Below, piece after piece: positions 1 to 64,000 of a stretch of 64,000 nt of DNA. The notes below the pieces were generated by a model. The model had not been told where the DNA came from and searched no databases. It saw only the letters and a list, made by a program, of their open reading frames with translations. The stretch lies in assembly GCA_951406725.2 (NCBI GenBank), contig OX597815.1, forward strand, positions 182,218,001 through 182,282,000, in the 5' to 3' direction. This DNA is from Octopus vulgaris. Taxonomy: Eukaryota. Both the position numbers and the translations under genes were made by a program. Positions within the stretch are counted from its first letter, which is position 1. The number at the start of each line of letters is the position of its first letter.

Positions 1-1107
1 TTAACTAGCAATTGCTTTATATTTTTCCTCAGTATCTGTCTGCAGCAATTGTTTGCTAGCTTACCAACAAGCTATTTGCAATTTCGCTACGAATTTTTCA
101 CTTAAACGTGTATACATATCTAAAGTTATTCTAAGAGTAATACATAAAAAAAATAAAACGGACTCGATGATCCCACAGGAGGAATATCTCTCCATTTCAT
201 AATGCGCATGCTCAACAAGGCACACATAAGATGCTATATACTTTCAATTCTTGTTCCTCCACGATTTATTTACTAACTTCACTATTACTGAAAATTGAGT
301 TTAGAAATAATAATTTGATCGACTGAACCCTACCTCCAGATGTGTAGCTGTTGCCTCTGGCAAATATAGTCTCATGTCAATATTTTCGCATCCGCAGGAA
401 AGATCATATAGCCTAAAGTTTTATTAGTTAAATTAATTTTTGAAGTTGTCCGACATAATTCGGTATTTTGCTGTTTTGTTTTCGAAAAGAGGTAATCAAA
501 AGTGAAAACATGAAAGCATTATGGTATTTCCCGGGGAAAAAAAAATCAGTATACGTGTGTATGTATGATGTGTGTGTGCATGTATATGTTTGTATATGTA
601 CGTGTTTATGTATGTTTGTATGTATATAGTTCTGCATCCTTGTCCGCCTAAACAAGCAGACGTAATTTTACAGACAAGTCAATTTTAATATATTGATTTG
701 AGTAGTTTTACTTTAGAATATTAAATCTATACAACGTCACAGTTGAAAGTTGGGCAGGAGGTGCGCTAAGAGTTATTTATGATCGAAGTGTCAGTAACCC
801 TGTCAGGACTGTTGGATGCATTGTTGATAAGAAAAGATAGCATAAGATTGAGACGAACAAACGCGTTTCGCCGGGGGCAAAATTAAACTGAAAGGAAAAC
901 TAACCGCAACATCGAAATGGAAATATCAAAGTCAAAGAGGACAACCGCGATGTGTTAACACGACTTGATAGAAATTGTAAACACAAGTTTCTGAAATTAT
1001 GTAATAGTCAACAAATGAAATAGTAAGATGCGTTTCATTTTACATCTGGGCGCTTGATGCGTGCGCAGTTTCAGAAGACGTGATACGGTGTTCGCTCTGA
1101 ACTGATA

Positions 1108-1404
1108 TCTTTATATATAAAAGTGAAGTTGTGTGTCTGTCTCCTACGATTTAGATTCCTAACTACTCCCACATTTTGCGGTGCAGTCTAACCAAAACCG
1201 GATATCTTATAGTCGTGATTCATATCGAGCCCTTCTGGGTATTAGCGCGCGTATACGATGAGTCTACGATTTAAAAAAAAACTTACCATCATTTGTTTTC
1301 CATTTTTAATGCATTTTTTTGCTATTTTTTGGCTATAACTCTCTAAAAATGCTTATATAGTTATTTCCCTTACAAACCCGAGCAACGCCGGGCGATACTG
1401 CTAG
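1108..1404 (+). mobile_element. Non-autonomous Helitron
   Basis: 5' TC (TCTTTATATATAAAAG), 3' CTAG preceded by hairpin CCCGAGCAACGCCGGG, inserted between A and T; related 3' ends at 16380 and 40017. Confidence 0.85.
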
Positions 1405-1461
1405 TCAATGATAAACGTATTAACGGAAAATAATGGAATACACTTTTTTCGCACACTTAGA

Positions 1462-1462
<1 letters not shown>

Positions 1463-1533
<71 letters not shown>
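1463..1533. repeat. (AGT)n microsatellite
   Basis: Direct reading. Confidence 0.97.
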
Positions 1534-1905
1534 CGTATTTTTATTGCTATTGTTCATCAGCCATGCTAAAAGTGTTTTGGATCCTCCGTAAGTTTGTGTC
1601 TTATTTTCCTTCTTAGAAGGTGATATTTGCTGACTTCGTTGTCTTATTTTCTTATTGATTAGACTGGTAATGTATCTGGTCGTCCCTTTTTGTTACCCCC
1701 CCCCCCCCCACCCATGGGGCAGAAACTCCGAACGAAAGAACTTTCTTTTAAAGCAAAACAAAAACATTTGAGACAGCTTATGGTCTTGCCAGTTTTGTCG
1801 CTGAAAAATAATGTTTTTTCCGGTCTGTCAGCGAGACAAAAATGTAGGAGGTAAATTGAAGTTGAAACTAGCTTTCACACTCAACATCTACAGGCTAACA
1901 ATATT

Positions 1906-2306
1906 CTTTTCTACTCTAGGCACAAGACCCCAAATTTTGGGACAGGGGTCCAGTCGATTAGATCGACCCCAGTACGCAACTGGCACTTAAATTTATCGAC
2001 CCCGAAAGGATAAAAGGCAAAGTCGACCCCGGCGGAATTTGAACTCAGAGCACGAAGACAGATGAAATACTGCTAAACATTTCGCCCGACGTGCTAACGT
2101 TTCTTATTTCTTTACTACCCACAAGGGGCTAAATGTAGAGGGGACAAACAAGGACAAAGGGATTAAGTCGATCACATCGACCCCAGTGTGTAACTGGTAC
2201 TTAATTTATCGACCCCAAAAAGATGAAAGGCAAAGTCGACCTCGGCGGAATTGGAACTCAGAACGTAAAGACAGACGAAATACCACACACTATTTCGCCC
2301 GGCGTG
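1906..2306 (-). mobile_element. SINE family A dimer (tRNA-derived head, Meta-domain-like body)
   Basis: Two copies of body GCCGAGGTCGACTTTGCCTTTCATCCTTTCGGGGTCGATAAA; B-box-like GTTCAAATTCC; flanking direct repeats CAGGCTAACAATATT (1891-1905) / CAGGTTAACAGTATT (2307-2321). Confidence 0.85.
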
Positions 2307-2977
2307 CAGGTTAACAGTATTGAAACGACAGCCACAACAGCAGTAACAACTCGAAGTCGAACAAACTGTGCAACGCAGTCTACTATGTTTAAAAGGACGG
2401 GATAGACACGGTTGAAATGCATTTGATCACAGGCCGGCTTAGATTAGACTATTATCATAGGCATCCGTGTCACTGCGCAGGAAACTGTAACAGTTGACTA
2501 GTTCTGGCTATAGATACCACACTGAGGATAGTTACAAAATCGAAAGGATCCTTAAGACTATACAGTGGAATAGTTGAAAGAAGTACGAAGATGTTTTCTA
2601 CTAAAATTCTGTTTGATCTACGGACTCGTAACTGTGTGAAAGGAATTAATGTCATTGATTTTTAATTATAACTTTGAAGTCAGCCTGTAATAGAAGTATG
2701 TTCAGATCATAAAATAATAGCTAACCTGTTGTTCTACTATGCAGTGCAGTAATAATGTTATATCAGAAAATTGAAATGAGATTTCTATGTAGCAGGATGT
2801 AACAACTGTAATGAAAGTTTTTAACCGACAAATAAACAGATTCAAAAGAGACAGTTAAGCAATCTATAAAGAATATAGGCTCTTCTAACTTTATAATAGT
2901 CCTTTTATTGAGTGACGTATATGTGTTTACGTTTGAATGTCTGTACGCACGAATGCAGGTGCAGGTATGTTTGTATA

Positions 2978-3083
<106 letters not shown>

Positions 3084-3232
3084 TGTGATACATATATAAT
3101 ACATTTATTTATATATATATGTATACATACATATACTTATATACTCACAGATTCACAAACACACAGAGACACACACAGACATATATACATTTACATAAAT
3201 AGTAGTATGTATGTATGTATATATATATATAT

Positions 3233-3569
3233 TACGGAGATGTACTCGCATAGCAAGTAATTTGATCTGAGATCGTGTGCTGAAACGAAAACAATTGCAG
3301 CGTGGAAGGTGTTTATAAGCCATTTAAGAAACACACAAAAGCCGTTCGATTCACTTCAACATTTAAGTTTAATTTGTCAAAATATCTTCGTCGCTAAAAT
3401 CCGCGACCTGTTCACTGACAAAGTCCGTGCTGCACGGACTTTGTCAGTGAACAGGTCGCGGATTTTAGCGACGAAAATATTTTGACAAATTAAACTTAAA
3501 TGTTGAAGTGAATCGAACGGCTTTTGTGTGTTTCTTAAATGGCTTATAAACACCTTCCACGCTGCAATT

Positions 3570-3573
<4 letters not shown>
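3233..3573. mobile_element. Palindromic PLE-terminus-like element between (TA)n tracts, with hammerhead motif
   Basis: 142-bp arms 3289-3430 and 3432-3573 with one mismatch seen; hammerhead-like fold at 3440-3489. Confidence 0.7.
3440..3489 (+). ncRNA. Minimal type-I hammerhead ribozyme motif, G3-C8 core variant
   Basis: Stem I TTTGTCA/TGACAAA, core GTGAACA plus extra G, stem II GTCGC/GCGAC, GAAA, palindromic stem III AATATT, cleavage triplet UUU. Confidence 0.6.
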
Positions 3574-3631
<58 letters not shown>

Positions 3632-3880
3632 GAAAAAAAAGTCAAGGGAGAAAATATAAGATAATTTTATAAAAAACATCTTAGTACCGGTTTCAGTCAT
3701 TGAGACTTTTTCGACTGTAAGTATGGAAAACAATTAAATTTTGGAAAAATTAAAAGCAAAGTTTTTTAAAAGAATATTTGCATAGTATTCAAATACAAGG
3801 GGCATTTTCCTTGTTTCTGTCTGTCTCTGTCTTTCTTGTTTACTCTTGTGGGTTCGAGGTCGTTGTGAATCCTTGGCAGG

Positions 3881-3955
3881 GAAGAAGAAAGAGAAGAAGA
3901 AGAAGAAGAAGAAGAAGAAGAAGAAGAAGAAGAAGAAGAAGAAGAAGAAGAAGAT
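3881..3955. repeat. (GAA)n microsatellite
   Basis: Direct reading. Confidence 0.97.
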
Positions 3956-4109
3956 GAAAGAGGAGGAGAAGAATGTGGGAGTGCCATGATAGTAGTAGGA
4001 TGCTAAATGGTCAAGTGCCCTGAAGGGATGCCTCAAGAATTCAATCACTACTACCATCCACAACAAGTTACTTTCAGGGAACTTAATCAACAACACTACT
4101 GCGAGTGAA

Positions 4110-4500
4110 AAATGCAGAATGTGAGGTGAAAGAGGTGAAACGGTATGGCACATCGTTAGCGAATGCCCGAAATTGGCACAGCGCGATTACAAAAGACGAC
4201 ATAGTAATGAGGCAAGAACAATCCATTGGGAGTTCTGTGGAAATCACGGTCTACAAAGAGCAAAGACGAGGTATGAGAAAATTCCCGAAGGAGTCACCGA
4301 AAATGAAGATTGCAAAATGCTGTAGGATGCAATGGTTCAGTACGATCACCAGACCAGACATCGGAAACCGGACATAGCTGTCGTGAATAAAAAGGCAAGA
4401 ACTTGCAGGATTATAGACATACCACGTCCTGGTGACAACAAGAGAAAGAAGAAAAACTGAACAACTACGACAGATGACTTTTTCCATCATACTCGGCAAA
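4110..4500 (+). pseudogene. 3' fragment of R4/Dong-like non-LTR retrotransposon (CCHC knuckle plus restriction-like endonuclease)
   Basis: Manual translation KCRM*GERGETVWHIVSECPKLAQRDYKRRH...IHWEFCG...ML*DAMVQYDHQTRHRKPDIAVVNKKARTCRIIDIPRPGD; two in-frame stops; followed by an (AAT)/(AAC) tract. Confidence 0.85.
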
Positions 4501-4566
4501 ATAAGGTGAGAGTTTTCGTCAAATAATAATAGCAACAGCTACAACAACTATAATAATAATAATACT

Positions 4567-5147
4567 CCTTTCTACTATTCGTACGAGGCCTGAAAATTTG
4601 GAGAAGGGGGTAAATCGATTTCATCGACCCCACTGTTTCACTGGTACTTACTTTATCGACCCCGAAAAGATAAAACACAAAGTCGACCTCGGCAGAATTT
4701 GAACTCAGAACGTAGCAACGGGCGAAATACCTATTTCTTTACTATCCTCAAGGGGCTAAACACAGAAGGGACAAACAAGGATAGACAAACGGATTAAGTC
4801 GATTATATCGACCTCAGTGCGTAACTGGTACTAATTTAATCCACCCCGAAAGGATGAAAGGCAAAGTCGACCTCGGCGGAATTTGATCTCAGAACTTAAC
4901 GGCAGACGAGATACCTATTTCTTTACTACCCACAAGGGGCTAAACACAGAAGGGACAAAGAAGGACAGACAAACGGATTAAGTCCATTATATCGACCCCA
5001 GTGCGTAACTGCTACTTAATTTATCGACCCCTAAATGATGGAAGGCAAAGTCGACCTCGGCGGAATTTGAACTCAGAACGTAACGGCAGACGAGATACCG
5101 CTAAGCATTTCGCCCGGCGTGCTAACGTTTCGGCCAGATCGCCGCCT
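4567..5147 (-). mobile_element. SINE family A trimer
   Basis: Three tandem bodies and a single complete head; internal junctions GAAATACCTATTTCTTT at ~4725-4741 and GAGATACCTATTTCTTT at ~4908-4924. Confidence 0.88.
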
Positions 5148-5164
5148 TCATAAAAATTACAACA

Positions 5165-5169
<5 letters not shown>

Positions 5170-5229
<60 letters not shown>
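5170..5229. repeat. (AAT)n microsatellite
   Basis: Direct reading. Confidence 0.97.
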
Positions 5230-5230
<1 letters not shown>

Positions 5231-6165
5231 TACAAGCTGTGAGTTTTCATCACATAATAATAATAAAGAATACTGAAAATATCATTAGTTACATTACAAT
5301 TAGTATTGGAGAATACATAATACAAATGAGATATAATTAGGAATTAGTGTGACTTATAAATATTAAATTTAAATATGAAGAACAAATGAAATAAAATTCT
5401 GTACATACCTATGCGTAAGTAATGGTGATGTGGTTATAAAGGTATTGAAATTAATAGTGAAATGTTCTTTAATAAATGTGGGCTGTGAGGAAAGGAATTG
5501 ATTTAGAATTACCAAAACTATATTTCTAGTAAACTGTTAGAGAATAACTGTAAATAACTGTATTTTCCCAAGACAGACTTTAATTTTAATACAATAATTA
5601 TCTAATATAATTTTGCGTGTTAATATCAATGATGTTGTCTCGCTCATGGTTTTAAACATGAATTGTATCTTAATAAACGAGAAGAAAATTAACATATTGA
5701 AACAAAATGGTTATGTTGTTGCACATAACGTTATTATTTCTCTGAAAATATCGTAAGTGCGATACAAACTTGAATTCATGTCAAGAAGTTAATTAATAAA
5801 GCATTAACTAAAGCCCATTAACGGAAGAATATAATAGAAAAATAATAAAGAAATTGGAATATAATAGAAAAATGTGTGATTTGAATTATTTAAATTTATG
5901 ATATTTTTTATTTTCTATTAAAAAATATCAGGGGTGATTGTTATCCATAATTAAGTTTATTCATCATATTGACTACTGATCACTACATTTGTGCTGTGTA
6001 TAGCTACATTGTTTTGTCACATCATTTTAAATTGCTAAAGCTAGACTATACGTGACAACACTATTGTGTGTATGCAATATTTAAAAACAAAATAGCTAGA
6101 CAAAGTTCGTAATTAAAGCATACACTTTCGTTCCTTAATTAACCCACTTTATTATCATTGCTTAT

Positions 6166-6313
6166 ACATTTCTACATTATTTACATTTGACGGATATTTG
6201 TCCTCATCTTGTTTGTTGTTAACACAACTTTTCGGCTGATATACCCTCCAGCCTTCATCAGGTGTCTTGGGGAAATTTCGAATCTGGGTTCTCATTCCTA
6301 AGGTATTTTACGA

Positions 6314-6375
<62 letters not shown>

Positions 6376-6532
6376 GGAATGAGAACCCAAGTGCGAAATT
6401 TCCCCCAAGACACCTCGAGAAGGCTGAAAAGTTGTGTTAAATGTAAATAACGTCGAGTCAGCCGAAAAGTTGTGTTAAATGTAAATAACGTAAATAATGT
6501 ACATAAATCCTCACCTCTTAAATATAGAACTG
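6166..6532. mobile_element. Non-autonomous PLE-like element with inverted terminus, internal (TTA)n and hammerhead motif
   Basis: Perfect 13-bp TSD TATCATTGCTTAT (6153-6165, 6533-6545); inverted arms around (TTA)n; related partial copy at 23680-23790. Confidence 0.75.
6222..6265 (-). ncRNA. Minimal type-I hammerhead ribozyme motif
   Basis: Minus strand ACAC-CTGATGA-A-GGCTG-GAGGGTATAT-CAGCC-GAAA-AGTT-GTGT: canonical core, stems I and II paired. Confidence 0.75.
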
Positions 6533-7639
6533 TATCATTGCTTATGTTACTAAAATATGTAAATCAAGGAAAGTAAACTCCTTAGTACTCCCAACGAAAT
6601 ATTCTGTGTTCAATTCAAAAGGTACATTCCACAAGAATTCAAACTGAACACATAAATCTAAAATATTTTCGTAATATGTTAATTTAACATGCGGAGAATT
6701 GTTTCGATTTGTGTCCCGTCAAAAGATGAACATTAGATCACTTTACAAGTTTTAAGCCAATTCCAAGGTCAAACTGCGATTCTTATTTTTGCTGATAACC
6801 TTTTACTCCATAACTTTTACGATAAATAGTTCTTTGATAAATGAATTTGAAACGACATGATTAGAAGACGCGTCGATGAGGTTGGCTCCTTGCCCCGCTG
6901 GAGCCAGTAGGTCTTGAATGCGGGGATGGTAAGCACCCCGAAGGAATAAGCTTCTTCTCATATGAGGAGGGCACATCCCTAATCCGTTCCCCGGCTCCGA
7001 ACTTGTTGCATAGGCCGCAAACCCGTAACATAGAGGAGAGAAAAGTAAAGAAATCTAGGAGTCTCACCGGCCGCTACCAGTCTGTGCCGGTTGCCGCTCA
7101 GCCGATTTCCTCTGCAAAATGGGGATAACTGCCGCTCCCCTGGGAGATGAGCCCCGCGAGGTAGGGTGGATGTTGCAGTAAATGACATCGACTATTCTGC
7201 ACGGCAATGCTTTTGTAATCATGTCCTCGAAGCGCGGCTAAACACGGAATTTGTTCAAGGGTGTACAACCCGTTACTCTCTCGCACCCATCTTCTGCTGA
7301 TTAATCCCACCTCCCCATTTTTCCTTTTCTTTGTTTCCTTGACGTGGAATTAACGAATAGTTGATGGAGTTTTAGTAATCCTTTACGCAGGATTATTAGG
7401 TTTGATGGTGACGAGTTGAAACCTTGCCACTGGAAGTACCATTGTTATATATTTCACCCCACACTTGAATAAGTAGAATTGAAATATAAAATTTGCCCCA
7501 ATTATTTATATAGAAACTTTATAAACATTTTAAGTTGGTATAAGAAGTAACAGGCAAAACCTCAATAGTTATATATGAGCCAGAAAACAGTAATGGAATT
7601 GATGCTGTTTTCCTGTAGTTATGTAATATAGTTCCAAAT

Positions 7640-8191
7640 TCTGGAACAAAGTGAGAAATTTAGAGGGGAAGAAACAAGCCGATTTTATTGAGCCAGTGCT
7701 TAGCTACATAACTGAGATTTTATTTTATCGACTCCGAAAGGCGAAGAGACGCAGCTGACCTCGGTGTGATTTGAACACAGAATGTAAAGAGTCAAAAGGT
7801 ATGCCACCAAAAGTTTGTTCGTCGCACTATCCACTCTACAAGCTCGCCACATTTTGTAATATTGATTTCTAATGTTTGCATAAGGCCAGCAATTTCGGGG
7901 AAAGTTATAAGTCGGTTACATTGACCCCAGTGCTCAAGTGGTACTTATTTTATCGACCCCGAAAGGATGAAAGGCAAAGTTGACCTCGGCGGAATTTGAA
8001 CTCAGAACGTAGCGACAGACGAAATACGTTCTGAGTTCAAATTCCGCCGAGGTCAACTTTGCCTTTCATCCTTTCGGGGTCGATTAAATAAGTACCAGTT
8101 ACGCACTGGGATCGATGTAATCGACTTAATCTGTTTCTCTGTCCTTGTTTGCCCTCTCTGTGTTTAGCCCCTTGTGGGTAGTAAAGAAATA
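7640..8191. mobile_element. SINE family A cluster: diverged copy plus head-to-head fold-back copy
   Basis: Diverged minus copy 7640-7850; minus copy 7865-8027 abutting plus copy 8027-8191; GGTACTTATTTTAT at 7940-7953 and 8192-8205. Confidence 0.8.
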
Positions 8192-8683
8192 GGTACTTAT
8201 TTTATTGAAACGATGTTCAAATTTCTCGTTGTGCTTAAGCTGTACACCATTATTATAAAGGATCAAAATCTCAGAAGCACATAATAGGCAGGAAAATTAT
8301 TCTTTTCTAATTTACTTGTGTCACTTTATGCTCTCAGTGGAAACCGCTTTGGCATTCACATTTCCTTTCATCTTCCCAGCACCATTAAAATAAATTACAA
8401 TCTCGTATCTACGTTTTGTCATCATATTCCGGCTCATTTGTTCTTTAAAGTTTGTTCATATTTATTTATATTCCAAACCGTTTATGAGTTATTTTATACA
8501 ATTAAAAACTGTTTTAACCCCTTTAATCTCCCAACCTTTAGGACTTCAAGATATGTTACTTGGAAACCACTTTCCTTGAAATTAAAGCGAAGCGTGCTTA
8601 AATGGGCACATAAATTTGTAAACACATTTCAATACACACACACGAACAAAACACATATGTAAGTATGTATGTATGTATGTATG

Positions 8684-8732
<49 letters not shown>

Positions 8733-8736
<4 letters not shown>

Positions 8737-8941
8737 GATCCAAACAAGAAAGCACAAAAAAAACACAACAACGCGAGGACGTGGAACAAATATAGTATTA
8801 TTGGACGCTCAGGAAAGAAGGAAAGGAGGATTTAACGTTTCGAGTGGAGCTCTTCGTCGGAAACATAGGAGAAGGAAAGATCCAGAGAAGGGAAGACAGG
8901 AAAAATAAATCGCCAACGGTACACACGCGGTCACATTTTGA
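8733..8941 (-). mobile_element. Short (TA)n-inserted PLE-terminus-like element, family H1, with hammerhead motif (8831-8863)
   Basis: Homologous to 30093-30300 and 31710-31890; flanked by (TA)n on both sides. Confidence 0.7.
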
Positions 8942-9062
8942 TATATATATATATATATATATATAAATATATATATACATGGCGTGTGCATTTATTAAAC
9001 CCATTGCTCAGAGCCTTCCCCTTATTAAACGATGCCTTGCTGCATTTTGAAAATTTTTAACA

Positions 9063-9299
9063 ATATTTCTTTCTTTATTGCCTACAGGGGGTTAAACATA
9101 GAGGGGAGAAACAAGAACAGACAAAGAGATTATGTTGATTATATCGATCCCAGTGCGTAACTGGTATTTATTTAATCGACCCCGAAAGGATGAAAGGCAA
9201 AGTCGACCTTGGTGGAATTTGAACTCAGAACGTAACAGCAGACGAAATACTGCTAAGCATTTCGCCCGGCGTGCTAACGTTTCTGCCAGCTCGCCACCT
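9063..9299 (-). mobile_element. SINE family A monomer
   Basis: Full head GGTGGCGAGCTGGCAGAAACGTTAGCACGCCGGGCG, body and AATAAAGAAA tail. Confidence 0.88.
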
Positions 9300-9356
9300 C
9301 ATACCATAATACCGTAAGGCATTGGGGCCAGCAATCTACCGTTTGCTAACAATAAA

Positions 9357-9751
9357 CTTTTCTACTCTAGGCACAAGACCCGAAATATTTGGGGAAGGAG
9401 CCAGTCGATTAGATCGACCCTAGTACGGAACTGGTACTTAATTTATCGATCACCGAAAGGAGGAAAGGCATAGTCGACCTCGGTGGAATTTGAACTCAGA
9501 ACGTAAAGGCAGACGAAATACCTATTTCTTTATTACCCACAAGGGGCTAAAGACAGAGGGGACAAACAAGGACATAGGTATTAAGTCGATTACATCGACC
9601 CCAGTGCGCAACTGGTACTTAATTTATCGACCCCGAAAGGATGAAAGGCAAAGTCGACCTCGGCGGAATTTGAACTCAGAACGTAACGACAGACGAAATA
9701 CGGCTACGCATTTCGCCCGGCGTGCTAACGTTTCTGCCAGCTCGCCGCCTT
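9357..9751 (-). mobile_element. SINE family A dimer with TSD
   Basis: 16-bp direct repeats GTTTGCTAACAATAAA (9341-9356) / GTTTGCTTACAATAAA (9752-9767); internal junction GACGAAATACCTATTTC at ~9512-9528. Confidence 0.9.
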
Positions 9752-9994
9752 GTTTGCTTACAATAAAGCACAGGCAATATTAACTGAAAGTATCCGTTCA
9801 ATCATAGCATATATAATTTTTTCTTCATTTTCTCTTATTTTTTTGCTATACACACTTAAATTCTCTTACCTTTCATCTTCTTAAATCCTTACTATGCTGA
9901 TGTCGCTTTCACTTTTATCTAAATTTGCGTTTATATCTTTTTGCCCCGTGTCCATATTCATTTTCTCCCTTTCTCCTCCTTACCACCACTTACC

Positions 9995-10095
9995 TCTTCT
10001 TCTTCTTCTTCTTCTTCTTCTTCTTCTTCTTCTTCTTCTTCTTCTCCTCCTTCTTCTTCTTCTTCTTCTTCTTCTTCTTCTTCTTCTTCTTCTTC
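9995..10095. repeat. (TTC)n microsatellite
   Basis: Direct reading. Confidence 0.97.
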
Positions 10096-11198
10096 TCCAT
10101 TCTCACTTGTCTTCAAGCTTCTACCTTCCGGTGCTTTCTCACTTCTTTTCATCTATCATTATTCGTTATCCTCTCCTTTCCTCTAATCAATATACCGCTG
10201 CACGCAGGAGATTATGCACCCATTAGTCTTTGACGAGCTACAATATTGATGACAACTTAAGATTAGATCTCCAAGGCCTCTTTTGCTAAAATCAACATGA
10301 CCTAAGATAAGGTTTTGGCACTCGCTTCCTTTTATAATACATGGAAGATCTGTCATCAAAAATTTCTTCTGATAATATCCGTCACTTAAAAAACAACAAA
10401 ATGTTGATAATATGTAAATTCTGTACTTTTATTCAGTTTCATTAAACTAGTAGAATTCCCCTATCTTTTCATCTCATAATACTAAACTGGTTTTCATTTT
10501 TACAAGAAATCTACTGCTGCTCTCAGGTCATGTCGTGACTTCCAAAATATATGTTTTAACTTAATTTAACATTTTTCTTTTTCCAGTAGTTTCTTTTCTT
10601 TTTATGTAGTCGTTCGATCCCCTTCACTCAGCTAATATTGCTGTTAGACATTTTGTTTCTGCTCTCTTCCATGTAAGTCTGTTCTGCAATCACGTTACTT
10701 TATTCACCATGTCTGCATTTTTCGTTTTTTTTTTATTTATTGACGATACATTGTACTGATCTTTTACCAGCCCATTCGTTCCTGCATCCATTAAGATTTT
10801 AGTGAAATATAACTGTTACAATTATGAAAGTTACAGTAACTGTCATTGCCAAAAACTACATTAACCCTAATTATCTATCGTTGCTCTTTGCTTTTTTCTG
10901 TATAGTTGCACGACGTTGAATCTTTCTTTGGCATTGTGACATATTTTATGTCGGACTATAAGGCTGTGTGTAGAATACTACTTCACTTTTCAGACAGGCG
11001 ATTACGTCTGAAGAATTCGACTGATTACTAATCATGTATTTTAGTTCTGAAATATATTAGTTCGATATCATTTCTATAAAATGTCTGTATAGTTGTGAAG
11101 AAAAGTTGACTTCGAGAGTATTCGGTACCTAGTTCGATCTTACTGCGCGGCAAGTAGAGCGAGTGTCTTTTAACGTAGTCTCATGATAAACAAATCCT

Positions 11199-11253
<55 letters not shown>

Positions 11254-11254
11254 A

Positions 11255-11326
<72 letters not shown>

Positions 11327-11330
11327 TGTA

Positions 11331-12645
11331 CGAGGGACGTTCAATAAGTAATGCCTCTGACCCACTTGCAGTTGTTTGATCTAGCTGAAATTTTGCATGT
11401 GCAATCATTTATATCTCTATAGAGTAAGTGGCAAATTACAGATATAGATTGAGTGGAAAATTACAGCTCTGAATTAATTGTGGTTTCTGATTTACAGGTG
11501 TTTGAACCGAGTCAAGTGTGAAATGGAGCCTGTTGAGTGTCGAGCAGTGATCCGGTTTTTGTATTTGAAAGGACGCACACCGCGGGAGACTTTTGATGAA
11601 ATGAAAGTAATTTATGGTGATGATGCCCCATCATATGACCTTGTAAAACGCTGGCATCGTGAATTCAAACATGGTCGGAACTCTGTGGAAACAGCTCCCA
11701 GATCTGGTCGCCCCTTCTGCCATTGATGAGGCATCTGTCCGTCAAGTTGAGGCTGCCATTTTGGAAGATCGACGCACAATTATTCGCCAAATAGCCCATG
11801 AGGTCAAGATTAGTACCGGGTCTGTGGAAACTATCATTCATGACCATTTGCATAATGAAAAGGTGTCTGCCAGATGGATTCCCAGGTTGCTCACGCCTTT
11901 CCAGAAGCAAGAACACGTCGAGTGCTCGAGGGTGAATTTGGAGATGTGCCAAGAAGATGAGTCAAAATTTTTCAAAAGACTGATTACACAGGATGAAACC
12001 TGGGTCCATCACGATGATCCAGAGACCAAAGCCCAGTCAATGCAGTGGAAGCACCGTGACTCACCCCCTCCAAAGAAGGCAAGTGTGCAGCCCTCCGCTG
12101 GCAAAGTCATGCTCACAGTCTTCTGGGACCAGGACGGAGTAGTGATGACAGATTTCCTGGCAAAGGGTACCACAATTGCAGGAGCCTATTATGCTTCACT
12201 TTTGAAGAAATTAAGAGAAGTTATCAAAATCAAGAGGCGGGGCAAGATCAGCAAAGGCATCCTCCTCCTGCAGGACAACGCTCCGGTCCATAACTCGCTT
12301 GTCGTCAGATCAGAAGCACAGGCGTATGGCTATGAACTCCTCCCCCATCCCCCTACTTTTCTGACCTTGCACCCTCTGATTTTCACCTCTTCCCAGTCAT
12401 GAAGTTGTTTTTGAAAGGAAAGCGTTTCCCAGATGATGCAGCCTTGATTTCTGAAGTCACGTTCAGGTTGGAGGACCAAGCTGGGTTCTTCTACAAAAAC
12501 GGTCTCCAGAGCTACATCAAACAATGGGAGAAATGCGTAACTCTGGGTGATTCCTATGTAGAAAAAGACCAATAACTGTGCCAAGTTTCGTTGCTCTACT
12601 GCTATAGGAAGTGGGTCAGGGGCATTACTTATTGAACGGCTTTCG
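11331..12645 (+). mobile_element. Full-length mariner transposon (~1.3 kb)
   Basis: Imperfect TIRs CGAGGGACGTTCAATAAGTAATGCCTCTGACCCACTT / AAGTGGGTCAGGGGCATTACTTATTGAACGGCTTTCG; TA on both sides. Confidence 0.95.
11523..12575 (+). pseudogene. Mariner DD34D transposase with two frameshifts (irritans/Himar1-like)
   Basis: HTH region and RSGRP, WIPRLL, DETWVHH, QDNAPVH, then shifted-frame YFSDLAPSDF and C-terminus KCVTLGDSYVEKDQ*; frameshifts at ~11715 and ~12355. Confidence 0.92.
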
Positions 12646-12649
12646 TATA

Positions 12650-12810
12650 TAGGGAGAGTTCACGAAAAAAACAAAAGACGAAGACAGGTGGTGTACAAAA
12701 CAAACATATGTATTAGTATAACGCTCAGGAATAGAAAAAGTCTTTTACGTTTCGAGCCTACGCTCTTCTACAGAAAGGAACACAGAAAAAAAACAAGGAG
12801 AGAAAAAATA
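12650..12810 (-). mobile_element. Short PLE-terminus-like element, family H2, with hammerhead motif
   Basis: Homologous to 45174-45360 and 58777-58960; minus strand CTTT-CTGTAGA-A-GAGC-GTAG-GCTC-GAAAC-GTA-AAAG. Confidence 0.65.
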
Positions 12811-12916
12811 TATTATATTTTTTTATTTCGCGCATGGGCATTGTTTGTTTGTAAGTTTGTCGACTACACAGTATAGTTGGTCAGTTGGGCACCGTCTGTG
12901 AGAAACAAACAATACC

Positions 12917-13535
12917 ATGACGCAATACTCTCTGCCAGAAATTTGGAAACGACACGCTGAGCTGCTTAGCATTCGCGCCGGAAACTTCAATACGAACATT
13001 TCAGAGTGTTTGAGTGTCAATATGAGGACATTTACCGAGAGTGATAAAAATCAAACATCCAGTCAACATCATGGGGTTTGGAGTGATCTCTATTGATGGC
13101 GACGTTATGCCTTCATTCATCCTCCCACAATGCCTCAAACTCAATAGGTAGGACTACATCAAATGCCTTGAGTAGGTAGTAATGCCCTGGGTCAAGAAGG
13201 TGGTTGCTGGAAGAACCTATGTCTGGCAACAGGGCTCTGCACCATGCCACACAAGCAGAAGAACCCAGTCATGACTGTCAGACAATTTCTGCAACCACAT
13301 CACCCCTAACATCTAGCCACCTTGCTCTCCAGACATCAACCCCCTTGATTATTATGTGTGGGGCGCAGTTGAGCGAGAGACCAGCAAAATTCTTTGTAAC
13401 ACCAAAGATGAACTGAAGGCAAGAACTATTGCAGCATTCGCCAACTTAAACAAGGAGAGAGTCCAGAAGAGTTGCAGGAGATTCCAAAGTCATCTGGAGG
13501 CTGTGGTGGAAGGCAATGGTGATTTTATTGAATAA
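12917..13535 (+). pseudogene. Internally deleted DD37D (maT-family) transposase
   Basis: YVWQQGSAPCHTSRRTQS*LSDNF...PPCSPDINPLDYYVWGAVE...LEAVVEGNGDFIE*; 37 residues between the second and third catalytic positions; several stops. Confidence 0.85.
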
Positions 13536-13655
13536 ATTACTCTTTAGTATTTCAAGATATTTTTATGTAATTTTGGTAAATATATCTGTGAAAATGAAAT
13601 GTCAGTGTTATTTTCATTTTTGTGTAGTTTAGAGAACAATTTATTCACCACATCA

Positions 13656-13720
<65 letters not shown>

Positions 13721-13721
13721 A

Positions 13722-15654
13722 TATATTAAATTAGAGATAAAGCCACTATTAGGCAAATCAAACAGTGAAAAGCATAAGCCAATACATAAAATTTATTTTA
13801 AAATATAAAAGTTAAAATTAAAATAATTTAAACTTATAAATTTTAAATATATACATACAAATATATATATATGTATATTTTTATATTTATATATTATTTT
13901 ATTTATTAATTTATTTATTTATATATTAATTTTTTTATTTTTATTATATAAATATCAAAAGTATTAGAAGTTTAATAAAAGATAAAGAGTAAAATACTAC
14001 GATCGTTTCATGGCTGTACCATTTCGAATAACAATAAGTTAAATTCAATTAATAATTCGAATTATGGTTACAGTCAATCTTCAGGTTAATTGAAATATTT
14101 TTAAAATAATCAGAAATATTTAAACAACATTTTTAAGATATAAATAATATAATAATTTTACTTATAATAAACTCTATTATCAAACTAGAAACTTAAAACT
14201 TAACGGTTATGATTATATCAAAATCGATTATAATGTTAAATATTAATTTTAATTTTTAAGGTAAGAAACCCACCAATAATCTAATATCGGTAATAGTCTA
14301 TATCTAATTACATAAATATTTTTTTTAAAAATTACTATTATATATAAATTATCAATGAAAATATATAAATGTATATAAATATTATAATTAAGATCTAAAA
14401 TAATCTCTATAAATAAATATATATGCACATATAATAAAGACCTAATAAATTACCTAATAAATTAATTTTTCATATTTAAACATGAAATAGCTAATTTCAA
14501 AAATACAAACAAACAAACTTAAACGAACTTTCGGAAATCTTATATTTAAAATACTTATAGAAATAATCAATTCGTAGTTATATAGTATCGAATACATACT
14601 AAAAATACTATAAATATACTTATCAATGGGAATAAAACTAGCAAATATCAATTTAAAAAGACAATAACTAAGTTATGCTATTAAGTTAGACATGGCCTGG
14701 ACTAATCTTTGGTCGAAACATATCTAAGTTTATCTAAGTTTATCTAATTTTAATTATAAGAAATTTAAAACTACAATTAATGCTACGATTTGATTATTTC
14801 TATAAGTGTTTTAAATATAAGATTTCCGAAAGTTCGTTTATGTTTGTTTGTTTGTAATTTTGAAATTAGCTATTTCATCTTTAAATATGAAAAATTAATT
14901 TATTAGGTAATTTGTTAGGTCTTTATTATATGTGCATATATATTTATTTATAGAGATTATTTTAGATCTTAATTATAATATTTATATACATTTATATATT
15001 TTCATTGATAATTTATATATAATAGTCATTTTTTAAAAAAATATTTATGTAATTAGATATAGACTATAACCGATATTAGATTATTGGTGGGTTTCTTACC
15101 TTAAAAATTAAAATTAATATTTAACATTATAATCGATTTTGATATAATCATAACCGTTAAGTTTTAAGTTTCTAGTTTGATAATAGAGTTTATTATAAGT
15201 AAAATTATTATATTATTTATATCTTAAAAATATTGTCTAAATATTTCTGATTATTTTTAAAATATTTCAATTAACCTGAAGATTGACTGTAACCATAATT
15301 CGAATTATTAATTGAATTTAAATTATTGTTATTCGAATTGGTACAGCCATGAAACGATCATAGTATTTTACTCTTTATCTTTTATTAAACTTTAAATACT
15401 TTTGATATTTATATAATAAAAAGAAAAAAAATTAATATATAAATAAATAAATTAATGAATAAAATAATATATAAATATAAAAATATACATACATATATAT
15501 ATATATATTTGTATGTATATATTTAAAATTTATAAGTTTAAATTATTTTAATAAATTTTTAAATTTTAACTTTTATATTTTTAAATTAATTTATTGGCTT
15601 ATGATTTTCACTGTTTGATTTGCCTAATAGTGGTTTTATCTCTAATTTAATATA
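13722..15654. repeat. ~1.9-kb AT-rich inverted repeat (arms ~860 bp, spacer ~205 bp), PLE-like
   Basis: 13722-14577 is the reverse complement of 14783-15654 with scattered substitutions; each arm has a CTGAAGA...GAAACGATC hammerhead-like motif. Confidence 0.9.
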
Positions 15655-15747
15655 ATATAATATAATATAATACATTAATACTATAAAATTGGATTTAATC
15701 CTAAATCTAATTTTTCCCTGTAAGTTTGGATTTATTCCCTAATATTA

Positions 15748-15781
<34 letters not shown>

Positions 15782-16379
15782 TCATGAACGTATACATATT
15801 TATATATGCATTATTAGCAGGTCGTCACATGTACACGCGCACGCACAAACATACACACACATACACAAACATACACACGCACACACGCACACACGTGTGT
15901 TCATATGTTGTGTTATTCCTACCTGTCTATCTTGCTGCACTTTTCAGTTGATTTACGACGCTTCATGTCTGCCTTTGTGTTCGATTGAATAACTTCTAGT
16001 GAATGTAACGAGGCAAATAAATTCCTCAAAGCAATTATTTAACAATTCAATGATAGAAACACGTTAGCGACAGAGGAATCAAGAAAACTATCATATTTTT
16101 TTCTCTATTCAAAATATCATCTTGGATTCTACATTACATTGTCGTTTGAAGATTCCCTTATTGGAATGGTTTGAAGTAGTTTGGTATGAAATGTCTGTAT
16201 TTGTTTCATGTCATCTCAAAGATACATGTGTTCTTTTTCCTTGCTCTACTTGTGATGTTTTCCTCTATTAATTCACGTTTTTTTAATACAGAACGTATTA
16301 CTTATTTGCCTTAAAAAGCACGAAGTAGCAGGATAGTTAGAACGCAGGAAAAATGCCAGCATTTACCGTATATTCATCA

Positions 16380-16773
16380 CTAGCAGTATCGTCCGGCGTT
16401 GCTCGGGTTTCTTTCGACCCTTTAGAATTGGAATTTTTGAAAAGTAAAAATTTTGCATTATGTAGCTTGTTATTCTCTTTAAGTGAACATTTTTCTGGTT
16501 GAAATACACCGAAAAATGGCGATACAGCAGTCAAAAATCGTAAAAAATAGGGATTTTCATAGAAAAAAGAGCACCTTTTTGATGTAAATAATTTTTGGTG
16601 TTAACATGGTCCACTTTGAATTTTCTTTCTTCTACGGATGGAAGAGCAAGCCTTCTTCTATCATACTCTTAATTTTGGTCAACTTGTGCCGCAGGGTTTC
16701 GGAGGAGATAGTGTTAGTTGAAGGCTACTAAACCTGCCATACACAAACAACTTCAGCTTTATATAGAGAGAGA
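16380..16773 (-). mobile_element. Non-autonomous Helitron
   Basis: Minus-strand 3' end CCCGAGCAACGCCGGACGATACTGCTAG nearly identical to the 1108-1404 element; 5' TCTCTCTCTATATAAAGCTGAAGTTG. Confidence 0.82.
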
Positions 16774-17177
16774 TTGATATTGCCTGTTAGGTCCAGGTTT
16801 TATGTCAACAATTTCTATGCTTCGCAGCAAGGCTGGTAGACTGAATCCTTCGCCCACTTGGTCCTGTTTAGTAAAGTTAAGCCTGATATTAAATTGGATA
16901 ATTTCTTCTGTTTGTGGACATGTCGATAAACTATAGGTGTTGTATGTACTACTTCTTTCTGTATCAATATAGAGATTCCTTACATGATTGGTTTTCCTGG
17001 AATAGAAATAGAATCCAAATTTATGTCAAATCATCCTTACCAACTTACAAAGGAAAGCGCAGTGGTCCTTTACACGTGTTAAATTTAATCTCAGGTTCGC
17101 TTGACTAGGAATGACTTAATGGAACAAATTTCGGCATCTATAACAGACTCCCCCATCTAATGTCTGTTACTAAAATA

Positions 17178-17336
17178 TTCTTTGTCTATTCTAGGCACAA
17201 GTCCCGAAACATTTGGGGAGGGGGCCAGTCAATTAGATCGACCCTAATACGCAACTGGTGCTTAATTTATCGACCTCAAAAGGATGAAAGGCAAAGTCGA
17301 CCTCAGCGGAATTTGAACTCTGACAGACGAAATCCC
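17178..17336 (-). mobile_element. SINE family A copy, head truncated at LINE junction
   Basis: Body plus tail type 2 (CTAGGCACAAG on +); ends at GACGAAATCCC where the LINE tail starts. Confidence 0.8.
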
Positions 17337-18555
17337 AATTTCTTTATTGCCCACAGGGGGCCAAGCACAGAAATGGACAAAACAACTGATTGGAATCAGT
17401 AATATGTTATGATTTTACATAAAATATGAATATAAAAATTATATAAAATATATAAAAAATCGAATGAAATTAACAATACAGAGACAACACAAATAGAGCG
17501 ATGATCAGGCCACGTTCCGACCCTACAAGCCCCAATCTATCGCTGGTACTATTTTTGTTCTTCTTTTATAGCCTATTCACACAGTTCCTTGCACGCACAA
17601 CACTCGTGCAACATGCTTCCATCTCTTTTTGAACATACTCTCCGACAGACACCTATTCTCCAGCCACACCTTCCTTTTCAAATGAAAAGTAAAAAATGAT
17701 CGTAAATCGTGGCCGGAGATAAAGTTGCCTGTCTTAATCCCTTTTATCCTAGTCTTCCATACTGCCTCTTTTGCTAGTGCTACAACCGTGAGTAAACAAT
17801 TCTTACCTTCGTTCGTTAAAACTTTCGCTGGGTCAATTTTTATAAGTGACTCAATCGACAGCTGTACTCTTCCTTCGCTGGACAACAGGTGTTCAGCATA
17901 CGCCCACATTTCAGATATCTCCGGACACTGGACAATAACGTGAGGGACGGTTTACCTGTCTACCCGCATCTTGGACAGGTCGGTGACTGACGCTTACCTT
18001 GTCTTGCGAGCTTATCCCAAACGGGCGAGGTACCTCTGTAACATTGCCAGGACAAGGACTTTTGGAAGTTGTCCAACGTTCTCAGGCTGTCCAGTTGAAT
18101 AAACCCGAGACCTAGTGTCGCCCCCAGGTCATCGTCACATTCAGACTCTACCAATCCACTATATAAAATTCGAGTAGAAACCCCACCGCTGGCGTTGCCC
18201 GAGCGCCGGAATAGCTGGAGGGCCTTACGGCACTCTTTATGCCATTCACTTGACCTAGGTCTACGAAAATACCAGGCTTCCTGTTCGCAAAAACTTTTGA
18301 ATTCGGAGAACATTTGTCTGGCCAGCGGAGACCACACCCGTTCATCATCCAGGAGAATCCAGAGATGCCTCAACCTCAACGCATTCCTGCGCATCATTAA
18401 CCAAGGCATCTCTAAACCTCCCTTTAACGGCTTTTCACAACAGACAGAGCATTTCACAAGTGGTGTCCTGCTCTTCTATAAAAAGCGAAAGAACTGTCTC
18501 TCCAATTTGATCAACTACGAATCCGGATATGGCACGACGGTCAGTGCGTATCGGA
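17337..18555 (-). mobile_element. 5'-truncated Tx1/L1-clade LINE (ORF2 C-terminus with zinc knuckle, 3' UTR, tail)
   Basis: KGGLEMP...LRLRHLW...CPRCG...VPHVIVQCPEISEMW...FHLKRKVWLE...FKKRW; T-rich 3' UTR ending GGCCCCCTGTGGGCAATAAAGAAA. Confidence 0.8.
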
Positions 18556-19139
18556 GGTTTGATGCTCATTACAGGCTAAAGAAGTTGACTTTTGACAGGG
18601 TTTTAATCTACCGAATCATTGGTAAGTTTATTTTATTGTATGTAAAGTTTCCATACTTCAAGAAACGTTGTTGTTTTTGAGAACACATTTTAGAATTAGT
18701 TAAACTTTTACTACTCACCCTACAGTCATTAAATAGCTGTGATGTCATCCTTTCACCGGTGAGGCAAGCTGAAGCAAACATTTTATGGGACACAATACAA
18801 GTCAGTGTGAAAATGTCAGTTGTAATTAGAATTTTAATGAAGATTATTAATGAGTATAAAACCAGTGGTTTGACTTATATGTCTCCTGAAGTGGACTGAA
18901 TAAAACTTGTTTCTGTTTTCGTAAATCGTTGATTTCTAAACTTTGGTTTATTCTTCTTTCAACTATGAATTTTCTCAGTTAATGTCTAAATATTGTATTT
19001 CACACTTTCTTTAACTAACTTAAGCCTCGGGTAGTAAAAAAAAAAAATGTAGCAAAATTGTTGAAAACTGCTAGAAGTTAAATGTACCCCCCCATCTTTA
19101 TTGAAATGGTTTGCCGTCGTTGGTGATAATTAGTGTTGA

Positions 19140-19467
19140 TGCTTGTTTGTTGAGCGAAGCGGTCTTCGTGGGAAAAGTCCGAAACGTTGTCCTTTGCTAT
19201 TCGTAAGGCCCGCAGCAGAGAAAGCATGTCAGCCCACGACACCGAGAGCATCGACGGATGGATGAATGCGCATCCAGGCTCAGCGGTTGCCTAGGAAGTC
19301 GGAGACAGGAAGAAAGAGTACAACAGGGGTCGCCACCCCCTGCCGGAGACTCGTGAAGCTTTAGGTGTTTTCGCTCAATAAACACACACAACGCCCGGTC
19401 TGGGAATCGAAATCGCGATCCTCCGACCGCGAGTCCGCTGCCCTAACCACTGGGCCATTGCGCCTCC
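19140..19467 (-). mobile_element. tRNA-derived SINE (family C)
   Basis: A-box TGGCCCAGTGG and B-box-like TTTCGATTCCC, followed by a non-tRNA GC-rich body; no acceptor stem closure. Confidence 0.75.
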
Positions 19468-20319
19468 TACAATTGATGCTGTTAAAATATTTCTGTTGTT
19501 AGATATGTTGTTACTGTTAATAGATTTATTCTTTCAATTGCAAGTTTAAAGTTTAATCTTCATAAAGTTAATCTTCATAAAAGATTCTAATTACAACTTA
19601 AAATTTCAATCCTTTTAATTAAACACAGAGCTCTGAAATCTTTTGAATAAATGAGGCAGAAACCGAAAATATTATCACACGCTCAGTAAAGAAAGATGAA
19701 AGAATTTCAAAAATGGTGAATATTCGTAATGCAAGCCGGAAAGAGGTTAAATAAAAGAGGTGTCCGCCGATTCACGTTAGAAAAATGATTATATCTTCGG
19801 AGTAATTATACACACAACCATAATTTCAAAGCAGACCACGTAAATGGCGATATGTCTCAGTGCAAGCAGGTCAAACAGTTTTAGGTTGACAAGTACTTAG
19901 TGTACCAAGATACTAAGTACTAAGTATGAAATTTGATATCGTGTAATAGAAAAGTCGATAATGTTATATCTTATTATTGTTATATACTTTTGCAGTCGAG
20001 ACGCATTTCTTCATTGGTTAGTGGATATAACTCTAAATAAGTACTCAAAGGAAATATAATTCACTATTGTAAAGAGGTGGTTAATTAATTAACGATCCAT
20101 TAGTTTTGATCGATAAGTGTAAATTCTATCATGGGATTGCAGAAAATTACAAGATAGCATTCTATAGAATGCAGTGTGTGTAAACTAACGCTTAGTGATG
20201 CTCCTACGCGTTACAGAATCCATAGAATTAGTACACCGAATAATAAATGTTATCTCTCGAAATCCATACTTAAATGATTGGTAGAATATTTCAACGTAGA
20301 AATTCTTTGAATGCGTGTG

Positions 20320-21000
20320 TACAAGGTGTATTCCAGAAGTTTTCAAACTTTTTTTCAGGAGAGACATTTATTAATTTCAAAGAAGTACTAAATTCTAATC
20401 TTCTTCAAGTAGGATCCCCTGACTTCAATGCACTCAGTGCTTCAGCCCCCTCATGAAGTCCTCCGTGGAAGCCCTTTAAAGTAAAGGTGTCCAGGACCCT
20501 TGTTACAATCTCCTTCATCTTCAGTAAGGTTGCCAATGAGGTTCTCCTTCAGGTTGAGGAACAACAAAACGTAACTAGGAGCAAGGTTCAATCTGTAAGG
20601 AGGTTGAGGGACGGTCGTGATGTACATTTCTGTCAAGTATTTCGTTATCAGTGTGCTAGTCCCTTAGCACCCTGACGAAAAACGTTGCAGAAATTTGGGC
20701 ACGTACAGATCTTCATGAGTAATCCTGTGTACAGTTGCCACACCAACCCTGAAAGCCGTTGTGTGTCTAGAAAGACAATAAACATTTCCCTACCCAGCTC
20801 TAATATTCGAATGTGCCTGTCCCTACCACACCTCACCCTTCTTCATTGCAGCCCTTGAACCGTTTGTGCCAGGATATCGGGGCAATCTCATAAGTTTATG
20901 TAGAGGTTTTGCACGGTTTAACAAAACTTGATTGCATTGCAAGCTTCCACATTGTTTTCATGTACCGATTTCGTTTTGCAAGCTGGTCAGCTGCGACAAG
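20320..21000 (-). mobile_element. Degenerate mariner relic
   Basis: PQPPYRLNLAPSYVLLFLNLKENL resembles the PHPPYSPDLAPSDF motif; TIR-like TACAAGGTGTATTCCAGAAGTTT at 20320. Confidence 0.6.
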
Positions 21001-21091
21001 CATTGTTTAGTAGAACGCGTTGAAAGTCCGGCTACCCGTCTCTTTCAGTCGGGAATAAAACGCTGGCAGGTCAGCTTATTAGATGTATTAT

Positions 21092-21280
21092 ACTGGCACT
21101 CCGTCGGTTGCGACGGCGAAGGTTCCAGTTGATCCAATCAACGGAACAGCTTGCTCGTGAAATTAATGTGAAAATGGCTGAGCACTCCACAGACACGCGT
21201 ACCCTTAATGTAGTTCACTGGGAACTTCAGCGTAACACAGAATGTGACAAGGCTGGCCCATTTTGAAACACAGGTACTAC
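21092..21280. mobile_element. Interspersed repeat, probable SINE segment (unclassified)
   Basis: Homologous inverted copy at ~61666-61783 (GGCTGAGCAC...CACAGACA...GTACCCTTAA). Confidence 0.6.
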
Positions 21281-22137
21281 TAATTTTAGCCATCGGTCCG
21301 CGGACTACCGCTTTGAGTAGCACTGGGTTAAAACACTCTGCTGAATTTATTTTGCCTTTTATATTCTAAGTTATGTACCACCTAGGTTGATTTTTACCTT
21401 TCGTAGGTTTCCTAAATTAAGTGCCAGACAAATACTAGAATTCAGTTATTCATTTTCCCCAAATACCGCATTAAAATTCATAACGCATTAATCTGGGCTC
21501 AAATACAAATAGTTATGATTTTATTCTCCTTAAGCTAATATTTAACATTAGAGAAGAGCGTTGTAGTTCGCTTGAAGCACTGTACCATAGAAGGAAAATA
21601 ATAAATGGAAAAGGAAATGAGGAGAGTTTCTCACAATACAGAGACGAAAGTTGAAAAAATCTTTATATATATTACGAGCGCAAAAGCCCGTCTTCAGAAG
21701 GGTACAAGTCAAAGAAAACTCTGAACTAAAACTGGGACACCGCCCACCCGGCTATCCAGAATGGCAAGATCTACGTATAGAGACATTTCTTTTACTGTAC
21801 CTTTTTCTGCAGATGGACCTTTGCATTTGAAATATATAAATATTTTTCGTCTCTGCACTAATAGAATATTTCCTCATTTTCCCTCCTCATTAATTAACAT
21901 CAAGATTTTCAATGAAGAGTACTTCATTTCTGTATACATCGTTGTATTGAAATAAAATGTAAAGAATATTACACAGTAGTTATCACTTTCGTTTATAGAT
22001 CTGAGTTTGTCAGTTTAGGCTGTGCAGAAGATATTACTTTACGAAGTGTAATACTTGTTTATTCATAAGAGCTAATCCACTTTTAAATCCTTCATTATTA
22101 CAGATGAGATGTTATCGTCAGTATCTTTTGTATCTTT

Positions 22138-22494
22138 TCAGAATGGCCTTTCACATAGGGTAGACAGACTGTGGTCAGTTTATGGATTCCATCCTCTCTT
22201 TTCTTCATAATTGGAGTGGATAGTATGTTTTGGGGGTAGTTGTTGCTTAATAGATTGTTATTGAGCTTGATCATTTATTCGAGGATAGCTGATCATGTAT
22301 GAAAAACGGAGACCACCTCCCCCTGTGGAATGAAGTTAAAATAATAGACAGAGAACACCACTGGAAAATACGAGAACTAAAAGAAGCAGCATATATGCTA
22401 GGACAGAACAACTTCCTAAGCAGACCTAGTGCAGATATGAATAGAATATGGGAACCGGTATTAAGGAAGGATAGGAAAATATTAGATTTATAAG

Positions 22495-22495
<1 letters not shown>
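22138..22495. pseudogene. Penelope-like retroelement fragment with inverted 5' part
   Basis: Plus 22281-22493: KNGDHLPLWNEVKIIDREHHWKIRELKEAA...IWEPVL (GIY-YIG C-terminus). Minus 22138-22280: LSNNYPQ...TVCLPYVKGHSE (post-RT region). Confidence 0.75.
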
Positions 22496-22525
<30 letters not shown>

Positions 22526-22528
<3 letters not shown>

Positions 22529-22674
22529 CGCCGAGGTCGACTTTGCCTTTCATCCTTTCGGGGTCGATAAATTAAGTACCAGTTACGCACTGGGGTCGAT
22601 GTAATCGACTTAAATTCGTTTGTCTGTCCTTGTTTGTCCCCTCTATGTTTAGCCCCTTGTGGGTAATAAAGAAA
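22526..22674 (+). mobile_element. 5'-truncated SINE family A (tail type 1) inside (TA)n
   Basis: Body plus tail TTGTCCCCTCTATGTTTAGCCCCTTGTGGGTAATAAAGAAA. Confidence 0.88.
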
Positions 22675-23555
22675 CATATATATATATATATAAACTTTTA
22701 TAACTAATATGAAATTGTTAAATGTTTGGAAAGATTTAGAAAGGAGTATATGAAGAGATAAACATGAACAGTGATACGCTTAGTTTAATATATTTAGACA
22801 GATTCTGAGAAAAATGCTCAACAGTAAAAGGCAATAATTTCAGTTGCGGAAACTAATAAGAATTACGTCTTGCTGATTCACATATCAGAATGCTGATTAC
22901 CATTTAAATGTGAATCTTCGTATGAAAGAAATATCGATATCCAATTAATATCAATTGTACGACATACGTAAGCATTGATTTCGATTTTAAATTAATACAA
23001 TTTAACCTACATTGTAATAGAATTATTTTTTCTTTACAGACAAGTAGTCAAGTAATACTTCTAAAGTAGAACTAAAAGCAATGAAAAAAAAAAAAGCATT
23101 TTAAACTTTCATTTAAAATTCCTTCGAAATAGTGTAATAGCAACAAGTTAGTTTAGGAGAAGCTTTCAAGCTACTGAAACTTAGATCTTATTACATACAT
23201 AAATTCCTGAACATATAATAAGCTATACGAAGAGCTGTACTCTCATTTGTACTCAGTAGTATTGTTTTAACTTCTTATATGAGCATCAACTCAAATCGGA
23301 TTGCAAGAAGGAATCGAATTCTCTGCTGAACTGCAAAACACAAATTATATTCATCTTTCAGTGATGCTCTTTTTCTCAAATAGCTTCAGATGGAAAATAA
23401 AATTATGAAGATTAAATTAACGTAAGTTCTCGTATATTTATCACAAACAACCACGGTATTTACTTGAAAGCTACTATTACGTTGAATACAATTTAAAATA
23501 TGTCTCAAAGGTATATACTCACACATATGTTTGTATGTGTGTACCTGTGTCACTA

Positions 23556-23659
<104 letters not shown>

Positions 23660-23851
23660 TGTGTGTATGTATATATATACATACATTATTGACATTTGAT
23701 GGATATTTGTCCTCATCTTATTTATTGTTAACACAAAGTTTCGGCTGATATACTGGGGAAATTTCGAACCTGGGTTCTCATTCGATAGTATCATTATTAT
23801 TTTGGTCACTGCCTGGAACTAAACTCGGAGTTATAGAGTGCATTTTAGGGC

Positions 23852-23911
23852 TTATAAATCTAATATTTTCGTATCCTTCCTTAATACCGGTTCCCATATG
23901 CTACTCATATC

Positions 23912-23915
<4 letters not shown>
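23852..23915 (-). pseudogene. Short PLE 3'-end fragment
   Basis: ADMSSIWEPVLRKDTKILDL* matches ADMNRIWEPVLRKDRKILDL* at 22431-22493. Confidence 0.75.
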
Positions 23916-23964
<49 letters not shown>

Positions 23965-25518
23965 GTATATATATATAGAGAGAGAGAGATACATAGATAG
24001 ATAGATACCGATATATATATATGTATACACACACACACACATATATGTACGCATCTATACAAGAATATATATACACACACACATATATACATACACCCCA
24101 TACACAAATTTATGTATGTATATGCCAAAGAGTAAAATTTTCAAGTTATGAGGAAACATATTCAAGAATGCACTATCTTACATACAAAATAATGTAGGAT
24201 CGAGCTGCTGGAAGATATATTGCATTCTAGGTCAATAGACTCCATTTCAAATCAGTTATGCTACAGTACAAACGATGTATACGTGTCTAAATGTTGTTAC
24301 AGTTGATTATTTACAAGCCTAAAATTTTAATTAAAATTTTAACATCCATTCTATTTTAAATTAATTTATTGTTTTAAGATTTAAGCAAAGAGAATTCACT
24401 CTTATTTATAATCAAACACTAATTATCAAAATTCTTGTATAATTAAGCATTTGTGTATTTTGATAGCAATAATGCAGATATTCTTCCCGAAGATCCAATG
24501 GAAGTCCTTCAAAATGAAGGTGTCGAGGACCCTTGCTTGTAAAAGTTCTTCAACTCTGATTTAATGACATTTCATGAATACTTGATGAGGTCCAGGTTTA
24601 GATCATATCTCAATATCAATTTCCTAATATTTGATAAGCATTTCTACTAATTTAGTGATATAGGTAAAAACACTATCACACGTATTTCTTCTCTTTCTTC
24701 CTTTTTCGTTGCCTGTTTGAATTATATAGGCTGTTGTTCAAAGAGATTCCAAAACGTCTGGAAATGATCTCCTTTCCTTATTTAGTTAGTTGTAGGTTAG
24801 CATTGACCAAAGAGATCAAAGAGATCTGTAATGAAACGCATGCTAGCCGGGAACATATCGTCTTATTAGGGACAATAGTGTGCAATGAACTCATTTTCAA
24901 AACTGCAGAACGTGATTTGAGGGATAATTTTGGCATTTATTTCTAGCAAATTGTGTGACCATGTTAATGCTTACTTACTAATTGTCATGGAATTACACTT
25001 AATTTGAAAAAAATAGTGGATTTATACACATGCTATTGAAGTACAACCATACCATTATGGAATTAACTGCAGTGATCAATACAAGCTATCTTACCTAAAC
25101 TTCCCATTTGACGTCATCAGGAACTAATGATGTTCTACTGGAGCACAGGGAATTCTGATAATCATGACGCCAAGAATTTAAGCAAAAAAAATCACGTTAT
25201 TTTCTTTGTAGATTTCAAGAAATTGTTTTATGTCAGTAATTAATATATTCTATTTGATAATTTGGTTTCTGAGATAACGAAATGTTGAAATATTGGACTC
25301 CTAGGGGAAACCTTTTTATGCTGCGTATTGTTATATTCAATCCATTCTTGAAGAGATATTTTTTAATGACGGAGAGGTAGTTAATGATTGATATCATTTT
25401 TATTTTCAAGTGGCAAGCAGTTGAGACATCTCGCAGATTTCAGTTTTACTCTGGTCTCATCAACAAAAAATAACTTCGCCAACTTTGCTGATGTATTGTC
25501 GAAAGTATCACTAAGTAA

Positions 25519-25549
<31 letters not shown>

Positions 25550-26319
25550 TAGTTATAACAATAATTAAGGGTTTAGCAACAGACTGCTTCACCACATACC
25601 AAAACTTTAGAAATAGCAGCCAAAAGACCGTTATCTTTTCACTACAAAATATGACTCCACAGATAACAATATCTGTAACTCACATAGGTAAAAAGAAGGA
25701 GAATAACGAAATAAAATCTTCGATTAATTATGGACGGGTTTCTGGATTAGAATTATAAAAATTCATTTCCTTTGTCAACATAATATTTCGAGAATTATAA
25801 ATTTGAAAATGCTAGGAAAACGTATCCTTTGAATTTCCGACCAAGCGCCATCGGAACATAACACAAGGTAGTCAGCATATCCAAACTTATATGGACGAGA
25901 GAAATTCGCATTTTCCCTCCAAGTTTATCATGGTATATATATATATATATATATATATATAAGATTGATCATCTTTCAGAACTAGAAGATTGAATTGTTT
26001 GAATGTTAAATGATTTAGAGAAGCCATCTGCATAAAAATACAATAGTTAAGTTAGTGTTAATATCGTTAATGCTTGAATCATGAAAACGCAGAGTAAAAT
26101 CAATCTCTAAATTTGTGGTGCAGAGTAAAATCAATCTCTAAATTTGGTTTTAATGGTGAAAAAAAATCGTTTGCGCACCAATCTTAAGAGCAACCGAAAG
26201 GGTGGAGAAAATTCAATTGAAGAATGAAATGTGGAAATAAATTTAAACAAAACACTTCAACATTTGGAAAAAATTATATTACAAGTCTAATAATAATTAT
26301 GAAATTTATCACATGTTTG

Positions 26320-26815
26320 GGCGTGTGTCGAAAGACGTTTGCTTCCCAAACCCGTGATTCCTGGTTCAGTCCCACTGCGTAGCACCATCACCAAAAGTCT
26401 TCTACTATAGTCTCGGGCCAGCCAAAGTGGATTTGGTTGATGGACAAGAGGGCAGGTGTGTCGAACTTCCTCCTTCACCGAAAGCCAATTGCAGAAAAAT
26501 GGTCATTGAACGGCAGTGTTCTAGCATGGCCACATCCTTTGGGCCGAGGCATATAAAGAAATAAGATATATATATGTGTGTGTACACTTGTGTGTGTGTC
26601 TGTCTTTGTCTCTCTGCTTGTCCCCCACCATACTGCCTGACAACCGATATTGATATGGTTACGTCCCCGTAAACTAGAGGTCGGAAAAAGGATTCGACAG
26701 AACAAGTTCTAGGCTTTAAAAAAGTACTAAGGTCGATTCGTTCGGCTGAAATTCTTTCAAGGTGGTGCCCCAGCATAGGCGCAGTCTAATGACTGAAGTA
26801 GGTAAGAGATGATAT
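26320..26815 (+). mobile_element. SINE family B (tRNA head, CORE-like domain, internal microsatellite, stem-loop tail), diverged
   Basis: GGTTCAGTCCCACTGCG...CTTCTACTATAG; 3' part TTACGTCCCCGTAA...GGTGCCCCAGCAT...GACTGAA. Confidence 0.7.
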
Positions 26816-26889
26816 TATAATTGAAACAAGTCAAGTCTATTTGCTTATGTGCCAGAATCTCACTCATATTCAATATAAATGTATATGGG

Positions 26890-27190
26890 AGAAAGATGAA
26901 GAGAGAGAGAGAGAGAGAAGCAGACAGACTGACAGAGAAAGAGAAAGAAATGGGCGACTGAAAGTGAGAGAGAGACAGACTGACAGACAGACTGACAAAG
27001 AAGGAGAAAGAAAGCGGTGACAGAAAGTGAGTGAGAGAGAGAGAGAGAGGCAGACAGACTGACAGAGAAAGAAAAGAAAGGGGTGACAAAAACTGAGAGA
27101 GAGAGGCAGACAGACTGACAGAGAAAGAGAAAGAGAGGGTGTGACAGAAAGTGAGTGGGAGAGAGAGAGAGTGAGAGAGAGAGAGAGAGA
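26890..27190. repeat. GA-rich compound minisatellite (~55-60 bp unit)
   Basis: Repeated (GA)n-GCAGACAGACTGACAGAGAAAG...GTGACAGAAAGT units. Confidence 0.85.
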
Positions 27191-27670
27191 TGGGTTCATA
27201 TGATCGATTCATGTTCGCTGAATAAAATATTCTGTGAATTGTGTTTCACTAAATACAGACCGTACTTAAAGAAAAAAAAACATTACGTAAATAGAAATGA
27301 AAGAAAAACTATAATTTTGTCAGCGTCCAACCTACATTAATAGTTTGCAACAATAATATTGGTAGATGATAATACTATTAATTCTCCTTATGCCAAATCT
27401 TTTCATCCTATTACTTCATCATTAAAAAAAAAATTTTTCTTTACATTGTCTCAGGTTGAAAAGGCATTTCAATAACTCATCTCTGGATCTGGCTGATGTC
27501 GATGCATTTTTTGAGAGTTTGGATTTGTTATGATGTGTTTTCTACTTGCAGTTAATCGAATCATCGAAGGAGGTTTTATGTGGTGGGTCCAAATACTAGT
27601 GATAGAAATCAAATCTCGGTAGTGTCGTCAAAAGGAAGGACACGTTGCAGAATTGAGTTATAGACACACA

Positions 27671-27734
<64 letters not shown>

Positions 27735-29330
27735 CAATGAAACCCGAGAGGATACTAACTATATACTATACCAGATTAGCTTGATCTAAATATCATCAAG
27801 TATCTATTTGTCTATTTATCTTTGTCTCTTTGTTTGTTGTATGCTTGAATGTATGATGTATGTATTTCTCTTTCACTTTTATTTCAAGATTTCTTGCCAA
27901 TAGAGAAAGAGAACTGGTTTCTAACCGTGATCCAAGGATTTTTCATCGGAATTTCAACAACCTCAACAGGGTATTTTTGTATGTATGTATTTGTGTATGT
28001 ATTTGTGTGTATGTATGTATGTATGTATGTATGTATGTATATATGTATGTATGTATGCATGTATGTATGTATGTATGTATGTCTGGCTGTCTATTTGTGT
28101 ATCACCTGTCTGTCAATCGGAAGAAACTGTAGTAAGATATGCGCTTCGACATAGAATTGCAAGAAAACAACTCTTTGAGGAATAAAATCAGAATATTCTA
28201 ACACGAAATTCTGCAAAATATTACTTATCCTGGGCATAAAATAACAGGTCATGCACTAGATTTTATCTAATAACATGAGCTGAAACGTATCAAGTTTAGA
28301 TATGGAAACAGTATAGTGAAGATAAACGGGTAGCGTTCCATGACTTTATTAACTGAAGCAGTCGCAAGGGATTTCCAAATTTGTGTATTGAATCTAACAC
28401 ATGGAATGCGGTACCTACAGAGTCCAGATGACCAACATAATAAGATAAGCTCCAACCCTTCGTTATAACTTGCTTTCGTTGTTTGAATTTATAAATTCAA
28501 TGGAAATTGACCATCAATAACAATGCATATAGCATTAGGTGTTTCTTAAATACCGTTCTGCTTAACTCATATCGTATCAAATCGTTAATATTATAAGAGT
28601 AAATTAAATTATTCAGATTAAATATGCTTCAACCTATCCTCTTCCGTTTACTCTACATTGAAATATGTTTGGTTATTTGATATATCTCATTTACATACAA
28701 GCAAATTGCATATTAACTTACTGTGCATAAAGTAAATTGCATAACATAAATATGGTAATATACTTACGATAGACTTTGTATTACCTGAAACTTCGATTTG
28801 ATTTGCATTGAATCATTTTAAAATTCTATAGAATACGTTCATTGTTAATACACTTGGAAATCAGTGAATGTATGAAGAACTAAAGTACTTACAATTCAAT
28901 AATACAATCGGTTACCAAATCACTCATTCGTTTTATCACCAATGATACGTAGATCTCAATCATATTCTAATCATAAATAAAGTCTGACGGTCCGCATGTT
29001 CAGTATTAGTGATAATTATCACCCCTCTCATTAAAATAACCGAATAAACGTAATTCCTGCCTATGACGAATACATATTCAAAATATCTGATATCATTAGA
29101 TGAACTGTTAAATCATGTCTAATTTCAACAACTAGCCTCATTTGCAGTTGTATTCAGTATTGCAGAGTTATGAAGATCGATCAGACTTGGTAGATTTCGT
29201 TGCTATTTCTACCAAGTCGATTGATTTAGTGAAGGCTTCCTCATTGAGTTTTATTTTAGCAGTTGTTACATATTTGTGAAAATTTCACCTCCAGTATGGT
29301 CTGGTATAGTTTGAATTTATAGTTCAATTG

Positions 29331-29362
<32 letters not shown>

Positions 29363-29363
29363 G

Positions 29364-29406
<43 letters not shown>

Positions 29407-29407
29407 C

Positions 29408-29972
29408 TTCAAGTACCACTTGAAAAGGAAAGTGAGAGTAGAGAGGCAAGTTTTGTCTAGCGAATGTTTTAAAAAAAGATGGGTGAATGTAGCAAGGATG
29501 GCACGTATGAATGACGAAGCCACCTTGAGCATAATCCTATGAGCCCAGAAATTGAAAACAGAGGGTTACCCACTTGCAAACAAATGTGGTAACATATAAC
29601 AATATTGACCAAGGTTACCGTGATCTTTTTCGTAGGCTTTTCTTCCCACGGATAAACCTTACTTGCTTTCCCCTTTACACCATATATCATAACACTGTGA
29701 TACACGATCCCTATTGATCGTTTATTTTTCCTCTTCCCCTTTTTCCCCCTTATTTCTTCTTTTTTCATTTGTCTTTTCTTTTGTTCCTTTTCCTTTTCTA
29801 CTTTTAAAAAATTTTTTTTTTGTTCTTTTTCCCTTTTACGATCCCTTTTGATCGAAAACCTACGCCACCTTTTTTTGTTTCTTTTGTTTTTGTTTTTTTC
29901 ATCCCCCAAAAGAAAAGCTCTACCTTGTAACTTGTCCCATCTGTGTGCAGCCCTGTGTGGCCAATAAAGAAA
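29408..29972 (+). mobile_element. 3' end of Tx1/L1-clade LINE inside a (TATC)n tract
   Basis: FKYHLKRKVRVERQVLSSECFKKRWVNVARMAR is homologous to FHLKRKVWLENRCLSESMFKKRWKHVAR in the 17577 ORF; T-rich UTR; tail AGCCCTGTGTGGCCAATAAAGAAA; TATC repeats on both sides. Confidence 0.8.
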
Positions 29973-30050
29973 CTTATCTATCTATCTATATGTCTGTCTG
30001 TCTCTCTGTCTGTCTAACTATATCTATCTATCCATCTTTCTCTCTCTCTC

Positions 30051-30091
<41 letters not shown>

Positions 30092-30092
30092 A

Positions 30093-30300
30093 CCTTTCAA
30101 AATGTGACCTCGTGTGTACCGTTGACGATTTTTTTCCTCTGTCTTCCCTTCTCTGGATCTTTCCTTCTCCTATGTTTCCGACGAAGAGCTCCGCTCGAAA
30201 CGTTAAACCCTCCTTCTTTCCTGAGCGTCCAATAATACTATATTTGTTCCACATCCTCGCGTTCTTGTGTTTTTTTGTGTTTTCTTGTTTGGATTAACTT
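30093..30300 (+). mobile_element. Family H1 short element with hammerhead motif (30174-30208)
   Basis: GTTT-CCGACGA-A-GAGC-TCC-GCTC-GAAA-CGTT-AAAC; flanked by TA-rich microsatellites. Confidence 0.72.
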
Positions 30301-30319
30301 TATATACATATATATATAT

Positions 30320-30362
<43 letters not shown>

Positions 30363-30365
30363 TAT

Positions 30366-30413
<48 letters not shown>

Positions 30414-30689
30414 AGATATAGATATATATGTATATGTATATGTATATATAGATATATATATAGATAGATATGTATATATCTGACTGCCTGCCTATGTATC
30501 TTTCCCCCACTCTCTATGTATATACGTATATTTGTATGTATGTATATATGTATGTGTATGTATGTATGTATTATACATATATTTTATACTCCTGATATAT
30601 ATTTTTTTAATTTCATTTATTTCATCTAGTTTCAGCTCACGAGCTGTGGCCATGCTGGGGCACCGCCATTATATATATATATAATGAAA

Positions 30690-31560
30690 ATAAGCAACGA
30701 GGCTCCATTTAATTGAACAATGCAATCATTCCATCAATTTAAATACAGCGCTATCTTCAGCTGCTCAAAAAAATTTCATATGGAATTTCAACATGTAGGC
30801 TACATTAATATAAATTTTCGTAAAATTTTTTTACAGAGCAAGAAGATTAAAGAAATTCATGTTGTCGCTATTGTATCAAGAGTGGCTAAGAATAATACAG
30901 ACTACAATTTCTTATAATAGCGTGGAGCGAAGTGGAATCATAGCATTATAATTCATTTCCAATTTATATATCTCTTTATCATCTGCTAAAATCTGAGACT
31001 TGAAGACTGTATATATCTAGAATAAAGAATAAAAATGAGTTGACAGCTCATGGCTATTGATCATAAATATTGCCATAGGTATCCCTCTCCCCACGAAGGA
31101 AAAGAAACAAAACTTTAGAAAGGGTCAATTATATAGAAGTAATTGTCTATAGAAAGAAGCAAGGTAGGGGCATAGTTCAATTCATGATGTGAATTACCAG
31201 TTAAAGGAGTAAAACACTGTGAAACTTAAGATGCTGATACAGGGGGAAATATTATTAGGGGCCATTTATAAGCGATATTATTATGTTGTATAAAAATAAA
31301 ATAACATTTAAGAATTCAGGAAAAAGATATCACAACAAAAACAGCTAAAAGGCGTATGTATCAATTGTAAACATTAAAGGAAGATTACCATTATGTAGAA
31401 TCAGTTTAGTACTTCTTTACTTAATTAATTAAGTGGTTTCTATAAAGACTGCTCAAGCCACTTACATATGGAATATCTGGAAAGATATACATGCTATCTA
31501 TTGATTTGGAGTAATGAATCAGAAGCAGAATAATAAGATAATGATAATACATAGACATAA
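30690..31560 (+). pseudogene. Highly degenerate PLE-like coding relic (tentative)
   Basis: Cys-containing linker (KGVCINCKH...LPLCRI) followed by YGISGKDI-like sequence; many stops and frameshifts. Confidence 0.35.
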
Positions 31561-31709
31561 ATATTAAATATAAATATACTCGAAAATATGTACTGATATT
31601 TTAGTAGGTATAAGAGTGTAAAAATAATGCCTACAGATACATATACAAAGAGGGTTTTATTATATGTATACACTCACACATACACACATATATGTGCATA
31701 TATGTATTT

Positions 31710-31890
31710 TTTTTCCTCCGTCTTCTCTTCTTTGGATCTTTCCTTTTTCCTATGTCTCTGACGAAAAGCTCCGCTCGAAACGTTAAATCCTCCTTCTTTC
31801 TTTCCTTTCCTGGGCGTCCAATAATACTATACTTGTTCCACGTCCTCGCATTGTTGTGTTTTCTCTTTATATTTTCATGTTTGGATTAAC
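31710..31890 (+). mobile_element. Family H1 short element with canonical-core hammerhead motif (31755-31787)
   Basis: CTGACGA-AAAGC-TCC-GCTC-GAAA-CGTT. Confidence 0.7.
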
Positions 31891-32644
31891 TATTTATATA
31901 TACATATACATAAATATATATACGCTTATATGAAAGAATATAGTATAAATATTTTGCATAAACATAAGAAACTGAAAAATATCAATTAAGAACAAGAAAA
32001 ATAACAATTTATAAAGGATAAGAGATTAATAAGGTAAGCATGCCAAAATATGAAAACAAAATAATAAGAATTTATATAAAATAATAAGAAATATATATGA
32101 AATACATATAAAGAGACAGGGGATTAAAATTAGAGGCAGGGAAAAGATAAGGGTAACCTAAAAGAAGCGGATAAGTATGGAAGTAGTGAGAGCAGTTAAA
32201 AGTGTTCAAACCGAAGAGGTTTTCTTATTTGTAATACTACAGATGTTATTGTATGTATGATTGTATAGTTACTAGGGGGTATAATATTTAGTCAAAGGAG
32301 ACTTGCTTTCATAAAATCACTACAAATATACATAATATGACTATTAGGGTAGGAATTCATTGAAAAGAAAAAAATGGTGTAATGGCCAAAATAGGATGAA
32401 GTCAGACTAACTAGGCACGGGTTAACATGAAATAATAATACATATAGTACACCATATAACACAACACATAGCATATAACATATGTAATGTAATGCAATCT
32501 ACCACATAACATATTATCCTATAATTTTATATTCTATACTAGAGGATAAGTTATAACGGATAGGACATAAAAATTTATTCCCATCATCAAAGTTCAAGTA
32601 TGATAATTGTAATATTATTAGTTTCGAAAATACTTGAATGTACG

Positions 32645-33045
32645 GGTGACGTTATGCATGCATGATAACCTTAGGTCCAATCTATTATTAATCAGGTTGT
32701 TCTTATCTCTGTAACTAAAAATGTCATAAATTTCCACAGAGCAAAGCTCACAACCATATCGACTATATCTCTATAAGGCTGCGCCTTACGTATTATATCT
32801 CATTTAAGGCTAAATTCAGTCTCGCTTTCTTTGACTTCCTAGATCTTACTAGATAAAGACGTACTATTAGCTTTATGTCTAAGTCTAAATTATGAAAATT
32901 GGTTATTAATACATGTTTTCACATTTATCGAACATCCAAGGTACCAGCCTCAGTCAAAATTGTACATCTATAAACTACGTTTCGGATTAAACATCGAGCT
33001 AATAATGGGCAATGGGATTTAATCTACAATTGCAACCGGGAGCAT
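32645..33045 (-). pseudogene. Neptune-type PLE zinc-linker/GIY-YIG endonuclease relic
   Basis: GCNCRLNP/CPLLARCLIRNVVYRCTILT...IIRKAQPY...CELCSVEIYDIFSYRDKNNLINNRLDLRLSCMH across frameshifts. Confidence 0.75.
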
Positions 33046-33345
33046 TACTACTATTAATATTATTTATATTCCTATCATTGTTATTATTATCGATATTATT
33101 ATTACTACTACTATAATTACTATCGGAATTATTATTACTGTTATTATTTATATTTCTTTCAACTATAGTACCTTTTAAATTCATCTCAGCATCATCAGGA
33201 ACCGCATCAGTAATCCCTGCGGTGGTATGAACATCGGAGTCACAGTTTATATTATACATGGTAGATATTGATAGTTCTGTTCCTAATTCCTACATCTCCA
33301 TTATAATTACCGTCATTATATGGGTTTAAACCAGTTTGACAATGC

Positions 33346-33412
<67 letters not shown>

Positions 33413-34671
33413 TCCTCTTGCTAATTTTATATTTTTTCTACTAAATCTGGATACGATGGTATCTATATTGGGGACGGTAGAATACGAGATTCTGAGACAA
33501 CGATACTAACATGAAAATGTTACAAACCTAAGAGATATTATGATTATATGCCTTCATCAGCGTGTAAGGAAGATAATAATGAGTTGAAGACTTATGAAGA
33601 GATTAAAAATAATGATACATTTTGAAAATTTCGAGCCGATGTCTCTTGCCAAAGAAAGAAAGATAAAAAGAAAAAGCATTAATTTAAAGGCCAAGAATCT
33701 ATCTTTGTCGAAAGACTTGTCGTTTTCTTTAAAATGAAAAATTACTCGTTCTTGCATTTATTTATGGATAAATCAATATGCCACGACCATAGATGTAAAC
33801 AGTGTTCATAAAGTAGTGAGGCAAGAAGCCGAAGAGATAGGACCTGAGAAGACTCGCAATCAATCAATACAAGCATTAATAGACGCAATCGCATGATAGT
33901 TTTCTCTCTGCCTGGAAATAAACAAACAATAAAATTCAGAGTTCTCAAAAGTTTTATACAGATGTATTTAAAGAGAAGTCGAGCGTTTTCTTTGGCGCAG
34001 TTTCTTTCTTGAGAAAAACACAACTTTTAAGGAAACTTGAGTTTGCTACTGAAATATCTCATGTATAAAAATGTACGTTTGTGGAAAATATTTTTTCCGA
34101 GAACAAATTTAGATATAGTGTTTTTATTCCCTATTGCTTTCCTATAATTTTGAATTTGTTCGGCCCTTCTTTCTCAGCATGGAGGTCAAACTGAAGGAAA
34201 CAGCACACAAAACATCTCGAAATACCTGGGTTAATTTTGTTCTCCTTTCATGTTCAAAATCTGCCATTGTCAATTACGATTTTCATGTTTCTTAATCGAC
34301 CTCTTACATACGGTCCATTCAAACAACTTTACCCATCCTATGCCAAATTGAAAGTACTCTTTAAATCGATATTTCTCTCTTTGTAGATGTTTTTTTCTGG
34401 CTTCCACAATTATTTTCTCGGTTCGTATCTCATAATTTTGTCAGCTTACGTACGTTTAATGAATGGAAACATACTTTCATACATGCATATGTACATACAT
34501 ACGAATATTGTAATTTATGTGCGTACGTGTATATACATTAATATATTTATATGTATGCACACACACACACACACACATGTATACGTGTATATATATGATT
34601 GTGAATGTAATATGTACCTATATATATATATAACATAGCTCCACATATATATTGTTGCTTAGCCCTATTTA

Positions 34672-34714
<43 letters not shown>

Positions 34715-35273
34715 AACTTATATATATATATTTAGCTTATATATATATATATATTTACCTTATATATATATTTATTATATATATATATATATATCTTTAC
34801 TTTATATATATATATGTATGTATGTATAATACACACACACACGAGTGTCTACAAAGAAACTTCCCTACCACCCTCCCCCTCTCAGTATCTCCTTGCAGTT
34901 CTTACAGCTAATGTCTACAGGCGTGAGAATGTGTGGCAGTATACAAGTGTCTAGAGGTTTATGAGTGTGTGTTCATAGTGTAGCGCATGTACGGCTGTAC
35001 TGCATAATTGAACAAGACGTCCAGAACGTGATGAGAAAGATAGTTTCCTCACCTAGACCAAGACGAAAAACCCTTTCTCAATTATAATATATTATGATAA
35101 AATATTTGTCTAAATTTACATTTTCTGTACGCTTGCTCTGTATCTCTATAGACGATGGATGATGAATTTCGGAGAGACCTGAAAAAGATGAAAAATAATT
35201 TCTAATGACATTCGAATCTGAAGTTGCTACTCGTCTCCCGGAAATTAAATATATTTTTTCCAATCTATTTGAA

Positions 35274-35700
35274 GTGGCTGCGTGGTAAGAAATTTGCTTC
35301 TCAACCACAAGGTTCAGGTTCAATCCTACTGCGTGACACCTTGGCTAAATGTTTCCTATTATAGCCTTGGGCCGAGTAACCCCTTTTAAATGAATTTTGT
35401 AGACGGAGACTGAGAGAAACCCATTGTATATATAAGTCTGTCTGTGTGTCTATCTGTGTGCGTGTGTGTGTCTTCTCTCTGTCTCTCTCTCTCTATCGAT
35501 CTATCTAGCTAACAGATGTTGGTGTGTTTACCTCCCCGAAACTTAGCGGTTCGGCAAAAGGATTCTATAGAATAACTACTAATCTTATAGAGAATAAGCC
35601 CTGGCGTCGATTTGTTCTACTACCGTCAGAACGTAAAGAGAGACGAAATGCCGCTAAGCGTTTCGCCCAGTGTGCTAACGTTTCTGCCAGCTCATCACCA
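35274..35700. mobile_element. SINE family B (+) fused to an inverted SINE A head fragment
   Basis: TGGCTGCGTGGTAAG...GGTTCAATCC head and CTTAGCGGTTCGGCAAAAG 3' part; 35626-35700 matches the SINE A head on minus. Confidence 0.75.
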
Positions 35701-37551
35701 TGGTAAAAATATTTATTATGCCAGAAAAGTTTGTCATTATTCTGTTTCAAAACTGATATTTTAAAATCTAATCAGGCATTGAATTACCATAAAACCTGTA
35801 AAGTTTTATTATTTTTGTATCACTAAGAGGGGAAAAAGAGAGGAACATTGTTCTTTTACTGTATAGCAAAATCAGAGGAGGGCTCTTCTGAAAAGTATAT
35901 TTAGATACAAGCCGTTATATATATATATATATATATATATATAACTATTCTTACTCTTACTATGAGTATTATTTGAAACTAAAAGAAAAATTGTTCATAA
36001 AATGCGATCAGTAATACGAATAATTTTAATTATGTTTAGAATTTCTGAGGTAAAACATAACAGAGTTATGTTATTTTGTGTAAGGGCCACAAACAACTGA
36101 CTGACGTACAAAAAGGTCAACCTCTTGAAATAATAATGAAACTCCCCTTGAATCATATTATTTTGTCTTCAGAATATCGAAGATTACTTTGGAGAATATA
36201 GTATTAAATGCCTGGTAGATGAAAATGAAAACAGAACAGTCATTTTGAAGTTACTTCTGTTATATCTGCTTAATCATGAACGAACTGTGACAATTCGGAA
36301 TTGTTCATTCCGTTTATCGATGAATTTAGTATTTTGTAAATACGACGTATGACGACACTCCTAATGTCTTCAGAATGATTTATATAAGTATAAATGATTG
36401 ACAAACTATATTTTATCTATTTCAGCAGATAATTTTAGTCTTGCAGGCAGCATATTACTAACTGGTTATTTCACTTGCAGTATCTATGGCAATTTGGTAA
36501 TTCTTCGAGGAAATAAAAATAATTACCATTTGTTATTCCTTACTATTTCTCATCTTCAAAATATATGTGTTGGCGTTGCTGATCTTTATCATCTTTAGAC
36601 TTCTTCATTATAATGATAAATTTCCATCATTTCTGTATATATATATTCCTCTTACTAGATACAAACCACCAGGAAGATTAGCAGCTTCATTCACTTCGAA
36701 TGTTCGTGCTTATGGAAAGAATTAAAATAGAAAATGTGGAAAGCTCTGCTTGTTTTTAAAACCGAAACCTACTTTTAAAACCGGAAACATTTCTTAGAAA
36801 CTCTCCAACTCTGACCACCCATTATGTAAAGCTAAAAGAATTCCTTTTTCTATATTATGTTACAAATTAAACTGAATGACAGGCAGCACTATAGCTTCAC
36901 TTTATGAATACGGCATCAATATCATCGTTATCTTCCTCGCTGTCGTTGTTGCTGTCGTGTACGACAGTGTCATCAGCCATATTGTTTGTGGTAAATACAA
37001 TGCGTTGACGAAAGTAACGAGAACTTAAATAAGTTACATCACGTAGATATTACATAATCATCGACATTATCGTAGTTTTTGGTTTCCTTTTTCAAAGAAC
37101 AGGCAATATAGTTTGTCATGTCTGACATTTTTCGCTGTGTAAACTACAGTTGTATTTTTTTTAATAAATAGTGAACTTTTAGATTTCTACTTGTTTTAAA
37201 ACTGCCTTTGATCGTCTGCCTGACAAGTACCTACAAGTATGTTTTATATGACCATCGTGAGTAATATTATTATCAAAATTGGTTCCACTTTATAGAATAG
37301 ATGAAAATGTGCATATTTCCAACTAATCTGTTTTGATGTGTAAATTCATGCATCTGCTTATCATAGACATGAACTGGAATGCTCAAAAGTTATATTGTTA
37401 GATAAACTCTATAGTTTAATATCTATTTATGTCATGGCATTGATATATATACATGTATATATATACAAACACTCAAACATATGTATGATGTATGTATGTA
37501 TGTATGTATGTATGTATGTATGTATGTATGTATGTATGTATGTATGTATGT

Positions 37552-38103
37552 CAGGTCACTTTCGGGTGCGACTGGTAACATGTAACCCAGTACTACCTGT
37601 TGCATGGTCGGGTCGTCGGCGACTAAACCGGCAACTCCACCAAACTCGTTTGGTGAGGAGGGTGTTTATTGGTCACCCTGCGGGATGAAAAACAAAACCA
37701 GTCAAAGGGCAGAGGAACTCTTGAGAGTCAACGGCCATCCAATAAATGTCTTAAAGCTGTATCATGCGCGGGGACATAGAGATAATCGGATTGAATACCC
37801 GATCGCGCAGTTAAACCATTGGGAGTGAAGGACTCCTAGCCTTTGCCAGGGCATCCTTCTAGGAGAAAGCAACTCAGGTAACTGGGATAACTCCGACATA
37901 AAACGTGCGGCTCAGTGGTTACCGATGATGTTGACTTGTTCTTCTTTTCGGATTATGGCTGCTGTTGTTAAGTGAGTGGGATTGACTCAGTGCACAGTCT
38001 TTCCACACTTAAAAAAATATCTTCTTGCACAGGCATTGCACGATAACAACATTGATTAAGCTTCGTGCAATGGCCATACTCGATAACGAGGGGGCAGCCA
38101 CCA
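37552..38103 (+). mobile_element. Non-autonomous RTE-derived element (5'UTR-like part plus LINE 3' tail)
   Basis: RTE 5'UTR-like motif CTAGGAGAAAGCAACTC; last ~45 nt nearly identical to the RTE tail at 42961-43006; ATGT/TA repeats at both ends. Confidence 0.7.
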
Positions 38104-38105
38104 TG

Positions 38106-38171
<66 letters not shown>

Positions 38172-38958
38172 AGTTATGTACAAGTTATATTAGAAAATGT
38201 AGCGTATGCTATACAAGAATGGGATGTTGGCAATCAGAATGCATCTGTTCAATTGCGGTCATTCTGGAACCTAAAAACACCTCCACTGCTATTTAATTTA
38301 TCAGATAGAATAACAAATGATATAACTGCCTTTTTATTAGAAACGTTAGTGAATGCATTTAATCTGTATTTTAAAGGCCTTCAATGGGTTGGATATAACA
38401 AGCACATATTGTGTGAATGAATACAAGTTATTCATGTAAAATATCTTAATATTAAAATGGCTTATCGACCGACGATACACATTTCATGCCTTCTGGTTGG
38501 AAACAAACTATTTTCATGTTTATCAAATCGCATCGAAATGGTTGTATAGCTAATGAATAGCTACCAGAAGAGAAGATAATGTAGGCATAGAATACATACT
38601 AAGAGGAAACCGTATTCAGTACATTCAAATTAAATATTTTGGGTTTAGATGCTTCAATTGAGACGAACGCCAAAATTGTGCAAGATGGATGTGTTCATTT
38701 TAAAAAAGGATGCAATTTTTATCAGAAATGTTACATACCATAACACTATAACATATATGCGATTGTAATCTTTAATCCTGAAAATGCTGGCGAAAATTAG
38801 GGGAAAGAAACTATTATAATTTGAAGAAGTAGACTAAATCAGTGATATATAACCGAAAGAGATTAAATTCAAAAAATAAAATGACGCATCGCAACAAGTG
38901 TAAATAGAAATAATATATTTCTAAATCTCTCAGAGAGATTTATGCAGTAGCCGCACAG

Positions 38959-39351
38959 TAAAGTGATAGCATGTTGTCAACTTAATGTGACAGTCCCATG
39001 AAAGGGAAGAGTACTACTGTTATTTAGCCCTAGGAAACACCGTTTCCTATTGGAGTTGACACATTTTCTGTGTCCTTATGTTTTCAAAATGGAGACAAGC
39101 ACCTCCACACAGCAAAACCAGCAAAACCAGGAATTCATGCTTCACCAGACTGATGATGAGCAATGAGTCTGAAACTAGTCTCTGGCTGCTGGTTTTGCTA
39201 GGTAGAGGTGCTTGTCTTCATTTTGAAAACATAATGACCCAGGAAATGTGTCAAGACCAACAGGAAATGGTGTTTCCTAGGGCTAAATAAAAGTAGCAGT
39301 CTTCCCTTTTATGGGACTGTCACCTTAAGTTGACAACATACCATCACTTTA
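38959..39351. mobile_element. 393-bp fold-back (MITE-like) element with hammerhead motif at apex
   Basis: Imperfect ~165-bp inverted arms from TAAAGTGAT to ATCACTTTA. Confidence 0.85.
39145..39185 (+). ncRNA. Minimal type-I hammerhead ribozyme motif (stem II degenerate)
   Basis: CCAGA-CTGATGA-TGAGCAATGAGTCT-GAAAC-TA-GTC-TCTGG: 5-bp stem I, canonical core, palindromic ACTAGT stem III, GUC triplet. Confidence 0.7.
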
Positions 39352-39517
39352 AAGTGTAAATAAGTTTCAAAGTTTTAGTTGAATATAATGGAATTCTATA
39401 CGGTTAACCGCTAGTTTCATCCTTCTTCCTACATTACTTTCATTTCTTGTTTCCCTTCTACCGTAACTATCCCCTTCGTTTTCATCGTTCTCATATATAC
39501 ATACATGCATACATACA

Positions 39518-39551
<34 letters not shown>

Positions 39552-40016
39552 CATATATATAGTGCCTTGTGAAACTATAAATCTACGCATGAAAGTGCCA
39601 CTCCTATGTTCAGTCCTAATCAAGTTCGTTCTAAGGAAGGATATCAGTTGTCCGTGCATAAAAGCCAGTGTTGTCTAAGAGAATGGAATGCTTTATAGGC
39701 CGTATTGTGCGTCAGCATTGCTGCTGCAGTTAATGTCGTCAGAATGAAAGGAGTCGCGATTTATACCAAACAGCATTGCATGCGACTCTCTAATAATTTT
39801 GTCAGTTCTCCCGTCGTTAAGTAGATGTGACATTAGTGCTATATGGAGCACGGGCACAGAGAGTCGGAACAAATATCGCAAGATTGTCTTTCTGACACTG
39901 AAACAATCTGCTCTTTCTCGCCATACACACAAACATACACACAAGCATACAACTTACATAAACACACAATCATATATGTACAGATATGTATGAATATAAA
40001 TATTTGTATATATATA

Positions 40017-40996
40017 CTAGCATTAAATACCCGTCGTTGCCGGGTCATAGTGCTAGTGCATGTATATATGTGTATATATATGTGTACATATTACATGTAT
40101 ATATATACATCTACACATAAAATACAAAATACAAAGTTATATCTTGATATCGCTAGTGATAACAATACTCAAAATATATAACAGACTGGAATTGCTAGCC
40201 CGTCTCTTCTAATTTCGATCAGTTTATCTTGTCCTCCCTCTTGTATAGAAGTGTGGCTACAATCCAGCCTACCTCTACTTCTGGGGGGGAGAGCGCATTA
40301 AAAATTTTTTTCCGGAACGTCCTACGTCCCAGATATAACGGTAAAAATAAAATATTTCCACTTTGCAAGTTCGAGTCGAGTACTCCCTTGCCCGCTCCGT
40401 TGACTCGAACCTTGCTTCTATTGTGGCGAATTTACCGCCTCTGATTAGATACCTTTCATAGTCGCACCAAGACACTTTTCGAAGGTGCTTTCCTCCATGT
40501 GTTCAAATCTTTTTCTCTACATTGTATACTTTATAGGCAATAGTCTTTTCTTTAATTTAATTTTTTATTATCCATCTGGACTATTCCATTTCTGCACGCT
40601 AATCTTATTTTTAATTTATTCCCATTCATGTGAAACCACTTATTCAAGTTCAAATCATTGATGCAATTTTATACCAATTGCTATTTTTACTTTTGTCATG
40701 TTAATTTAGTTTGATTTTAAGTATTACTTACTACATATAATTCAATTGTTATTATTAGTTTTATTGTTAAAGTGAAAGTATCTGACATAAAATAGAGAAA
40801 CGTTTTTGTTTCACTTTTAACACGTAATACTGAAATACTGAAAATTATATATATATATACATATATAATTTTGCCGATGACACTCCCCGGACCCTAAGTA
40901 AGGCATGTGTAAAATTTGAATGAAATTGGTTGTGTAGTTCTCAAGTTTTAGGGAAACACACAGACAAACTGACAGACAGACACACATTCTCAGTTT

Positions 40997-41005
<9 letters not shown>
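40017..41005 (-). mobile_element. Non-autonomous Helitron-like element
   Basis: Minus 3' end CCCGGCAACGACGGGTATTTAATGCTAG; 5' TATATATAAAACTGAGAATGTGTGTCTGTCTG similar to the other Helitron starts; continuity of the interior not proven. Confidence 0.65.
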
Positions 41006-41034
<29 letters not shown>

Positions 41035-41055
41035 GGTATGTATGCATACATGTAA

Positions 41056-41101
<46 letters not shown>

Positions 41102-42756
41102 GGCGAGATGTATATGTCTGTGTGAGTGTGTATGTGTGTGTATAATATATGTATGCAGGCATGTATGTGTATGTATGTGTAAGTCTAGTATATGTGGAAA
41201 ACAGCGTAAGAAAAAGTGAGGGTGAAAACATAAATATCCAAGCAGTTTAGGAAGGCCTTAAATGTTGAAAAAAATATTATAATCCGGAGATTAATCCAGA
41301 CCCTTCATGACAACTTTGACATAAACAACAAAAGAACACAGCAGACGATCGATTTCTCTTTGCTTTCATCTTTTCGTGTGAGAAGCATACTTATGTCTAT
41401 GCAGGAAAACACGCATCAATAAAAATGTAAAATCTTTCCTTGAATTATTTCTTTATAGCCAAATATAGTTGCATTTTCCTTTAGAATTCCTACTTTTGTA
41501 TTGTTGTGGTTGTTATGAATTACTAGTTTTTATCGTTCTATCTGATATAACCTCCTTAATGTCCGAGATAAAATGACGTGATAAAAACGTTTCATTGAAT
41601 AGATTTTGTCTGAGTAGAAAATATTCCAATAAATAGTTCTCTTGAGATTCTTTTCACTTACCAAATATTATATACTTTATCTTAAGTGAAAATTGAAATC
41701 AAGCTTGCAAAATATCTTTATATTTAAGCTGGCAATAATTCGATTAACAAATTTTTACCTCTTTTTAAATCTATGCCTTCTCAAGTTCGGATAACGAAAA
41801 GAATACCATACACAGAATTATCACCAAACTACTGTTCTAGTTTCAATATTAAATTCTAGCGAATTTAGATTGCGTGTTTGGCTTCCATGCACTTTCTGGA
41901 CCAGAATTATGTATTGTGATGTTAATTTTTATCTCATTATTAAGGGTGACATTTTAATTAATTAAAATTTCTTGGTTCACTGCATTAAGTTCAGTAACGA
42001 CCAACTTCCCATTTGTTTTTCATTGCTGCAGGGATCCATGACTTTTTCTCCCTCAATTTTATGATTGTACTGCTAATTCTGTTCATGAATATATTACTGT
42101 ATTGTAATTATAAACTGCTTCACGAAGGTACATTTATGCGACAAACACACCTGCTTGAGTGTAAATGATTCTTAAAGGGCTGTGAGATCAAACATGATGC
42201 AATAATACAAAGAAATTTAAATAGCAGGAAGTTTATTATGATATTAATCTTTCAAATGATTAAATTTATTGGTTACGATAAAATTTTTCAATCATCATTT
42301 GATCTCATGATACTAAATAAATATTTAACAAGGCTGAATTTAATTAAAATATTTTCCCTTTTTCCCGTGTTAACTTTGTGAGTCTCATTGTTCAAATTAA
42401 GCGAATCTTTAATCTGGAATTTCCAGGTAATAAAAGAAAAATCGCTGCATAAAAATGCCTAATGTTTACGAGGTCCGTGTAGATTGGGATAAATAAAAAT
42501 AAACCATCGGTTTCATGTAAACCAACACCACAAATAAACACGAGAGAAATGTATCCATTACTGATTATAACCTAATGGCCCTTGTAGTGAAGAAAAACCT
42601 GTCACAGGTTCGGATTCCACTCACCGGCACATTTGGTTGATGTCTCCTACGACGGTCTCAAGCCGAAAGCTATCTGGGGAATAGAAAATGGTGGACGAAA
42701 ATTGACACACTTGTCGATGCAAACATACATGTATATATGTATGTATGTATGTAACA

Positions 42757-43006
42757 CACCATACTAATCATATCTGTCGGGCATGTGGAAGGGAGGGTAA
42801 TTCGGCAGGAGGACTTAAACGACATGTAAAGGTACATGAAGCCCAGTTACAACTACAGCCGGCCTTGGCCGGTAAAGGTTTTAGTTGCCAATTCTGAACA
42901 AGACATTGTAGATCTTTAGCTGGGCAAAAAAGTCACGTTCGTTAACAGCACCAATAACAGTTAAGCTTCGTGCAATGGCCATACTCGATAACGAAGGGGC
43001 AGCCAT
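42757..43006 (+). pseudogene. 3' end of RTE-clade LINE (two C2H2-like fingers plus tail)
   Basis: HICRACGREGNSAGGLKRHVKVH...FSCQF*TRHCRSLAGQKSHVR; followed by (TATG)n. Confidence 0.75.
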
Positions 43007-43224
43007 AAACGTATGTATGTATGTATGTATGTATGTATGTATGTATGTATGTATGTATGTATGTATGTATGTATGTATGTATGTTTGTGTGTCTGTGAGT
43101 GTGTGTGTGTATTTGTGTATGTATATAGGTATGAATCTATGTATGTATATCTCTTCTGTATATAATCGTTGACATTCTTCCTCTGAAGTAGGAGCTGGTT
43201 TCTAACAGAAATACAAAACATTTC

Positions 43225-43720
43225 AATCTGAGAAAAGTCTTGCTCTGTTCACAGATTGTATTTGTAATGTACGAATCAGCTGGTTGATTTTTCTTACCGA
43301 AAATCTAAGCTTATCCAGACTGATTGGTATTTACTTACAAAACTAAGTGCTTTAATTCTTATTGGTATAGATGTAAATTTGTAGATTATAGAAGCTGGGG
43401 GTTTCGAAAAAATTATCCATAGTTATCTTCTTTCTCTTTGATTTTCAAAAGGGACATTCACATCAGCAGGACAGCTGGCCTCTACAACGGTACATACTTT
43501 CTCTTGTCTGACTCAAACAACAATATCCGGCCGGGTATGCTTAGACTTGGCAGATGTTTTGATGGGAATGTTCCACCAGTATTCCTTGTGCTGGTATTTG
43601 TGCACGTGTGCGATAACAAAGGGATTCTCTCCATTTATTCCAGAACAGTCTTTTTTTCCGCTCATAAGTCCACAGGCAATAAATCCGGAACACCAATATT
43701 CGCCAAATTCCATTGAGTGA
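43225..43720 (-). pseudogene. 3' fragment of R4/NeSL-type LINE (restriction-like endonuclease)
   Basis: EYWWNIPIKTSAKSKHTRPDIVV*VRQEKVCTVVEASCPADVNV / LKIKEKEDNYG. Confidence 0.8.
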
Positions 43721-44145
43721 ACATAAAGATACATGTGGTCAGAAAATGTTTCTAACTTTTACTTTACACAAACTACATGACACAAGTGAGGTTGAAAGAT
43801 AAAAGAAAAACGATTTATTAAAATGTTCAAACCTGTTCTGAATGGAAATTACAGCAATAATATATTATAACCAGTTAATGATGTGGATTAATTAATATAA
43901 ACAAGTTACAGAAAATCGGTACGCCTGGAAAAGCGTGATGCTTAAGAGCATGCGGATTGATGAAAAAGGTATTCTAAAAATTCAGCTGATTTCAGCGTTC
44001 TAAGAGGTATTAAAGTTGTCAAGAATTCATGTCACGTAAACTCATTTGAAATCTAATAAGTACGTTATGTATGAAAGCGTTAATTTTGTTAAAATACCAT
44101 AATAAAAAAACGTTAAAACCAGACTGTTTTAACTTTATTCAACAG

Positions 44146-44250
<105 letters not shown>

Positions 44251-45046
44251 GAAATATTAAAATAACTAAGTCTCACACAGCGGCACGGAAAATAATAGTT
44301 ACATACTAATATGGCATTCTTATAAAAATAAGAAAAATATATCCATGAGCCATCGCCTTAAGTTGCTATTTGATACACAAACTGTATCCATATAACCTTC
44401 GAACAAGGAGAGAGAGAGAGAGAGAGGTGTATGTATTGTCCAGTTTTATGAGTTTGTGAGTGTGTATGCGTGTGTCTGTACGCGTATGTGCTCGCTTGTG
44501 TGCCTATGTACCAGTGTACCTTATTGCGTGTGTTCGGCACATAAATGCAGTAAGGTAGCTCGTAAAAAAAAATGGCATTTTGTCAAATGCATAAGGTCGG
44601 CGAGGAAAAAAATACTCGACTAAAAATCAATATTGGGGTTGATGTGATCGATTGAAACACTTGAAGGCAAGCCTTCAACCTGACTGCAGTCCATTGATTG
44701 TAAGTAGCAAAATAATAATAGAACATCAGTATGTGTGTGTGTATGTGTGTGCGTGTGTATGTGTGTGCACGTCATTATTCTGCTATACTTCAAGATTTCT
44801 TGCCAATGGAGAAAGAGCCGGGTTCTATCCCAGATCTAAGGCTCCTTCATTGGAATTTCAACATTAACAGAGTTTTTTTTATGTATGTATGCATATGTGC
44901 AGATTACTTTGGGTTTTTTTTCTCTGTCTTCTCACGCATATAGTAACATGAGTGATGGATTAGATCTATAGTCTTTGGATCAGCTTTCTCCTTTCCGAGT
45001 TTGAGAAGCCTAATTTCTCAAGATTGGTATTTAGGCACTGTGTTAC

Positions 45047-45077
<31 letters not shown>

Positions 45078-45173
45078 TGTATGTATGTATGTATGTATGT
45101 ATGTATGTATGTATGTATGTATGTCTTTTAGTATGTATAATATATATATATATGTATATATATATGTATATAT

Positions 45174-45478
45174 AGGGAAGCTTTATGAAAATAGACAAAA
45201 GACGAAGGCAGGTGGAAAACAAACAAACAATTGTATTAGTATGGCGCTCAGAAAATATAAATAAAACAAGTCTTTAACGTTTCGAGCCTACGCTCTTCAA
45301 CAGAAAGATACACAGAGAGAAAAAAAAAACACAGAAAGAAGGAGAGAAAAAAATGCGTGCAGTAACTAACGAATCAACATGGCGATCTGATTTCGGCCAG
45401 AGGTCAAAGATCAAACATGAGACGCGAGAGCGAAATAAGGGGAGATAATAGGGTTGATAATAGGGTTGAATGACCAGC
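45174..45478 (-). mobile_element. Family H2 element with hammerhead motif (~45271-45308)
   Basis: Minus TCTTT-CTGTTGA-A-GAGC-GTAG-GCTC-GAAAC-GTT-AAAGA. Confidence 0.68.
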
Positions 45479-45763
45479 TATTAGTGCGTATGAGAGGTCT
45501 GGACGTGTGTATGTATAGGGTTGGTGTATGTATTAGTATGTATTAGTATGTATAAGGGTGTGTGTGTGTGTGTGTGTGTGTGTATGAGAGAGTATTAGTG
45601 TGTATGAGAGGTCTGGACGTGCGTATGTATAGGGTTGGTGTATGTATTAGTATGTATTAGTATGTATTAGTACGTATTAGTATGTATAAGTGTGTGTGTG
45701 TGTGTGTGTATGAGAGAGTATAAGTGCGTATGAAAGGTCTGGACGTGTGTATGTATAGGGTTG

Positions 45764-45770
<7 letters not shown>
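45479..45770. repeat. ~115-125 bp tandem repeat, ~2.5 copies
   Basis: TATGAGAGGTCTGGACGTGTGTATGTATAGGGTTGGTG recurs at ~45489, ~45603 and ~45729. Confidence 0.9.
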
Positions 45771-45810
<40 letters not shown>

Positions 45811-46545
45811 AAGAGGGTCTTTGCAACAAGTTGCTAGACCACATACCGAAAGTTTGTGGTCTAGCAACTCGTTGCAGAGACCCTTGTTATAATTATGTAA
45901 ACTTTTATCGAATATGGTCCTTTTCCATACCGAAATACTACTCGGTGAAATTTGTTGATTTTATTAAATTAATTATATTTCACCCTTTATCTGTATATAT
46001 ATATATATATATTATATTTATGTGTGTGTGTGAGCGTGTATATATATATATGTGTGTGTATGTGTGTGTGTGCGTGTGTGTGTATATTTTTATAAGTATA
46101 TCTATCTCTCTCACTCATCGCATATAAACAGTGGTGCCCCTCACACACACACACACATATGTGTGTATAGGAATATATGCCTACATATCTCAGAGCGAGG
46201 TAAATAAACTTTAAAACGCTTGTTTAATCAAATATAGGCACAAACCCACTCCTGCTGTGCAAGTCTTTATAAATATTAAATTTTCTTTCCGTCGCTGTTA
46301 GAATTACATTACAGAAGGGGAAAGCCAGGCAGTGATAAGTATAATTGTAACATTATTATCAGTCCGAATATCCTTGATGCATGTTCGAACCAGTGAATAT
46401 CCTCCTCACTGCGTTTTGTTACGGAAAATATATCCCGTTCGTTGACAACCGGTGTGTACACACCTAGATCAACTCGCACCACCATCTACCCAAATTGTGA
46501 GATGCAAGCATTTTGGAGTAGTTATCTCTTCTTCGGTAACGGACA

Positions 46546-46562
46546 CCAGGCAGGTGGCGCTA
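46546..46562 (+). promoter_or_regulatory. CTCF-like motif in a CpG-rich island
   Basis: CCAGGCAGGTGGCGCTA resembles the CTCF core CCASYAGRKGGCRS; motif match only. Confidence 0.3.
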
Positions 46563-49500
46563 CGAGTGATTAAACAGACCGACTCTCTTATGCTTTTCCA
46601 GTTGCCATACGGCGACTGGTAGCGCTGTGCGGCGGCTCACCGTAAGTAAATTACAGAGCCAGAGCACTACTAAATCGAAATGCTTGGGCAGAGGGAGCTG
46701 TAAGAGACTGCATTGGGTCGTAGAGCGCAGTTGTTTCTGCGTCGTTCTGGTCCGTCAGTAATAGAAATCAGATCTGCCGCTCACAGTTTGATATGAATAA
46801 AATTATTCCTAGTAAAACAGTCTACGCATAGTTTGCGGATATGTATAATGCTCTGTCAAACAAACAGTAAGCAGCACTTTCAAAAATATTTTCATATAAT
46901 TCATATTTAATACGTTCGAGTGTATGCGACATTATGTAAATATGTGTATGTTTATACATATATCTATATCTATGTGTGTGTGCTTATAGATATATATAGG
47001 CGCGTATGTGTGTGTGAAAAATAAGACGAAAGCTTTGAAAACGCGTTGAATTTTTATCCATTTGAATAAAATATTTTATTTTTTAACACAGGAATTAAAT
47101 ATTTCTATTATATGTTTATATATGTGCAAATAATAAAACAAAAAAGTTTTCCAATAACAAATGTTTTCATATAACAGTTTTACAGTAAATATTTTACTGT
47201 GTTTTCACAAGGTGAGTATAACTAATACACAAAAAAATTAAGAGAATCATATACTATTGAAAACTTTACTTAGAGAAATGTATGAAATTTTTCGTGCAGA
47301 AAAGTTTTCGTGAATAAATTTCATTGCATGCTGCAGCCCAAAAAATGTTTTGCAGTAAAAAATTAGCATATTACATTGACCGGTATTCGCTGTCGTTCAG
47401 CTTATACATATTTGAAGTATGTTGCTTAAATACATTTTCTGATCATGTGGTGAGATTGATTCAAATAGCTATATCGCTTGTGTCATTTCCAAGACAAGAA
47501 ATTCAACTTTTAATTGTGTGCCTCAGGCGACTTACGTTCGTTGAGATATTTTTCTTCAGTCGAATATTTTTTCAAAGTTGTACATTTTGTATACTTCTCA
47601 CTATCCCATGTTAAAATGAACATGTTAAGAATGACCCGAAAAAGAAAGAAATCATTAAACTAAAGAGAACGTTACGAAAAAATAACACACAACTAAACAT
47701 AAGCTTTAATAAAAGCAATTCTTTCTACGGAGGAACGATAAAAACAAAATATGATTAGTAATAAAGAAACGGAGAGTAAACAGTATGCAATAAATATTTG
47801 TAGATGTCTTATATCACAAAAGATAATCAAATTGCATGAATAGATCTTAAGGCTGATCCGCAAAGTAGAAATTTCAGATAGTATTGATGGCAATCTTTAT
47901 CTTTGGACATGCGCATAAACATATACTCCGGTCTGGAAAACGCTATACCCGGTTAATGTGTATCACTTGAAATGCGTAACAGCACATACAGACAAACACC
48001 TTTTCTGTTAAATATATTACTAATGATCCGATAACGTCGTTGATCACAGCTATCAAATGTGCTAATTACTGTCTCGCTGCGTTTAATTTATGGTGAGAAC
48101 AGCAAAGAAATTTCAATAAATGGTTGCAAAGCACCGGCAGTTTGATTTCTTTTCCTTGTTTAATTTGTTTGCCAATTTATTTTGGTGGTGGAACTTCACG
48201 CAGTTTCCACCTGCCACACATCATTATATTCTTGGTATTCTAAGTATGTGCTTGAAGACACAAGCGTAGATATTACCTGGTTGCGAAATGAATGTCTGAA
48301 TGATACAAAGATGCCTTATTTTCTTATTTCTAGATTTCTAAAACTTTATTCTGTCCAACATAAAAAATTCAAATCTTATTTAAAATATTCGTGTTTGTAT
48401 ATGATACCTATTGCTACACAAAATCATCACTTTCATTTGAAAATTTAGTGCGGCTGACTAAAGTCAAAATCATTTAGTCGTATTTCATAATTTATACATC
48501 TGAGCTGAAAATATTTGCGGGATATCGTTTGTCTTATTGTATGTAACAGTCTCTTGAGCATGTGATAACAAATGATAACGGAATATTGTTTTCAGTCGAC
48601 GAAAGGTTTTGCTTTGTGTAGTAGCAAGAAATATAGAAAACAAAATGTTGTAAAAATGGTTAAAGATTTTGCATTTAAAGGTATCTATCTTAATAATACA
48701 CTTAATTCTGCATGGTCAAGACAACTAAATACATAAATCATTAATGTTCATTGTGTTTGAAGCATTTTTTATATACAAAACTTTCAGCTGCCCTACACCG
48801 CCGATTGAAATTTAAGTATTAACTTTTATGACCAAATACGTTTTGAATTATTGTTCAACGATTTAACATCTCGTTGTGTATATTAATTGTTTGTATATGT
48901 TTACAGGCGCATACAATCATATTTATTCAGTTAATATATTAAAAAAATTATATCCAATTTTCTGCTAAAAGTACACACTTTGGAAGCTGATGCATCAGCA
49001 GTCAATATTAATACAAATATTTTCAGAACAATTTACATAATAAAAAAAGTAGCAACTTGCATATTTTGTAGTTTGTAATTAACAGCAGCTTGCAATTTAC
49101 GGTTTAGTTTCTTGTGGGTTTTTTTTATATTTCATTAAGTAACATTTCTTTCAGGCTAACACAACTTCATTATTTCGAAAAATTTTAAAACAAAATATGA
49201 CTCAAACTTCAACCACATAGAGGGATGGATTAAAATAATCATAAGAGAGTCAAAAAGTAATGCCCTGCGGTATTTCTGTGGTCCTTATGTACTCTCAGTT
49301 GAAATCCTGTCGAAAGCCACTTCGGTTAAATTTAGTAACGATCAAATACTATAATCGATTTACTCGAGTAACATCGTCACTCAAAACTGCTGGCCTTGTG
49401 CCTAAATTAGAAATCATAATAAATTCATATTTACACAAACATTCCTGAATTCGCCAGAAGAACACAAATCACTTATATGTAAATTGGTGTGAAAAATTGA

Positions 49501-49569
49501 ACATTGAACACAAGATATTGGTGAAGCAGAAATTTTGTACTCGATTTTTTTTTTAAGTTAAATAGAATT

Positions 49570-50920
49570 AGTACACGTCTAAACACAAGCACATACACAC
49601 ACAAACCCAAACTCACACACACATTCGCACATGCACACGCACACATACACACACATATAACTTGGATACAAATGTCAATAAAAATATAAAAATTGTTACA
49701 GAGAATGCTGACAAACAGAAAAAAATGGGACAAATATGTGAAAATTATTATCTGCTGAAAGAGAAGTGAATTTTGTAGGATTCTTTGCAGTAAGGAGAAT
49801 TTCGAAAAGGAAATGAAATATGCAATTAAAATGGTGGAAGTCGGATTTATTAATGGATTTGCTTAACAGCTTAAATTTTAAATAAACCTAATTACATTTA
49901 CATTGAAGGGTGTGGTGAGCATTCAATATGCCAGAAAGTGCATTGGGGTGTGACAGATTGCGTTTTGGTATTAATATAGCTTCTGTCGTTAGTTATTTTT
50001 TATATACCCGATAGCTATTCGCGACTTCATTACCTGAATAGTGACTGAAATTCCATAGATTTGACTGGTGTGAGTCTACCGGACGCCTGCCATTGAAAAG
50101 TCGGGTCACGTGGAAATAACGTGATCTTGCAGTTCTGGTGCCTGTAGCGAATGATATATTTCTTTACTACCCACAAAGGGCTAAACGCAGAGGGAACGAA
50201 CAAGGACAGACAAACGGATTAAGTCGATTACATCGACCCCAGTGCGTAACTGGTACTTAATTTATCGACCCTGAAAGGATGAAAGGCAAAATCGACCTCG
50301 GCTGAATTTGAACCCAGAACGTAACGGCAGACGAAATACGGCTACGCATTTCGCCCGGCGTGCTGACGATTCTGCCAGCTCACCGCCCTCCTGTTGCGGA
50401 TGATATACACACACGATCTACATCTCGTAGCAGACGTGCACTACATTTACTAAACGTATTATTACACATCCAAACACAAGCACATACACACATACGAACT
50501 CAAGCAAACACAAACTCACACTCACATGCACACATGCACACGCGTGCGCACACACACATAACTTGCATACAAATATCATTAAAAATATAAATAGTGTTAC
50601 AGAGAATGCTGACGAATATTAAAAAATGGGACAAATATGTGAAAATTATTATATGCTGAAAGAGAAGTGAATTTTGTAGGATTCTTTGCAGTAAGGAGAA
50701 TTTCGAATAAGGAAATGAAATATGCAATTAAAATGGTGGAAGTCGGATTTATTAATGGATTTGCTTAACTGCTTAAATTTTAAATAAATTTAATTACATT
50801 TACATTGAAGAGTGTGGTGAGCATTCAATATGCCAGAAAGTGTATTGGGGTGTGACAAATTGGATTTTGATATTAATACAGCTTCTGTCGTTAGTTATGT
50901 TTTGATATACCGGATAGCTA
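49570..50920. repeat. Local direct duplication of ~450 bp (49570-50017 and 50462-50920)
   Basis: Long shared blocks such as GCTGAAAGAGAAGTGAATTTTGTAGGATTCTTTGCAGTAAGGAGAATTTCG. Confidence 0.92.
50159..50389 (-). mobile_element. Full-length SINE family A monomer with 18-bp TSD
   Basis: CCTGTAGCGAATGATATA (50141-50158) / CCTGTTGCGGATGATATA (50390-50407). Confidence 0.92.
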
Positions 50921-53900
50921 GGTTTACTAAACGCCACTCACTGCTGTTTATAATGTACCTTGTTGGCGGTATGTATTAAAATGTGTGTTGTGAGTATGTG
51001 TAGGTTTGTACAATTATTGACTTATAAACACCTCAGCTATTGTTTACTTTCTAGCAAACCAGATCGGCAAATATATGGAACAATTAATAGGATAGAATAA
51101 TCTTCTGAATCAGCTGTGCTACATACTTCACGCAGCAGAGATGTATGTATCAAAATAAATAAAAAAAATTGTGTAAAATGAACTGCAGAAATCAAGAATA
51201 AAAATTGAATATGCTATAATTGACAATAGTAGCAGTAGATTGTTTTTCTTAAGAAGTACCTTCTAAATCAATATGTCCGTTGAACTATGCAGAAAGAAAA
51301 AATATTCCGTTGATGAAACATTACAACAATTATCGAATTTTCTCGTCGTGCAGTTCAGTTTATATGTAGTAGTGGTTCGAATGACTAACACTTTTACTGC
51401 CAAGATCTGTCGTGTGTAAAATAAAGTGTAATAGACATCTGAATCATGACTCAATCGAAACTGTTAACAACTTGGAGAACTGAATCAGCTACAAATACTT
51501 ACTGTTAGGAACGTGTCCAAAAATTAAATGCTGGCCGTAGAAACAGAGAAACGCAAAACCTCGTTTCGATGATATTAAGGCGTTAGGAAACGTTCTAATC
51601 AATTGTAAACGTTATAAAAATGTTTGTCATTATAATTATCTTTACTCATGGCAATAACCATTTTACATCACATTGTCGTTTACACTTTCACAGGTTTTAT
51701 TCAGTCAGCTACGGCATTGCTGGGACATTGCCACGAAACACTCATTTTATATCGCGTAGAAACAGAAGTGAAAATAGAATTTACATACAGAACTTACTTT
51801 TAGTCGAATATTCATTCTTTCGAGTTTTGTTTTCTTAGTTAATAAGATTCTTTGTTAGCATCATGAAATGTTCCAGCATCTTTTTAAAATTCGTGTGCCA
51901 ATTACGGTATTTTAAATTGATTGCCACTTAACGATATTGCTATGGCCAATGTATACTTCAAATTACAAGTTAAACTCTTAATTATAATTTTATTTAATGA
52001 CAAAACACCAAATAGTTTTTTTTTTAAATACACGCCTCTTTTAAATCTACTTTGGTAATTAACAATAAAAAGTAATTCAATTTTAAGAAGTAACAGAGTA
52101 TCCAGCGTGCCACTTCTAGAAATATACAATATATCTCTTCTTAATTTAGTTTTAATCAAAAATGGTACCTTCACTTTAGTGTAGTTATAAGCACACTCGC
52201 TGGATTTATATAATCTTGTCTTCTGTTATATCATGGATTTGTAAACTCTTGCGTCTTTGGTTAACAAAACTACAAGTTCATCTCTGGTTCGCCGGATTGA
52301 AGACTGTAAGAGTTACAAGAATGTATCTGTACAACTACGACTGAGTGGATGTTCCAATTTACTTTTGTTCAAGGACATTTATTTAACATGCTTTTTCGGT
52401 ATTATGTATACTTTAAACCAAGCACATACACTTTTAGAGTTAAACATATCAAAATATGGGAGAGATCTGTTTAAACACGGAATGTCTTTAGTTTAAATAA
52501 TAAAATATACATTTTTATATACTATCAAACACACATTTTTGGCAAATATTTGCAGATTATTTGTGAACATTGATTCACTACACCGTGCAAAGAATTGCTA
52601 ACTTCACCAGTTTTCAGTTTTGTTCTCATAATCAATTACAAAAGAAATAGAACAACGTTAAAATTCTCAGTTTAACCACTGACAGTCATTGTTCTGCTTT
52701 TCCTTGCAACAGTTCTAGAGATTTCAAAATAACGAAATGTGTTTTCTAAAAAAAAAAAAGAGAAAATTACGAATGCATTATTTTTTCGACGAAAATAATA
52801 TTGTATTTAATTTTTAATGAATTTCATATATCTCCAGTACTTTATTAAGTTTATTTATGTAGTTTCCAACCGGAAATTTTTATTATTAAAATATTTTCCC
52901 CAGGTGACTTCACTAAAAAAAAAAAAAAAAAAAAAAAAAAAACACATCCTTTTGAGAATACTAAAATATTTTATCGGAAACGTTATGTGAAAATAATTTC
53001 TGAATCAATGAATTTCAATAAATACTTTTAAATTGAAAAGGAAATTGGAGATATTTTCTGAAAAAGTCAACGTCCAGAACAAGTTTTGTTGCTTTCAGTT
53101 TATTTTATAATTTAACTATGTAGATATTGCAAAATCTGCGTAGTTAAAATGGAAGACCGGAATCGTAAATCCATTTAGTACGATTGGAATGAAGTTTCCA
53201 TATAAAAGAGAAACTTCACTTTTCTTACGTTGATTTAAAATCTACCCAACATATGCATATTATTCGTTGAAAAAGTTGTGTTCATTTCGGAAGCATCGTA
53301 GCTATGATTTCTTTTAGCTTCTGTCTTTTAAACAATTCTTCAGGCATATTCTATTAATTTTAAACTCGAACACACGCGCGCCCAGAAACACATACATACG
53401 TATATATAATATATAATATGATATACTCTTATATATACACATATATTGTATACACACACACACACATATATATATATTTATATATATTTATTTATATGAA
53501 ACGTCATAATTTTGTAATATAGGAATTTAACAGGGACAGTTACAGGATCTCGCAATTTCAGTTATGTCTTTGGGCTAAGCGATATATTGACATAAGCTTC
53601 AGAACACATTTATTGCGAATCACTCACCACCACGTATGCTACTCCAAATCAACTGATGTTGAGTGGTAAAAAAAAAACTGCGTTTCTGCCTGGTTTAAAT
53701 ATCGAATGATACACAACGTGATGGAAATTTGAGACTGGAAACCTGCATACTTTTATTAGCAGAATTGAAAGAAATATATATTCTGATAAAAAAAAAAACA
53801 CTTTAGATTTTCTATATTGTGGCACAAATTTATGCGTTTGATTTGCAACCAAGTTTACAGAGCTTGGTAATTTTACAATTTTATATGCTGAATATATATT

Positions 53901-54868
53901 AGGATCAGAGACATACGAGTTCTTATATAAAACGTATTGATTAAAAAATACCAAGATTAAATAGTTTTAGTGAATAATATTATACCAAATGGTACGTTTT
54001 CCGAATAAATAATAACACATTTGTTTACGCAACATTTATAAATATCTGTAAAATGCCACCTTGTTTGTAGTCAAGTAATAATACTTTTTATAATAAAGTA
54101 GTTTGATCTTCTTTCTTGAAATATCATTAACATTACTAACACCGTTATATTATAATAGTTTTCTTTCAATGTTTCTTGTTCCTAATTCAGACGATGGGAT
54201 CCTTTTCACTCTTTCTGTATTATTCTAGAAACTTCGTACACAAATAACACTTAAGTCCTGGAATAGAAAAAACGTATGATTTGAGTGATATATCTCTAGC
54301 AAGGCAAACAATCTGTTCTTCATATACACTGAAAGTAACTTTTATATTCTTTGCCCATAAAAAAGCCAATAACAGTAATCCTAAGTCCGAATGTTTACGC
54401 CTAATTTAAACTCTAAATATTTTACTTTAACTATATCGTTTATATCGAAACAAATAGTCGTAAAAGCGGGGAAAGGTGCGGAAGAAAAGTAGAAGCGTTT
54501 GTGCAGCAATTACACCGGGTGTTTAAAAATTCGACGAAATTTATTTACCATGACGGAAAAGGACGCAAATTTACTAGAAACCCAGTTCGAGATTTTTATT
54601 TCACAAAAGTTCACCCGACGAATTAAGTACGATGACTAAGCAACAAGTTTAATGAGAGAATGAAATACGAAGAATTTTTAGATGAACAATTTATAATGAA
54701 AATGAAGGCAATAAAATGCAATAGAAATTAATGCCGTAAGTCCTTGTTATGTATGCAAGTATGAATAATGTGCATAGCCTGTGTACATATACACATAGGC
54801 ATGTGAAAATGTACGTATACATACATCTTTGTGCATATACATACACAGACACATGCAAACACACACAC

Positions 54869-54931
<63 letters not shown>

Positions 54932-54950
54932 TATATACATATACATATAG

Positions 54951-54988
<38 letters not shown>

Positions 54989-55746
54989 TATGTATATATA
55001 TATATATATAGATAGATATATATATTGATGGATGTATATCACAAAAATAACACGGTTAAGATTATGAAGCAAAAAAGAAAAACAAATTAATAATAGACGG
55101 GGAGTCAGAGAAGTGAAAGCAGGCGCCTACAAAAGCGTGAAGATATAAAGTGAAAGTAGAACAAAGAGGTTTACAATGAAGATAAATATGCGAAAGGGAG
55201 AACAGGATTGGATCTGAAGGTTCGAATGATGCTCTTTATCAATGAGAAGAAAAAGGATTAAAATTATAAGAGAATAAGGGAATAAGAGAAAAGATGAACG
55301 CTACCGAATATAAGACATCTCTTTACATTGCAGGTCACAAACATCAGTTTCCAAGCTAACACGAATATGCAAATTAAGATATTTCAGCAGCACTGAAAAG
55401 CGTTTTGCATATGGTAATGAGCTGTTTTTTTATGTTAGAAAAACAAAAACGATGCTATGAATTAGATGAACTCTGACGTGAAGTAGTACAGTGCATGTGA
55501 CATTCGAACATATGACACGAATAGACCAAGTGTATATTTGGTATAGGCACGTGTATACCAGGTTCGCTTCCGCAGCCAGACATATCGAAGGGTTTAAATA
55601 TACGTGTAAATATAGATTTACAAATGAAGTTAAGCGAATTTACATTAATTACAACAGCTTTCACATACATTTTTCAATTCACAAACACACACACACATAT
55701 ACGTACCTACATCCATACATATAAAATTACACGTACGTAAAGACAT

Positions 55747-55777
<31 letters not shown>

Positions 55778-55915
55778 CACGCACACACAACACCTGAGAT
55801 AGGTAAGGGGAACATTGTACAATTGTGCACAAGTATATATAAATATAAATCTGTGTGCATATATATATATATCCACACATACAAACACGCACGCACACGC
55901 TCAAACATACGTACA

Positions 55916-55951
<36 letters not shown>

Positions 55952-56480
55952 TATATATACATACATATGTACATACATATATATGTACATGTACGTGTGT
56001 GTATATATTTATGTATACATATGAATATATATACATATATACATACATATATAAATATATTAGAATTTGTGTGTATAAGAAATTTGATTTTATTCTGTTA
56101 TAGCCTCGCCTCTTCTATTGACAATTTTCTTCTATTGTTACATAATTACCCATTTTATATAAACATTATATTTCCGAAAGCGAACTCACAAACACAATGA
56201 ATCGAGTAAATTGATTTTGTCACTCCGACAACCTCAACGACAGCAGAAACATATCCAATATGTGGCACTTTCAGGATTCTATTTGTAAAACTGTCTATGT
56301 TGCGTCTGAAATATTTTCTCCCCTTATAAATCTGCTAATTCTAGCAAATACTGTTTCCGAATAAAAAAAAAAATATGGAATTGAATGCTATATAATTTAT
56401 ATCATCCGATAAACTTTAAAAAGGCTTCCACATATAGATATATGCATGTGTGTGTGTGTGCATGTATGTGTATATATATA

Positions 56481-56690
56481 CTCTTTACTCTCTCTTTTAC
56501 TCTTTTACTTGTTTCAGTCATTTGACTGCGGCCATGCTGGAGCACCGCCTTTAGTCGAGCAAATCAACCCCGGGACTTATTCTTTGTAAGCCCAGTACTT
56601 ATTCTATCGGTCTCTTTTGCCGAACCGCTAAGTGACGGGGACGTAAACACACCAGCATCGGTTGTCAAGCAATGCTAGGGGGACAAACAC

Positions 56691-56730
<40 letters not shown>

Positions 56731-56901
56731 ATATATACGACAGTCTTCTTTCAGTTTCCGTCTACCAAATCCATTCACAAGGCATTGGTCGGCCCGGGGC
56801 TATAGTAGAAGACACTTGCCCAAGATGCCACGCAGTGGGACTGAACCCGGAACCATGTGGTTGGTTGGTAAGCTACTTACCACACAGCCACTCCTGCGCC
56901 T
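56481..56901 (-). mobile_element. Full-length SINE family B
   Basis: A-box TGGCTGTGTGG, B-box GGTTCAGTCCC, CORE-like CTTGGGCAAGTGTCTT, internal (TA)/(TG) tract, tail GCAGTCAAATGACTGAAACAAG(TAAAAGAG)n. Confidence 0.88.
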
Positions 56902-57297
56902 ATATATGTTTGTATATTAGTGTACATGCTAGAAACAAGAGTTAAAACCCTCAAATAAGCAATCAAACTCACTGAAAAATCATAACAGACCTGCAGAAAT
57001 CGAGGGCAAACGAGCAAAGAAAAATTTACAAATAGTTGCGGCATTCCATAGCAAAATCTTGGCATCTGAAGCATCTGCAGATACGATAGCTTCACGAAAA
57101 GATCCGGCTATTGCAAGCAAAAATAAATAATACATATAACGCATTTAGCAAAATTTGGACATACGACAGTTTAACATGATAGCAACGATATAATTTGTTT
57201 ACGGAAAACGTTTTGAATATGCAAATAAAGATCCTGTTCCATTATGCCGGCCACAGTCTAATGATGCTGACTGGTTAACCAGTTTTTTGGGTTGCAC

Positions 57298-57333
<36 letters not shown>

Positions 57334-57375
57334 AAATATATACATATACATATATATGCGTGTGTGTGTATGTAT

Positions 57376-57443
<68 letters not shown>

Positions 57444-57446
57444 GTA

Positions 57447-57870
57447 TACGAGGCCAAGTGAAAAAGTCTCGGACCGGAACTGTAAAGAGAAAATTACAGC
57501 ACGTCGATTCGGCATTTAATCTTCTTCGAAATAGTCCCCCACTGAAGTCACACACTTTACCCTGCATCGTTGTGATGGAAGCATTACTGGAACTCCTTTT
57601 GCGGGATAGCGAGCAGTTTCCTTTTTGGCATTCTCTTGGGTTTCTTCTATGCCTTGAAATCTTGTTGTCTTGTGGGTTTCCCTTGAAGCCTTGATTTCGG
57701 GGTTATGTCTGTAAACACACGATTCATCATCTGTTATGACCGTTTCCAAAAATTTTCTTTATCGACGCAATCCAAATCCTGCGCAATTGAACTCTGATTA
57801 GATCCTGCACAACTGAATAGAAACCCACGAATGTTCCATCCTGGTTTTCCTATCCGTCCTTGTATCGTCC
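57447..57870 (-). mobile_element. Internally deleted mariner relic
   Basis: TIR-like TACGAGGCCAAGTGAAAAAGT; peptides VITDDESCVYRHNPEIK and KCVTSVGDYFEED*. Confidence 0.7.
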
Positions 57871-58728
57871 ATCTGTATATTTTTATTGTTGTCCATTACG
57901 TTCTTCCTTTCTTCGATATATATGTATAATGGCTACTTATATATTTTACGCATATATATATATCTCCACACGTATATAAGTAGACATTTTGTATTACAAT
58001 ACAGTGAGACTTTTACGCAATACATAATTAGAAATGCAATAATTTTTGACACCAGCAAGAGGCTTTAAATTTTCTCTAAGGTGAATTTTGATTTGATCGA
58101 ACGAAAAGATATGAAAGTCTTCAAGAAAGTGTTTACTAGAAAATATTCCATTATATTCCGAGCAACACCGTTACAAAGCAAAATGGGTGCTATTTATGTA
58201 GTGCCAGTGCAAACAAAATTTAAAAGAAATGCTATTCACTTTGAGTCTACCTGCAACCGTGTCGGGAAATTTTTACAAAAATAAAAGAAAATGCTAAAAG
58301 CAGATTCCGGAAATTTGCTATTGCAAAATATTTCTATGCTTTCAATTTTTTCCTTTATTTCGCTATTCTGGAGGAATGGTGCAGACAGTAAAAAAGAAAA
58401 AAAGACAGCAGAAAATTACATCTTTTTCATTCTTTGTTTTTCATCAATGAATACTATGGCACCGCCTAAAAGGGACACTGAACGCCTTGAAGTACTTTGC
58501 CGAAGAAATTGATCCTATTGTTTCCTTTTTTCATCTTTGAAACCTGGTATTTATTCCATCAATCTCTTTTGCTGACCTGCTGAGTTAAGGAGACATAAAC
58601 AAACCAACACACAGTTGTCAAGCTGTGGTGAAGGACAAACACATGCATAATAACATACACATGTATATATGTTTTATGTTTTACTTGTCTCGGTCATTAG
58701 ATTGCGACCACATGCTGGGGCACCGCCT

Positions 58729-58776
<48 letters not shown>

Positions 58777-58779
<3 letters not shown>

Positions 58780-58975
58780 GGAAAGTTTACGAAAATAAAC
58801 AAAAGACGAAGGCAGGTGGAGTACAAACAAACAAATGTATTAGTATAGCGCTCAGGAATAGAAATAGAAAAAGTCTTTTACGTTTCGAGCCTACGTTCTT
58901 CGACAGAAAGATACACAGAAAAAAATAAGGAGTCAAAATACAAGGAGAGAAAAAAATGCGTGTCGGAGCTAACGA
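58777..58975 (-). mobile_element. Family H2 element with hammerhead motif (~58874-58911)
   Basis: Minus TCTTT-CTGTCGA-A-GAAC-GTAG-GCTC-GAAAC-GTA-AAAGA; adjacent to (TA)n. Confidence 0.65.
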
Positions 58976-58984
58976 TACATACAT

Positions 58985-60215
58985 AAAGGGTGCGTAAGAT
59001 ATTTGAGGACAGATTTATGTTTATAAAAAAACTAGATATATAATAACAGATAATAACTTTATATATCAAAAAATGCTATGAGGATAAAAATAAATGTTAT
59101 TCAAAAAAGCCACCTTCAGCTTCAACAACTGCTTCCATATGAGATCTAATTCATCTACATTCTCGAATCAAGTGGTCCTGGTTAATTTTGGATATTACTC
59201 TGACTATGCCAACTTTCAAAGAAATTTTGGTATTATGGGCGTGTTCATTGACCTCTCTCTCAACAACGCTCCACATGTAATAGTCCAATGGATTGGGATC
59301 TGAGGAATTAGGAGGCCATATGTGAAGGCGTATGTGATCATGAAAATCTTCAGCCATCCGTTCCTGTGTTACTAGAGCCATGTGTGATAGTGCAGAGTCT
59401 TACTGAAACACATATGGCCTTCCAATGCATACACTGTCTATCCAGGGCTTAATACCTATTTCCAGGATCACAATGTAGCCAACAGACGTATCTCTAAGGC
59501 CTTGTGGAAAGAAGTAAAGAGGCGTCATATGTCCATTGTTGACAACCGCTAAAACCATGACAGTTGCAGGAAATTTTGTATGAATAACACTTGGAACTTC
59601 AGAAGTGTCTGTACATAACCATCTGTCATTTCGTCTGTTAACCTTTTCATCTTGGTCGAAGTTTTTTCTCGTTTACGAAAAAACAAATCAAATATTTTTC
59701 TGTTGGATTTTTCAGTTTGTTTAAGAACCTTTTATATGTGATTTAGTGATTTTCCTTTTGCTTTTCTGACAAATTGACCTTTCCTCATCATATAAGACTT
59801 ATATCTGATAACTTCGTGGACAACATTTCTGACTTTTCCCCAGAGATCTTTTGCAATTGATTTCATGGTCTTTCTGGAATTGTAATCAATGGTCTGTTAA
59901 ACTTGCTTGATAAATTCAAGTGTTCTGATAATTTCAGAGCGTTTGGAATGCTATTTTTGCTTTGATACTGGTAATACGTTTCCATCTTCATTCTCTAACT
60001 CCTTAGAAACTTTATAGATGAAAGATTTGGCAACTTTTAAAAGTCGAGATATTTGTAAATCGCTATGCTCAGCCTTTATAACCACAATAACAGCGTGCCT
60101 CTTCATTTCTTGAGTAAGCTGAAGGTCTGCCATTATTATTTTCAGAAACAAAAATTATACAAAGTTAGCAGCAAATGCAGCAATAACCCCAAAAATTATG
60201 TCCTCAAATACCTAC
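58985..60215 (-). mobile_element. Near full-length degenerate DD37D (maT) transposon
   Basis: MADLQLTQEMKRHAVI...IWPPNSSDPNPLDYYMWSVVE; inverted ends GTAAGATATTTGAGGACAGATTT / AAATTATGTCCTCAAATACCTAC. Confidence 0.85.
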
Positions 60216-61805
60216 ATTCATATACATATACATATACATACACATACATACATACATACATACATACATACATACATACATACATACATACATGCATGCA
60301 TGCATGCATACATACATACATACATACATACATACATACATACATACATACATACATACATACATACATACATACATACAGATACATTAATGAATGTTAT
60401 GTTAGATTAAACACGATTTTAAATTAAACCGAAGGATTACTCAATATTTTTACCGGAGTAAAAAATTATTATTCGTTGAAAGGAATAGTTTGAAAGTTTC
60501 CGCCAGAGAAGACATCATGTGACTGTGGTACATTAAGTACACAGTCTTTGTTATGTTAAAATATAACCAATTTAATCAACTAAATTCATTCCTCCATAAC
60601 ATCTCTCCATTACAACCTGTCACACAACCTAATTATCATTTAACAGAGCTCGGCTTGCGCAAAGAAGTTTTAACTTAACATAGAATAGATAAAGCCAAGA
60701 TAAACTTACATGCATTATAGTCCGATGAAGGGTTAGCTGGCCAAAACTTCGAAGTTACTGCCAGCACTATTCTAATTATTTTTTTTAATTGCCATCTACC
60801 AAATCCACTTAGAACGATTTAGTAGAAGGCACTTCTCCAGCGTGCAACGCAGTGGCATTGAACCAAGATAGATGTTGATGGCAAGCAAACTTTCTTCAAT
60901 ATAGTCACGCCCAAATTATTGAAAACTCACTCAGAGAAAATTAGTGCTTGTTTCATTAGATGCAGTTTGAATTTTTGAATGAATAATAGTAAAATGTAGC
61001 GAAAATATGGAAATTATTAAAAGAATACATTTAAAATCCAATTAATCGATTTTCAACTAATTGTTAGATAAAGCATCGATTCCTACTGATATGATCTTCA
61101 ATTATTATTGATTGAGACACGCTCTTAATGAAAACAAATTATGGAATGTTATGTATATTATATTGCATTTCTCATAGGAAAGATATATTGTCCTATGAGA
61201 AACTGAAATATCGAATTTAATACTAGATATGCTAAATTAAAATATAGCTATACATATTTACGTCGAAATGTATAATTATTCCTACGAAAACCAGTACTGG
61301 AGCATGTGTGTTCATATGGCAAACAAAAAAAAATACTCGTCGAAATAATCAGCACTTTTCTCTTTCACAGTTTACTACTTGTCGATAAAAATACTTTCAA
61401 CCGTAAGCCCTGATATGTACATAAAACAGTTTATATCAACGTATTTCATTACTGTCTTCTACCCATCTATTTCGTCTTTTGATTAGTGCAGTGTTCCAAC
61501 TTTTATTGTATTGAGCAGAATAAAAATGCTTGACGAGGTCTGTGCATATGTGTGTTTGTGTCTCTGCGTGTATGCGAATGTGTGTATGAGTGTGTGTGTC
61601 TGTGTGTGTGCGCGAGTGTGAACGTGTTTGAATGTGTGTGTGTGCGTGTCTGTGTACCCTTACTCCGTTAAGGGTACAAATGTCTGTGGCGTGCTCAGCC
61701 ACTTGCACGTTAATTTTACGAACAGTCTGTCTGTTGATCAGATGAACTGGAACACTCCTCGTCGTAACCGATGGAGTACCAGCTTGGGTGTCTATGCATA
61801 TATGC

Positions 61806-61836
<31 letters not shown>

Positions 61837-61852
61837 TGTATGTATGTATGTA

Positions 61853-62059
61853 TATTTCTTTATTGCCCACAAGGGGCTAAACATAGAGGGGACAAACAAG
61901 GACAGACAAAGGGATTGAGTCGATTATATCGACCCCAGTATGTAACTGGTACTTTATTTATCGACCCCGAAAGAAAGGCAAAATCGACCTCGGCGGAATT
62001 TGAACTCAGAACGTAACGGCAGACGAAATACCGCTAAGCATTTCGTCCGGCGTGCTAAC

Positions 62060-62062
<3 letters not shown>
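61853..62062 (-). mobile_element. SINE family A monomer between microsatellites
   Basis: Tail type 1, body and most of the head. Confidence 0.88.
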
Positions 62063-62113
<51 letters not shown>

Positions 62114-62902
62114 CGTATGTATGTATGCATGCTTGTATGTATGTTTGTAAGAATTTGTTGTTTAGCCGTAGACTTATCCTGATCGCATAAACCAATAATC
62201 AAAACATTCTAGAGGGCCCCTTTTGTTGTTAAATTGTATCCTTCAATATGATAGAATGTGTCCCTTATACGACAGAATGTGTCCTTCTCTCTGTGGGAGA
62301 TTCGGCTGCTAGTTTAAGAAATGCAGACAGCTACGTACTTGTCAGGTGTTGTCTTACTTAAGATTAATTCATTCGTTCTGTCAATATTTACTCTTTCACA
62401 TAAACTACGATTTATCCACACGCAATGAAGCGTTAATCAGGTTCAGCGTTAAATTACATATATAAATATACTGATTCGCTATAGCATTAAAAAGCTGTCA
62501 ATCACAGAGGAATAAACGTAAAAATCGTTGCTTCTATTTCTGTCGCTTTGGATTGACAGCTTCATCTATATGCAAAGTACTTTCGTCGATAAATTGAAAA
62601 ACATTTATGAGGCAATAAATACTAAATTGTAAATTATGTTTTCAGTCGTTCTAGTGACTGCTTTATTATTTGGATGATAATTCTTTGCTTTGCAATATAT
62701 TCTTCCAAAATGACGTTCTGTTAACCTGAATGATCAGTTCTTAAAGGACATAAAAAAATTATCATCACAATGTTTCTCTACTATTTTACTTTCACAATTG
62801 TAGGGCGCAATCTACACTCCCGAATTCTGCATATGCATATATATATATAAATGGCGGTGCCCCAGCATGGCCACAGCTCGTGAGCTGAAACTAGAATCAA
62901 TC

Positions 62903-62969
<67 letters not shown>

Positions 62970-62970
62970 C

Positions 62971-63032
<62 letters not shown>

Positions 63033-63347
63033 GAGGAGCATGGCTCAGTGGTTAGAGCGTCGAGCTTACGATCGTGAGGTTGTGAGTTCGAATCCCGGGC
63101 CGGGCTACGTGTTGTGTTCTTGAGCAAGACACTTTATTTCACATTGCACAAGTTCACTCAGCTGTAGAAATGAGTTGTGACGTCACAGGTGCCAAGCTGT
63201 ATTGGCCTTTGCCTTTCCGTTGGATAACACTGGTAGCATGGAGAGGGAAGGCTGGTCTCCCATATACAACCTTGCCCGGACTTGTGCCTTGAAGAGTAAC
63301 TTCCTAGATGCAATCCCATGGTCAGTCATGACAGAAAGAGGGGCCTC
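63033..63347 (+). mobile_element. tRNA-derived SINE (family D, CORE-like)
   Basis: A-box TGGCTCAGTGG, B-box GTTCGAATCCC, then GTTGTGTTCTTGAGCAAGACACTT. Confidence 0.82.
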
Positions 63348-63426
63348 AGTAGATAAATATATAAATATATACACTCACACACAACATTCGACGCTACAGA
63401 CTGAAAGACAAACCGAAGACAAATTC

Positions 63427-63750
63427 TGGCTGTGTGGTAAGAAGCTTGCTTACAAACCACATGGTTCTGGGTTCAATTCCACTGCAAGGCACCTTGGGCA
63501 AGTGCTGCCTACTCTAATCTCGGGCAGTCTAAAGCCTTGTCAGTTGATTTGATTGACTGAAACTGAAAGAAGCCCGTCGTATATATTTGTGTGTGCGTCT
63601 TTGTGTCTGTGCTTGCCCCTCCACCATGTTTGTGGTGTTTACGTCTCCGTAAACTAGTGGTTTGGCAGAAGAGCACGATATATAAATTACTAGGATTAGA
63701 AAGAATAAGTCTAGGGGTTGATTTCTTTGACTAAAAGGCGGTGCTACAAG
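63427..63750 (+). mobile_element. SINE family B
   Basis: TGGCTGTGTGGTAAGAAGCTTGC...GGTTCAATTCC...CCTTGGGCAAGTG; 3' part GTTTACGTCTCCGTAA. Confidence 0.82.
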
Positions 63751-64000
63751 TAAAACTGGCATGCTAAAAATATCAGTCCCTAGACGACTACACCCACAAA
63801 TTTTCACAAATACACGTTAATTAAAATCGGTAGAATGAGCAGAAATTCTAAGCCCCTGTACAAATAACGAAAATAATCGTAAATTGAAAAACCAGACAGT
63901 TCTTTATCACCACGATTTCAAATTTTGTGAAAAGGTCACTTAATTATCCTCAGTGAGTCTTACTGATTCAGCGTCATAGAAAACTTGTCATCTCAACCAT

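Follow-up and report, generated by a model that had tools for sequence, protein, structure and literature searches.

The window, by which we mean the whole 64,000-nucleotide stretch of octopus DNA analysed here, contains a decayed LINE whose 3' end runs directly into the middle of a SINE head, and several SINE units that are joined to one another at the same place. This raised the question of whether the LINE and the SINE share a target, and whether that target is the SINE itself. The initial annotation had proposed that the LINE preferentially nicks the SINE head and that the SINE subfamily with the LINE-like tail inserts into its own relatives, homology-guided 5' joining leaving a single head. 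The reading that we favour, to which we would give a probability of roughly 0.78, is that sister APE-type LINEs of the L1/Tx1 group sit at fixed nucleotides of a tRNA-like SINE head (families A1 and A2 at 50/51, family D at 17/18), likely through nicking by their endonuclease, and that the SINE sharing their tail occupies the same sites, likely by borrowing the LINE protein. The sites, the nesting in older SINEs, the dependence on the tail and the donor-type 5' copies are read from sequence comparison.

Results

Junctions in the window

SINE positions are numbered on a natural copy in the window (9752-9524, minus strand), in which the head begins at nt 4. The LINE 3' end does abut a SINE head, GACGAAATCCC being followed by AATTTC at 17336/7, and the equivalent SINE-SINE junctions, placed earlier near 4731, 4915 and 9521, lie at 4731/2, 4915/6 and 9522/3, at the same head position (Table 1). 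The LINE fragment had been extended to about 18555; its alignment to a 5.15-kb genomic copy (L031), the last 1.2 kb of which it matches, stops at 18544. It comprises the end of ORF2 (the zf-RVT region), the 3' UTR and the tail, RVT_1 and zf-RVT being seen in family members; its 5' part and host head were not found within the window. The whole dimer at 9351-9752 is bracketed by a 16-bp duplication (9341-9356 and 9752-9767, one mismatch).

Two other places in the window deserve mention. At 7908-8190 two SINE pieces lie head-to-head, inverted and joined near the same head site (nt 51-68), possibly through twin priming or inversion at the target. At 29923-29972 another element has a similar hairpin-AATAAAGAAA tail closing in a (TATC)n repeat, and is probably a SINE served by another sister LINE.

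Table 1. Repeat elements and junctions in the window
Feature	Position	Strand	Basis or remark
3' 1.2 kb of old, decayed L1/Tx1-group LINE, family A1	17337..18544	-	87.8% to nt 3923-5152 of full-length genomic copy L031
LINE tail, short hairpin then AATAAAGAAATT, common to SINE tail type 1	17337..17381	-	82-86% over 44 nt to six window SINE tails; hairpin predicted
Target site, SINE head nt 51-61; LINE 3' junction 17336/7	17326..17336	-	Identical site in 72/72 family-A 3' ends
Host SINE, tail type 2, head nt 51 to tail	17174..17336	-	
Added tail-1 SINE unit with the single head, G46/C51 head variant	9524..9752	-	
Host tail-2 SINE from nt 51; junction 9522/3	9351..9522	-	
Trimer: head and tail-1 unit 4917-5148, tail-1 unit 4733-4914, terminal third-tail unit 4561-4730	4561..5148	-	Junctions 4915/6, 4731/2
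Dimer: 5'-truncated tail-1 unit 2106-2307 on tail-2 host 1900-2104	1900..2307	-	Joined at second site, head nt 17/18 (2104/5)
Solo tail-1 SINE, off-target insertion	9070..9299	-	
Solo tail-1 SINE with 18-bp target duplication	50158..50387	-	
Solo tail-1 SINE amid simple repeats	61854..62063	-	
5'-truncated solo tail-1 SINE amid (AT)n runs	22525..22674	+	

LINE families A1 and A2 at one nucleotide of the SINE head

The 2.8-Gb genome was scanned with queries from which flanking sequence had been left out, and the LINE samples are the best-scoring copies rather than a census. With a LINE-only query (40 of 289 candidates scored), all 30 fetched matches, the window copy included, ran into a SINE at nt 51, one of them being followed into the SINE for six bases only. 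The SINEs on the 3' side carry tail 1, tail 2 or other tails. By chance such an encounter should be rare: even where sampling was centred on SINEs, the 118 heads in 925 kb account for about 6e-5 of oriented positions. When all fetched loci were pooled, 72 of 72 distinct A1 and A2 3' ends lay at nt 50/51 (70 by automatic match, 2 by eye), and the preference proposed for the window LINE is thus an enrichment across the genome. These 72 are the ends with a LINE match of at least 120 nt, a cut-off that excluded L293, a SINE with an A2-like tail at an unrelated site. Because the last base of the tail overlaps nt 51, the break is at either 50/51 or 51/52; duplications around off-target copies place the nick at 50/51, and family D and A2 leave a one-base ambiguity.

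Family A2, found by protein search, is a young sister of A1 (84% amino acid identity) with an intact 1134-aa ORF2 and a CCHC ORF1; its exact tail was matched 68 times, some of the matches coming from intermediate copies. For 13 of the 15 A2 bodies compared, divergence from the column majority is 0.09-0.71%, the remaining two being at 2.2% and 4.5%; their host SINEs diverge by 5.6% at nt 67-95, about ten times as much, so that the hosts are older than A2. The hosts are of several kinds (tail 1, tail 2, tail 3 and multimeric SINEs), and the LINE is nested inside older SINE copies of several subfamilies. A crude automatic search over 30 A2 pairs, two of these 30 forming a tandem pair, found the host's own duplication enclosing head, LINE and SINE remainder in 14, and several loci of A1 and D have the whole compound similarly enclosed. 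An empty allele was not seen; at L240 the contigs of four sequencing runs were swamped by genome-wide SINE contigs.

The initial annotation had noted, as a caveat, that no head is left at the 5' end of the window LINE. This was resolved by the full-length copies. A query with the A1 5' end gave 30 loci, one of them without that end; in the other 29 the sequence in front of the LINE is a head ending near nt 64, present as a bare head in 5, with tail-1 unit(s) in 21 and as a piece of nt 18-64 in 3. The A2 5' ends adjoin a bare head at 30 of 30 loci, so that the rest of the head stands in front in 59 of 59 (A1 29, A2 30). About 19 incomplete A1 copies, that of the window among them, have neither head nor host duplication upstream. 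Since the 5' end of four other seemingly truncated A1 copies turned up at a distance of 0.8-22 kb, the missing part was likely lost or displaced by later deletion or insertion, which is demonstrated in those four and assumed for the window copy. A search for host duplications abutting truncated LINE starts, a sign of compound transposition, found none.

Two further observations concern these copies. Young A2 copies with a truncated 5' end were nearly absent from those examined, an unusual state for the L1 group, and the short copies that were viewed are internal deletions. At L312 a LINE 3' end is joined through the target 14-mer straight to the 5' end of another A1-like LINE, giving tandem LINEs at one site.

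LINE proteins

The A2 ORF2 contains Exo_endo_phos, RVT_1 and zf-RVT, the APE, RT and zinc-binding layout of the L1/Tx1 group, and its closest solved relative is human L1 ORF2p (E 1.8e-64). Tx1-clade ORF1 proteins have one or more RNA-binding domains and a CCHC knuckle; here zf-CCHC scored above the Pfam cut-off in ORF1, and Atlas look-alikes include CCHC proteins and, at 0.89, clusters of the ZCCHC3 RBD/RRM type, which is no more than a lead. Among named proteins, the one closest to the LINE protein comes from Argonauta hians (52% identity); metagenome scans returned either nothing or relatives of 23-40% identity only. In a FastTree phylogeny of 38 proteins, built without reference Tx1 elements, the families of this genome formed a clade with the Argonauta protein, A1 and A2 grouping with family C and family B with Argonauta; the sole match named 'Transposon TX1' (31% identity) fell outside that clade, at an unresolved node. 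Target-specific families have been defined by more than 20% of flanks lying in one repeat type (in the pertinent part of PMC4494074); the share was 72 of 72 for A1/A2 and 13 of 13 best tails for D.

The SINE with the shared tail at the same site

Tail type 1 of the SINE resembles the LINE tail (Table 1); no SINE tail identical to that of A1, A2 or D was found. Its exact 32-nt pattern occurs 40,542 times in the genome and is followed by the next ten bases of the site in 12,703 cases, compared with 1 of 15,518 occurrences of the control, tail 2. Enrichment at this head position, which had been suggested as a check, therefore holds genome-wide for the SINE tail as well. The SINE likely borrows the site-specific enzyme of the LINE, and this would make a self-targeting loop, with over ten thousand head-to-tail SINE junctions as its trace.

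The SINE is looser than the LINE. Of 145 tail-1 ends in loci sampled around tail-1 matches, 77 were assigned to the main site, 7 more were placed there by eye and 2 lay at nt 18; slightly more than half are thus at the site, and the rest prefer the short look-alikes GGTAT or ATAT. The off-target copies have ordinary 10-24 bp duplications in 27 of 70 cases, starting with GGTAT- or ATAT-like letters, and the solo tail-1 copies pointed out earlier in the window exist (Table 1). About 14 of 92 tail-2 ends are followed by another SINE head within 10-30 nt (for example L032, L100, L170 and L181), and off-target insertion may favour the AATATT with which tail 2 ends.

Motifs resembling the A and B box consensus are visible in the head, and the main site lies between these putative boxes. 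ARAGORN and Rfam report no tRNA in the head, and Rfam at three loci found neither a ribozyme nor a tRNA.

Origin of the SINE multimers

Requiring a head, complete inner units and later units starting at nt 49-54, we found 57 multimers in 209 canonical SINE loci. Of these, 24 ended in tail 1, 21 in tail 2, 2 in tail 3 and 10 in another tail. The initial rule that the terminal unit has tail 2 and the added units only tail 1 held for the added units, as the tail-2 control indicates, and failed for the terminal ones, in which tail 1 is about as common as tail 2 and, in the window, a third tail occurs (4561-4730). The 21 terminal tail-2 units are mutually distant (minimum 7.3%, with 0 of 210 pairs below 4%) and in 17 of the 21 arrays exceed the added unit in divergence, which argues against descent from a single ancestral dimer, one of the two origins that would have spoken against targeting.

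The other, tandem duplication, applies to a part of the material. Rare variants were common to adjacent units at 28 of 251 first junctions and 18 of 107 later junctions, compared with 151 of 14,555 random pairs. This low sharing between neighbours suggests that most junctions are independent, a minority of arrays apparently having grown by local duplication. Mismatches in the outer duplications amounted to 12/173 (6.9%) for tail-2-ended multimers, 24/393 (6.1%) for solo tail-1 and 23/146 for solo tail-2 copies, small numbers that include some doubtful tail-2 matches. Because the outer duplications of tail-2-ended multimers thus look tail-1-aged, some multimers may have moved as compound RNAs, and for that reason 12,703 is a count of junctions and not a tally of independent events. 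At L068 a nested insertion has retained both heads. Short tandem sub-units were seen at the 5' end of L035 (SINE nt 157-229 four times) and the 3' end of L246 (nt 15-99 three times), which suggests reiterative template slippage or local duplication.

Donor and host letters at the 5' junction

The two copies in a true TPRT target-site duplication are identical at insertion. Young A2 loci do not have this property: the 16-mers at the two LINE ends were identical in only 7 of 30 pairs, and host-private variants were mirrored across the locus in 2 of 19. At L244 and L245 a variant is mirrored on both sides, as in a true duplication. Nucleotide 64 of the 5' copy follows the LINE lineage (L235, L236 and L240 have common body variants and C64, L237 and L242 common body variants and T64), and could simply be the first base of the LINE. 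When nt 51-63 only were scored, by eye, there were 8 unmirrored host variants against about 2.5 expected to have arisen after insertion (p about 0.004). The G46/C51 variant was present in 28 of 29 A2 heads and in 20 of 118 background heads; a preference for G46/C51 hosts could explain part of this donor signal.

The SINE multimers gave a similar picture. G46/C51 heads were found in 5 of 23 multimers ending in tail 2 or 3, compared with 0 of 36 such solos (p=0.007). At nt 66, tail-2-ended multimers were host-type in the last unit (15 of 21) and donor-type in the first (18 of 21), and their heads were less diverged over nt 12-38 than those of solo tail-2 copies (7.0% vs 12.4%, p=0.003). Taken together, the unmirrored host variants, G46/C51, nt 66 and nt 12-38 point to a donor that replaces much of the host head, and the homology-guided 5' joining proposed earlier, with one head left, is directly supported by a 5' "duplicate" of mostly donor-type letters.

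A sharp boundary of a LINE leader at nt 38/39 seemed visible in the alignments and failed against matched-subfamily heads; over head nt 39-66, the apparently lower divergence of A2 loci was not significant against same-subfamily heads (10/775 vs 21/800). In two sequencing runs, one with a different organism label, a contig spans the head/LINE 5' junction and starts at head nt 39; as 31-mers branch there, this start is uninformative about that of the RNA.

A second site in the head, and other relatives

The junction recorded at 2103 in the window had been set aside because it lies elsewhere in the head. It is at 2104/5, head nt 17/18, and has a partner of its own. Junctions of this type number 1,511 genome-wide, those among 100 listed being mostly GCAAT/GCAGT tail variants. 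At L099 an unrelated LINE tail stands at head nt 17/18, and this became the query: of 32 matches 20 were fetched, and the 13 best tails (query included) were all at head nt 17/18, with ORF2 remnants at 8 of these loci (42-76% identity to A2 by segment). The remaining seven comprised two with part of the tail and no SINE downstream and five with other tails. A search with the ORF1 of this third family, D, gave 20 loci. In 14 of them the 5' end directly adjoins head nt 2-33 (or 18-33), 2 had deleted versions of this arrangement and 4 had no recognisable 5' end. Family D appears from these junctions to be a second SINE-targeting lineage; families A and D use different sites of the same head, and no cross-over was seen in the samples.

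Family B (58% amino acid identity to A2, with an intact 1145-aa ORF2) has (ATT)n flanks at both ends in 30 of 30 loci, and also forms tandem arrays with a period of about 5.87 kb, for example six copies on contig C4 (L115-L144, L185-L204). Family C (72-73% to A2; intact 1132-aa ORF2; tandem period about 5.26 kb; L251-L254) has a 3' flank that translates like a related ORF1 in three loci, and may target the ORF1 of another LINE. Further related LINE tails with ORF2 upstream, at L418 and L422, are on other targets.

Discussion

Proposed mechanism and alternatives

In the mechanism that we propose, the endonuclease would nick the bottom strand at the site and reverse transcription would start at the tail, with its shared hairpin. 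The RNA would have SINE-head sequence at its 5' end, in the case of the SINE its own head and in that of the LINE a leader, and the end of the cDNA would anneal to the host head and take the place of part of it, so that a single head remains, with what looks like a 13-16 bp duplication. As every event would rebuild the head target, arrays of 184-bp units could grow, and local duplication, perhaps also retrotransposition of compound RNAs, would add units. A stronger version, for which we see somewhat less than an even chance, is a closed self-targeting loop in which the LINE endonucleases split the SINE promoter region, one lineage per nucleotide, the LINE RNA starts in the head and needs that leader to insert, and the SINE rebuilds head and target each time, converting older relatives to the donor promoter type.

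The main alternative is that specificity lies mostly in RNA-DNA pairing, a loose endonuclease (GGTAT or ATAT) nicking widely and only RNAs with target sequence at both ends completing insertion at homologous heads. Off-target SINE sites agree with the site over just about 5 nt; even where the host has tail 2, A2 brings a C at nt 51, so that at least this base is RNA-templated; C51 SINE junctions are rare (232) compared with the common C51 heads (15,981); and nearly every A2 copy is full length (68 exact tails, 65 5'-end candidates), which a need for 5' annealing would lead one to expect. We nevertheless consider this reading doubtful, given that the 3' side is host-derived past about nt 60, that A and D keep to different sites of one head, that the sister family B targets (ATT)n, and that the endonuclease is reported to be the chief determinant of the target in Tx1 elements (in the portion of PMC4494074 that deals with it). 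The site could also be set by structure or by a bound factor: an inverted repeat at nt 36-61 is predicted to form an 11-13 bp stem with a 4-nt loop around nt 47-50, placing the main site at the loop edge, G46/C51 and T46/G51 co-vary as a pair, and Pol III factors on the putative A and B boxes, between which the site lies, could tether the LINE complex. Yet the fold is no more stable than shuffles (z -1.16, 199-nt region), the off-target sites have primary sequence in common and the family D site is outside the stem, which makes such a determinant quite improbable.

The multimers could be mostly secondary, a few targeted junctions having been multiplied by local tandem duplication or read-through multimer RNAs, in which case the junction count would overstate independent targeting. 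Rare variants do run along whole units at L159, L176, L181, L101, L161 and L075, the sharing between neighbours (11-17%) exceeds the control, and not only the outer duplications but also the heads of tail-2-ended multimers look tail-1-aged. Most neighbours, however, have no variants in common, the terminal tail-2 units are too distant from one another and too diverged, and the nested insertion at L068 keeps both heads; we regard this origin for most multimers as unlikely, and the LINE data would be unaffected by it. That the SINE half is just part of the LINE transcript (3' UTR or transduction), with no targeting at all, would fit the incomplete A1 copies, which have a SINE on the 3' side only. 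It is very hard to reconcile with downstream SINEs that have different tails and about ten times the divergence of the A2 body, with a head before every intact 5' end, and with the lack of any host duplication abutting a truncated LINE start, and we give it hardly any weight.

Nicking by the LINE endonuclease at fixed nucleotides of the head, the reading that we prefer, would account for the many regularly built SINE multimers, with at least 12,703 exact junctions, which would otherwise be annotated as separate families or satellites. It also offers a direct test of how APE specificity changes: intact relatives at 58-73% identity occupy the SINE head, (ATT)n and, as it appears, the ORF1 of another LINE, and the second SINE site, at a distance of 33 nt, is occupied by a decayed relative. 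With their donor-type letters, the 5' junctions allow homology-guided joining of the second strand to be measured in natural events that number in the thousands. If the closed loop is true, the SINE would serve these LINEs as a safe harbour and a promoter donor while being their passenger, and the closely related endonucleases with their four targets would form a natural series on the switching of APE specificity.

Comparison with known systems

Octopus OR1 and OR2 were reportedly described by Ohshima and Okada in 1994 as tRNA-derived SINEs with a common head and core and different tails, and they are like the present family in being abundant tRNA-like SINEs with one head and core and several tails. 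The core of the present SINE also seems to resemble the Meta/Sauria SINE domain (CORE). OR1/OR2 are cited in PMC4824008 and PMC4758252, the passages on them containing neither a partner LINE nor self-targeting, and an octopus repeat annotation (PMC13282606) lists 13 recently active L1-Tx1 families and 893 unclassified SINE families, with no mention of targeting in its sections on these. A literature search, with Repbase entries, subscription papers and supplements outside its scope, found no report of a LINE/SINE pair that targets the SINE's own head or promoter region.

Dewa is a target-specific Tx1-type LINE. Others, as far as the relevant passages go, are Tx1L, which inserts into Tx1D, Keno, which inserts into U2 snRNA, and Kibi and Koshi, which insert into microsatellites (PMC4494074, PMC4640811), Utopia like Keno targeting U2 (PMC4640811). 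As there described, Tx1L, Keno and Kibi/Koshi are like the present families in being APE-type LINEs with precise 3' junctions and a multicopy target, and family B in (ATT)n resembles Kibi/Koshi; they differ in that none is described as targeting a SINE mobilised by the same LINE.

In R2 elements target sequence on the RNA gives precise, homology-guided 5' junctions, through a restriction-like endonuclease and a ribozyme. The proposed system is alike in carrying target sequence on the RNA, and differs in its APE-type enzyme and in having no ribozyme by Rfam. R2 elements with co-transcribed 28S flanks are mentioned within PMC4494074.

The closest known system is that of the crocodilian Tx1-Mar LINEs and SINEU, which share a Mariner DNA transposon as target, around positions 240 and 830 (Kojima, 2015; PMC4494074, in the sections on these families). 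As described there, it is alike in joining a group of Tx1 LINEs with the SINEs that it likely mobilises at a common target inside another repeat, in its two preferred positions used by different LINE families, in its tandem SINEs and in some LINEs with SINE-like 5' heads. It differs in that the targets there are regions of Mariner, whereas here the target is the SINE's own head, entered with single-nucleotide precision, and each insertion would rebuild it.

What the first reader, a model, noticed from the sequence alone, without database searches (positions are those of the whole stretch)
29921..29972. SINE A tail type 1 is borrowed from a Tx1/L1-like LINE
Seen: LINE end TTGTCCCATCTGTGTGCAGCCCTGTGTGGCCAATAAAGAAA versus SINE end TTGTCCCCTCTATGTTTAGCCCCTTGTGGGTAATAAAGAAA (22634-22674): 33/41 identical without gaps by eye. 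The second LINE (17337-17380, minus) ends in a similar sequence. Established: SINEs share 3' tails with their mobilising LINE, typically L2, CR1 or RTE. Inference: a stringent-type partnership with an L1/Tx1-clade LINE would be uncommon, and both partners are visible in this window.
Basis: partly seen in the sequence, partly recalled or inferred. Interest (0 to 1): 0.7.

Follow-up and report, generated by a model that had tools for sequence, protein, structure and literature searches.

The report
SINE sharing a Tx1-like LINE tail
A short parasitic repeat (SINE) ends in the same ~45 bases as two different L1/Tx1-type LINE fragments nearby, so it likely borrowed that tail to be copied by the LINE's enzyme, a pairing well known for other LINE groups but rare for this one.

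Summary
The LINE end and the SINE end match at 33 of 41 bases, against a best of 27 in 100 simulated windows. The window has 11 copies of this tail. Nine end tRNA-type SINE units. The only two tail-only copies end the only two L1-group ORF2 fragments, on the same strand. These two LINEs are different subfamilies whose UTRs align only in the last 43 bases (34/43), so the tail is most likely the true LINE end. All 11 copies stop at the same base, with no poly(A). No RT lies in the window; the clade comes from a relative 56% identical to LINE-b: L1 group well supported, Tx1 likely, trees inconsistent. New here: tail-1 ends are repeatedly joined to one site in the SINE head (4 SINE ends and one LINE end), hinting at targeted insertion. 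That junction also leaves open that LINE-b's tail is a truncated SINE dimer. Stringent recognition is inferred; the hairpin is weak.

The parts
29405..29972 (+). LINE-a: 5'-truncated L1/Tx1-type LINE copy inside a (TATC)n microsatellite
29408..29542 (+). Last 44 codons and stop of LINE-a ORF2; 26/35 aa identical to the C-terminus of P0002 (zf-RVT-bearing ORF2)
29543..29922 (+). LINE-a 3' UTR, T-rich (169 T of 389 nt in 29543-29931); no self-BLAST hit elsewhere in the window; does not align with the LINE-b UTR
29923..29972 (+). Shared tail type 1 at the LINE-a end, with AATAAA and no poly(A)
17339..18565 (-). LINE-b: 5'-truncated L1/Tx1-type LINE of another subfamily. About 325 C-terminal ORF2 codons (post-RT region, CxxC..HxxxxC knuckle), broken by two in-frame stops and a frameshift near 17960; stop at 17579-17577; 56% and 52% identical to P0001
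17339..17385 (-). Shared tail type 1 at the LINE-b end (34/43 to the LINE-a tail)
17170..17336 (-). 3' half of a SINE-A unit with tail type 2, joined to the LINE-b tail at the recurrent head site
22526..22674 (+).
50159..50390 (-). Full-length SINE-A monomer with tail 1 (about 232 nt), flanked by an 18-bp direct repeat with 2 mismatches
9070..9300 (-). Full-length SINE-A monomer with tail 1; no TSD found
61855..62064 (-). Nearly full SINE-A monomer with tail 1, between (TA)n and (TACA)n
9357..9751 (-). SINE-A dimer: head-core-tail1 / core-tail2, flanked by a 16-bp direct repeat with 1 mismatch
4560..5149 (-). SINE-A trimer: head-core-tail1 / core-tail1 / core-tail4; both junctions at the recurrent head site
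1907..2307 (-). 5'-truncated SINE-A dimer tail1 / tail2 with its junction nearer the head start (a different site)
7862..8195 (.). Inverted dimer: tail-1 unit on + (8025-8189, followed by five junction bases) against a tail-3 unit on - (8027-7862); geometry of a twin-priming inversion

Best explanation
The ~45-nt tail that ends 9 SINE units also ends both L1-group LINE fragments in the window; it is likely the native 3' end of a Tx1-type LINE lineage, which the tRNA-type SINE likely captured so that this LINE's ORF2 protein would copy it. Shown: tail identity; the same terminal base in 11 of 11 copies with no poly(A); two LINE subfamilies that keep the tail while their UTRs diverged; one SINE body carrying four different tails. 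Inferred: Pol III transcribes the SINE from its head; a template switch put the LINE end on the SINE body; ORF2p binds the tail and starts target-primed reverse transcription at a fixed base; 14-18 bp duplications result. Inferred with less support: the same enzyme prefers TAT-containing sites (microsatellites) and one site in the SINE's own head, which builds the multimers, some of which then move as units.
For: 33/41 against a chance maximum of 27. Exactly 11 tail hits; the 2 without SINE body lie within about 200 and 430 nt of the only 2 L1-group ORF2 stops, on the same strand; rough chance 2.5e-5 (post-hoc). The shortest of the 9 SINE units with tail 1 is about 150 nt, whereas both LINE matches stop at 47-50 nt. 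The LINE-a and LINE-b UTRs align only over the last 43 nt (34/43, E 6e-5) and their ORF ends at 57/80. The same pattern (last 45 nt conserved) marks the maize stringent L1 lineage (PMC3472496). AATAAA is in 2 of 2 LINE tails but 4 of 9 SINE tails, which fits a Pol II origin. The LINE-b piece is 56% identical to P0001 (RVT_1 + zf-RVT). P0001 scores 141-157 bits on four TX1-named fish proteins, 65 on L1 ORF2p and 30 or less on R2. Full-length relative P0005 (endonuclease-RT-zf-RVT) best matches L1 ORF2p at E 9e-69. One tail-1 monomer has an 18-bp direct repeat; 4 of 300 random pairs scored as high.
Against: Only 2 LINE copies, both old and truncated; no outside copy was found. No RT in the window, and LINE-b DNA alone gives no significant hit to the named proteins (best E 0.048), so the clade rests on a bridging relative. 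The trees disagree on placement and hold no CR1, L2 or RTE references. The LINE tails are further from the SINE majority (33 and 30 of 41) than SINE copies are (34-39 of 41, leave-one-out), so neither is clearly the direct donor. The tail hairpin is weak: 0 of 11 predicted pairs show a compensatory change, none of 7 folded tails beats its shuffles (z -1.5 to +0.9), and LINE-a breaks one stem pair. LINE-b's tail adjoins a SINE half at the dimer junction, and dimers do appear to move as units. No TSD is resolvable for either LINE.
Confidence: 0.7

Rival explanations
1. The tail is LINE-derived, but the LINE is relaxed: it primes on the A-rich end or a poly(A) tail, and the tail is kept for another reason such as 3' end formation (AATAAA).
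For: No structural conservation signal. AATAAA lies within the conserved stretch. The known Tx1-mobilised SINEs (SINEU) have poly(A) and no detected shared tail (PMC4494074).
Against: 0 of 11 ends carry poly(A) and all stop at the same base. Conservation runs about 35 nt upstream of AATAAA. 5 of 9 SINE tails have lost AATAAA but keep the rest.
Confidence: 0.15
2. The 'LINE tails' are 5'-truncated SINEs inserted independently after the UTRs; for LINE-b, a truncated tail1-tail2 dimer.
For: The LINE-b tail is joined to a SINE half at the same junction as three SINE multimer junctions. Dimers are flanked by one TSD and one looks twin-primed, so they can move whole. No SINE head is seen upstream of LINE-b.
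Against: It needs two insertions, both cut to about 48 nt, both sense, both behind an ORF2 stop, with no other tail-only copy in 64 kb. No duplication flanks the supposed dimer: the best 14-mer matches have 3 or more mismatches and none lies next to 17385. LINE-a has no second SINE unit.
Confidence: 0.1
3. The direction is reversed: the LINE lineage acquired its end from the SINE.
For: SINE tail 1 has about 15 further tail-specific bases upstream that neither LINE matches.
Against: The tail is shared by two LINE subfamilies only 71% alike at the ORF end, while SINE copies are 90-98% like their majority, so the LINE tail appears older. The SINE body carries four exchangeable tails.
Confidence: 0.05

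Closest known systems
Stringent SINE/LINE tail pairs (UnaSINE1/UnaL2; L2, CR1, RTE partners; bivalve SINEs with CR1, CR1-Zenon, L2, Nimb)
   Same: tRNA-type head, exchangeable 3' tail shared with a LINE, fixed end (PMC3747384 Table 1; PMC4824008 passages; PMC11481361 passages).
   Different: The partner here is L1-group/Tx1-like. No Tx1 pair is in that table, and the word Tx1 does not occur in the two mollusc partner papers. No supported stem-loop here.
Maize ZmSINE2/3 with LINE1-1_ZM, and Chlamydomonas SINEX-3_CR with L1-1_CR
   Same: L1-clade LINE whose last ~45-50 nt are conserved across subfamilies and shared with a SINE (PMC3472496; PMC3747384).
   Different: Those are plant and algal L1 lineages with a compensated hairpin in maize. 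Here the host is an animal-type genome, the LINE is nearer Tx1, there is no poly(A) and no compensation is seen.
Crocodilian SINEU with Tx1-Mar
   Same: SINE linked to a Tx1 LINE; shared target preference inside another repeat; tandem insertions at one site; 10-16 bp TSDs (PMC4494074).
   Different: SINEU has snRNA heads and poly(A), and no LINE sharing the SINEU-1 3' end was detected; the link there is by target. Here the link is a shared tail on a tRNA-type SINE, and the putative target is the SINE itself.
Octopus tRNA-SINEs (OK, OR1, OR2; tRNA-Deu/CORE classes) and octopus L1-Tx1 families
   Same: The repeat landscape looks like an octopus genome to me (recalled, not tested). O. vulgaris has 80 L1-Tx1 families, 13 recently active, and abundant mostly unclassified SINEs (PMC13282606).
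   Different: I could not compare sequences: the SINEBase supplements were unavailable, Albertin 2015 is not held, and Ohshima & Okada 1994 was seen only in reference lists. The passages read name no LINE partner.

Membership tests
L1 group LINE | ORF2 with APE endonuclease, RT and C-terminal zinc knuckle | tested here: inconclusive
   The window copies hold only the C-terminal part; the knuckle motif is visible in LINE-b, but Pfam gives no relevant hit on the window pieces. Relatives P0004 and P0005 carry PF03372+PF00078+PF13966.
L1 group LINE | RT closest to L1-type RTs | tested here: met
   Through relatives: P0001 and P0005 best match L1 ORF2p in the PDB (E 1.6e-17 and 8.8e-69) over R2 (1.6e-6 and 5e-16). 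No L2, CR1 or RTE protein appeared among the PDB hits, and none was available as a reference.
Tx1 clade | RT phylogeny groups with Tx1 | tested here: inconclusive
   P0001 scores 141-157 bits on TX1-named fish proteins against 65 on L1. The 121-sequence FastTree makes its clade sister to the group later shown to contain TX1-named proteins (0.93). The 54-sequence tree only puts both in a wider clade (0.966) with a Chara sequence inside. IQ-TREE ended without supports. The named set came from a search seeded on a relative, so it is biased. RTclass1 was not available.
Tx1 clade | Target-sequence preference (frequent, not universal) | tested here: inconclusive
   LINE-a sits in (TATC)n; LINE-b ends at the recurrent SINE-head site. 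Of 11 tail-1 ends, 5 are at that site, 3 in microsatellites and 3 elsewhere. No empty sites were available.
tRNA-derived SINE (SINE2) | tRNA-like head with A and B boxes | tested here: inconclusive
   A-box-like and B-box-like motifs by eye (consensus recalled) and a pairing acceptor-like stem. ARAGORN and Rfam find nothing in the window.
tRNA-derived SINE (SINE2) | Short, non-coding, interspersed, with TSDs | tested here: met
   About 232 nt; 16 units or fragments aligned; clear direct repeats outside microsatellites in 2 of 12 end pairs tested.
Stringent SINE/LINE pair | Shared 3' terminal sequence | tested here: met
Stringent SINE/LINE pair | Conserved stem-loop with compensatory changes | tested here: not met
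   A 4-bp stem with a 5-nt loop is predicted, but 0 of 11 pairs are compensated in 11 sequences and 7 of 7 folds are no better than shuffles. Power is low.
Stringent SINE/LINE pair | Tail required for retrotransposition | not testable with these tools
   Needs a cell assay.
Stringent SINE/LINE pair | Overlapping age profiles | not testable with these tools
   Only 2 LINE copies and no family consensus.
Named SINE superfamily (Deu/Nin, Meta, CORE) or named octopus family (OK/OR1/OR2) | Central domain or consensus similarity | not testable with these tools
   Three short window motifs were not found in 2 of 3 MetaSINE supplement files nor in any relevant paper text; SINEBase supplements were unavailable.

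The most novel reading that the evidence does not exclude
The first animal tRNA-SINE with a tail taken from a Tx1-clade LINE, showing stringent, poly(A)-free 3' recognition in an animal L1-group element. Its endonuclease also targets a hairpin in the SINE's own head, so that LINE and SINE nest into older SINE copies and generate multimers and tail swaps.
Probability: 0.3. Interest if true: 0.75.

Novelty: new variant of a known kind. Interest (0 to 1): 0.55.

Why it matters
A standing hypothesis holds that ancestral L1-group elements recognised a specific 3' RNA tail and that mammalian L1 later relaxed to poly(A); its support comes from three plant and algal SINEs (PMC3472496). An animal Tx1-type LINE with a conserved, SINE-shared, poly(A)-free tail would add the missing animal case. 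It would offer a 45-nt element to mutate, and, if the host is an octopus, families that may still be active. It would also name a motor for an abundant SINE and explain how its multimers arise.

Tried and rejected
Search for outside copies in bacterial/archaeal genome contigs, hoping for contaminant contigs: 25 pattern matches to P0001, none confirmed; the tail motif gave 0 matches. The organisms behind the close relatives P0001-P0035 stayed unknown: the cluster look-up could not be made, and the Atlas gave no taxa for the top P0005 clusters and only generic RVT_1/zf-RVT clusters for P0001. Pfam on the window ORF pieces found no LINE domain. Tail folding gave no significant structure. TSDs: none for LINE-b with either end point; uninformative for LINE-a and three SINE loci with microsatellite flanks. 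The 1907-2307 dimer shows a 14-bp repeat with 2 mismatches by eye, but the script scored only 11 bp with 2 mismatches, at background level. No SINE head lies upstream of LINE-b, which counts against simple nested insertion at that locus. The 29 'TX1' mentions in PMC4176376 appear, in the passages seen, to be mutant names. The first self-BLAST was swamped by microsatellites and was redone masked.

Full report
Observation. The two 41-mers are at the stated places and match at 33 of 41 bases without gaps. The best match of the SINE majority tail in 100 order-3 Markov simulations of the window was 22-27. A tail motif search finds 11 copies against 0 in every shuffle. An nhmmer profile built from the 9 SINE tails finds the same 11, with the two LINE ends at E about 1e-7 and 1e-8 and nothing else below E 1.8. 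With gaps, the LINE-a match runs 29923-29972 (39 of 50 columns) and the LINE-b match 17385-17339 (38 of 47).

The LINEs. A tblastn of 123 ORF2 relatives against the window marks only two loci. LINE-a (about 29405-29972, plus) has the last 44 codons of ORF2, 26/35 identical to P0002, then a T-rich UTR of about 380 nt and the tail; (TATC)n lies on both sides. LINE-b (18565-17339, minus) has about 325 C-terminal codons with two stops and a frameshift, 56% and 52% identical to P0001, then a UTR of about 190 nt and the tail. They are different subfamilies: the ORF ends align at 57/80 bases, and the UTRs align significantly only over the last 43 nt (34/43, E 6e-5). Neither holds an RT domain, and Pfam finds no LINE domain on the window pieces.

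Clade. It had to be read from relatives. P0001 carries RVT_1 and zf-RVT. Its nearest full-length relatives are 946-1161 aa proteins at 37-52% identity; P0004 and P0005 carry endonuclease, RT and zf-RVT. In the PDB, P0001 and P0005 match L1 ORF2p far better than R2. A search from P0038, sister to this clade in the first tree, returned fish and turtle proteins, 4 of the 120 listed being named 'transposon TX1'. P0001 scores 141-157 bits on these four against 65 on L1 ORF2p. Against this reading: the named set is biased by how it was found, and LINE-b DNA alone has no significant hit to the 16 named proteins. The 121-sequence tree makes the clade sister to the P0038 group (0.93), but the 54-sequence tree only joins them in a wider clade (0.966) with a Chara sequence inside. 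No CR1, L2 or RTE reference was included. The L1 group is well supported and Tx1 is likely.

The SINE. It is about 232 nt long, with A- and B-box-like motifs by eye (consensus recalled) and a head that folds into a long hairpin; ARAGORN and Rfam are silent. Of 16 aligned units or fragments, 9 end in tail 1, 5 in three other tails, one is a head-only fragment and one a diverged relative. All 11 tail-1 copies end at the same base with no poly(A). One monomer has an 18-bp direct repeat (2 mismatches) and one dimer a 16-bp repeat (1 mismatch); 4 and 2 of 300 random pairs scored as high; 12 end pairs were tested.

Is the tail native to the LINE? The only two tail-only copies in 64 kb sit on the same strand just behind the only two ORF2 stops, a rough post-hoc chance of 2.5e-5. 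SINE units with tail 1 are never shorter than about 150 nt, whereas both LINE matches fade at 47-50 nt. Both LINE tails keep AATAAA; 4 of 9 SINE tails do. I therefore read the tail as the LINE's own end, passed to the SINE. The LINE tails are further from the SINE majority (33 and 30 of 41) than SINE copies are (34-39), so the direct donor is probably a third subfamily or these copies are old.

All 5 SINE units with other tails are 3' partners of a tail 1 (4 directly, one through an inversion), and none has a complete head. Four begin at one site in the head, which lies at the loop of the head hairpin. The junction motif occurs 5 times: at 4 SINE ends and at the end of LINE-b. One enzyme inserting tail-1 RNAs at that site would explain this; a SINE landing in a homologous SINE would give a seamless 5' join (inference). 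Tandem insertion at a target is described for Tx1-mobilised SINEU-3. Against: no SINE head lies upstream of LINE-b; 3 full or nearly full monomers and a head fragment carry the site uninterrupted; and the 7862-8195 inversion and the TSD-flanked dimer suggest that dimers move whole. So LINE-b's tail could be the remnant of a truncated dimer, although no duplication flanks such an insert. Template jumping from head-cleaved RNA is another possibility.

Mechanism and its limits. Most likely the LINE's ORF2p recognises the tail in both RNAs and primes at a fixed base. Tail sharing and the fixed end are shown; recognition is inferred. A 4-bp stem with a 5-nt loop is predicted, but 0 of 11 pairs are compensated, 7 of 7 folds are no better than shuffles, and LINE-a breaks one pair.

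Literature. PMC3472496 (part 1 of 3 read): only 3 of 58 SINE/LINE pairs had L1 tails. PMC3747384 (passages, outline, tables part 1 of 2): these are maize and Chlamydomonas, and no Tx1 pair is listed. PMC4494074 (passages and part 3 of 5): SINEU is linked to Tx1-Mar by target, has poly(A), and no shared tail was found for SINEU-1. PMC11481361 (passages): bivalve partners are CR1, CR1-Zenon, L2 and Nimb. PMC4824008 (passages, 2 of 3 supplement files), PMC4758252 (passages), PMC5786205 (part 1 of 5 and passages), PMC7245038 (passages), PMC10294476 (passages), PMC3531059 (passages; supplements unavailable), PMC13295347 (passages) and PMC4176376 (passages) name no Tx1 tail pair in what I saw. PMC13282606 (part 1 of 3, passages, supplement search) and PMC8967140 (passages) show L1-Tx1 and abundant SINEs in octopus, without partner analysis in the parts read. 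Ten searches found no report of an animal tRNA-SINE with a Tx1-derived tail. Repbase Reports, Dfam, Albertin 2015, Ohshima & Okada 1994 and unseen supplements could hold one. That the host is an octopus is my recollection of its repeats, not a test.

Verdict. The feature is real, and the reading is largely right but unproven in clade detail and stringency. It is a new variant of a known kind (SINE/LINE tail sharing) with an uncommon partner. Confidence 0.7, interest 0.55.

Noticed in passing
window 4734, 4918, 8189, 9525, 17339 (tail-1 ends): Recurrent junction of tail 1 to one site in the SINE head, at the loop of a long head hairpin; target preference, template jumping or amplified dimers.
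   Followed up: partly
window 7862-8195: SINE dimer with the tail-1 half inverted and a 3-nt overlap at the break, the geometry of twin priming.
   Followed up: partly
window 1907-1950, 4560-4600, 7862-7905, 9357-9400, 17170-17215 (minus): The same SINE body carries three other tails, some followed by ATT-like ends. No partner LINE for them was seen; tail 2 faintly resembles the end of tail 1 (24/41).
   Followed up: no
window 11332-12600 (+): Mariner-type DNA transposon with 30-bp terminal inverted repeats (11338-11367 / 12609-12638) and a 251-aa open stretch matching Transposase_1.
   Followed up: partly
window 19100-19465 (-) and 63033-63140 (+): A second tRNA-headed SINE-like family, 74% alike over 96 nt.
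   Followed up: no
window 26330-26810, 35273-35622, 56495-56892, 58534-58723, 63427-63748: A third tRNA-headed SINE-like family with an internal microsatellite.
   Followed up: no
window 8741-8931, 30107-30296, 31707-31888 and 12662-12792, 45183-45303, 58787-58925: Two related families of short repeats sharing a CGTTTCGAG core, possibly ends of Penelope-like elements (recalled, untested).
   Followed up: no
window 49660-50017 and 50561-50920: Local 360-bp duplication at 93% identity, with the 50159-50390 SINE lying between the copies.
   Followed up: no
window 13739-15637: A stretch that matches its own reverse complement (13938-15422) with inverted ends at 13739-13843 / 15526-15637; a large palindrome or foldback element.
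   Followed up: no
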